Below are positions 1-64,000 of a stretch of 64,000 bases of DNA, one piece after another. A program made the translations under genes and the position numbers. Below the pieces are notes generated by a model, which saw only the letters and a program-made list of their open reading frames with translations, made no database searches and was not told the DNA's origin. The DNA comes from Phaeosaccion multiseriatum (lineage: Eukaryota; Protista; Ochrophyta, other classes), in the NCBI GenBank assembly GCA_965112735.1, contig OZ218955.1, positions 1,922,001-1,986,000 on the forward strand, given 5' to 3'. How positions within the stretch are numbered: position 1 is the first letter of the stretch; every line of letters begins with the position of its first letter.

Positions 1-2707
1 TGAAAGATGGCCAGCATGAGGCCGTAAAAGGAGGAGCCACACAGCCCCGCGAGACAGGCATACCCTAGGGCGGACGTGCTGACAAGCATGGTGCCCAGGA
101 GGGCAAAGGACGTGCCCACAGCGGTGGAGTATGCCACCATTAGTCTGTGAGGGGAGGGTAGTGGATGGCAGGGGATGGCAGGGGATGGCAAGGGATGGCA
201 TGGGATGGGCAAGATAAGAGCAGAGGATGGGGAGGGGGTTTGAGATCAGGGTAGATTCTTCTGCCTCTTCTTCCTTCTGCCTCCCTCTCTCCCTCCCTCC
301 CTCCCTCCCTCCCTCCCTCCCTCCCTCCCTCCCTCCCTCCCTCCCTCCCTCCTTTCTTCCTCCCTCCCTCCCTCCCTCCCTCCCTCCCTCCCTCCCTCCC
401 TCCCTCCCTCCCTCCCTCCCTCCCTCCCTCCCTCCCTCCCTCCCTCCCTCCCTCCCTCCCTCCCTCCCTCCCTCCCTCCCTCCCTCCCTCCCTCCCTCCC
501 TCCCTCCCTCCCTCCCTCCCTCCCTCCCTCCCTCCCTCCCTCCCTCCCTCCCTCCCTCCCTCCCTCCCTCCCTCCCTCCCTCCCTCCCTCCCTCCCTCCC
601 TCCCTCCCTCCCTCCCTCCCTCCCTCCCTCCCTCCCTCCCTCCCTCCCTCCCTCCCTCCCTCCCTCCCTCCCTCCCTCCCTCCCTCCCTCCCTCCCTCCC
701 TCCCTCCCTCCCTCCCTCCCTCCCTCCCTCCCTCCCTCCCTCCCTCCCTCCCTCCCTCCCTCCCTCCCTCCTTCCTTCCCTCCCTCCCTCCCTCCCTCCC
801 TCCCTCCCTCCCTCCCTCCCTCCCTCCCTCCCTCCCTCCCTCCCTCCCTCCCTCCCTCCCTCCCTCCCTCCCTCCCTCCCTCCCTCCCTCCCTCCCTCCC
901 TCCCTCCCTCCCTCCCTCCCTCCCTCCCTCCCTCCCTCCCTCCCTACTTCCTTCCCTCCCTCCCTCCCTCCCTCCCTCCCTTCCTCACCTGGTCTTCTTG
1001 GAGAAGACGACATTCCCAATCTCATCCCTCCCTCCCTCCCTCCCTCCCTCCCTCCCTCCCTCCATCCCTCCCTCCCTCCCTCCCTCCCTCCCTCCCTCCC
1101 TCCCTCCCTCCCTCCCTCCCTCCCTCCCTCCCTCCCTCCCTCCCTCCCTCCCTCCCTCCCTCCCTCCCTCCCTCCCTCCCTACTTCCTTCCCTCCCTCCC
1201 TCCCTCCCTCCCTTCCTCACCTGGTCTTCTTGGAGAAGACGACATTCCCAATCTCATCCCTCTTATACAAGTCGAGTGTAAAGAACCACAGCAAGACGTA
1301 CCCAACCTTGGGTACAAAGTCGACCCCCAACCATGCTCGCATCACCACAATCCCCCCAAAGGCAGCCGTGGTGTAGCGACTGATGAAGAAGGGCAGATAC
1401 TGATACTTGACGATGAGAGCAATGAAGCACCAGGGCATCGCACCGAGGATGTATCCGGAGGCGAGGAGTACGCAGAAACGCTTGGTAAAGGACTCGCTGC
1501 AGAGGGTGTTAGTGGGGGGAGGGAGGGAGGGGGGGAGGGAGGGAGGGAGGGAGGGAGGGAGGGAGGGAGGGAGGGAGGGAGGGAGGGAGGGAGGGAGGGA
1601 GGGAGGGAGGGAGGGAGGAAGGAAGGAAGGAAGGAAGGAAGGAAGGAAGGAAGGAAGGAAGGGAGGGAGGGAGGGAGGGAGGGAGGGAGGGAGGGAGGGA
1701 GGGAGGGAGGGAGGGAGGGAGGGAGGGAGGGAGGGAGGGAGGGAGGGAGGGAGGGAGGGAGGGAGGGAGGGAGGAAGGAAGGAAGGAAGGAAGGAAGGGA
1801 GGGAGGGAGGGAGGGAGGGAGGGAGGGAGGGAGGGAGGGAGGGAGGGAGGGAGGGAGGGAGGGAGGACGGGAGGGAGGGAGGGAGGGAGGGGGGGAGGGG
1901 GGGAGGGAGGAAGGGGGGAAGGAGGGAGAGAGGGACGGAGGAAGCCAGGGAGGGAGGGAGGTGAGTGAATGAATGTGTGTTGCTCGCTCACGCGCTCGCT
2001 CACTCACTCACTCACTCACTCACTCACTGACGTACTGACCTGTCTTTTATGGCGGAGAGTGGAATTGTGCGAGGCCCGAGCTGCAGCCATTGCGCGCTGC
2101 GAGAGAGGCAAAAGCATATGGGCAGGCAGGCAGGTATATGGGCACAAAGGTTGATTGGCGGACAGGCAAGTATATGGGCAAGTATCCACCCACACCCACA
2201 CCCCCACCCTACCCACCCACCCACCCACCCATCTATCCATCTATATCCATCCATCCATCCATCCACCCACCCACCCACCCACCCATCCATCCATCCATCC
2301 ATCCATCCATCCATCCACCCACCTAGGACGGAGATCAATGTCAAGCGAGGGCACCCAAGCAGGCAAGATACACACCACATCCCTCGCGAGGAGGTATATG
2401 TTGGATAAGTCAATGTAGCAGGCGAGCAGGAAGAGTCCGGAGATGTGGCAGTAGAAGTGGAAGGTGAAGGAGCGATTGAAGTCCGACGCCAGTTCAATGT
2501 CCTGAGGGAGGGAGGGAGAGGGGAGAGGGGAGAGGGGAGAGGGGTTGTGGGTGAGAGTGATGGCACACACACACACAAACACACCTTCTCTTCCTTTCCT
2601 TTCCTTCCCTCTCTCTCTCTTTGTCCCTCTCCCTCCACCTCTGTTTGTCCCTCTCTCTCCACCACACCTTTGTCCCTCTCTCTGTTCCCCTTTCTCTCTC
2701 CCTCCCT

Positions 2708-2744
<37 letters not shown>

Positions 2745-5700
2745 TGTTGTCTCTCTCTCTTGCTCTCTCATACCTCCTTCAGGAAGAAATTTCTGAGCAG
2801 GCTCGCGCACCACAGCCATGCCACAGCGTACGGCACCCCCACCAGTACCAGGAAGCGAAGGCGCCACAGCTGACTCACGCGCAGGCTAATTAGAGTCGTA
2901 TGGGCAGGGCAGGGGGGGAGGGGATTAGTGTAGTAGCGTTTGGGCAGCCGCCACAGCTGCTGCTTCTTCTCTCTCTATCCACCAACCTCTTCTCCCTTTG
3001 CCCCCCCCCCCACCCTCTCTCTCGCTCCCACTCCCCCCTTCTATCCCCCTCTCTCGGCCTCCCTCCCCTCCTCTCTCTCCCTCCCTCCACCCATCCCTCC
3101 CCTTCCCCTCCCTCCCTCACCTAAACTTGCTATCCATCGCTCCTGACATGGGGTCATCAGCCAAGAAGATCTTGGCCCTCGGCTTGCGGAAAGTATCCGG
3201 TATCAGTGAGGCCCAGCCATCCGTCACTACCCCCTCCCCCATGCGATAGGCTCCTCGTAGTAAGGTGAGGAAGCCGGCGATGACCACATAGAGCTCTGCC
3301 CCGCCGAGGGCTCGCTCGTTGCTGAGTGGGCGGTGCAGAGGGGGGCAGGGGGGAGGAGGGGAGCAGAGGAGGGGGGGGGAGGGTAGAGGGGGAGAGAGAG
3401 AGGGGGAGAGAGAGAGGGGGAGAGAGAGAGGGGGAGAAGGGGAGAGGGTGGCAGAGGGGGCAGGTGGGGAAGTGTGAGTGTGTGGAGTTGTAGCTGGGCG
3501 GTGACGTGAGATGAGGCGTAGGATGCTGCAGGCGCGACAAGGTACCACAGGCCCCGTGGTTCTAACACTGACCGCCCGACCGACCGATAGTCATCCACTG
3601 CAATCCACTGCAATCCACTGCCATCCACTGCCATCCACTGCCATCCATTGCCATCCGACCAACAATGCCGTCGATAACACGATACCTGGCTTCAATCTCG
3701 TACTGCGAGCAGTCGATTCTCTCCTGCCTCTTTTTGCTGTAGTTGCACTGCTCGCTGTTGAGGCAGCACTGAATCTCTTGCAGGGTGTCTTGTTCGCTGT
3801 CGACCAGGCTCTCGAATTTCACGCTTTTATCCCAACCGTCCTGTTTGGTGGAAAGGGAAAGCAGAAAGGACGAGGAGGAGGAGGAGGAGGAGGAGGAGGA
3901 AGGAGGAGGAGGAGGAGGAAGAGGGAGGAGGAGGGGGAGGAGGAGGAGGAGGAGGAGGAGGAGGAGGAGGAGGAGGAGGAGGAGGAGGAGGAGGAGGAGG
4001 AGGAGGAGGAGGAGGAGGAGGAGGAGGAGGAGGAGGAGGAGGAGGAGGAGGAGGAGGAGGAGGAGGGGGAGGAGGAGGAGGAGAAGAAGGAGAGGTTCAC
4101 TGTCAGTTTCTGGGTATTGGATCCCAGCCTTTCCCCCTTCCCCCTTCTCTCTGCACCTCTTGCCCGCAGGCCTCTCCATGCACCCCATATGCTTATCCCG
4201 TAGACCCATATACCTGAAAATACGATACGACCGTAAAGTCGTCGATGGCCCAGTACTCGTTAGCGTTCTCGAAGTCTAGCTGGTCCAGCATGAAGCGTGT
4301 GGCTGTCGTGTTGGCAGCAGGAGGGAGCTCCACCTCCACCTAAAAGAGGGAAGTGGGGGGGGGGTGGGGCAGCACAGAGGGAAGGGGGGGGGGGGAGTGA
4401 GTGAGTGAGTGAATGCGCGCGTGCACCCACACATCGCCAAGCTTTAGACGTGTGTAGAAGGAAGGTTTTCTGCTCTGCTCTCCCCCCTTCCCTTCCCTTC
4501 CCTTCCCCTCCCCTTCTCGCCCCTCTCCCCTCTCCCCTCTCCCCTCCTCCCCTTCCCGCACGCACGCACCAACGTAAATGTCTCTCCGCGGTAGAGAAAG
4601 GTCTCAAGTTTCTCCAACTCTTCCCAAGTGTCCCCGGCGTCGGTTGAGTAGTACGTCCAGATGTTCCCGCCGTAGGCCGGTTTGCACTCCTGTGGTCGGG
4701 GGCAAGGAGGAAGAGCGTTTTAAGACTTTTTGTTGACTTTTTGTTGTATCACATCACAGCACAGCGCCACACACACACACACATATATATATACGCATAC
4801 GCACACACTCACACACATACACAAGCACACATACACATACACATACACACATACACAACACACACACACACACAAACACACACACATACACAGGCACACA
4901 CACATACAACCCTCCTACACACGTATGCACACACATATATATATATACACATACACAACCCACACACACAACACAAGCACACACACATACAACCCTCCTA
5001 CACACGTATGCACACACATATATATATATATATGCACAAGCACACATACACACACACAAACATACACACACATACACAAGCACGCACACACACAACCCTC
5101 CCACACACGTATGCACATATATATATATACATATATATATATGCACACACAACACATGTATAACCAACTCGCCTGCAAGGTGGGGTCTGTGGTGTAGGGG
5201 CCCATTTTCAGCCTGAAGGAGAGCTTTCCTCCGAAGCGTACGTCCACGTCTTGAGTGACCACCCGCCGCATGTCTACACCCGAGAATGTCAGCGCGGAGT
5301 CCCCAGAGTGGGAACCGCAGAGGTCTGAGGGGGAGGGGAGGGGAGGGGAGGGGAGGGAGAGAGGGGGGGAGAGGAGACAAAAGTCATGCGGACCGTAGCG
5401 CTATCTCATGCTCTCCTCAGTGCTGGGTTGTACTCCCAGACACACACCCACACACGCACCCACACACCCACACACGCACCCACACTCACACACACCTACA
5501 CACGCACACACACACCCACGTACCAGAGGGTTTCCCGTTGTAGACGGAAGCCCACCTTGCGGAGGCGAGGGTAGGGCTGCTGACGCTGGCGTTTGCCCAG
5601 CTTTCGAAACCGTCTTCGAAGGTGTGAATACCTCCTGCAGCAACGGCAGAAGCAGACAGAGGCATATGGGGGGGAGGGGCAGTGTGAGGATGGGGCGCTT

Positions 5701-7451
5701 GACAGCGCCAGTGGCATTGCTCTCGACATGGTCAGCTACTCATCCATCCACTTACCCGTCTATCCTCCCACTCACCCACTCACTCACCTAGCCTCCCCTT
5801 CACACACCCATCCACGCACCCATCATCCCTCCTACTCGCTCACTCACCCACTTACTCACTCACTTACTCACTCACTCACTCACTCACTCACTCACTCACT
5901 CACTCACTAATTCACTCACTCACTCACTCACTCACTCACTCACTCACTCACTCACTCACTCACTTATTCACTCACTTACTCACTCACTCACTCACTCACT
6001 TACTCACTCATTCACTCACCCACCCACTCACTCACTCACTAACTCACTCAGTCACTCACTCACTCACGCCCTCAATCACTCACTCACTCACTCACTCACC
6101 CACTCACCCACTCACTCACTCACTCTCTCAGTCACTCACTCAGTCACTCAGTCACTCACTCACTCACCCACTCACCCACTCACTCACTCACTCACTCACT
6201 CACTCACTCACTCACTCACTCACTCACTCACTCACTCACTCACTCACTCACTCACTCACTCACTCACTCACTCACTCACTCACTCACTCACTCACTCACT
6301 CACTCACTCACTCACTCACTCACTCACTCACTCACTCATTCATTCACTCACTCACACTCACTCACTCACTCACTTACTCACTCACTCACTCACCCAAGAA
6401 GGAATCCTCGCAGAAGTCGAATCCCCACTTCTCTTTGCTGTGAATAAACATGGCCTCGTCATACACGCAGTAACTGCCGTACATCTTGAGAGAGAGACCA
6501 CGGGACGACGATAGAGAGGGAGAGAGAGGGAGAGAGGAGAGAGGCGGGGGGGGGGAGAGGGGGAAAGGAGAGAGGGAGAGACAGAAATGAGCGAGAGAGA
6601 GAGTGAGAAAGGGTGGCAAGAGGAGGGGTGGAGAGAGAGAGACGGAGAGAGAGAGAGAGAGATGGAGAGAGAGAGACAGAGAGAGAGACAGAGAGAGGAA
6701 GAGAGGGGGGGAGGGACAGAAGAGATGCGGCGCCAGCAGGGGGAGACAAGGGGCTGAGACAGGGCGTGTATGAGAGGTATCGTATCTATCACGTGTGTGC
6801 GTGCGTGCACAGCCTGCCGATCTACCCCCTCCCCTTGGGCCCCACCCCCCCAATCTACGCCACGTCTGCTCCCTTGCTGACAGATCTGCTGATCTTGACA
6901 CCAAGGTCCTGATCCTGACACCAAGGTCCTGATCCTGACCCTGAGTCCGAGCCTGAGCCTGAGCCTGAGCCTGACTTGACACCAGCTACGGACTGACTGA
7001 CTGACTGACTGACTGACACCAGGTACTGACCTTATTGACAGAGGTTTCCGAGCACTCCTCCCACTCCGTAATGGCCCCCGGTACGCCCCCCTGGAGGCTA
7101 CCTGGGTACTCCACACAGCGCTCGTCAGAGCTGCAGGAGGGGAAGAAGCCGTAGCATCTGGGGAGGGAGGGATGGATGGATGGAGGGAGGGAGGGAGGGA
7201 TGAAGGGAGGGAAGGAAGGAGAGGGAGGAAGGAAGGAGGAAGGGAGGGGGGGAGGGAGGGGAGGGAGAAGGAGAGAAGGAGAGAGGGAAGGAGGGAAGGA
7301 GAGGGAGGCGAGGAAGGAAGGAAGGAGAGAGAGGTGAGGGGGGGAGGAAGGGAGTGGTTGGTGACTGGCGATTGGTGGTTACTGCATGGGTGCGTACAGA
7401 CTGCCTTCCTGACTGTCCGAGGGCCGGACTGCCCGACAAGCTGAGAAGCAC

Positions 7452-7484
<33 letters not shown>

Positions 7485-8885
7485 TAGACAGACAGACTGA
7501 CACGTACACAGACAGATAGGGAGGTAGACAGACAGTCAGATAGACAGATAGACAGACAGACAGATAGACGGATAGGCAAACTGACTGACACACTCACTCA
7601 CTAACCTCCGATCGAAGATGGTCCTGGGCAGCGTGGCATCGTTCACGGCGAGTGTGGCGGCAATGGCGAGCACCACCAGAGTGATGAGCAGTGACATGAG
7701 GTAGCCCGTCACCACAGGGAGGGTGCCCGGATCCCGAGGGGTGCGCGTGTACCTCACACGTCTATGCGTGCGTGTGCGTGGGTGGGTGTGCGTTCGTACG
7801 TGCATGTGTGTGCGTGTGTGTGGGGTGGATGGGCGCATGCGTGCTGAGTATGGTACTGTGAGTTTCTCTCACATCACACCCATTCACTCACTCACTCACT
7901 CAATCACTCAATCACTCACTAGCCTCACTCACCTCTGCACCGGCACCTGACAAGAGGGGCAGTAGCCCGTCTTGAAGTAGTCGTCTGCGCAGAAGAATTC
8001 CCCGCAGCACTTGCGACGGAAGCCTTGACGTAAGCAAATCCGACACTCCTCCCCGTCCCTCACTTCTCCTGCTCCACGCTGCGGAAGGGAAGGGAAGGCA
8101 CGGGACGACAAGGGAAGTGAAGTGTGTCTCAGTGAGAAGGCCGACAACCTACCCACCCATCCATCCACCCATCCCTCCACCCACCCATCCATCCACCCAT
8201 CCATCCCTCCACCCATCCATCCATCCATCCACCCCTCCCACTCCACCCACCCACCTATCCATCCACCCCCTCCCCCCTCACCCATATACCTTTTCTAAGT
8301 CGCTCCAGAACTTGCCGGCGTTGTCACCAGTGGTGATAACTTGGCAGCCTGGGCAGTTGCCAGTGCTAGTGTAGCAGTACTTGCAGTATAGTCTGAGCAG
8401 CACAAGTTGGTGATGCAGTAGTGAGAGAAAGGGCAAGCAGGACGTGGTGGGTGGGTGTGTGGGTGGTATGTGTGTGTATGTGTGTGCGTGTGTGGTGGGT
8501 TGGTACCCAGAACGGGAAGGCACAGCCGTCAAAGTACACCCACCCGCCCACCTGTCACAGCAATCGCGCCGCTTCCCGTCCTCCATGCACACGAGACAGG
8601 CTCCTAACTCTGGCGTTTCCACCTGCATGTGAGTGGGTTCGTGCGGTGCAAGGGGGCGTGGACAGAGTTTGAGTTTCAGCGGAACACTCTTACTTCTCAT
8701 ACATCCTGCCGCCCGCCCGCCCATCTAAGCCCTGTGAGAGGAACCAACCACCCATCAACCACACGTCCAAGCAAGCCTGCACGGACAGGCTTCCCCTCCT
8801 CTCCAAGAATAAGGCAGATATTCTCCTAAACGACAGGACGGGCAGGCATCTCCTTCACCCCTCTCAGCCAGACTTTACAACGACC

Positions 8886-8946
<61 letters not shown>

Positions 8947-9721
8947 GCAACAGACCTTCTCTGCCTCTTTCAGACGCTGCCTGCAGGGGCAAATGATTGC
9001 AGTCGGATCATTGTCAAAGCAGCAGCCATCAAGGTCCCGACAACCGCCCTCGTGGTTGCACCAGCAGCTGCCAGGCCGCACGCGCTTGCGTATCGTTTTC
9101 TGGGGCGGTCAGATGTTACAAGAGGGGATGAGGGGGGCGGGGGATGGGTGATGATGCAGAAGAGGTGGGAGGAGTTCAAGACTATCTGATGCATGAAGAG
9201 CTAGTGGTAGAGCACAAGATGTGCTTTTGGGTCGGGCAAGGGCCGGACACACGAGGGGCAGCCACAAAAAGCGCTTCCGCCCCCCAACATCTTGGAGGGC
9301 TTGCTTGCCTCAATACGAGAGCCCTGCCCCAAGAGGAGAGGTGGATATACACAGATGTCGCTATGTACGCCTCCTGTCCTATCTGTCCATCTATCTACCG
9401 CACCTGCAGGTGCGCTTTCTTGTCGTCGTGCTCGTCGTCGGAGGGCACCTCGACGGCCTGCGTGCCGAAGAAGGGGTCCTCGTCATCGTCGTCGCCCAGC
9501 CCCGCGCCAACCTGTTGGCGTTTCACAGTAGTCACGAGCCCAGGGTGGGAGGAGGTCGAGGTAGGCAGGGTAGAGAGGGGGGTGTGTGGTGGAAGGAGAA
9601 AGTAACCTGGACACAGGCCAAGACTCACCTGTCTTTGGCGCTTTCTCTTGTTCTTGGGTTGCCTGTTCTTCACGTTTCTCTTCTTGTCTCCCTCAGGATC
9701 GACAATCCAGGGGGGTGACAT
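1..9721 (-). CDS. Multi-exon membrane protein: Cys-rich segment, two RING-like Zn fingers, TM helix, reelin-like repeat with Asp-box, several C-terminal TM helices (3' end outside window)
   Basis: Phase-consistent exons (minus): 9721-9629, 9511-9404, 9099-8956, 8825-8787, 8622-8552, 8392-8290, 8078-7933, 7761-7606, 7157-7031, 6484-6394, 5634-5524, 5324-5173 (GC donor), 4689-4570, 4339-4214, 3840-3686, 3321-3121, 2885-2774, 2501-2323, 2096-2040, 1496-1221, 144-<1. RING-like: [32 protein letters not shown] and [34 protein letters not shown]: [24 protein letters not shown]. Reelin-like: [28 protein letters not shown]...YSTDAGDTW...[18 protein letters not shown]...WAIDDF. Confidence 0.85.
283..1215. 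repeat. Intronic (CCCT)n microsatellite, ~900 bp
   Basis: Near-perfect tetranucleotide array; source of the spurious PPSL/GGRE ORFs. Confidence 0.97.
1515..1960. repeat. Intronic (GGGA)n/(GGAA)n microsatellite
   Basis: Directly visible; pyrimidine-rich on the gene's sense (minus) strand, upstream of the acceptor at 1497. Confidence 0.95.
5840..6393. repeat. Intronic (CACT)n microsatellite, read as (GAGT)n on the sense strand
   Basis: Begins immediately at the GTGAGT donor (6393) of the minus-strand gene. Confidence 0.95.
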
Positions 9722-9948
9722 AACATTAAGGCGTCCTGGTGCTCATGAAACCCAATCTAAACCAACGCTCCCTCGGCTCTCTCTTGCCTTGAAAACTGAA
9801 CGTTTCGTCGCCGCCGGACAATTTTTTTGGCGATCATGATGAGCAAGGCATCATCATAAAGAATAAGAAGGAGGGAGTGGAAGACAGGCACTGGCGCACC
9901 ACAGTGACCGCCGCAGCGCAGCAGACAATAATCTCGACAGAGCGGGCG

Positions 9949-11310
9949 ATGGGGATCACCGATGGGGGAGAAAGAGTCTCAGTGGGCTTTAGGGTGAAGG
10001 CGGCGAGGCCAAAACCTGAGAGCAATGCCAAGCGAAACAGTGGAAGAGTGGTCGAAGAGAAAAAGGAGGACAGGAAGTTGCAGCAACGCCGGAAGCCAGC
10101 CTCAACCCGCCGGCCCTCCACCGCATCGCAAGCAACCAAAAGCAAGGATGGAAGCGAGGAAGAAGGGGATACCAATACTTCTCTGCCCCTCCCCCCCGAC
10201 CGCGTGTCTTATGTCCCGCCTCGAATCCCCCGCCGCCGCCCACGCTCAGCGGCCGGGGTGCACGGTCACCCTGTCTCCTACCGTACCAGGAGGCCCCCTC
10301 CCGGGCGGCATTCTGATGTGAGGGCAGTGTGTGTGGGAGATAGTGGCACGAAGGGAGGGCAGGCGAGGGCATGGTTCACGCCGTCCTCCACCGCCCCTAC
10401 CCAGCACAACGCCGACTCGGATGGTGCTTGTTCTGGTGCTGGTGCTTCTGCTGCTGGTGGTGACTCCGCTCCAAGGCGGCGATGGGACACCTCAACTGCA
10501 GCCGTCGACTTTCAAGTGGGCCTGACGGAGAAGCTGTATCGAAAGTATCAGCGTCACTCCACAGCAAGCACTGACGCAGCAGGAGGAGAAGCAGCACCAG
10601 CAGGAGGAGGAGAATCAGGGGCAGCAGGAGGGACAGGAGAAACCGAGTGGAAAGATCGGGATGGGGCGAGAGCTAGCATTAGCGATAGAGATAAGCTTAG
10701 AGGAGCAGCCTTCGTGGGAAGGCGTGATGGGGATTGGAGAGCAAACAAGGGAGGAGAAGGGGGGGCATGGGGGCAACAACAACACCAACAACAACACTCC
10801 GACAGGTGGAATATGGAGGAGAAGGGAGTTGAAACGGAGATTCGGCCGCTGGTCCCGCCCTCTCCCGAGCGGAGACGGACTTGTCGCCGACACAGGGCAT
10901 GGCAAAGGGCGGTGGAGCTTCTTCGCGACCAACAGGGGGACGTGGACATTGAAGAGGCGCTGCACAACGGGCCCGCTGTCGCCGCTGGTAGCAGCACCAG
11001 CAGGAGCAGCAGCCGAGTAGAAGAGACGGGCGGTAGTGGAGTTAGGGTGGGGTGGGGAGGGGAGGGGGGAGGGGCCAGGGCAAGGAAGTGGAACAGGTCA
11101 ACGGAGGTGTTGTACCCGAACGACGCGCCCAAGAGGGCTTACTTGGGAGGGGCCACTCGGTTTGGGGGCTACACCTCCCTCAAGGCCACTGTAGTCGGGC
11201 AGCTGCTGGATCCGGGGGTAGCAACGGCAGCAGCGACAGCAACAGCCTCAGGAGGAGCCTCAGCAGCAGCCTCAGGCACTACCACCACTCTGGGAGCAGC
11301 TCGCTTTTGA
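9949..11310 (+). CDS. Intronless hypothetical protein (basic/Gly-rich, likely disordered)
   Basis: Non-repetitive open frame 9877-11310; first in-frame ATG at 9949; head-to-head with the RING/reelin gene; no recognisable domain. Confidence 0.6.
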   Translation: MGITDGGERVSVGFRVKAARPKPESNAKRNSGRVVEEKKEDRKLQQRRKPASTRRPSTASQATKSKDGSEEEGDTNTSLPLPPDRVSYVPPRIPRRRPRSAAGVHGHPVSYRTRRPPPGRHSDVRAVCVGDSGTKGGQARAWFTPSSTAPTQHNADSDGACSGAGASAAGGDSAPRRRWDTSTAAVDFQVGLTEKLYRKYQRHSTASTDAAGGEAAPAGGGESGAAGGTGETEWKDRDGARASISDRDKLRGAAFVGRRDGDWRANKGGEGGAWGQQQHQQQHSDRWNMEEKGVETEIRPLVPPSPERRRTCRRHRAWQRAVELLRDQQGDVDIEEALHNGPAVAAGSSTSRSSSRVEETGGSGVRVGWGGEGGGARARKWNRSTEVLYPNDAPKRAYLGGATRFGGYTSLKATVVGQLLDPGVATAAATATASGGASAAASGTTTTLGAARF

Positions 11311-11687
11311 AATTGTTCGTTGTATACATTGTATCCACTGCCATCCACCGCCATCCACTTCCCTCCCTCCTAGTAGTGGAAACGAATTCTGTTTCTTTTC
11401 GATATCGATTTTAAAATCGAGCCATTAATTTTGAAATTATATCATATCGTGTCATCATAACGCTTCTCTCATCTCTCCATCTCTCAACGCCAACAGAGCA
11501 GCAAACCACACAAAAGAAAAGCAAAAAGCACAGCAGAAGAGGGAAAGGAGTAGCAAGAAGAAGAGGAACAGCAGCAGCAGGAAGAAGGGGTAGCAGTAGC
11601 AGCCAGCAGCAGCAGTGGCATCAGACAGAGAACAAGGAGGAACTAAGAAGGGGTACAAAGAGAGGCGCGAAAAATAAAGAGAAAGCA

Positions 11688-14600
11688 ATGGAGCTGAAAA
11701 AGAGCACCCTCGAGTACGCTCTGCGAGCAGGGGGGCATGCAATCCCTATGGAGGAGCTGAGAGAAAAGCACCCAGCCGTGTTGGATATCGTGACTCTGTG
11801 AGTAGGACGTCTCATTCAACAAGAAAGAAGGATTAGAGGATTAGCGCAGCCTCCGCACGGCCGCGACGACTTATACTAAACTGCGCTGGTCCTCTACCCA
11901 CTGTCTCTCCTCTCCTCGCTCCCTCTCCTCGCTCGACTGACACTCTGGTGCCCCCTTCCCCCCCCTCTCCTCCTGCTGCTGCTTGGTTGGCTGGCGCGCC
12001 GCCTTGGCTGCCTTCCCGGCGATGTTTCCCACCTCCGATCATCATCATTCGTTTCCCCGCAGTATCCTGGGCGTGACACCCCGCTGCGACCAAGTGAGTG
12101 CGGAGTATTCGAATGCGCCCGTCCGTTTCCTTCTCAACAATGTGTTTGTTGCTGACCATTTCCTTGTGCGCTGCTCTTCTCTTTTGTCACCCCGCCCGAA
12201 TCCGCCTTCCTCCCCCACTCCTTCTCTTCCCCCGCTCCCTACCTGCCTCGTCTCCTCCAATCAGTACTTGGGCATCTGGCCGCCTGCGTTTGGTGAGTAC
12301 CAAAGAAGATGAAAGCCCAGCCAACAACTGCATGTCTGGCAGCCTTCCAGCCATGCATACCCCCCCCTCACCCACATATCCTCCATCCACCCCTTCTGCT
12401 CCTCCCTCCTCGCTCCTCACTGCTCGTCACCCGCCCCTTCATATATCCCGGAAATTCGCCCATGCGGATGGCGCCTTGGTGCATCTGCTCGCCTTGGTGC
12501 ATCTGCTCGCCACTTCTCTTCCGCATCATCTCAGAGACCTACAACGTGTTCGGTAAGCAAAGGAGGCTCAGTCAGTGGTGGGTCCTATTCTATTGACTTG
12601 AGTATGAAAGTTCAACTTTCTCTGCCCCCCTCCCCCTCCTCCTCCTCCTCCTCCTCCTCCTCCTCCTCCTCCTCCTCCTCCTCCTCCTCCTCCTCCTCCT
12701 CCTCCTCCTCCTCCTCCTCCTCCTCCTCCTCCTCCTCCTCCTCCTCCTCCTCCTCCTCCTCCTCCTCCTCCTCCTCCTCCTCCTCCTCCTCCTCCTCCTC
12801 CTCCTCCTCCTCCTCCTCCTCCTCCTCCTCCTCCTCCTCCTCCTCCTCCTCCTCCTCCTCCTCCTCCTCCTCCTCCTCCTCCTCCCTCCCTCCCTGCCCC
12901 CCTCCTCCCCACACCAGTTCCCAACCTCTTCGCCATCCCCTTCTCGGACTTTGGCGTGGGTGCCATCCCGACCAGCCTTCGCTCCATCACGGCCTACTCA
13001 AGCTCCAGGGCTTTTGGTTGTGGGTACTGCAGTGCTCACACCGCTGTCATGGGCGACATCTGGAGCGGCCATGGAGGCACTCTCGAAAAGAACGCCAAGA
13101 TTACCATGACGGACCCTTCTTCCTCCCCCACCTCAGCCTCCTCTATCGGTACCTTTGACGCTCGAGAAGAGGCAGCCATTGCTGTGGGCAAATGCCTGGG
13201 ACAAGCGCCCATCCATCTGACCAGCAGGGCGGTTACTGCATCCACGGAGGTGTTTTCGCTCAAGGAGGAGGAGGCGGTGGTGAATGCGGCGACGGTCATG
13301 GGCTTCTTGAACTTCTTTATGTGAGTTGCTCAGTTGCTAGCTACAGTAGAGGGCGGGAAGAGAGGGGGGAGGTAGAGAGAGACAAGAGAGAGGGCAGGGG
13401 GTAGTGGGGGGCGTCGGGTAGCTCAGCTCAGTCCAGTCCAGCGTTGGTGCGTGTGTGTGTGTGGGCGTGTGTGCTTGTGTGTGTGTGTGTGTGTGTGCGT
13501 GGTGACCCTTGTCTCTGCTTGTTTTTGCTTGCTTTTAACACAGAACCACGCCATGCACGCACACACACACATATACACACACACAAACACACACACACAC
13601 ACACACACAACACACACACGCATCACCAAAACAAAACAGGAGTGCTACTGGCATGCCCCTGGAGAGAGACGCCATAGAGACGTCCACAGCCAAGCTGTCT
13701 GGCACAGGGTGGGAGGTGGGTCAGCACTTCGACCCCAAAGTCGATTGGAAGCTTATGGAGGAGGACGAGGAGGACATGAAGATTGTAGCCCAGAGGCCCA
13801 AGGGCTTCTTCGCGTGGATCAAGACGGTGTTTGGCGCCAAAATGGCCGACAACAAGGCCCTCAGCGCTATCCCCAGCAGCGCGGCAGGTGAGTGCATGGG
13901 TAGGTGGGGGTGTGTGTCGGTGGGTGCATGGGTGGGTGGGTTGGGGTGGGGGAGTGAATGGGGGAGGGAAGGAGTGATGGAGTGAGTGTACAAGTGAGTG
14001 CGCGAGTGAGTGCGTAAGTGCGCGCGTGTGTGAGTGTGTGGGTGCGTGCGTGCGCGAGTGCGTGCGTGGCGTGAGTGAACGGGCTAGAAGGGAGGTGCAC
14101 AGTACAACAACAGGGGAGGAACTAGACACTGGATTGGACAAAGTACAGTGCACCTTTTTCGCACTCTCACTCTTCCTCCTCCTCCTCCTCCTCCTCCTCC
14201 TCCCCCCTCCCTCCCTCCCTGCAACATCAGGCATCTATACCAGATGCAAAAGGGACGCAGGCTTCGTGCCCTTCTACCTCCGTCAGATGACCAACTTGCC
14301 TGCCAAGCGAGCCCTCGCATACGGCTTCCTCCTGCGCCTGCTGGAGGGCACAGACGAAGTGCCTGCTCGCGTCAAGCAGATTATGGCCTATGTGAGCGCC
14401 ACCAATACCGGCAACACCATCCTCAGGGCCCATTACGCCTTCCTCGCCTGCGAGTTGAACGACGCTACCCCAGCCCAGCTACTCGACGCCGTGCAGCAGA
14501 CCAGCCACGGATGGCGAAAGCAAAGTCCAACGCCGCCGGCGCACGTGTCCACAGCGTCACTGATGGCATCCATAGCGCCTTCCTACAAGGCCTCTTCCGC

Positions 14601-15015
14601 CCCCTCCCCCTCCTCCGCCACCTCCTCCGCCACCTCTTTCTCTACCTCCACCACCTCCTCCTCCTCCGCCTCCTCCACCTCTCCCTTCTCCCTGTCCTTC
14701 TCGGCGAAGGAGCGGGTGGCCATCGCCTTTGCCCACGCCACGAGCTTCGCCCCCATCCTCCTCTCGGCAGATCTCATTACAGCCATGATGGAAGCATACA
14801 GTCCCTCGGCCGTGATTGAGCTCGTCCTGACACTGTCGGTGCACACTGCCCTGGACCGGTGGACGTCCTTCTATGCGCCTGTGGCCTACGAACCCGAGCT
14901 GGAGGCCTTTGTGGAGTCGTCGGGCGCGGTACTTGGGTTGCCCCCGGTGGCCACGGGGCCCTCGACACCGGAGCAGAGGGAGCGGGCCATGGAGAGGGCC
15001 ACCTCCGGAAGGTAG
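11688..15015 (+). CDS. AhpD/carboxymuconolactone-decarboxylase-like protein with CxxC (bacterial-type alkylhydroperoxidase family), ~540 aa
   Basis: Exons 11688-11797, 12063-12093, 12265-12292, 12535-12552, 12918-13320, 13640-13887, 14231-15015 sum to 1623 nt in frame. Motifs ILGVTPRCDQYLGIWPPAFETYNVFVPNL, AYSSSRAFGCGYCSAHT, FDAREEAAIA, MGFLNFFM; second degenerate CMD half FSAKERVAIAFA...YSPSAVIELVLTLS. Confidence 0.8.
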
Positions 15016-16267
15016 CTAGTTACTCAGTAAGTCAGTAACAGGCAGGTAGCCAGTTACTCAGTAAGTCAGTAATAGGCAAGTAATATAAGGAAGGAAAAAA
15101 GAAAAAAGAAAAGTAACAGCAGAGCGGGGGAAGGGGGGGGTGGTGGTAAGGTAGTAAGGCCCAAGGGGGGGGTTAGCAGCGCCGGAGAGAGAGGAAAGCC
15201 GCCGCGGTCAGGAAGCGGTAAGCAGGTCAGAGGTCAGTCAGTCCCCTCAGGACGACAGTGAAGTACGCAATTACGCAAGTGAAGCGTAGTTTTGGTTTTT
15301 TCGGGTTATGTGTAAGAGTAATCCCTCACCTCGGGAGAACTTCAAAAGGCGATTGGCGTAGTGCAGTGCCACTAAAAAGAAAAGCGCTGCACTCCCCGTA
15401 CCCACCCCTAGCTGGGACGCGTAACCAAAACTGCTCAACTCGGCGATAGAGGCACTTTAGGGGGGGGGGGGAGGGAGGGATGGCCCTCCGGGCTGCAAGA
15501 CACCCTTTTGTAAGACCCGCATGGCCCTTACGTAAGGAACAGGAGTTTCAGTTGTTAGGCCTCCACACGCTGCACGGCCACGTCCAAACTCGCTAGCTAA
15601 GACAGTAGTTTGGGGTGGAAGGGACGTAGTTAAGGGAAATAGAATGCATAATACATAGTCATTATTCACACAGAATGTATATTACGTAGTCATTATGCAG
15701 AATGTATATTACGTAGTCATTATGCACACACAGAGTGTATATACATGCCGCAGAAGCCCGCCGCAAAAGGCCAAAGCGGCGCTCTGCAAGCAACAACAAG
15801 CACTGTAGAGATCTCTTTCTGTCCAGCTCCATCCACTGCCGTCCAGCTCATTTGCTCATTTGTGGCCGCCGCCAACACGCCCCCTCCCGTCCGGGAAGCA
15901 CAGCACACACCCCCTTTCGCTCTCACGTGTAAGTAACCAACGAGACTGAGACTGAGACTGAGCTCATCAATGATCAGGTGAGTGAGTTATGTATGAGTTG
16001 GTTAGGTAGGAGGAGCTCAGTCAGGTAGGTGAGTGAGTTATGAATGAGTTGGTTAGGAGCTCTTTTGGTTTGAACGGGGAGGGGGATGCTGAGTGGGGCC
16101 GTGGGAAAGGAAAGCCGTAGCGTGGGGCGCCTCATGGAATCCTTTCCAACTCCTCCTCCTCCTCCTCCTCCTCCTCCTCCTCCTCCTCCTCCTCCTCTTC
16201 CTCCTCCTCCTCCTCCTCCTCATCCTGCTGCTTTTGCTGCTGTACCACCAACTGCTGCTGCTGCTCG

Positions 16268-19005
16268 TCAGTCCAAGCAGTGTACGAAGAACGAAGGAGC
16301 CTTCACCCACCTCCTCAGAGGCGCTGACGCAATTTGCCACACCTTCTCCTGCACACACATACACACACAACACACACGCATACATACACCACACACACGG
16401 GACGGGTGGCGCGAGAGAGCGGGTATAATGTGGTGAGGGGTGGGTAAGGTCAAGATCAGGGTCAGGGTCAGGGTCAGGGTCAGGGTCGGAAAGAGCCACG
16501 TCCCCAGGGGCCAGGACGTATGCACTATCGACGATAGCACGACAGACATGAATCTTCACACATGCCCATGAAAATCTGAGACACACCTCTCTTCCATGGC
16601 CCGTCACAGAGGAGGGGGGCGCAGACACCACGCCGAGATTGCCAACGCCGCTGCCGCCGCTGCCGCTCTCCTTCACCACGTCCTCTTTGTTCCCCTTCAA
16701 AGGAGGGGAAGGGCTCTCCTCCACGCTCCCCTTGATGAAGCCCTCCACCCCGGTGGCGATGGTGACGTCGTGGTCAATAACCCAGGTGGCAAGCCTCGCC
16801 TCAAAGTAGATAAAGGCTCCTGCTGCTCTTCCGCCGCTGCGCTCTCTCTCCCTTCTCTTCTCCCACCCCTCCTCCTCCTCCCCCTCCTCCCCAACCTGCT
16901 CCTCCTCCTCCTCCTCCTCCTCCTCCTCCTCCTCCTCCTCCTCGTCGTCGTCGTCGTCGTCGTCGTCACCAGGCTCCTTCTTGGCCCAGTATACAGAGGG
17001 AAGGGCGAGGACTACATCGAGGCTCTCATCGAGGATCACATCTTCCTCCTCCTCAGACGAGTAGTGGTGGTGGTGGATGTGATACAGCCCGGCCAAGAGA
17101 GGAGGTACGTCGGTGCCGTGTACTCGCAGCTCCTGACACCAGGTAGTAGCATTCGAATCCGCAACGTCATCGCCTCCTGCAGACACAGGGGGGGGCTTTG
17201 CCGACTGCGCCGAAGGAGCTTGTAGTGCAGTACTCAGGTCCCCCTCCTCCTCCTCCTCCCCTTCCTCCTCCTCTTCCTCCTCTTCTTCCTCCTCCTCCTC
17301 CTCCTCCTCCTCCTCCTCCTCCTCCTCCTCCTCCTCCTCCTCCTCTTCCTCCTCCTCCTCCTCCTCTTCTTCCTCCTCCTCATCATCGTGATCATCCATC
17401 ACCACCCCTTCGCCTCCCTTTTCCTCCTGGTCCTCCTCCTCCCCTGCCCCGATAAATACCTCACCTTCCCACCTCAATCCTTCCCGCCCGTCCCATCCAC
17501 CACCTCCCTCGAATGGGGGTGAGGACAACAGCGATGATTGCGTTCCCAAGGGAGACGCCGACTGTTGCTGCTGCTCCTCCTCCTCCTCCTCCTGCTCCTC
17601 CTGCTCCTCCTGCTCCTCCTCCTCCTCCTCCTCCTCCTCCTCCTCCTCCTCCTCCTCCTCCTCCTCCTCCTCCTCCTCCTCCTCCTCCTCCTTCTCCTCC
17701 TTCTCCTCCTTCTCCCCCTCTACAGAGGAATGAGGTCGAGGCGCTACCGCTGGTAACCAACGTGGCTCGGACGAATACCCCGCGTCGTCGCCAAGTGTAG
17801 GTAGGCCGTTGTGGGCTCCTCCTTCGTCCTCGCTAGGCGGTACTGGTACTGTGCTGCTCAGCATGGAGCCGCCACAAAGCGAGACCAGTGCCAGAGACAG
17901 AGGCAGAGGCAGAGGCAGAGACAGAGGTAGATGCTGATGCAGGTGTTGGCAGTCGGGAGCCCCCCTCCTGAAACACAACACGCCCAGAGCACCCACTATA
18001 GCAAACGCCACAACGCTAGCACGGAGTCCAGCCTCTGACTGTCTGGACTCCTCCTTCTCCTCCCCCTCCTTCTCGCCCTCCTCCTCTGCGGCGTTACTGT
18101 CGACCACAAGTTGTAAGAGCTGCCCCGTCTGATCAGAGTCCCCATCTTCGCCGACTTTGTCTTGTACGCCTCCATCGTCCACTGCTTCACTACGACTGCG
18201 ACAGCTGCCACTGCACGTGCTGCTACTCCCGCTCCTGCTGCCATTGCTGTCGCCTCGGAGGTGCATCATGTCCACGGCTCCCTTCCTGCTCTGGATGGTG
18301 CTCTTCTTGGCCCCCTCGACTTCCCCGCCCACCACAGTCTCCTTTTTCTCCTTGCTTGGCTCTCCATCCCCCTTCTCATCGTCGGCCGGGCACAGCCCTG
18401 CCTCCTCTTTCCCTTGACCTCCGTCTCCTGCCGTCAGCTGCTGCTCCCCCAGCCCCCCAAGTGCGTCTCCCAATGGACTGCCATCCCTAAGAATGCTGGA
18501 AGCCACCAGCACCCCAGCTCTCCCCTCCTCCTCTTCTGCTCCCCAATGTCCACCTGACTGCCCTCCCTCCAGCTGCTGCTGATGATCCTCCCTATGAAGC
18601 TCCTCACCAGCTTCGCCTTCTCGTCTATGCCTACTACCGAGGTAGTCGAGACGGCGTCGTAAGCCCGATAGGTTGGCGTCCTCCTCATTCGTGTGGTGTC
18701 CGCTGTCGTGTGCGTGGGTCTGCCCCAGGCTCTTGACTGACCTGCGCATCGTATAAGGAGGGGGGGGGTGGAAAAGGAAAGGGGCAGACCAGGCGCGGTG
18801 AGAGTGTCGGACTTCTTAACCACCAGAGGGGAAGTGGAACGAACCTGAGGACAGACTCGATCCACTCGTTATCCTCCTGGACGTTCTTGCCCTTGACTGG
18901 TGTGAGACGCACCAAGGCTCCGGGTCGCAGGGGAGAGTGACCGAAGAGACTCCTTGTCGTGTACCCAGCCTCTACTCTCCCTCGCTTCTTCTCCTCCTCT
19001 TCCAT
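16268..19005 (-). CDS. Acidic low-complexity hypothetical protein with one hydrophobic segment and a small C-terminal globular domain
   Basis: Exons 19005-18845, 18741-16587, 16348-16268 are phase-consistent GT-AG; poly-Glu tracts; hydrophobic VVAFAIVGALGVLCF; C-terminal LRVHG..LAGLY..AFIYF..TWVID..GVEGF..W..WVKAPSFFVHC. Confidence 0.6.
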
Positions 19006-19279
19006 ACTGTCTCTTACATCGGTCCTTCCACTCTGGCTCTCTCTCCCCAGTTTCCCATCAGCGTGCCCCCAGTCCCCCCCCCGTCTTCATCCACCTCTTC
19101 ATTTAGCAAGCTCTTCCTACGGAGAGGAAGAGGCAACCGAAGAGAAAAGATGCAGAGTGAAGGCATGAAGGGGAAAACAGAAAACAGAGTGCCATCCCTA
19201 GTAAGTCAGCAATCGGATCGCAGGCCCTTCTTGCCAAGGAAGAAAAAGCGTACAATCATAACAAAAAGACAACCTAATA

Positions 19280-20689
19280 ATGCCGACCTTCACGTAAGTT
19301 CCGAAGAACTTCTGCGTGCCCATATTTATCTCCTTCAACTCTCCTCTCTCTCTTCCTCCCCTCCCCCCTTCCTCGGCAACAGAGTCCAGACCAACGTGCC
19401 CCTCACGGACGACGCCAGGACGGCTCTGCTGAAGGAGCTCAGCAGCACTCTCGCAATGAAGCTGGGGAAACCTGAGGCCTATGTGATGGTGTCGTATCAG
19501 CACGCCGCCATGATGTTCGGTAAGCCTTTCACCCGTACTCGGCGGTGGCTCAACCTCGCGTACTTAACGCAGTGCTGCAGCAAGGAAGTGTTTCGCCGCT
19601 TTGGGCCCTCATTCTGATACCCCTTTCGGTACTACTGTGCCTCCTCCCCCCACTCCCCCGCCCCACCGCCACCTCGCCCCCTCCGCTCGCAAACAACACG
19701 CACACAGGCGGCTCGGCAGACCCCTGTGCGTTTTGCAACCTCCACTCTATCGGCAAAATCTCGCTGGAAACCAATCCAGGTAAGTAACAACCCCCCCCCA
19801 AAGAAAACACTTCGTACTTCGAAGTACAATATTTGGCGTGAGCTTTATTCCTGTGCCGCTTGCTCAAGTCGCGTTTCGCATTACGTTACGCCAAGTCGAC
19901 TCCTCCGACGAGTGCTTACTGATTAATCCGATTGTGCGCTCACTTCACTCATACACACACGCACACGCACACGCACACACACACACACACGTAAAGAGGC
20001 GAAGAAAGAAGATGTGTTGTCTGAGCCTCCCGTCTACACCTGTCTGTCCCTGCTCTTGCTGGGGCCTGACTTTGCTGGCCTTCTGTTCGCCGCCTCTAAA
20101 CTCCACGCCCCTGCGGGTCTGCTGCTGCCTTGCTCTGCCTTACGGTTGCCTTACTGCTGCCTTACTGCTGTCTTACTGCTGCCTTACTGCCGCCTTACTG
20201 CTGCCTTACTGCTGCCTTACTGCTGGCCCAGGCGTGAGCTCGGCCATGATGTCCGTTCTCGAGACGCATCTTTGCGTGCATCCCAATCGGTGCTACATAC
20301 AGGTCAGTAAGTCCGTGAGTACGTGAGAGTTTCTTGCGTACGTATGTCCGTGTGTGTGTGTGTGACGGAGTGAACTGGGCTCAGTCGGCATGAGAGAGCC
20401 CTCCTGTAGTGCCTTCATGACGTACTCACGCGCACCTCTGCGTACCCCCCCCCGGCCTTGAGGGAAGGCCTCTTGCCTCGTCTCCTTCTCTGTTGGCACC
20501 TGCACCATGTCATGAACATGGACACTACAATGACAAAACACTCCTTCCCCTTTCCTCCCCCCTCCCCTCCCCTCCCTCCCTCCCTCCGTCCCTCCGTCCG
20601 TCCGTCCGCTGCTTTCTCTGGTCATTTTTTGCCCTCAGTTTGTGGATTCTGAGAGGCATAACTTTGGTTGGGACTCGACCGTCTTCTGA
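19280..20689 (+). CDS. MIF: Macrophage migration inhibitory factor (MIF)/tautomerase family protein, 114 aa
   Basis: Exons 19280-19293, 19383-19519, 19708-19779, 20232-20302, 20639-20689 give MPTFTVQTNV...LGKPEAYVMV...[21 protein letters not shown]...HPNRCYIQF...NFGWDSTVF*. Catalytic Pro1, the LGKP lysine and SIG are conserved. Confidence 0.95.
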
Positions 20690-21556
20690 GGACCTTGTTC
20701 CGTTGTTCCGTGGATGAAGCTCTTGGCCCCACCGCTCACTCACTCACTCACTCACTCACTCACTCACTCACTCACTCACTCACTCACTCACTCACTCACT
20801 AACTCATGAGCTGCGAGGGGAAGTGGTGCACTTGATTATTTCTACTCACCAGTACTGTACAGCGATACGTCGTACGATATGTGTGTGGCAGTGAAAGGCA
20901 CTCCACAAAGTATTGCATGTATGCCTTAGTGGGGACAGTTCTGGTGCTTAGGGCGAGGAAGGGGTGGACAAGAGAAGAGGAACAGCCGCAGATGTTTTGC
21001 ACACATAAGATGGTGGTAGAGAGGCTCTTGATTGATTGACGTGCACTCTTTGACAACAGACGATGGGTGAAATGATGTCATTTATGTATATAAGAAGGTA
21101 CTGTTACCTAACTTCCTTCCACCTTCGCTTCTTAAGAGAACGATTGGAAAATCGGGTCTCTCCCATACCGCCCATCCTTTGTTCTTCTGCTGCCCTACAC
21201 ACCCAAGTAGAGCTGCATAACATAATCAACTAATTATTGTATATATTTTTTTTAAATTTTGTATTTAATTATTAAATATATGCTTCATTCATTCCACAAT
21301 TACGTCTTTCCACGGCGGTGGCTGCGGCTTCCGGTAAGCCGCGCTCCCCTCTGCCTCGCCGTCTGTGATCTGTGATTTAAACCCACTGTGCCCAGGCTCG
21401 GACACGCACGCACGCACACACACGCACACTCACTCACATGCAAAGAAGCCGAATATAATATATACACACACCACGCACACACACACCTTGATAAGGTCTG
21501 AGAAGCAGTCGGCCGCTGGGCCTACAACCCACCTTTCAGACTGGATTTCTTCTACC

Positions 21557-21745
21557 TGCTGCTGCAGGTCTATTCCGTCCTCCCCTCTCCTTCTACCCTG
21601 GCTCCTGCTGGTCTATTCCGTCCTCCCCTCTCCTTCTACCCTGGCTGCTGCTGGTCTATTCCGTCCTCCCCTCTCCTTCTACCCTGGCTGCTGCTGGTCT
21701 GTTGCGTCCTCCCTTCTCCTTCTACCCTGGCTGCTGCTGGTCTGT
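21557..21745. repeat. Minisatellite, ~41-bp unit CTGCTGGTCTATTCCGTCCTCCCCTCTCCTTCTACCCTGG, ~4 copies
   Basis: Directly visible tandem copies without unique spacers. Confidence 0.9.
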
Positions 21746-22002
21746 TGCGATGCATGCACCACGCAACGTCGCATGGAGCACGCCCTCCTGTCTCTTGCCG
21801 AGGGAGGGGCCATGAAGCACATGCCGACCTACTTCTCCTCCTTGTCGAGGAGCCATCATTCCCTCATCTCACTTATCGTGCTCCCCATGAAGCACGCCGA
21901 CCTACTTCTCCTCCTTGCCGACCGAGGAGCCATCGCTCCCTCATCTCACTCATCTCACTCATCGCACTCATCGCACACTCCTTCCTCGTGCTCCCTCCCC
22001 GC

Positions 22003-22234
22003 TTAATACGTCAGTCGAGTGAGTCCACCACCGCTCCCGTCCTCTGCCCTGCCGCTGTCGCCCTCGAGTTGCATGGTGGAGAAGGAGTACGAAGGTGAGG
22101 CCATCGCAGCGATACGGTCCGAGACCCGTCGGCGCTTGGCCTTGAGGAAGGAGCCCGGAGAGGTGGAGAAGTAGCTTACGTGAGAGCTACGCTGGCGGTC
22201 CACGTCTTCCGTCTCCTGCGCCACCACAGGCTTC

Positions 22235-22269
<35 letters not shown>

Positions 22270-23463
22270 GTGGTGGTTGCACTCATCCTGCTGGGGGGTG
22301 GCTTGGATCTGGGCGAGGGGAAGTGGCGACTTCTGCTGCTGCTGCTGGTGAGTATGATCGAAGGTCCAGCTTCTCTTACGCCCCCCGAGGGCAACGTCCT
22401 CCACCACCCCCTCCTCCTCCCTTGGGAAACTCTGTCCACTCTGCTGCTGCTGCTCGTCGCTTCCGCAGGCCTGTCCCTCCCTCCTCTCTCCTTGCCAGTC
22501 CGATGAAGAGCTACCCCGACTCAGTTCTCCATCCGTCGAGCCCGCAGTACTGCTACTCACGGAGCTCGGCGGGGTAGGCGAGAGCGTCCGATCCTCCCCT
22601 CCTCCTACCACTGCACACTTCCCCTTGCCGCGGCCTCGCCCCCCCCGACAGCCTCGCTCTCGCCTCTTTAGCCTTCCCCTCATCATCTCCTCATCATGTG
22701 CAACATTCCCATCCCCGCCCAACCCACCTCCCCCCCCCTCCTCCTGCTGCTGCTGCCGCTGCTGCTGAGGCTGCAGGGGTAAGGAATGGTGGCGGTGAGA
22801 GCGCATCTGCTGCTCCAACTGCTGGTGCGGGAAAGCGCTCGCGGGGGGCGCGGGGGGAGACCTACCCCGGCCGTGTCTCTGCTGGGGCGAGACTGAAGCT
22901 GCGTGTACTGGCACCATGGGTATGGTTCTAGGACCCACTGTAGAGGGGTGTGTCACCGAACGCGTGAGTGAGTGCGAGCGTGGGGGACCCACAGACCTCG
23001 CCCTCGGGCCGGATCGGCCGCTGTTCATATTCATGTTCCCCTGGTGGTGGTGGTGGTGGTGGTGATGGTGCTGCTGCTGCTGTTGCTGTTCTGGCCCACG
23101 TCGGTGCTGCTCGTGCGGGTAGTAGGAACGAACATGAGGAGGCTGATGCTGCAAGGGAGTCAGTGTTTGCTCGTTATTGTTGCCCGGCATTCTGCTGAAG
23201 CTGTCCCTCCTCCGGATCCGCTGTGGGGAGAGCGACGACGCGGGTCTCTCGAGCTGCCCATCTCGAGTCCGCTGCTGGTTTGGGTGGCCGGCAGCGGAGC
23301 TTGGCACCCCTTTCTCGGGCCCTGGTTGCTGCTGCTGCTGCTGCGGCGGTTGGTGCTGATTGCTGATGTGATTGAACCGGTGCAGGCATTGCTGTGCCAG
23401 AGGTGCGCCCTGCGCCTGTGGTCCCCCCCCTGCCCCTACCCCAAGGCCAGCCTCCTTCATCTT
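22003..23463 (-). CDS. Intronless Gln/His/Ser-rich low-complexity hypothetical protein
   Basis: Long open frame (ORF 22003-23562); ATG of MKMKEAG at ~23463; poly-Q/H tracts; basic KAKRRR near the C-terminus; head-to-head with the TMEM230-like gene. Confidence 0.5.
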
Positions 23464-23895
23464 CATTAAGTGAGCTCCCGACCTCTTCCCCTGTCCTCCC
23501 CTGCAGCCCCGCGTACGTCGCTGAGTCGGAAGTGGCATCCTTGGAAGGAAAATGGGGAACAAGGAGGACTTTCTTCGGCGCTACGCAAGGAGACTCTTCG
23601 TGCAGAGATGCCTCGCGACTGATGCAGCACCTGCTTCCCCACCGAGGCCTCCCCCCTCTACTACTTTCGCTGCTCTGCTGAAGCACGCTTGTGATTTTCT
23701 TTTCTGCATGTGTCCAGCGGGGAGGTATCTTTACGCCGAGCGAGGAGCCCAAACGGTTGGCTTTTTAGAAAAAAACTGAAACTGAATCCAAAAATATCTA
23801 GCCCCCCCCCCCCCCCCCTATTAAAGAGATGAGCTCTGAGGTAAGCCCAGCTAGTCCCTCCCTTGAATCCTCTTCCCCCTTGAGTCTTCCTCGGT

Positions 23896-24587
23896 ATGCC
23901 TCCTTTGTCGCCCATGCCTGAGACGCTCCCCCTTCTTCCCCTCCTCCCCCAGCTCGATGAGAGGGCTGCTCTCCTCTCCTCGCCGGTCGAAGGGGGGGGA
24001 GAAAGGCCAGCGGCGGGCGCAGCTTCAAGGGTAGACTCCGTCGGCGGCGTTGCGGGTCCGAGACAAAGGACGGGTAAGAACGCCCAGCCAGAGGAGCAGC
24101 GGAAGCCGGCGATCCGACGCCACCGCCCCCGCTACCGGCTCGCCCAGGAACCGCCCCCTCCCAGAACCACGCTGGCGGCGGCGCTCATGCTTGTCTCCGG
24201 CTCCATGCTCCTCTTCTTTGGGGTGCTTCTGTGGATGGACAACAGAGGCGTGACGGAGGGCATGTCGGAGAGGGAGGAGGAGCTGCGGGACGTGCAGCGG
24301 GAGCGCGGACAGAGCATGGTAGTGCTTGGAGGAATACGTAAGTGAGCCATGGATGGCGTGCAGTAGTGAACTTGACAGGCTCTTAACGCATTTGCTTCCC
24401 CCCGCTCCCTCTTCCATTCCCTGTGTGTGTGTGTCTTGTCCTGCCAAAATCGGCCGGCCAAACAACCTCTACTTGGCGAACCAAAGTCTTCACTCCGGGC
24501 AGCTACGCGAGCATAAATCTTCTGGGAGCGTATCTGGGGTGGCCCGGGTGGACTTATGATGCAGTGCCCTCCTACGACGAGGACTGA
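23896..24587 (+). CDS. TMEM230/TMEM134-like (DUF872) two-TM protein
   Basis: Exons 23896-24337 and 24487-24587: PPRTTLAAALMLVSGSMLLFFGVLLW...MVVLGGILFTPGSYASINLLGAYLGWPGWTYDAVPSYDED*, matching the family's F-x-P-G-x-Y...G-Y-x-Y-D-x-I-P-x-x-D tail. Confidence 0.88.
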
Positions 24588-26378
24588 CGGAGCTGGCTCT
24601 CATCGAGTTAGACGACATTCGCTCGGTTGGCAAGAGGGCCGCCACGTGTGTGTCGGAGAGAGAGAAAGGCGAAGGTTCAGACGGAGGGTTGACGTTCAAA
24701 ATTCCGTCAAGAGTTCGTCAGAGGGACGGACAAGCGTGGGGCCCCTCCGCACTCCCCCACCGTCGGAACGGACCCACCCCGGCCTGCCTGTGGGGAGATG
24801 AGGAGCGGATGATACCGACCCGCTCCTCCCCTCGCTTCCCCTCCGGCGCGGCGCTCGCTTGCACTCACCCGTGACTGGCAACAGGCGCCACACTCAAGGG
24901 CCTTTCCGCGGGAGTGCAGAGAGAGAGAGAGAGACACGATTCTGACCTTCATGCCGCTTTATTTAGAGGGTTTCGATGGGAGAGTCAGTGGAACAAGTCC
25001 TTTGCTGCTTGGACTGTAGCGCTGAAGACGTAGTGCCTGTCTGCCTGCCTGTCTGCCTGCCTGTCTGCCTGCCTGTCTGCCTGTTTATCTGCCTGCCTGC
25101 ATGCATGCATGCCTACCCTGGCAGCCCTGAGCTGGAGGACTCATTCTCTCTCTCTCACACACACACACACACGTCTGTCTAGCGCTTCCTCCTGGCCTTG
25201 AGGAGGGAGAGGGGCCCAATCAGAATAAAGTGTATCGCTAAAGTGTGGCAGAGCTGAAGGCGGGTCAAGTGCTTCGGGGATGATGGGCAAGTGAATCAAG
25301 GGAGAGACAAGCTGGTGAAAGCTTGTTGGCGAGTCTCGGGAAGAAGGAACAAGCGCTCTTGCTCTGTTACGGGGAAGCACCTGTTGACGTTGTTGTCGTG
25401 CGATAAGAGAGCGGTCGTCGCCCTCCCATTCGGCCCCAATTTGTGTGGTGTAGTAGGTTTATGCATTGTTCACTTGTTTGTTGTTACCATATCAGTCCCC
25501 GGCCTCAGATATATACTTTCGATATATAATATATACAATCACACGCCACACAGTCGGGAGGGGCAGAGACGTCGACTTCGTTCGAAGTGCTCTCGACCCA
25601 GCCATAGGGCACTACTCCTCCACTTCTCTCCTCCTCCTCCTCCCTCCTCCTCCTCCACTACTCCTCCACTTCTCTCCTCCTCCTCCTCCTCCTCCTCCTC
25701 CTCCTCCTCCTCCTCCCTCCTCCTCCTCCTCCTCCTCCTCCTCCTCCTCTTCCAAAGGGGTATACATACGTACACCTTTGGTAAGGAAGGGGTGGACTCG
25801 GCTCCTCCTCCATGGTTAGATGAGTGCTCCTCCTCCGTGGATAGATAAAGCCCCTTCGTCTCCGTCCCGCATGCTCCGTTGCTGCACTGGGTGTGTCCCG
25901 CTCCTCGTCTGTCTGCCTCCCTTACTGCGCTTTAATATATAAATCACCCCTCCTCCTCTAAAGTCTACTATTAAAGCACAAATAAAGCATACCCACCCAT
26001 GGGCCCGTTTCGCCCGAGTGTCTCTCTCTCTCTCTCTCGCTCTTCCGCTCAGTCTACCTCTCTTCTTTAGCTACGCTACACTGCTTCTCCCCCTCCACGA
26101 GAGCCACAGCACGCTTTCGAACCACGGAATGGCCAAGGATAATCAACGCTGCTCCCTTCCATGTCCAGAGCTTGCTTGAATCCCTCGCCCCCTCCACACC
26201 CTCTCCGCCCCTTGCTGGTTCGCCAATACAAATCACGTTTCCGTTTCAAAAATCGTCGGTCCATCCACGCACCCTCCCCCCTCGTCCTTCTCGAATATAC
26301 ACAGCTGGCGACGACAGGTGTCCTCCAACGCCCGCCCACTCGCACGCGTACCACCACACTGATTGTCTCCCTCTCCCC

Positions 26379-26412
<34 letters not shown>

Positions 26413-26434
26413 TCTCTCTCTCTCTTTCTCCTCT

Positions 26435-26907
26435 TCACTCCCCCTCCCTCCCGTCCCCATTCCTTACGCTGCACTTGAATGACAAGGGTGCGGAGGAGCT
26501 TCCTGCTGCCGACATTGCTGACCTGTTTGGCGATACAGCAGTTGGTGATACAGCCGCGCATTGGGGAGAGAGGGGAGGGGTTCGCTTCAGAGGGTTGCCG
26601 AGGCAAGGCGGCCCGGCTAATGAATGCACTCATTCGGCCGAAGAAGGAACAGCACGGAACAAGTAAGAAGGAACAAAGAAAGAGACAACAAGGTACGGAC
26701 AGTCACTCACTCATACACTCACACACGTACTCTCTCACTCACTGACTCACTCACTCACTCACTCATTCATTCACTCACCAGTTTGTGGAGTACTCCCAGA
26801 GGTTCCGCTTAATGACATTGTCAAAAGTGTGTTCGTAAATACGCCCCTGATCGTCGAGCGTGTAGAGGCTGTTTGTGGAGATGAGAGCAAACGTAAGACA
26901 GAGAGAG

Positions 26908-26944
<37 letters not shown>

Positions 26945-29211
26945 GTGTGTGAGAGAGAGAGGGTACAAAGGACGAGGAAAAACACACGCGATGGATGGAA
27001 AGAAAGAGAATGACACATCGATAGGAAGCGGGACAAGAGAGCATGTCGGGGGCGAGCGAGTTCATAACCACCACACGCTTCCGACTATCTCTCTCTCTCT
27101 GTGCCCCGTGAATCGATCCATACTCTTTGACCACTTGGGGTATGGAACGCGTGGAAGGGAGGGGTTGGGGCGGCATCCATCATTCTACGAAGAACAACGC
27201 AATGTCACCCATGAAGAAACGCCACCACCATCAAGAGCACCAGCACTAGCGGCACCAGCACTATCAGTACCAGCACGGGCAGCAGCGCCTCTTGGACAAG
27301 GCCTGATGCACTGAAACTGATGAAACTGACACTCGCCTGTTGGCGTCGAGTACGTATTCTTCCTTGCCCAGCAGGGGGGTGCCGAAGGTGAGCTGTAACC
27401 GAAGCTCCACTTGCTGCGGTCGGTTGGACGACCGTCCATCAAGCGAGAGAGAGAGAGGGGGGGGGGGGAGAGGGAGAGGGAGGGGGAGAGAGAGAGAGAG
27501 AGGGAGAGTGTGAGAGGGCGAGAGAGCGAGAGAGAGAGAGAGAGAGAGAGAGCACAAACAGCACGCAGCAGACGGACACACGGACAGGCGGAGCGGCGCA
27601 CAGATCCGAGGTGCGCGGTGGTGACGTCAGTGACACGTCAGTGAGGGAGCTCAGTCCAAGCGTGTTTTACGCCACCAGAGGAGGCGAGTGTGTATCGCCT
27701 GAACCACGCTGGCCAGCTCTTTCGTCCGCTTGTTTGTTTGTTTGCCTGCATGTCTGCCTCTCTCTGACTCTCTCTCTCTTCTCCCCCTCTCCCTATTCTC
27801 CCTCCCTCCCTCTCTCTCTCTCTCTCCTCTTAAGAAGGGTACTATCGTGCAAAAGCAAAGGCGCGTATGGTCGTCTGTACCGCACCTTCTTGGAAGTATC
27901 GTAATGGGTGCGGAGGATGCGCACTTCCGGCACAGAGCCGCCCCCTGCTATCCGCCCAATGAGCCGCAGCGACGCGAACAGCGCACCGTACATTCTCTTT
28001 CCCTTACTTAGTGTGCCCTTCGGGTCCTGAGGAGGAGGAGGAGGAGGAGCAGGAGGAAGAAGAAGAGGTGGAGGAGGAGGAGGAGGAGTAGGAGGAGGAG
28101 GAGGAGGAGGAGGAGGAGGGGGCGGTGGGAGGAGGGCGGTGCGAGGGATGGGGGAGGGGAGGGAGGAAAAGTGTATGAGACGCTGGAGGAGCGCGGGGGA
28201 ACAGAGCACGGGGGTGCTTTGTGTTTGAATAGGGAGCGCATTCATGGCCAGACAAAAAACCTCCATGGCCAGGCCAATTGCCGAGGGGGAAAGGAAAAAG
28301 GTTTTACCACCAACTAGCAACAATCAGGGGTGAGTGAGGAGTTAGTCAGCAGAGGTGCTCACCTTGAGCACAATCTCGGGTGTGAAGATGTCCATATTGG
28401 GTGCCTGCTCGAAGAGGAGGGGTACGTCCTTCTGCAGCGTGTCAATCGCCTCTCCCAAGTTACACGTAAAGTTCTGCTTCTCCTCCCGCTGCCTCCGCTC
28501 CTCAAACCCCTCATTTTCAGGTATTCCCGTTGCCGAAAGCACGCTTCCACAAGCCTCGGCGGGCCTCGCTCCTCCCGTGGCCGCCGATGATGATGAAGAA
28601 GAGCGAGCCCCTGACAGGGATTCTGGCGAAGAGGAGCGAAGATAGAGGCCGGCGAAGCCCCCCTCAGGAACAGGAAGTACAGACGATAGGTAAAAGGGTT
28701 CCGACGAAGCCGGGAGCGAGGAGTGGAAGGAGGCAGCTGCCGCCGAAACTGAGGCTTTTCGCCGCGGCCTCCACGCGCCCGCTGCTACAGGGGCTGCCCT
28801 TCTCCGAAGGCCAGCCGTCGGTGGTAGTGGGATTTCCACCCTAGATCGTGAATCTTCTGAAGCGCCAGCTCCTGCAGACGCCCTTCGCCTCTCTGCTGCC
28901 GCTGCTGGAGCTGAAGACGAAGAGGTTGAAGAGGAGGCGAAGGCAGTCTGCCCCTCTCCCCATCCTCCATCACCAGTCCCACTGCGACTGCAGCTGCTTG
29001 TACCTGGGCGAGGTCTACACCGGCCGCTTCTTCTGAGCGGTGGAGAGAAGGCAGCGGCCTGTCTGGGGAGGACAGGCGCAGGACGCATATGTAATTCCTT
29101 CATTGGCGTGGTGCCTGTTGCCGCTCCGGCACCAAACGCGGGGCCCGCCGCTGCTGTCGCCGCGGCAGCAGCAGCAGCTGCTAGACACGCCCTCATCGAC
29201 TTCACAAGCAT
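26435..29211 (-). CDS. DUF2358 (NTF2/SnoaL-like) protein with long N-terminal presequence, probably plastid-targeted
   Basis: Exons 29211-28363, 28026-27886, 27413-27337 (GC donor), 26868-26779, 26522-26435. NLGEAIDTLQKDVPLLFEQAPNMDIFTPEIVLKDP...DANSLYTLDDQGRIYEHTFDNV resembles plant/cyanobacterial DUF2358. The last exon is tentative. Confidence 0.82.
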
Positions 29212-29738
29212 TGCTGCCCCCCCTCTCCCTGATCCTTTAATCCCTCTCCTCTGTAGGAGAGGCTGTTCGCTGAGAGTTGCCCCAGCCAGGATAAGACGCC
29301 CCAGCCAATGCCCTCTCGCACAGTGCCGCTTCGCCACGCAGTAGTGCAGAGAGCTCTGCTTGATACTCCACCTTTCAAACCTTTTGTTTTGTCTGTCTTT
29401 TCGTTTAATTAGCCCTCTGACTCCTCCCTCGATTCTCCTTCGAAAATCGAGCTGAAATTCAAATACGCGTCCACCGGGCCCGTGGATACATGCATGAGCG
29501 AGACACTTGGAGGCATCCCACTGTCTCGTCGGCCGAGCTCCCTAGGCCAATCCAACCCACTCGCTGTGGAGAGAAAGATATCACCGCTGCTTCCTTCGTC
29601 TGTGCCTCGTCTCGTGTCTCTTTCGAGGGAGAGAGCTAGACAAGAGAGCGAGAGGGAGAGAGACAAGTGGGGGGACCGTAGGATTGCGTACTCGAGCAAA
29701 GGAGGGGGAAGAGGAGGAGATTGGGCAGGGTAGGCAGG
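29212..29738. promoter_or_regulatory. Putative bidirectional promoter (DUF2358 / CDC48)
   Basis: ~530 bp between divergent ATGs, with an AT-richer core at ~29370-29470. Confidence 0.5.
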
Positions 29739-38578
<8,840 letters not shown>

Positions 38579-39676
38579 AATGGATGGTGGTGGTGGTGGT
38601 TAGGGTGACAGCAGAGGGCAGCAGCGAGACATGGTCAGCACAAGGCAACCGGACGGGCCTACTCACGAGTGGGTGATTGATTGATTGATTGATTGATTGA
38701 AAGGGAAAGGCCATGCCGTGCAATACGTGCGGTTGCCGTGTGTTTCTGCTGCCTTCGGGGGAGGGAGGGAGTGTCTCGCATCGGCTTTTGGCTGTGCGGC
38801 CGCCACAAGCACTCCAGTCCAGACATCTTGAGGAAGGAAGGAAGGAAGGAAGGAAGAAGTATAATGGCAGTGATGGAAGGGAGGAAGAAGTCTGGTGCCA
38901 TGCGATGGACACCACACCCACCCACCTGCGCCTTCCGAGGGGAAGGAAGGAGAGAGCGCGAGCGAGAGTGACGGCGAGCGGTGCCCAGCATTTTGAGTGG
39001 GTTGAGCGTAGAGGGGGTGGGGTAGGGTGTGGGGTAGGGGGGGGATCGGAGGAGGGAATAGTAGGGGAGTGGGTGGCAGTGGATGGCAGGGGATGAATGA
39101 ACGTGGGTGGCGGGCGCGTGAAGGAGGAGGGTGGAGGGTGGAGGCGGCTTGTGTGCTTGTTTGGGAGCTTTGTGCTTTGGGGGAGAGCTGCAGAGTGCAG
39201 ACTGCAGCATTATTAATGCAGGTTTCTTCTTCTACTGGGGATTTTTAGGCATTGGAAGAAAAGGGCCGATACGTAACGTCAAGTTTCTGAAACGGCTAAG
39301 ACGTTCGAAATGCCACGGTCGGTCTACTTCAAAAATAACAACAAAAACGAGGGAAATGGGCAGACAGCCCTTTACTGTGTGTGGGGGGTTTTTGCAAGCC
39401 GATGTTGCCACAGAAAGGAGGAGGCATAGGAGGCATGGATTCAGGGAAGGAAGCTGAACAAGTGTACCCTAGCCCTCCCCCCGCGCCTCGGGAGACTTCC
39501 TGACTCCGCGGGTGCTGCCCTCGTCCAAGGGGGTGGTGGGCTGCAAGACGGAAAGAAGCGGAAGCATAGACACGAGTACGGTGTACATCACTCCGCCCGC
39601 AGGCCTAGCAGCACAGAGACCCAGACGAGCGGCGTGCGCACACACAGGACACTCAGCGACAGAACGTCTTGAGAAG

Positions 39677-48206
<8,530 letters not shown>

Positions 48207-49323
48207 AGGGAGGGAGGGACGGAGGAATGGAGGGACAGAGGGACGGAGAGAGGAAGGAAGGAAGGAAGGAAGGAAGGAAGGAAGGGAGGGAGGGAGGGAG
48301 GGAGGGAGGGAGGGAGGGAGGGAAGGTGGGTGGGAGGGAGGGAGGGAGGGAGGGAGGGAGGGAGAGAGGGAGAGAGGTAGTGACGGAGAGAGTGAGAGAG
48401 GCAGATAGGAGGGAGGGAGGGAGGGAGGGAGGGAAGGGGTTGTGTAGAGACGTGACGGATGCACAGTAAAGGGAGTGAACTCGTACATGGAGGGGAGGGG
48501 AGCGGGGGGTTTGAGAAGGCCGTGAGTAGGTAGGTAGGTAGGTAGGTAGGTAGGAAGGAGGTAGGTAGGTAGGTAGGTAGGTAGGTAGGAAGGAGGTAGG
48601 TAGGTAGGTAGGTACGTCGATGTGTTGGTGCGTTGGGGTCTTTGCTATAGCCTGAACGACCCACACAGCTACAAGGACGGAAGGACGGACGGACGGAAGG
48701 AAGGAAGGGAGGGAGGGAGGGAGGAAGGAAGGAAAGAAGGAAGGAAGGAAGGAAGGAAGGAAGGAAGGAAGGAAGGAAGGAAGGAAGGAAGGAAGGAAGG
48801 AAGGAAGGAAGGAAGGAAGGAAGTGATAGAATGTGGTAGAAAGGCGATTGAGCCAAAACATGCACAGTTGAGAACCTTTGGGCTCCGGCGGACAACAGCA
48901 GCAGTTGCGATAGGATTAGTTTTGTTGGTGTATATTTTACATTGTACTTCGTAGTATATATTTCAAGGTTTTGCAATAGTCCTTTGAGAGCTATCGTACC
49001 CACTAAGGGTTTGATGCTGTAGACTTCTTTCAAATAAATATTCGAATCTTTTGTTCATTCGGCACTTGATACTATAAGTCGGTGATAAATGACAATCTGC
49101 TGCCATCTGCGGTCATCGCATGGATTAGGCATCACCTACAGTGACGTAGCTTGTAGCATGGAGAGGGGGAGGAGTAGAAGGAAGGGCTTCCTCCTCCTCC
49201 TCCTCCTCCTCCTCCTCCTCCTCCTCCTCCTCCTCCTCCTCCTCCTCCTCCTCCTCCTCCTCGTACCACCCCCAAGTAGGCCTGCAAGCAAGCTCAGAGC
49301 CCTTCTCTCCCCCCTCCCTCCCC

Positions 49324-52300
49324 CTAATCCTCCTCCTCATCCTCCTCCTCATCATCATCCTCATCCTCCTCATCCTCCTCCAAGAGCTGCCTCTGCCTCA
49401 ACACCTCGGCGAGCTCCAACTCATCAGGCACGGGCGTCCTCGTGCTGACATTATCCAACCTCGGTAGCGGCAGGCCTGTGAGAAGCATCCTGCAGAGTCG
49501 AGCGTCTGCGGCAAGGTGACTGACTCCCAGTCCGCCTCCGAGTTCGATGTCGGAGTCTTCATTTTCGCTGTTCCAGAACCGGGTGGCCCACCTAAGTGAA
49601 TCGACAGTGCAGCGGTAGTACAGCAATAGAGGGAGTGGCATTCAGAATTGAAGGAATGAATGAATGCCCTGAGTGAAGCCAAGTTCATTTCTCTATTTCA
49701 TGCCCTGATTCTGTTTGTACAGCTCATGATTGGAGAAGGAGCAGGAGCAGGAGGAGGAGGAGGAGGAGGAGGAGGAGGAGGAGGGGGAGGAGGAGGAGGA
49801 GGAGGAGGGGGAGGAGGAGGAGGAGGAGGAGGAGGAGGAGGAGGAGGAGGAGGAGGAGGAGGAGGAGGAGGAGGAGGAGGAGGAGGAGGAGGAGGAGGAG
49901 GAGGAGGAGGAGGAGGAGGAGGAGGAGGAGGAGGAGGAGGAGGAGGAGGAGGAGGAGGAGGAGGAGGAGGAGGAGGAGGAGGAGGAGGAGGAGGAGGAGG
50001 AGGAGGAGGAGGAGGAGGAGGAGGAGGAGGAGGAGGAGGAGGAGGAGGAAGAGGAGAGTAATCAACGTCCTCCTACAAGTGTAACACTATGTCTTACCTG
50101 GCCAGAGACCCGCCCACCAATACCGTCACAGGAGCTGTGCCTGCCTCCTTGGCATCTTCATTGTCGTGCGCCGTGATGAGGGTTTCCAGAATGTCACGCG
50201 TGCCTTGCTGGAAGGCATTACACTCCACCACCCCGGGGAGGCCCAGCCACAGTACAGTTTGCGCTTTGGCCACGGCGCTGCGTATGTCAGTGACAGTGAG
50301 TGGGCCGATGTCAAGCGGGTGGAACCCCGGGGGGATGCCTGGATGGAGTAGTTGGTGGATGAAGAGCGCGAGAGAGGGAGTGTTAGTTTGAGTGTTAGTT
50401 TGTTGTGTGATGCACGCACGCACGTATGCTGTCACTTACTAACGCAATCACTCACTCACGCCACACACACGCACTCAGTCACCCACTTACGCACTCACTC
50501 ACTCACTCACTCACTCACTCACTCACTCACTCACTCACTCACTCACTCACTCACTCTCTCACTCTCTCACTCACTCACCCACTCACTCACCCACTCACTC
50601 ACTCACCCACCCACTCACTCACTCACTCACTCACTCACGCACTCACGCACTCACCCTCTCCATCCACGCTCTTCTCAAGCGTCTCTCCGTCATATTCGAA
50701 ACCCTCCGAGGGGTCAACTTCGGTGTGCATAGACACCACAGAGCCGCTGTCCAGCCCTCCTTCTCCTCCTCCCCCCCCCCCACCTCCTCCTCCTCCTCCT
50801 GCTCCTCCTGCTCCTCCTTCTTCATCTTCTCCTGTACTACCACCCTCCTGTCCCTCCTGCCGCCCCTCGCCCTCCTCTTGCCCCTCCTCTTGCTCCTCCT
50901 CCTCTGCCTCCTCGTCGTCGTCGTCCTCATCAAGGTCTTGGCCAGGGAGCACACCAAACTCGTCGACCTGTGTATGAGAGAGAGAGAGGGGGGGAGGGAG
51001 GGAGGGAGGGAGGGAGGGAGGGAGGGAGGGATAGAGAGAGAGAGGGAGGGAGGGAGAGAGGGAGATGGAGGGAAGGATGGAAGGAGGGAAGGAGGGAAGG
51101 AGGGAAGGAGAGAGGGAGGGAAGGAGGGAAGGAGGAAGGAGGCAGTGAAGTGAGTGAGTTGAATCTGCGGAGCATGAGCTACGAGTGAGGCGACTCACGA
51201 CTCTAGACGGGTATATAGAGGCAGTGAAAGGTAGTGAGTGAAGAGTGACGACGCTACATCTAGATTGAGGCAGTGAAATGAAGGGAGTGAGGAGTGAGTC
51301 GAGTGGGGAGCGACGAGAGAGTGGCTTGGTTACGCACGTTGATGTCTCCGACGATGGCGTCTCGTGGCAGCAGGACTGTGACACCCCTCCTTCGCGCCCT
51401 CGTGAGAAGCTGCCGCCCAACCTCCAGCACGTCAGGAGGGTCGCAGGCAGGCACCTTGACAGTTACAGAAAGTGATGGAGATAGGAGGTACAGTCCGTTA
51501 CATACAGGTAGTAACATTAGGCACACACACGCACACCCACACAAACACAAACACAAACGCATACACAAACATACACACGCACACCCCCACACGTTCCACC
51601 TCCTCCACACACAGAGACACTTACCGGATAGCCCAGCGCGGCAAGCATACTAAAGCCCACCCCTCCTACTAGCACCAACTCGTCCACAAGGTTAATGAGG
51701 GAGTCGAGCAGCTGTACCTGCCCCTCCAGGGATTGGCCCCCCACGATGGTGAGGAACGGATGGCGTCGCACAGACGGGCCCGCCGCCGGACTCAACAACG
51801 ACGCGCTCACAACCTGCATAGACTCCGCTGACTCACTCGTGGTCATGGCTTGCGAGGACTGCGTTGATAGAGTAGACTGAGTGAGGAAGTGCAAGTGGGC
51901 AAGGTCGTCGTGTAGGAGATGGCCCACAAACCACGGGCAACCTCCTCCTCCCCCTGCTTCTCCTCCTCCTCCTGCTGCTGCTCCTCCTCCTCCTCCTGCT
52001 TCTCCTCCTCCTCCTCCTCCTCCTCCTCCTCCTCCTCCTCCTCCTCCTCCTGCTGCTGCTGCTTCTCCTCCTCCCGTCCCAGGCCGGCTTCTTCGTAGGG
52101 TGGAGGGGAAAGTGTGTGCGGGGCTTGCATCGTGGAAGGCATTGGGTGCGTTGGTCACAACGGCGTCGATGGCACCGCTCAGCCTCGCCCCTAAGTCATG
52201 CGAGTCCTTCGTATTCCGCACTGCTGCCTCTGTGTCGGCAGGAGGAGAGGGAGAGACATGGCGGTGTGTGCAGGGGGGTGAGGCAGAGGTGGTACAGAGG

Positions 52301-55300
52301 CAGTGTGCAGAGGGAATGAAGAGGAAGAGTAGGGGGGGGGGTTTGCAGAGGTAGGCAGTGCAGGGCAGAGGGAGTGCAGGGGGTGAGGGGCCTAGAAGGC
52401 ACGGGAAATGAATGAAGGAATGAATGAAGGAATGAATGGCACAAAGAGCATTTCTTGAGGCAGAGGAGTACGTGTGTGCTGCACAGCGTGTCACGACGCT
52501 GACCTAGACCCCAATCGTCCCATCCACTGCCATCCCATCCGCTCCCCTCCCCTACCCTCCCCTCCCCTACCCTACCCTACCCTACCCTCCCCTCCCCTCC
52601 CCCCCCTCCCCTCTCCTCCGCTCCCCTCCGCTTCCCCTGCCCTCACCTCTTGTGGCTCGCTCTCGCGCCTGCTGAGGCGACTCCAGCTGCTGCTTGTCGC
52701 GCTCATCCTCCTCCTCCTCCTGCCCCCCCTGCTGCCCTTGCTGCTCCCTCTCATACCTCGCCTTCCGTTCCTCCTTGCTTTCCTCCAAGTACTCAAAGGA
52801 GGGCAGCCGCTCCTCCTCATCATCACTCAACACCTCCTCCTCCACAGGCCTCTCTGACACCACTCCCTCTGACCCTAGGGCCTCACAGAGCATGATGCGA
52901 GTGGGGCCCCCTGCCCCTCCTCCTCCTCCTCCTCCTCCTCCTCCTCCTCCTCCTCCTCCTCCCCCTCCTCCTCCTCCCCCTCCTCCCTCCTTTGCCCCCC
53001 CCCCCGACGATCGCATTTCTCTCAACGCCTCCGCCATGCTCCACGCTGTGGTGTAAAACTCCACCTCCATCTCCAGCAAGTCTCGCAGCAACTCGCACAC
53101 TCCTCGCAGGCTTAGCCGAGCAGCAGCAGCAGCAGGAGGAGGAGTTGGTGATACAGCAGCAGTTGGTGATACAGTAGCAGTTGATGAGGAGGTGCCCCTC
53201 TCCTCCAGTGGGTCGGGGGGTGGTGGAGGCAGAGAGAGCTCAGAGACTATGGCGATGGCCGCCGGTCGGGCCCCGAGCAGCTGTTGCACGTCCTCGACAG
53301 CTCGGAGGAGAGAGGCGGGTGGGTGCCTCACGGCGGCAGGGGAGAGCTTCCATTCCACTGCTGTATCACCAACTGCTGTATCTGTGGCTGTGTCTGTAGG
53401 CGCATCGCCGACGGCTTGGGGGCCAGTCTGGTGTGTCGGAGGGAGGGAGGGAGGGAGGGAAGGAGACGGGGGGAGGGAGGGAGGGAGGGAGGGAGGGAGG
53501 GAGGGAGGGAGGGAGGGAGGGAGGGAGGGAGGGAGGGAGGATGGAGGCAGCGCGTGCACAAATCAGGGAGTAAAAGGCAAGGGGGGGGAGGGAAGAAGAA
53601 AGAGAAGGGGGAGGGGGGCTGACACTCGGGCACTTGAGCATGGCCAAGCACTACTTCAAGTATTCAAGTCCTTGAAGTCAACACGCAAGTCCTTACGAGT
53701 CCTTACGTAGGTCCTTACGAGTCCTTACATACCGAAGAGTAAGAAGGCACGAGGAACTCCCCGACGTTAAGGTCCACATGGAGCAGCACTCTTTGGTCCG
53801 TCACGTCCTCCACCCTACGGTGAGAGCCGCAGATGGCAGCCGATGACAGCCGATGGTCGTCGGTGATGGTGGCAGATGACACATGGTGGCAGTAGATGGG
53901 GTGCAAAAGGACACGAGGCGAAGAGAGAAGGGAAGCGCATGAGTTTGAGGTTGTGTCGACCTGAGTTTGAGTCTGATTGTGTTTGTGCTTCGAGTTTGAG
54001 TTTGAGTTTGAGTCGAGCTAGACTGGTTCCTCCCATCCCGTCTCTCCTCCTCCTCCTCCTCCTCCTCCTCCTCCTCCTCCTCCTCCTCCTCCTCCTCCTC
54101 CTCCTCCTCCTCCTCCTCCTCCTCCTCCTCCTCCTCCTCCTCCTCCTCCTCCTCCTCCTCCTCCTCCTCCTCCTCCTCCTCCTCCTCCTCCTCCTCCTCC
54201 TCCTCCTCCTCCTCCTCCTCCTCCTCCTCCTCCTCCTCCTCCTCCTCCTCCTCCTCCTCCTCCTCCTCCTCCTCCTCCTCCTCCTCCTCCTCCTCCTCCT
54301 CCTCCTCCTCCTCCTCCTCCTTCTTCTTCTTCTTCTTGTTCTTCTTCTTCTACTCCCGTACCTCCAGACAGCCTTCTCCGAAAGTGGGCCACAGCAGCCC
54401 AAACACTGTGCCCTATCCTTAAGCCTCTCTTGACGGTCCCTGCTCAGGGCCGCGGTCTCAAAGCGGCTAGCGAGGTCGAGAAGCTCGCTCCGGATGGCAG
54501 TGGATGCGAGGATGCGGTACGCAGTTTCAGGATGGCCGGCCTTGTTGGCGGCTGCTGCGTGGGATATAGGGTCATATGGGATAACGCCGCCTCCTGTTGG
54601 TAGGGGGCGGGGGAGGGGAGAGGGAGGGAAGGGGATGGAGGGAGGGGGGGATCCCGTCAGAGGGATATGGGAGCTAGTAGTTTGCATGGCAGTGGGATGG
54701 CAGCCCTCTCACTCACCCTTGGTCTCGACGGGAGGAGTGGGGGCGACGGATGCCCAAGCCGCCTCGTACTCATCACCGAAGCGAAGGATCGGCTCCACTG
54801 GCACCCCCTCGGGCAGTTTGGCGTCCCTCTCTGCATTGGCCATGACCTCCGCCAGTGGAGTGACGCGAGCTGCTCCGGCTTCCTCTCCCTCTCCCTCTCC
54901 CTCTCCCTCTCCCCTTTCTCCTTCTCTTCGCGCTCCTCCTGCTCCTTCCCCTCCTCCTCCTCCTCCTCCTCCTCCTCCTACACCTCCTCCTCCTTCTCCT
55001 TCTCCTTCTCCTCCTCCTCCTTCCTTCGCTGACCCTTCCCCTTCTCCACCCAGGAGGAAGCCAGCGAGCTCATTGCGCATCAGTGCGTCGAGAGTTAGCA
55101 CCGGGCGGAGCTGACACTCAAAGAGTAACGCTCGATACTCAGTCATCAGAGCGCGCTGACGCGCAACGAGCGGGTGCACGGGAGGGGGTGGTGGAGGAAG
55201 GATAGGCGTGTCTTCGCCTCCCTCTTCTTCTTCCTCCTCCTCCTCCTCCTCCTCTTCCTCCTCCCCCTGCTGCTGCTGCTCCTCTTCCTCCCCGACCTCC

Positions 55301-56535
55301 TCCTTCTCCTCCTCCTTCCCGACCTCCTCTTTCTCCTCCCCTTGCTTGTCTCCCTGTTCTCCACTTCCTCCTTCTCCTCCTCCTCCTGCTCCTGCTCCTG
55401 CTCCTCCTCCTCCTCGATCTTCCTCCAACATAGACAAAGGAGGCACAGACTCCACTGGCTCTCCAGGTGGCACCCACTCGTCGAGCTGCATGATGACACT
55501 TAGCACCGAGTCCACACTCCCATCCCACTCCTCCAGCGTGAGACACTGAAGCATGTCCCGCAGTGACGCCATAGACACCTCTCTGCCTCCCTCCCTCTCC
55601 TCCTCCTCCTCCTCCTCCTCCTCCTCCCCGTCCTCCCGTACAAGAGGGGGTCTTTCCACCCCATCTGGCCCTAGTTCTGGTGGTGTGGCTTCTTCTCCAT
55701 CCTTCCTGGCCCCTTGCTCTTGAGCATCTTTGTCCTCGTCTTTAGATACGTCCAATTCCTCCTCCTCCTTCTCCTCCTTCTCCTCCTTCTCCTTCTCCTT
55801 CTTCGTCTTCTTCTCCTGCCCCTCCTCTCCCTCCTCTCCCTTCTCCTCTCGGGCGGAAGCTCGGATGACATCAGCATCAGCAGCAGCAGCAGTATCAGTT
55901 GGTGATACAGCGGTGGCGGCAGCGGCGGCGCCGGTCTTCTCTTCCTCCTTCCTCGCCGCCTCCTCCTTCCTCCTCCTCTCCTCTTCCTCATACACCCCCT
56001 GCTCCGCGGCGAGTCGCACGCCCTTGGCCCTCGAGAGAAGCGCTGCCCACTTGTCGAAGCGTTGCGGGGTGAAGTGTAACGCTCGGCGGGCGTTGGCGTT
56101 ACAGAAAAGCGTTTGCTGCTGCCTGCGAATGTCTTCCTCCCGCAGCGGGGTCTTGACGCTCCTCACCACGTCCGTCAAGAGGTCTTCGAGCTTCACCTTC
56201 ATCACCTGTTTGTGCAGAGAGTGAGGGCAAGGCCAGAGCAGTACGGGGCAAGGGGGGAGAGAGAGGTGAGGGGGGTTACGGGGCAAGGGTGGAGAGAGAG
56301 GGAGGGGGGAGTAGGAGCACAGGGGCAGCGGCGGGGGTAGTGGAGAGCGTGAGTGGAGCGGGATGGAGTGGATGAGAAGTAGGATGGAGTGGAGTGGATT
56401 GGAGTGGGGTGGAGTGGAGTGGAGTGGAGTGGACTCCCTCCCTCCTTCCTTCCTTCCTTCCTTCCTTCCTTCCTTCCTTCCTTCCTTCCTTCCTGCCTGT
56501 CTGTCTGCCTGCCTGCCTGTCTGTCTGCATGCATG

Positions 56536-56579
<44 letters not shown>

Positions 56580-59500
56580 CCAGTCTGTCTGCCTGCCTGT
56601 CTGCCTGTCTGCCTGCCTGCCTGCCTGCCTGTCTGCCTGAGTAACGGACTGAGTGACTGACCTTTGCCCCGGTGCGTGCCTGCAGCTCATTCCGCACGTG
56701 CTGCTTCGTGTCAACGCTGTGCGCCGCCCCGAGGAGCACCACCTGAGGGGAGGAGATGGTAATGGATGGCAGTGGATGGCAGTGGATGGCAGTGGATATG
56801 GGGCGTTGGGGGGGGGGGGGGGATCAAGGTGTATCGAGAGCAGAGAAGAGGAGGAGCTCTCTCTCTATCGAGTGTGTGTGTGTGCGTGGGGGGGGGTGGT
56901 GTGTGTGTTTGTGTGTATGAGTGTGTACGTGCGTTTATGTGTATGTGTTTTCGTGCGTGTATGTATGTGTGAGCATTCGTGTGTGTATGTGTGTGTGCGT
57001 ATGTGTGTGGGTGCGGATGTGTGTGTGTGCGTGTGTGTTTATGTGTGTGTGCGTATGTGTGTGTATGTGTGTGTGTGTGTGTGTGGGAGTGTGTGCATGT
57101 GGATGGGTATGTCTACAGAGAGAAGGGGAGGAACATACCTCGTAGCTCGGCGGCGGGTGGTTTGGGTCCCCAAGCAGCCGCCCTTCGGCTGAGCACTGCA
57201 GGAAGGCCGCGGGGGGCGTTGTCTCCAACAACCACTATAGCCAACAGACCGGCAGGGGTGGCACAGGGGTGGCACAGGGATGGCAGTAGATGGCAGTAGA
57301 TGGTAGCAGAGAGCAGCAGAGGGGCAGCGGCCAGTCAGGAGTCAGTCAAGCAGGCTCCCAAGAAAGCCATGGGCGGTCATAATGCCGATTGCCAATTGCG
57401 GCTTGCTGTGTCTCTCCCTCCCCCCTCCCTCCCCCCTTCCCACAGTCGGAGCAGAGCACTGACTGACTGACACCAGGCACTGACTGATTGGCTCAGTGAC
57501 TGACTGACTGACACCAGGCACTGACTGAGTGACTGACTGACTGACACCAGGCACTGACTGATTGACTGACTGACTGACACCAGGCACTGACTGATTGACT
57601 GACTGACTGACTGACTGACTGACTGACTGACTGGTTGACTGGCATCAGGCACTGACGGACTGACTGACACCAGGTACTGACTGACTGACTGACTGACTGG
57701 CACCAGGTACTGACTGACACGAGGCACTTACTGACTGACTGACTGACTGACACCAGGCACTTACTGACTGACTGACTGACTGACACCAGGCGCTCCCTCA
57801 CCCACCTTGTCACGGTAGGCTCCAGCGGAGGGACTTGAGAAGGTGAAGGGGATGGACTTGCGCGCTCCTGCGTGTGTGTGAGGAAGGGTAATGATGGAGT
57901 GGGGAAGGGGTGCGGGTATGAGGATGAGGGGATGGGGCTTCCGTTACACACGACGCGCATATACACAAACGCATCCACACACACTCACACACACACACAC
58001 ACACGCACACACTCACACACATGCCCACACACACACACACACACCCGGTAGCAGTGTTCCCTTAGCCTCGTGACAGAAGAATCTCCCGTTGGGGTCTGCC
58101 CTCTTCTCGGCCTCTGCTGTCCCAGCTGCGTGGTGTTGAGCCACAATGCCCTCCTCTGGCGGCACTCGTGTCCAGCGGTAGAATAGCACGGTGCTGCCCC
58201 CGTTGTGCATCTCCACTGAGGCCGTCACCGCTGTGCCTACTCCGGGCGGAGGGAGAGGGAGGAGGCGCGGGGGGGGTGCAGCAGCAGCAGTTGGTGATAC
58301 GGTAGTAAGTGATACAGCAGCAGCAGCCGTTGGTGATTATCGCCTCCTCTCCCCTCCCACCCCCCTTCCCTTCTCCCCGGTCCACTGACCTGCCGGGGCG
58401 TCAAGCACGAGGCTAGAGCCGACAATCTCGAGGACAGGGCCAATGCGTGTTCGCACCGACTGCCGCCTGCGCTGTAGAGACGGGTCTACGACATCTGTGG
58501 CCGTTGGAGCTCGCCTCAAGAGGGCAAGCTCCTATGGACGGGGGGGGAGGGAGGGAGGGAGGGAGGGAGGGAGGGAGGGAGAGAGGGAGGGAGCGAGGGA
58601 GGGAGGGAGAGAGGGAGAGAGGGACAGAGGGACATAGGACAGCGAGAGATTGAGAAGGCTAAGCAAGGAAAAGCATCGAGCGAACGCATCGAATCCCCAA
58701 AGTTGAACAAGAAGGAGCAACTTCCACTGCCTTCCACGGTCTTCTACTTGCTCCCACTGCCTTCCACTGCCGTCCCATCCTCACCTCCTCCAAGTCATTC
58801 AGGCGTAGCTGCTCAAAGTACTCCTTGCTTGAGGCCAGTGCCCAGGAAAATAGGTCTACTCCCTGTGGACGAGGACACCGGGCATTTGGGCAGGACACGG
58901 GAGGGAGGGAGGGAGGGAGGGAGGGAGGGAGGGAGGGAGGGAGGGACGGAGGTGGGTGGGTGGGACGTGGGTGGGTGGTTGGGCTTTGGCTTGGAGGGAC
59001 TTTCCACACTCAGACACGCACACGCACCCCCCCACACACACACACACACTCAGACACACACACACATACACATACACACACACACGCACGCACGCACGCA
59101 CGCACCTGCGCGCAGAGACCCAGCGACATGGTCATGTCAACATCGGAGGGACGCAACATGTGGATGGTCTTCTCCAGCTGCGCCTTCCTCAACTGCAAGG
59201 GACGGCTGCTCCTCCAGCTCTTGCGGTCCTTCGAGATCTTGGGGACACGCGGCGGTCTAAGGAGAGGGGTTTGTTGGCAGTGGGTGCGGGTGTGAGGTGA
59301 GAAGGAGGGAAGCAGGCAGTGGATGGAGTGGATGGGGCAAGGCAAGAAGGTCAGTCATAGGGCCGCGAAAGAAGGAGGGTCGCTGAAGGGTAGGTGGAGA
59401 GTGTCGCCAAACAAGGGACGCTGAAGAACGTACTTGCGCACGAGCTTGGGTGCTGGTGTGTGGTCGCTGACCGCGCAGAACAGCCCGCTGAAGATGTTGC

Positions 59501-61341
59501 CGACGTTGGTGTAGCGCTCTCCGTAGCCGCGAAGCGTCATCTGCCAATACGAGTCGCTGCCGTACTTCTCATGGGAAGGGATGGCAGCCTGTGCATATAT
59601 ATACGTGTGTGTGTGTGTGTGTGTGAGTATGTGTGTATGTGTGTGCGCGCGCGTGTGTGTGAGCGTGTGCGTATGTGTGCGTGGGTGCGTATATATGTGT
59701 GTGTCCAGGGTAGCGTGTTAGGCAAAAGTGGGTAGATACACATCCGGCACGACGCCAGCCACCATGAAAGACGAAACGACGTCAACCCCCCCCCCCCCCT
59801 CCATCAGTAGGACAGACGGCCGGCCAAGCTCAAGCTAAGCTCAAGCCGTGTGGCGACGACTTGCCTGAATGAGCTGATACTCCTCAAACCTCTCCCGATT
59901 GTCGTAGTCATCCGCCGAGCTCATGAGGAGGCTTTGGCTCGTCTGCCCCGTCATCTTGGCGAGGCCGCCCTTAATGCGGCCCCACTCCTTGTTGCGCGAG
60001 CTCCACAGACTCATGGCGGACGCCTCCTTCTTCATCTCATTCCTCTCCCCTAAAGTGAGCTTGCCCATAAGGTACTCATCCTTCTTGCGCGTCACGCCGC
60101 GCACGTACTCTGCGCGTTCTGCTGCTTGCACGAGCCGGCTCACGTGCTTGTCTCTCTGTCGCTTGGAGAAGTAAGCACCGAGGGTAGAGAGATGGGCCGC
60201 GCTCGCTCCGAGAGCGCTTCCCGCGCTGTTGCCCGAGCGACTCCACGCCCCGCTGCTGCTGCCTGCCGGTCTAGGTGACCCTGCCGGCCCCCCTCCTCCC
60301 TCCCCTCCTCGCTCTCCTCCCTCAGGGTTATGCGGACGCGTCGCTTCTCGGGACCACCCTGCTCCTCGTCCTCCAGCGTCATCATCTGTCTGGTCGCTGC
60401 TCCGGCGATGGGTGAACGTGGATGGCATAAAAGGGTGCACAAAAGAAAAGGAAAGAAGAAGACAAAGAAGGTTGAATCGATGGATCATGCATTTGGAATG
60501 GTCCGGATTGGACCACCTTCCACACATGACCACAGAACAACCCTCGCACTCACGTGTTCTGCTGCTGCTGCTGCTGCTGCAGGTCGTTCTTCCCTGCGGG
60601 CCTGGGCTCCTCCTGGGAGTCCTCGTCGTCGTCGTCGAACCCTCCACGGCCCCTCTTGGCGGGTTTGGGCGAGGCCGCGGGCTTGGTTTGGAGCGCGTTG
60701 ATTTGCTCAAACGCCTCCACAGAGCCCAGGAGGGACCGAGCCAGGGGTCGTCCGTCCGGCGCCCATTCGACACCACTCGTAACGTCTAGCACAACGTTCT
60801 CCACTTGGTTCGAGCTACGAGATACCACAGAAATGGGTGACAGGGCGCCCGCATTCCCCCCTCCTCCGCCTCGCATACCACCGCCGCCGCACCCAGCATT
60901 GTAGTCACCGCCGTAGGGGCTGGGAGAGGCCTTATTCCCTTGGAAGGACGTGAGATTTCCGTCTCTACTCAGCCTTGGTCGGCGTGATACCAGCACTTGA
61001 CGCCGCATGCGGTTGGGCGACGAGCCCTGGCTATCGCTAAAGTCACCGTCGTCATCAAACTCGCCTTCTCTGTTGTGTTGTCCTCCTCGTCCTCCACCTC
61101 CTGCTCCTGCACCTGGGGCCTCCATCTCTGGACGCTCTCCATCATCGACTCCGAGGCCGACAGGCGGGGCTGGTGTGCCACGATTCTTGACCACGACCAC
61201 AGTCCTCTTCTTCTTGGTAGGCTTGACTTTACGGTCCACTCCCGCCAACGAGAGTCCGTCCCCACCTGCATCAGCCCCACCCTGCTCTGCATACTGCTGC
61301 GGAGCTGGGGAAAGATCCTCGTGCTGCCGGCCTCCCCCCAT
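49324..61341 (-). CDS. MYCBP-associated protein (MYCBPAP)-like ciliary protein fused to a C-terminal degenerate phosphoglycerate kinase domain
   Basis: 19 phase-consistent exons: 61341-60554, 60399-59865 (GC donor), 59588-59434, 59256-59106, 58862-58785, 58531-58390, 58236-58045, 57867-57806, 57234-57139, 56742-56662, 56205-54717, 54593-54362, 53814-53733, 53427-52647, 52229-51625, 51454-51338, 50967-50655, 50338-50098, 49591-49324. MYCBPAP-like: [47 protein letters not shown], Ig/ASH-like [43 protein letters not shown]-like: [41 protein letters not shown]. Confidence 0.85.
57455..57790. repeat. Intronic compound minisatellite (GACT)n-GACACCAGGCA
   Basis: About 10 copies of CTGACACCAGG separated by (GACT)n; the same unit recurs at ~6980-7030. 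Confidence 0.9.
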
Positions 61342-61533
61342 TGCTGCTGCTCTGCGCCCTTCGTGGGAGCCAACGCTCTCCAAGCTTCGGCCGTTTCGAG
61401 TTTTCTTGTTGGCTTACTCCGAATTTAAGTTTAAGTTAACCTCCTTTTCTTGCGTGTTTTGTGTTTTAAGTGCCGACATTGCAAGCTTTTGCTCGCGCCT
61501 GGTGTGTGTCTTCTGTTGCTCTTCTTTGCCGCT
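61342..61533. promoter_or_regulatory. Putative compact bidirectional promoter (MYCBPAP-PGK / ribH)
   Basis: Only ~190 bp, repeat-free and AT-richer, between two divergent ATGs. Confidence 0.55.
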
Positions 61534-64000
61534 ATGAAGCTACTTGTGTGCGCAGCGGGTGCTGCCATGCTTTTGTCTGCAGCGGAGGCCTTCGTTCCGG
61601 CAGTGCTACCGCCAGGATCCAGCTTTCGAACGGGCGTCGTGGCGGTGCCACAAGCTTCCGCACCGATCGCTACAACAGCAGGGACAGCAGCCACAAGTAG
61701 AAGAAGTTGCAGTAGGACAAGGTGAGGGATATATGCAAGAGAAGAGCCAAGTGGAGCTCTTAGTGAGGACAGAAGAATGCCCCACCTCCCACCTTGGTGC
61801 TCGTCTGGGATTCAAGGATGCGCTTGCGTGCTTCGTCCCTTCATCCATCCATCATCATCATCATCATCATCATCCTCCTCCTCCTCCTCCTCCTCCTCCT
61901 CCTCCTCCTCTTCCTCCTCCTCCTCCTCCTCCTCCTCCTCCTCCTCCCCCTCCTCCTCCTCCTCCTCCTCCTCCTCCTCCTCCTCCTCCTCCTTGATCCT
62001 GCCCCAACCTCCTGCATTCCCCCCTCCTTTGTGCTATCCCATTGTGCTGCCGCAGCTTGGCGATGGGGGTAACCAAGGAGGGGCCGGGATTCGAGGCTTT
62101 AGATGGGGAGGCAGTGAGGGTAGGCATCATCAAGACGCGATGGAACCCCGAGATCATCGGCGGACTTAGTGAAGGAGTCAAGGAGGCACTCAAGAAGTGC
62201 AACGTCACGGTGAGGAGAGGCATATTACCACTGCACCTGCTTCGTGACTGGCGTGCGAATCCTTAAAAGACCGTCCACGTCTTTCTCAGGCTTGACTCCT
62301 CCCTGTCTCCCTCTCCCCCATCCGCTCGTCGTCCCTGCCCTCTTCTCTCTCTCTCTCTCTCTCTCTCGCCCCACAGGAGGCCAACATCTTCGAGACTGAG
62401 GTGCCGGGAGCCTTCGAGCTTCCCCTCGCCGCAAAGTTCCTCGCCGCCTCCAACCGCGTGGACACCATCGTTTGTCTCGGCTGCCTCATCAAGGGCGACA
62501 CCATGCACTTTGAGGTCCGTGTGCTGGCTTGTCACACACATGCACGTACATACACACACTCACACACATTCACACACTCACACAACACACGAGAAGCTCT
62601 GTAGAGCACCATCTTTCCGATCAAGCGGAGTGATGGCAGCAGGCCCGCATTGACCCCTTGGCGCCTCTTTTCTCCATCTCTGCTCTCTCTGTCACCCCCT
62701 CTCTCTCTCCTTCTCTCTTGTCTTATCTGTCACCCTCTCTCTCACCCTCCGCAGTACATCGCGGATGCCGTGTCCAAGGGGTTGATGAATGTAGGCCTCA
62801 ACGCACAGGTGCCGGTGACCTTTGGGGTGCTCACCGTGCTGAATGAGCAACAAGCCAAGGATAGGTGAGAGAGAGAGAGAAAGAACAGAGAGAAGAGGAG
62901 AGAAGGGGGAGGAAGAGAGATTGGATGGGAAAATGGCGAAAGGAGGCAAGCACGACAATTCCGAGAGAAAAGAGTGGAGCTCCGCGTCCCTCCTTGTTGT
63001 GCAGACCTGTTCTCCGACTTTCTGGTTCCTTTACTTTCCTCACCCACACATATACGCACCTCCGTGTTTGTTGTGTACTTTCTTCTCGTTCTGCTCTCCT
63101 CTCCTCTCCTCGGCTCTCCCTCATTCTACTTGGCTCTCCTCTACCCTACTCTACCCTCCTCTACTCGACTCTACCGTCCTGTGCTCTACTCTACCCTACT
63201 CTACCACCCTACTGTACCCTCCTCTACCCTCTTCTCCTCTACTCGACCCTCCTCTGCTCTCCTCTACTCAACCCTCCACTGCTTTCCCCTACCCTCCTCT
63301 GCTCTACTCTACTCTGCTCTACTCTACCCTCCTCTGCTCTACTCTACCCTCCTCTACCCTCCTCTACCCTACTCTACCCTCCTCTACCCTTCTCTGCTCT
63401 ACTCTCCTCTCCTCTACCCTCCTCTCTACTCTACCCTCGTCTCTCCTCTACCCTCCTCTGCTTTCCTCTACCCTCCTCTGCTTTCCTCTACTCTCCTCTA
63501 CCCTACTCTACCCTCCTCTACCCTTCTCTGCTCTACTCTCCTCTCCTCTACCCTCCTCTCTCCTCTACCCTCCTCTGCTTTCCTCTACCCTCCTCTGCTT
63601 TCCTCTACTCTCCTCTACCCTACTCTACCCTCCTCTGCTCTTCTCCACCCTTCACTGCTTTCCCCTACCCTCCTCCGCTTTCCTCTACCCTCCTCTGCTT
63701 TCCTCTACCCTCCTCTGCTCTACTCTACCCTTCTCTGCTCTACTCTCCTCTCCTCTACCCTCCTCTCTCCTCTACCCTCCTCTGCTTTCCTCTACCCTCC
63801 CCTGCTTTACTCTTCCCTCCTCTGCTCTACTCTACCCTCCTCTGCTTTCCTCTACCCTCCTCTGCTCTCCTCTACCCTCCTCTGCTCTCCTCTACCCTCC
63901 TTCCTCTGTTCTCCTCTACCCTCCTCTGCTCTACTCTGCTCTACTCTGCTCCACTCTCCCTCGCGAATATCGCAGGTCGTCTGGAGATAACAACCACGGG
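61534..64000 (+). CDS. ribH: Plastid-targeted 6,7-dimethyl-8-ribityllumazine synthase (3' end outside window)
   Basis: Exons 61534-61721, 62056-62209, 62377-62514, 62755-62864, 63976->64000. [55 protein letters not shown]-terminal [22 protein letters not shown] is a signal peptide plus ASAFAP-type motif. Confidence 0.96.
63120..63960. repeat. Intronic pyrimidine-rich degenerate satellite (CTCTACCCTCCTCTGCT-type units)
   Basis: Directly visible; source of the spurious 338-aa LLYS ORF in ribH intron 4. Confidence 0.9.

Follow-up and report, generated by a model that had tools for sequence, protein, structure and literature searches.

An ochrophyte membrane protein with paired RING-like fingers, a reelin-type ectodomain, and a seven-helix module

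The RING ligases MARCH6 and Doa10 carry their RING at the N-terminus, before many transmembrane helices, as does the predicted algal protein that we describe here for its two RING-like fingers. Also, RBBP6 has an all-Cys "CC" RING, and the spacing of its ligands (CC-x4-C-x2-C) is the same as in the algal fingers. In RNF43, ZNRF3, and other PA-TM-RING ligases, a non-cytosolic binding domain is joined to a cytosolic RING (PMC11231576, PMC7291719), and the algal protein appears to follow the same design. We detected no sequence relationship between the algal protein and these transmembrane RING ligases (RNF43/ZNRF3 or MARCH6/Doa10). The ectodomain of RNF43 and ZNRF3 is a PA domain, whereas that of the algal protein is of the reelin type, and the algal fingers precede the first transmembrane helix (TM1), in a type-II-like orientation. 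Furthermore, the algal protein has two fingers instead of one, and it has seven additional helices of unmatched fold.

The closest described relative of the ectodomain is reelin, a secreted animal glycoprotein with tandem copies of an A-EGF-B repeat. Subrepeat B of reelin (PF21471; solved structures 2E26, 3A7Q, and 6A48) is a jelly roll with an inserted Asp-box, and an Asp-box (S-x-D-x-G-x-T-W) in this position was described for reelin subrepeats (PMC2716378). The algal domain is likewise predicted to be a jelly roll with an inserted Asp-box, and it shares signatures with subrepeat B at its start (CG...ALxFSG...R...T.D.D) and at its end (TRFR..Q......WA.DD). In contrast to reelin, the algal protein is a multi-pass protein with a single such domain, which is flanked by transmembrane helices, and sequence identity between reelin and the algal exons is low. 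An earlier reading of this DNA, made from the sequence alone (the sequence-only reading), had described reelin repeats as mainly an animal feature. This is too narrow: subrepeat B is also found in bacterial surface proteins, and its presence in brown algae had been listed before (PMC11827588). That list entry, which records the InterPro "Reelin" signature as common to brown algae and animals, is the sole mention that we found (PMC11827588), and our literature search found no paper on the combination of these fingers with a reelin-type domain and multiple transmembrane helices.

The stretch of DNA that we analysed ("the window") is 64,000 nucleotides from contig OZ218955.1 of Phaeosaccion multiseriatum. 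From position 9721 down to position 1, the minus strand encodes a single gene with at least 20 exons and 2,672 coding nucleotides (Table 1). We checked the exon chain with a script: all of the splice acceptors are AG, the donors are GT (18) or GC (one, at exon 11), the cumulative phases are consistent, and there is no in-frame stop. Because the 3' end of the gene lies beyond the start of the window, about 74 C-terminal residues are missing. The full protein has about 965 residues and is predicted to cross the membrane eight times. When we used the Chrysoparadoxa protein P0001 as the query for a local tblastn search (with letters 7254-7309 masked), the matches were colinear from 8637 down to 6 and covered residues 27-814 of 888 (788 residues). 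We found no protein or cDNA contig from the same species, either by using the longest exon in a word search of proteins of 141-448 amino acids or with scans of metagenomes for peptide patterns and for an exact 29-mer.

We recovered on the minus strand, at the places given, all of the elements in the sequence-only reading, which is far beyond a chance match. That these elements belong to one gene also holds, given the fitting phases over 20 exons and the colinearity with P0001. The gene outline needed correction: the window's edge cuts the gene, the Cys-rich exon has two short exons (exons 1 and 2) on its 5' side, and an extra exon of 57 nucleotides (exon 18) is present.

Table 1. Features of the gene, with positions in the window
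Feature	Exons	Span	Strand	Remarks
N-terminus	1	9629..9721	-	ATG at 9721; donor CAG/GTGAGT; MSPPW... motif, then Lys/Arg-rich stretch
Acidic linker	2	9404..9511	-	AG acceptor, GT donor, phase 0
Cys-rich segment	3	8956..9099	-	CWC..C..CC..CPC; predicted cytosolic
Finger 1	4 (8622-8552), 5 (8392-8290)	8344..8598	-	C-x2-C-x8-CC-x4-C-x2-C-x6-C-x2-C
Finger 2	within 6 (8078-7933)	7950..8045	-	Spacing of finger 1; Asp at ligand 6
Basic stretch and TM1	7	7606..7761	-	TM1 at ~7724-7641; predicted to run from cytosol to outside
Membrane-proximal ectodomain segment	8 (7157-7031), 9 (6484-6394)	6394..7157	-	Six Cys
Predicted reelin subrepeat-B-type jelly roll and Asp-box	10 (5634-5524), 11 (5324-5173), 12 (4689-4570), 13 (4339-4214)	4214..5634	-	
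Post-reelin segment, end of ectodomain	14	3686..3840	-	CC-x5-C ... C
TM2-TM8 and cytosolic beta-strands	15 (3321-3121), 16 (2885-2774), 17 (2501-2323), 18 (2096-2040), 19 (1496-1221), 20 (144-1)	1..3321	-	Cut by window start

Relatives of this protein are found in brown, yellow-green, and golden algae. Colinear full-length proteins, all annotated as hypothetical, are encoded by Chrysoparadoxa, brown algae, Tribonema, Mallomonas, and Ochromonas. Ectocarpus and Discosporangium each have an orthologue. The family shares one layout (no signal peptide, two fingers, TM1, an ectodomain, and seven more transmembrane helices, with a Cys/His tail in the orthologues), and the architecture is identical across the nine full-length proteins in our alignment A1. 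Relatives with PF21471 number 9 in the group of brown algae, Tribonema, and Chrysoparadoxa, with 57 more in a chrysophyte-type group; across the set of relatives, 58 proteins have both fingers. The hosts include both walled and naked ochrophytes, such as brown algae and Ochromonas, respectively. Judging from these sequences, this is an uncharacterised family that is conserved in ochrophyte algae, from chrysophytes to kelps, and all of its members are annotated as hypothetical.

The N-terminus is hydrophilic and basic and, as had been noticed from the sequence, does not contain a signal peptide. The brown-algal orthologues P0054 and P0059 start MVSPPWEPYPERKRK, like the window's N-terminus, and the CWC..C..CC..CPC segment, which had been noticed as well, is also present in orthologues from Tribonema and brown algae. 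The expected transmembrane helix follows the fingers (in the orthologues, its Kyte-Doolittle peak is 2.5-3.1). Just before this helix is a basic stretch, which fits the positive-inside rule and suggests that the fingers are cytosolic and that TM1 runs from the cytosol to the outside. Across 69 family members, N-glycosylation sequons occur at 7.4 per 1000 residues in the predicted ectodomain and at 3.1-3.4 elsewhere, or 2.2-2.4 times more densely. Taken together, hydropathy, the distribution of charges, and sequon density support a topology in which the fingers face the cytosol and the reelin-type module faces the outside of the cell or a lumen. The protein may be located at the cell surface.

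The predicted ectodomain comprises about 310 residues between TM1 and TM2 and is rich in Cys and in sequons. Its membrane-proximal segment has conserved Cys positions (alignment A1) and no match in Pfam. At its other end, in exon 14, C3, C4, C10, and C22 are invariant in alignment A3. Between these segments, four exons coincide with the span in which a reelin-like domain had been proposed. Exon 11 matches positions 5-49 of PF21471 (E = 3.9e-5, 23.9 bits), and exon 13 matches positions 90-126 (E = 3e-4, 21.0 bits); these are scores of single exons, not of the joined domain, and the gathering score is 27 bits. In the orthologues, all 10 of 10 score 58.6-72.4 bits across positions ~2-126 of 127. 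Reelin is also the top solved structure for exons 11 and 13 (phmmer E of 1e-3 to 9e-3 per exon), and exon 12 contains the Asp-box YSTDAGDTW, which matches the BNR family in Pfam (E = 0.0012). The alternative of a generic Asp-box or galactose-binding fold fails, because the match to Reelin_subrepeat-B, in the window's exons and in the orthologues, is specific. On the other hand, "reelin repeat" overstates the likeness. There is one subrepeat-B-type domain, without subrepeat A or an EGF module: Pfam found no EGF module and no second subrepeat, and there is one PF21471 domain per protein. We conclude from these profile matches that the core of the ectodomain is a single Reelin_subrepeat-B jelly roll with an Asp-box.

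Both of the fingers that had been read from the sequence, as C-x2-C-x8-CC-x4-C-x2-[C/D]-x6-C-x2-C, were found. Each is 32 residues, with eight Cys in the family's layout. Finger 1 is interrupted by an intron (8551-8393), and the phase-2 junction restores an Arg codon. When the first loop has 9 residues (47 sequences), the Cys of finger 1 are retained in 46-47; when it has 8 (10 sequences), they are retained in 9-10. Its CP-x-C is invariant, the C1+2 residue is Leu, Met, Ile, or Val in most members, and Lys follows ligand 8 in 17/47 of the sequences with the 9-residue loop. In finger 2, the eight Cys are invariant across 69/69 family members, so the Asp that replaces ligand 6 (codon 7982-7980) is unique to the window. 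The C1+2 residue of finger 2 is variable (Val, Cys, Ile, Thr, or Lys), Arg follows ligand 7 in 52/69, and the last Cys is followed by Gly, Glu, or Asp but never by Arg or Lys. Finger 2 does not have conserved E2-contact or linchpin-type residues; residues resembling E2 contacts are kept in finger 1 only.

To what extent do the fingers resemble known RING domains? When the profile of the finger family was compared to solved structures, about 20 of the 26 matches were RING E3 ligases: the RING of ML-IAP was the best (E = 8.5e-4), XIAP and cIAP were at E ~0.02, and BRCA1, MIB1, and RBBP6 ranked lower (RBBP6 was a weak match, with E about 0.6). ML-IAP was also the best match for exon 6 alone (E = 0.28). 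Among Pfam's RING models, none was matched at its threshold; zf-C3HC4_3 was matched by 7/15 members (best E = 0.09), and the matches to zf-RING_2 and zf-RING_5 were weaker. (Three members matched the CRIPT family, with a best E of 9e-4.) AlphaFold modelled each finger as a beta-hairpin and a helix (beta-beta-alpha), with moderate confidence (pLDDT 69). Foldseek aligned single domains to the RINGs of PML, SIAH1, RNF213, and RNF168 with an rmsd of 2.1-3.2 A. An exhaustive structural search placed RING or U-box domains, for both fingers, at about 31 of its 50 best ranks; the Z-scores were low (4.0 at most) and tied with the ribosomal protein uS14. We also considered tandem LIM domains, which had the lowest E-values from Foldseek. 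Yet these alignments fail to superpose, at an rmsd of 9-13 A, and tandem LIM domains are missing from the results of the exhaustive search.

The IAP-type and RBBP6 RINGs are the best profile matches and are also among the structural neighbours of the algal fingers. The second-half spacing of the short-loop RINGs of the IAP/zf-C3HC4_3 type (ML-IAP/BIRC7, 4AUQ; XIAP; cIAP), C-x2-C-x6-C-x2-C, recurs at ligands 5-8 of the algal fingers. With the IAP and RBBP6 RINGs (3ZTG, 2YUR), the algal fingers share the predicted beta-beta-alpha unit, and finger 1 shares CP-x-C. There are differences as well. The first loop of the IAP RINGs has 11 residues, but it has 8-10 in the algal fingers, which is at or below the classical RING minimum of 9. 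An adjacent pair of Cys replaces C-x-His, there is no His ligand, and E2-contact features are seen in finger 1 only. Also, unlike the IAP-type and RBBP6 RINGs, the algal fingers are paired in tandem at the N-terminal end of a membrane protein. Overall, the fingers look like RING domains in their sequence profile and predicted fold, and in the models they have the beta-beta-alpha fold of RING and U-box domains, although they fall below every Pfam threshold for RINGs.

The sequence-only reading proposed that the protein couples its ectodomain to cytosolic ubiquitin ligase activity. We consider ubiquitin-ligase activity to be plausible from the sequence. Finger 1, with its E2-contact-like residues, is the candidate for this activity. 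Finger 2, which lacks them and has Asp in place of a Cys, is more probably a structural or partner-binding RING than a catalytic one. We tentatively favour the proposal of a receptor-like E3 ligase, in which sensing by the jelly roll is relayed to ubiquitination by finger 1 in the cytosol. The single gene, the topology, the reelin-type module, and the RING-like fingers are consistent with it. It is weakened by the missing match at any Pfam RING threshold, the low structural Z-scores, the moderate confidence of the finger model, the short first loop, the adjacent pair of Cys, and the features that finger 2 lacks. In such a protein, the jelly roll would bind an extracellular or lumenal ligand, most likely a glycan or a matrix component, by analogy with related beta-sandwich modules. 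Occupancy by the ligand would be relayed by the seven-helix module to the cytosolic side, where finger 1, which retains CP-x-C and a hydrophobic residue at C1+2, would recruit an E2 enzyme. The protein would then ubiquitinate itself or adjacent membrane proteins and so control their turnover, with a logic like that of transmembrane RING ligases of the RNF43/ZNRF3 or MARCH/Doa10 type.

The membrane region is larger than the "at least five" further hydrophobic segments that were first noted: there are seven helices. It is the best-modelled part of the protein (for the orthologous region, AlphaFold gives pLDDT 83 and pTM 0.80). Within it, an Asp in TM4 is invariant and an Arg in TM6 is nearly so. 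The orthologues continue into a tail, predicted to be cytosolic, with the motif CPC-x6-C-x3-H; the window stops short of this tail. Searches of Pfam with E up to 10 returned no recurring family for the module, NCBIfam gave no match, and the best hits were at E = 0.4 in a profile search of solved structures and at E = 0.5 with Foldseek. The best Z-score from the exhaustive structural search, 7.4, was for a helical hairpin of 62 residues only. No profile or fold match linked the seven helices to GPCRs, TRP channels or polycystins, rhodopsins, TMEM117, or other multi-pass families. We rejected a channel of the polycystin/mucolipin type (TM1, a big loop, and then helices), as TRP and HCN channels aligned at Foldseek E of 0.5 or above, with an rmsd over 11 A. 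For TMEM117 (PF15113), a language-model score of 0.79 is in the range expected by chance and had no support from Pfam at E up to 10. Look-alikes of exon 19 in the ESM Atlas were bacterial XrtH-associated proteins only, at a score of 0.82, which is again in the chance range. Similarly, bacterial membrane-anchored PH-like proteins (bPH_5 and DUF3093) resemble the module and its cytosolic beta-sheet in shape with TM-scores of 0.5-0.59, in the chance range, and are a lead only. No profile match lies behind the look-alike scores for TMEM117, bPH_5, or DUF3093. As modelled, the seven helices are a compact membrane module without a recognisable fold.

It is quite possible that the main activity of the protein lies in the membrane region, which would have a new fold and would work as a channel, a transporter, or a receptor. 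The reelin-type domain would be its ligand-binding or gating lid, and the fingers and the Cys/His tail would serve in dimerisation, scaffolding, or regulation, as zinc modules without a catalytic function. The confident model of the module points this way, and the conservation of the TM4 Asp and the TM6 Arg would be unusual for a mere anchor. The unmet Pfam thresholds, the CRIPT matches, and the tandem LIM adaptors in the lowest-E rows from Foldseek also fit with non-catalytic fingers, as do the missing E2-contact and linchpin-type residues of finger 2, whose ligand 6 is dispensable in P. multiseriatum. However, the LIM alignments do not superpose, and both the matches with low rmsd and the exhaustive search point to RING or U-box domains. 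The sequence-profile matches are overwhelmingly to RING E3 ligases, finger 1 retains CP-x-C and the hydrophobic residue at C1+2, and the folds of channels, transporters, and GPCRs all fail to match the module.

Most known multi-pass RING ligases, such as Hrd1, Doa10/MARCH6, and TRC8, reside in the ER. Instead of a cell-surface receptor, the algal protein could be a ligase of the ER or Golgi for lectin-type quality control or cargo sorting, with a lumenal reelin-type domain that reads glycans on secretory precursors or on those of walls and scales. The predicted topology, which places the reelin-type domain only as non-cytosolic, would allow for this, and the presence of the family in both walled and naked ochrophytes would fit. 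But a Cys-rich and sequon-rich ectodomain suits the cell surface equally well, and we regard an endomembrane role as doubtful.

Finally, it is very improbable that the locus is an artefact of the gene model (separate genes or a pseudogene, joined by eye): although no protein or cDNA contig from the same species was found, one donor is GC, and finger 2 lacks a Cys that is invariant in the relatives, the phases are consistent over 20 exons without an in-frame stop, P0001 is colinear along 788 residues, dozens of relatives have the identical architecture, and several of these are unbroken open reading frames on contigs of 3-5 kb (for instance, 878 amino acids on 4,488 nucleotides and 720 amino acids on 3,846 nucleotides).

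To return to the receptor-like E3 ligase, a bolder version, which we think is rather unlikely as it stands, is that the family is an undescribed class of receptor-ligases in ochrophytes. Its jelly roll, seven-helix module, and tandem miniature all-Cys RINGs would form one device, which would answer a cue from outside (the wall, the matrix, or a glycan) with ubiquitination on the cytosolic side of the membrane.

In brown algae and their relatives, multicellularity and complex cell walls arose separately from those of animals and plants, and to our knowledge, the signalling proteins in their membranes are understood in very few cases. Because the seven-helix module has a confident model and no solved relative, it is a good target for structure determination. 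Also, since Ectocarpus has an orthologue, genetic tests may be possible in that alga. If the fingers are active ligases, then this family would be a lineage-specific way to couple an extracellular binding domain to the ubiquitin-dependent control of membrane proteins, and a reelin-type domain outside of animals would gain a first functional context.

The gene was read on the minus strand as 20 exons, from an ATG at 9721 to base 1, using three-frame reading and inspection of the exon borders; 2,672 coding bases lie inside the window. The region is GC-rich eukaryotic DNA, with short exons and with introns that are packed with simple repeats. A script then located each exon and checked its flanking dinucleotides. 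Every internal exon is preceded by an AG acceptor, 18 exons are followed by GT, and a single GC donor follows exon 11 (at 5173). The cumulative exon phases agree with the frames picked by eye. Our conclusions about domains and folds are drawn from queries with single exons of this gene or with orthologous proteins.

Repeat arrays and neighboring features of the gene (window coordinates)
Feature	Coordinates	Setting
(CCTC)n, 233 copies	280-1218	one side of exon 19, inverted relative to (GGGA)n
Exon 19, 276 nt	1221-1496	skipping would keep the frame
(GGGA)n, 111 copies	1517-1961	other side of exon 19
(AGG)n, 75 copies	3867-4092	intron
CA-rich 83/103-nt units	4768-5136	intron
(ACTC)n, 140 copies	5834-6393	intron
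(TGT)n	8885-8946	intron, immediately after exon 3 donor
477-codon open frame (+ strand)	9877-11310	begins ~150 bp upstream of the start codon, on the opposite strand

Because the arrays around exon 19 are inverted, the introns on either side of it would contain stretches of hundreds of bases that are complementary to each other in the pre-mRNA, which could favor exon skipping or back-splicing. The plus-strand frame upstream of the gene is of low complexity (rich in Ala, Gly, Ser, and Arg) and may be a divergently transcribed neighbor.

The gene belongs to a conserved family. Searching 1.84 billion representative proteins with the longest exon (1496-1221), we found 44 relatives. The top relative is an 888-residue protein from Chrysoparadoxa australica, which is 59% identical across this exon. 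A word search from the first alignment led to proteins from Discosporangium, Pylaiella, Undaria, Ectocarpus, Choristocarpus, Scytosiphon, and Tribonema, and a third search gave 56 further proteins besides the query, all from a second group to which Ochromonas and Mallomonas belong. The stramenopile orthologues that the sequence-only reading had proposed to look for were recovered in brown algae, Tribonema, Chrysoparadoxa, Ochromonas, and Mallomonas. All family members are annotated as "hypothetical" or "unnamed."

These relatives also support the gene model. When we compared the Chrysoparadoxa protein to the window with tblastn (masking 7254-7309, which lies within a low-complexity intron), the matches were colinear from 8637 to 6 and covered residues 27-814 of 888, so the window lacks only the ~74 last residues, which are located past its start. 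This comparison brought out the exon at 2096-2040 and the longer extent of exon 17. The brown-algal proteins begin with MVSPPWEP...KRK, which resembles the open reading frame at 9721 and supports the start codon that had been chosen there. Several relatives are uninterrupted open reading frames on contigs of 3-5 kb.

Both fingers follow the pattern C-x2-C-x8(-10)-CC-x4-C-x2-C-x6-C-x2-C. Finger 1 is interrupted by an intron, whose phase-2 junction restores an Arg codon. Its eight cysteines are nearly invariant across the family; CP-x-C is present in all members, and most have a hydrophobic residue two positions past the first Cys. In finger 2, the eight cysteines are invariant in 69 of 69 family members, the position two past the first Cys is variable, Arg usually follows ligand 7, and the last Cys is followed by Gly, Glu, or Asp. 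The gene in the window departs from this pattern: its finger 2 has Asp (GAC, 7982-7980) as the sixth zinc ligand, a position occupied by Cys in each of the 69 relatives scanned. Since the Asp and Cys codons differ by two bases, a sequencing slip is unlikely.

Are these fingers RING domains? Pfam returned RING matches below threshold only, the best of them at E = 0.09 (zf-C3HC4_3, seen in 7 of 15 members). When a profile of the family was run against solved structures, about 20 of the 26 matches were RING ligases: ML-IAP led (E = 8.5e-4), followed by XIAP and cIAP (~0.02), with BRCA1, MIB1, synoviolin, and, weakly, RBBP6 further down. AlphaFold modeled the two fingers together with moderate confidence (pLDDT 69), each as a beta-hairpin followed by a helix. 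The lowest Foldseek E-values for this model were to tandem LIM proteins, yet with an rmsd of 9-13 Å; the low-rmsd matches (2.1-3.2 Å) were the RINGs of PML, SIAH1, RNF213, RNF168, and arenavirus Z, with TM-scores by target of 0.34-0.60, mostly 0.55-0.60. In an exhaustive comparison to 48,161 chains, about 31 of the best 50 were RING or U-box domains, for both fingers, at Z ≤ 4.0 and with ribosomal protein uS14 interspersed. Overall, a RING/U-box fold is very probable for both fingers. Finger 1 is a plausible ligase, finger 2 a doubtful one.

The reelin-type domain in the ectodomain is a true member of the Reelin_subrepeat-B family (PF21471) rather than a generic Asp-box, given how its exons match the Pfam model and reelin structures and how the relatives score. 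Exon 11 corresponds to positions 5-49 of the model (E = 3.9e-5) and exon 13 to positions 90-126 (E = 3e-4), with a BNR/Asp-box in exon 12. Against all solved structures, reelin was the top match for exon 11 alone (E = 1.2e-3) and for exon 13 alone (E = 8.8e-3), and each exon aligns to the corresponding part of several reelin subrepeats. Each of the ten full-length relatives tested covers the entire model, with 58-72 bits (cut-off 27). The "reelin repeat" that had been proposed is present as this domain but not as a full repeat: unlike reelin, the algal proteins have one domain, without subrepeat A or EGF. A comparative study (PMC11827588) had already reported the InterPro "Reelin" entry, carried by hypothetical proteins, among those that brown algae have in common with animals. 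Reelin_subrepeat-B is also found in two bacterial surface proteins (P0063 and P0064) with CHU_C, HYR, Ig-like, and TSP3 domains, so it extends well beyond animals and algae.

Hydropathy shows a basic stretch, a strong TM1, an acidic segment of ~310 residues, and seven further helices (at least five had been noticed). With eight helices, both termini are cytosolic. Across 69 proteins, the acidic segment has 7.4 N-x-S/T sequons per 1000 residues, compared with 3.4 for the N-terminus and 3.1 for the remainder, which fits an extracellular or lumenal location for the segment.

In all, each element that the sequence-only reading had listed was seen correctly. Its interpretation as a receptor-like E3 ligase holds in part. 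The family does have the architecture and topology of a receptor-like transmembrane RING protein, and it conserves them; we infer the enzymatic activity, ligand, and cellular location. Membrane ligases of the RNF43/ZNRF3 and Doa10/MARCH6 types are the nearest known designs; we detected no sequence relationship to either.

We modeled the membrane module from the Cys motif after the reelin-type domain through the C-terminus. In this confident model (pLDDT 83, pTM 0.80), the module has seven helices; a beta-hairpin that links TM3 to TM4 points outward, and the TM4-TM5 loop and the tail both supply cytosolic beta-strands. An Asp in TM4 is invariant in the alignment and an Arg in TM6 is nearly so. 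The tails of orthologues carry a conserved cytosolic CPC-x6-C-x3-H (such as residues ~900-925 of the orthologue P0053), which lies beyond the window for this gene and may be a further zinc site. Among solved structures, Foldseek found no likeness to the module (best E = 0.5), the best hit of an exhaustive structural search (Z = 7.4) was confined to a 62-residue hairpin, and a profile search gave E = 0.4 or worse; no Pfam family recurred. Bacterial membrane-anchored PH-like proteins, by the shape of the model, and TMEM117, by language-model features (0.79), are weak leads. Judging from the model, the module is an orphan fold that nothing solved resembles, which adds a further point of interest to this protein.

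Follow-up and report, generated by a model that had tools for sequence, protein, structure and literature searches.

A MYCBPAP-PGK fusion gene with a predicted pseudo-phosphoglycerate kinase domain in the stramenopile alga Phaeosaccion multiseriatum

In Phaeosaccion multiseriatum, a stramenopile alga akin to the brown algae, a stretch of 64,000 nucleotides (contig OZ218955.1; hereafter the window, in which all positions are counted) contains sequences resembling both the ciliary protein MYCBPAP and phosphoglycerate kinase (PGK), which raises the question of whether the two belong to one protein and, if so, what role a glycolytic fold may play in it. The locus is most readily explained as a single gene orthologous to the MYCBPAP-PGK fusion protein, whose product would be anchored in the central apparatus of the flagellum, at its C2a projection, and would carry a catalytically dead PGK domain as a structural lobe; the probability of this explanation as a whole is estimated at about 0.72. 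The gene structure, the fusion, the fold, the loss of catalytic residues and the conservation of that state throughout the family are shown by the sequence comparisons, and the central-apparatus location and the structural role are inferred.

The assembled spliced model describes a minus-strand gene (61341-49324) of 19 exons (Table 1), with a start ATG at 61341 and a stop codon at 49326-49324, whose 6261-nt coding sequence encodes 2086 amino acids with zero internal stops. In this frame, an acidic linker separates a MYCBPAP-homologous N-terminal half from a PGK-like domain at the C-terminus, so that the MYCBPAP-PGK architecture is present in one polypeptide. The splice sites at the best-defined junctions match the consensus, and the two junctions proposed in an earlier, sequence-only reading of this DNA, 54717/54593 (donor AGG/GTGAGT, acceptor CAACAG) and 54362/53814 (donor GAG/GTACGG, acceptor CACCGTAG), are both the top-scoring in-phase GT-AG sites. 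At the latter, the other in-phase options listed, mostly with GC or weak donors, all translate as poly-Arg the GAA/GGA simple repeat that occupies approximately 280 nt of the intron (54044-54321). Removal of the GC-AG intron restores the reading YQLIQ, which continues as in the Chrysoparadoxa australica protein P0093 (YQLIQAAVPPHEKYG). The single phase-consistent frame asserted earlier is intact over all 19 exons, and fused relatives are collinear with it.

Table 1. Positions in the window of the exons and other features of the MYCBPAP-PGK gene
Feature	Position	Strand	Remarks
Exon 1	61341-60554	-	
Exon 2	60225-59865	-	acceptor provisional
Exon 3	59588-59413	-	exon 3/4 boundaries provisional
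Exon 4	59256-59106	-	exon 3/4 boundaries provisional
Exon 5	58862-58785	-	
Exon 6	58531-58390	-	
Exon 7	58239-58039	-	exon 7/8 boundaries provisional
Exon 8	57864-57806	-	exon 7/8 boundaries provisional
Exon 9	57234-57139	-	
Exon 10	56742-56662	-	
Exon 11	56205-54717	-	
Exon 12	54593-54362	-	
Exon 13	53814-53733	-	
Exon 14	53427-52647	-	
Exon 15	52229-51625	-	
Exon 16	51454-51338	-	
Exon 17	50967-50655	-	
Exon 18	50338-50098	-	
Exon 19	49591-49324	-	
GC-AG intron, exon 2/3	59589..59864	-	CAG/GCAAGT ... CACAG; best in-phase junction
Intron, exon 12/13	53815..54361	-	547 nt; separates MYCBPAP half from PGK half
MYCBPAP-homology region	55990..60155	-	model aa 287-783, exons 2 to 11; blastp against P0093 and P0004
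Acidic linker	54718..55989	-	exon 11, aa 784-1207; Glu/Gly-rich, low complexity; net charge -81
Conserved helical segment	54362..54593	-	exon 12; runs straight into first PGK strand; aligns with P0093
PGK-like pseudoenzyme domain	49438..54381	-	aa 1279-2049, end of exon 12 to exon 19; Pfam, HMM, hhalign
Acidic C-terminal tail	49324..49437	-	net charge -20; plus stop codon

The N-terminal half, described in the sequence-only reading as MYCBPAP-like, indeed matches the PF14646-bearing regions of two fused relatives, P0093 and P0004 (PF14646 E 1.1e-34 and 9.8e-38, respectively): in blastp, model aa 287-783 align with P0093 166-648 (E 3e-93) and aa 189-772 with P0004 97-670 (E 8e-71). When PF14646 was scored exon by exon rather than on the spliced protein, exons 2, 4 and 7 reached 17.2, 12.3 and 21.7 bits, each under the 24.5-bit gathering score, with collinear matches to profile positions 3-53, 125-158 and 262-314. 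The most conserved block of the family, SYWQMTLR..., is located in exon 3, for which a phmmer search with that exon alone against the PDB returned zero matches.

Eight fused proteins (P0004, P0010, P0013, P0014, P0056, P0093, P0094 and P0095), independent in that each represents a separate 50%-identity cluster, contain PF14646 followed by PF00162 without exception; P0093, P0094 and P0095 were contributed by the family alignment. Seven of the eight are collinear with the locus from approximately 61020 to 49340 in tblastn, while P0094 matches a single exon, and P0010 consists of one ORF of 1392 aa, devoid of introns, that occurs on five independent environmental contigs (three examined). The closest labelled orthologue is P0093 (C. 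australica, GCA_964200425.2), a 1524-aa product of a multi-exon gene with both MYCBPAP and PGK, which is 38% identical to the window protein in the MYCBPAP region and approximately 50% identical in the PGK C-lobe and shares its dead motifs and loop motifs, although it is some 560 aa shorter, the window protein containing much longer Gly/Glu low-complexity inserts. Homologue searches with the PGK region of P0004 and with a region of P0093 were nearly blind, with low-complexity words dominating, and each found itself only; because such words swamped the searches, neither the window's own annotated protein nor any brown-algal orthologue was recovered. The fused genes are currently annotated as "3-phosphoglycerate kinase" or are unnamed.

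Both Rossmann-like lobes are present in the PGK-like domain, and the proposal of a full-length PGK fold holds at the level of the family: hhalign of the fused-family profile with canonical PGK yields a probability of 100 and E 3.7e-49 over 387/394 columns, the profile matches PGK1 structures in the PDB at E 3.5e-48, and Foldseek pairs the AlphaFold model of P0093:950-1524 with PGK at E 1.6e-28 and a target-normalised TM of 0.79-0.82. The top matches of the profile and of the model are animal and yeast cytosolic PGK1. In the window, PF00162 (gathering score 27 bits), applied to raw ORF pieces, scored 44.0 bits (E 2e-11) on ORF 50097-50435 and 29.5 bits (E 5e-7) on ORF 51520-52503, both on the minus strand, and an HMM constructed from five canonical PGKs matched the gene model at E 1.3e-30 in four collinear pieces. 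The window protein's own N-lobe shows weak sequence similarity to PGK (1.8 and -3.3 bits with the canonical-PGK HMM), and it is assigned as a putative N-lobe on the basis of the family profile and the predicted model of the relative.

The two-lobe fold is common to the window protein and canonical PGK (PF00162) from end to end, but the former contains seven inserted loops and its PGK is placed behind approximately 1280 aa of other sequence. The loops, in which acidic and Gly-rich insertions had already been recognized, are Gly-rich, acidic or Ser/Thr-rich, and the domain has a net charge of -73. Linkers of comparable composition are carried by the fused relatives (family consensus), and an acidic tail of similar kind is found in P0093 and in the family consensus. 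Exon 12 is 46% identical to P0093 residues 904-984 (E 1e-18), with the alignment spanning the exon 12/13 junction, and its helical segment also belongs to the family consensus.

The motifs on which PGK activity depends are extensively altered in the window protein. SHLGR is replaced by SELSL, ENLRF by EALxx, DAFGxAHR by NAPNAFHD, GGAKxxDK by GGQSLEGQ, WNGP by WLGL, GGGD by VGGS and STGGGA by AADARL, whereas VDLNV, LDIGP and GVVE are retained; each change listed in the earlier reading was found in both the translation and the alignment. SHLGR, NLRF, AHR, GGAKxxDK, WNGP, GGGD and STGGGA are replaced in 7/7 aligned fused proteins (the window protein and six relatives), all of which have lost the 3-PG-binding basic residues, both catalytic lysines, the WNGP Asn, the GGGD Asp and the STGGGA loop, so that the motif set of active phosphoglycerate kinase (EC 2.7.2.3) is absent from all seven. 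The equivalents of K215, K219, N336, D374, T375 and the GGG loop (human PGK1 numbering), which we take to be the phosphate and Mg ligands, are likewise replaced in every aligned fused protein. Since the residues for 3-phosphoglycerate, nucleotide phosphates and Mg are lost, the domain is, judging from its residues, incapable of catalysing phosphoryl transfer, and the replacement of all binding motifs in seven fused proteins therefore identifies the family as an old pseudoenzyme.

Several other explanations of the locus have been considered. The intron that connects the two halves is long and rich in simple repeat, and no RNA run of this organism was found among public sequencing runs (the RNA runs, all from other organisms, share only 0.07-0.09 of sampled words, probably low-complexity ones, while the four runs that contain the locus are recognized as DNA from contigs that cross the intron 54593-54717), which would leave room for two neighbouring genes, MYCBPAP-like and PGK-like, wrongly joined because an open frame was read through the intergenic sequence between them. 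However, both domains lie within single uninterrupted ORFs in the relatives, the peptides flanking the exon 12/13 junction follow each other directly in the Chrysoparadoxa protein, and exon 12 is free of stops while exon 13 begins midway through PGK strand 1 without an ATG context; two separate genes were rejected as extremely improbable. An axoneme-tethered, active PGK isoenzyme that regenerates ATP locally, as assumed for the Tetrahymena protein in a 2020 review, would agree with the occurrence of glycolytic enzymes within the flagella of several organisms (PMC7729029, PMC4106842) and with the view in PMC7729029 that MYCBPAP-PGK is a PGK to which a moonlighting role has been added. This reading was also rejected, and is considered highly improbable, in view of the catalytic and substrate motifs replaced here and in six relatives.

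The loss of catalysis and the expansion of low-complexity Gly/Glu runs within loops could also be expected of a decaying relic, in which a once-active flagellar PGK has become functionless baggage on MYCBPAP, and such a relic would fit the proposal for trypanosomatids that a glycolytic pathway of the flagellum was lost (PMC4106842). Yet the full fold and approximately 30 invariant positions are retained among fused proteins that are only 29-39% identical, and this retention, together with conserved loop motifs and the C-lobe identity to Chrysoparadoxa, argues for purifying selection rather than decay, making a relic very improbable. A rather unlikely alternative is that the dead lobe has kept its ability to bind ADP, ATP or adenosine and in this way signals the energy state of the flagellum to the central apparatus, as suggested in the sequence-only reading. 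Consistent with sensing, the conserved core residues group in the C-lobe near the former nucleotide site (LPxDxxxGD, LDxG, WxGxxG, FQxGTR), and the adenosine-pocket residues (GG of GGAK, GG of IGGG, G-V-x-E) are partly kept in the window protein, P0093 and P0004 (VGGQS, LVGGVG, LDIGP, PGVVE), so that nucleoside binding may still occur in these three. These are, however, the only proteins to keep them: the phosphate and Mg ligands are replaced in every family member aligned, the glycine pairs are lost in P0010, P0013, P0014 and P0056, and the ribose Glu is lost as well in P0010, P0013 and P0014. The family as a whole therefore does not conserve binding, and the sensing proposal is weakly supported, since the pocket residues survive in the window protein and the two relatives nearest to it but not family-wide.

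The favoured explanation, a dead PGK carried by a C2a-anchored protein, draws its location from unfused orthologues. P0004 matches Chlamydomonas FAP147 (7n61/7som) at E 6.4e-16 and the MYCBP-associated protein (9ijj) at E 1.9e-6, and FAP147 is a C2a component situated at the C2a periphery (PMC13345628; 10.64898/2026.01.30.702858), in agreement with the earlier statement that MYCBPAP orthologues are found in the central apparatus. By analogy with these Chlamydomonas and mammalian proteins, the MYCBPAP/FAP147 module most likely serves as the anchor by which the window protein is fixed to the central apparatus of the flagellum, in its C2a projection. FAP147 and mammalian MYCBPAP contain the homologous module but, at 976 and 932 aa, have no PGK domain; the pseudo-PGK profile failed to match either in the PDB even at E 10, and the unfused orthologues therefore hide no PGK remnant. 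As the solved FAP147 and MYCBPAP chains are without a PGK domain, they are silent on the position of the extra lobe. We infer that the dead PGK would act at the C2a periphery as a rigid lobe, strongly acidic and with a structural or protein-docking role, in which the acidic loops and family-specific conserved loop motifs, including [DE]YDGET, may create a new interaction surface.

The fusion itself, thought in the sequence-only reading to be undescribed, has been reported: Tetrahymena thermophila TTHERM_00856750 was described as MYCBPAP-PGK by Rojas-Pirela et al. 2020 (PMC7729029), MYCBPAP-PGK is among the ciliary proteins reported to touch the interior of the CAGE complex (bioRxiv 10.1101/2025.09.22.677704), and an ESM Atlas cluster is already automatically named for both domains. 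The presence of the fusion in a ciliate also removes its supposed restriction to stramenopiles; it is found in many protists, and the window gene adds a stramenopile-alga member to a named, little-studied kind. The Tetrahymena protein has the same named architecture and is listed as ciliary, its orthology being suggested by architecture alone, but PMC7729029 regards it as a PGK of metabolism that may also have a Myc or transcription role, neither calling it a pseudoenzyme nor connecting it with the central apparatus. Literature searches on FAP147 with PGK, on PGK with the central apparatus and on brown-algal flagellar proteomics yielded no description of a stramenopile fusion.

The theme of a dead glycolytic fold in the flagellum is shared with Trypanosoma brucei PGKL (Tb927.11.2380), an axoneme-bound PGK-like protein missing key catalytic residues (Brown et al. 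2014, PMC4106842). In PGKL, however, the PGK is N-terminal and precedes a cNMP-binding domain and an HTH region, and a MYCBPAP module is missing, whereas the PGK-like domain described here is C-terminal, and Pfam detected neither a cNMP-binding domain nor an HTH region on any exon piece or relative. MYCBPAP is not mentioned by Brown et al. 2014 (PMC4106842), and T. brucei lacks a clear FAP147 homologue according to one preprint. It is conceivable, though unlikely, that the dead PGK is an ancient addition to C2a that is widespread in SAR protists, perhaps older, and was lost in green algae and animals, having arisen from a once-active flagellar PGK, possibly with an origin shared with the kinetoplastid axonemal PGK-like protein.

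Two points absent from the MYCBPAP-PGK papers found, which mention neither the dead state, nor the spread into stramenopile algae, nor a link to C2a, re-frame the published reading of the Tetrahymena protein: the PGK half is dead in every fused protein examined, and its partner is the C2a protein FAP147/MYCBPAP rather than a Myc-related factor. Both may be used to improve the annotation of such genes, and they lead to the broader question of why dead glycolytic folds recur in axonemes. If the addition is indeed ancient and descends from a once-active flagellar PGK, MYCBPAP-PGK would represent a molecular fossil left by an ancestral module for flagellar glycolysis, later put to new use as a charged surface for contacts on the side of the radial spokes.

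The locus reads as an intron-rich eukaryotic gene, whose stop-to-stop frames yield coding-looking pieces separated by microsatellite-filled introns. The gene model was built by enumerating in-phase GT/GC-AG junctions between coding anchors, with related proteins as a guide, and comprises 19 exons with a CDS of 6261 nt encoding 2086 aa, free of internal stops. It retains the start and stop proposed in an earlier sequence-only reading, and both junctions named there proved to be the best in-phase sites; the in-phase alternatives listed for 54362/53814, mostly GC or weak donors, all give poly-Arg from the GAA/GGA repeat. The placement of the exon 2 acceptor and of the exon 3/4 and 7/8 boundaries is uncertain, with no effect on the conclusions. 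The RNA runs found matched only 7–9 % of sampled words and had other organisms as their source, and the contigs of the four sequencing runs containing the locus continue through intron 54593-54717, which identifies these runs as DNA. The same few microsatellites (TCCC-type, CAGG-type and CA repeats, some translating as THTHTH) fill many introns, and short-read genome contigs end at such repeats within the gene.

Coordinates of features of the MYCBPAP-PGK locus (window positions; a slash within a sequence marks the exon boundary)
Feature	Position	Strand	Remark
Gene model	61341-49324	minus	start to stop
GC-donor intron	59864-59589	minus	restores YQLIQ/..., agreeing with the Chrysoparadoxa protein
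Intron microsatellites (examples)	58540-58660, 56300-56620, 53430-53560, 50970-51180		
Repeated stretch within exon 11	55834-55959		short GCA/GCT-rich coding stretch common to many other genome places; word depth 30-60x flanks in DNA runs, many loose ends
Junction	54717/54593	minus	AGG/GTGAGT to CAACAG/
Junction	54362/53814	minus	GAG/GTACGG to CACCGTAG/
GAA/GGA simple repeat, intron 12	54044-54321		~280 nt; no stop in any minus-strand frame (reads as poly-Glu, poly-Arg or poly-Gly)

Strong comparative evidence, drawn from sequence, argues that the locus is one gene, as the earlier reading had held. Exon 18 (79 aa), used as the query of an exhaustive HMMER search, returned long proteins with a PGK match close to the C-terminus, and eight relatives carry the MYCBPAP family PF14646 followed by the PGK family PF00162 (P0004, P0010, P0013, P0014 and P0056, with PF14646 at E 1e-31 to 1e-38, and likewise P0093, P0094 and P0095). 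Seven of the eight are collinear with the minus strand of the window from ~61020 to 49340, the window match of P0094 being confined to one exon. The intronless P0010 is an uninterrupted single ORF of 1392 aa on five independent environmental contigs (three examined), so its fusion requires no splicing assumption, and P0004 is a 4458-nt ORF on a Logan contig of 5247 nt. P0093, an annotated Chrysoparadoxa australica protein encoded by a multi-exon gene of 11.5 kb, aligns unbroken with the window protein over the exon 12/13 junction (46 % identity, E 1e-18), and the exon 12 helix appears in the family consensus directly ahead of the first PGK strand. Beside such relatives, two separate genes are very unlikely here. 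Among the fused members, P0095 (Logan) is much longer, at 2601 aa, and has an IQ calmodulin-binding motif at residues 2093-2110, between MYCBPAP and PGK. Next to the Chrysoparadoxa orthologue, on the other strand, lies a UEV/Vps23 (ESCRT-I) gene (CAXMZZ020000033.1 (L005), 13301-14958).

In the MYCBPAP half, PF14646 matches an upstream raw ORF piece weakly, and its exon-by-exon matches are collinear, every one under the cut-off. Model residues 287-783 align with the PF14646-bearing parts of P0093 (E 3e-93) and P0004 (E 8e-71), which bears out the proposed MYCBPAP-like N-terminal half. P0004 in turn matches Chlamydomonas FAP147, the MYCBPAP orthologue (PDB 7n61/7som, 976 aa; E 6.4e-16), and MYCBP-associated protein (PDB 9ijj, 932 aa; E 1.9e-6). 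Unlike the fusion, both solved chains lack a PGK domain, and in the PDB search neither was matched by the pseudo-PGK profile. The C2a projection of the central apparatus is made of FAP65, FAP147 and FAP70 (PMC13345628), with FAP147 positioned towards the periphery (10.64898/2026.01.30.702858). Weak Pfam matches of the MYCBPAP region of P0004 and P0014 to the CFAP65 fourth Ig-like domain (E 7e-4 and 4e-3) hint that part of MYCBPAP may be an Ig/ASH-like fold akin to this C2a partner.

The PGK-like domain spans model residues 1279-2049 by hhalign coverage. PF00162 was recognized on raw ORF pieces (E 2e-11 at profile 280-338; E 5e-7 at 180-233), and phmmer with one exon against PDB sequences found PGK chains at E 1.5e-7. 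The window protein alone gives a clear PGK C-lobe (38.7 and 48.9 bits) and a faint N-lobe (1.8 and -3.3 bits), so the claim of an end-to-end PGK domain rests on family evidence, which upholds it: a profile of seven fused proteins including the window model, aligned independently of five canonical PGKs, covers 387/394 columns of canonical PGK in hhalign (probability 100, E 3.7e-49). The best matches of this profile are the cytosolic PGK1 enzymes of animals and yeast (E 3.5e-48), with bacterial, plastid and kinetoplastid enzymes lower. The predicted full fold is further supported by AlphaFold2, whose model of the domain from Chrysoparadoxa (mean pLDDT 67.6, the low-confidence stretches being inserted loops) matches practically the whole of solved PGKs (Foldseek E 1.6e-28, target-normalised TM 0.79-0.82). 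Another match shared by the phmmer exon query and the profile of fused proteins is chain O of PDB 9io5; labelled phosphoglycerate kinase and present as three chains in the entry, it has 511 aa and exceeds a normal PGK in length. Two to four near-canonical PGK stretches also occur in gastropod proteins of 958-1918 aa (P0009, Aplysia californica XP_035826093.1; P0012/P0090, Bulinus truncatus; P0022, Physella acuta), which lack a MYCBPAP module and may represent a different, sperm-related route to large PGK proteins; in Aplysia the stretches accompany THEG (testicular haploid expressed) repeats.

The loss of catalytic positions noticed earlier was confirmed by aligning the window protein with six fused relatives and canonical PGK. 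In the window protein, SHLGR is replaced by SELSL (relatives TQLHV, LEIGL, SRLSR, SELTS, TELTS, TDLTP), WNGP by WLGL (relatives WHGT, WHGM, WHGL, WTGL, WTGL, WAGL) and GGAKVSDK by GGQSLEGQ, both lysines being kept by no relative; ENLRF (CEALF), DAFGxAHR (NAPNAFHD), GGGD (VGGS) and STGGGA (AADARL) are lost in the relatives too. The dead state therefore extends beyond Phaeosaccion to the whole fused family. Retained family-wide are the C-lobe structural core (LPxDxxxGD, LDxG, WxGxxG, FQxGTR), the motifs DDEEERLP and GF[DE]YDGET within insertions and a conserved C-terminal extension. The window domain has seven inserts, including two poly-Gly runs and two acidic loops, and a net charge of -73, following a linker of -81.

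It may be proposed that the MYCBPAP module, judging from orthology, anchors the fusion protein in C2a, and that the PGK-like domain would serve as a structural or docking lobe on its outer face, purifying selection having maintained its two folded lobes along with newly conserved loop motifs and highly acidic loops. Central-apparatus projection and radial-spoke head surfaces have been described as negatively charged, with which an acidic spacer would agree. The residue losses predict a domain incapable of phosphate transfer, and an active tethered kinase is very unlikely. A residual nucleoside-binding sensor is possible in a subgroup including Phaeosaccion: adenosine-pocket glycines are partly retained in the window protein, P0093 and P0004, and the ribose Glu is present in these and P0056. 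However, P0010, P0013 and P0014 have neither, and the sensor function lacks family-wide support. The original observation is confirmed and its interpretation supported in part: the fusion and the pseudo-PGK hold up, the sensor does not as a family-wide property.

Nor is the fusion new, although the earlier reading knew of no description of it: three sources already name it. The Tetrahymena MYCBPAP-PGK (TTHERM_00856750) was discussed as a PGK that may moonlight and be linked to Myc or transcription (Rojas-Pirela et al. 2020, PMC7729029), a preprint lists "phosphoglycerate kinase (MYCBPAP-PGK)" among ciliary proteins reported to touch the CAGE complex interior (10.1101/2025.09.22.677704), and a 57-member ESM Atlas cluster is auto-named for both domains. 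The axonemal PGK-like protein PGKL of T. brucei has likewise lost catalytic residues, although it differs in architecture and was described separately (PMC4106842). The literature search found no paper on family-wide catalytic death, stramenopile-algal occurrence or a C2a link of the fusion. With this locus, a fusion family that is named but uncharacterised gains a new, well-delimited member, along with evidence of a pseudoenzyme state across the family and of a link to the central apparatus.
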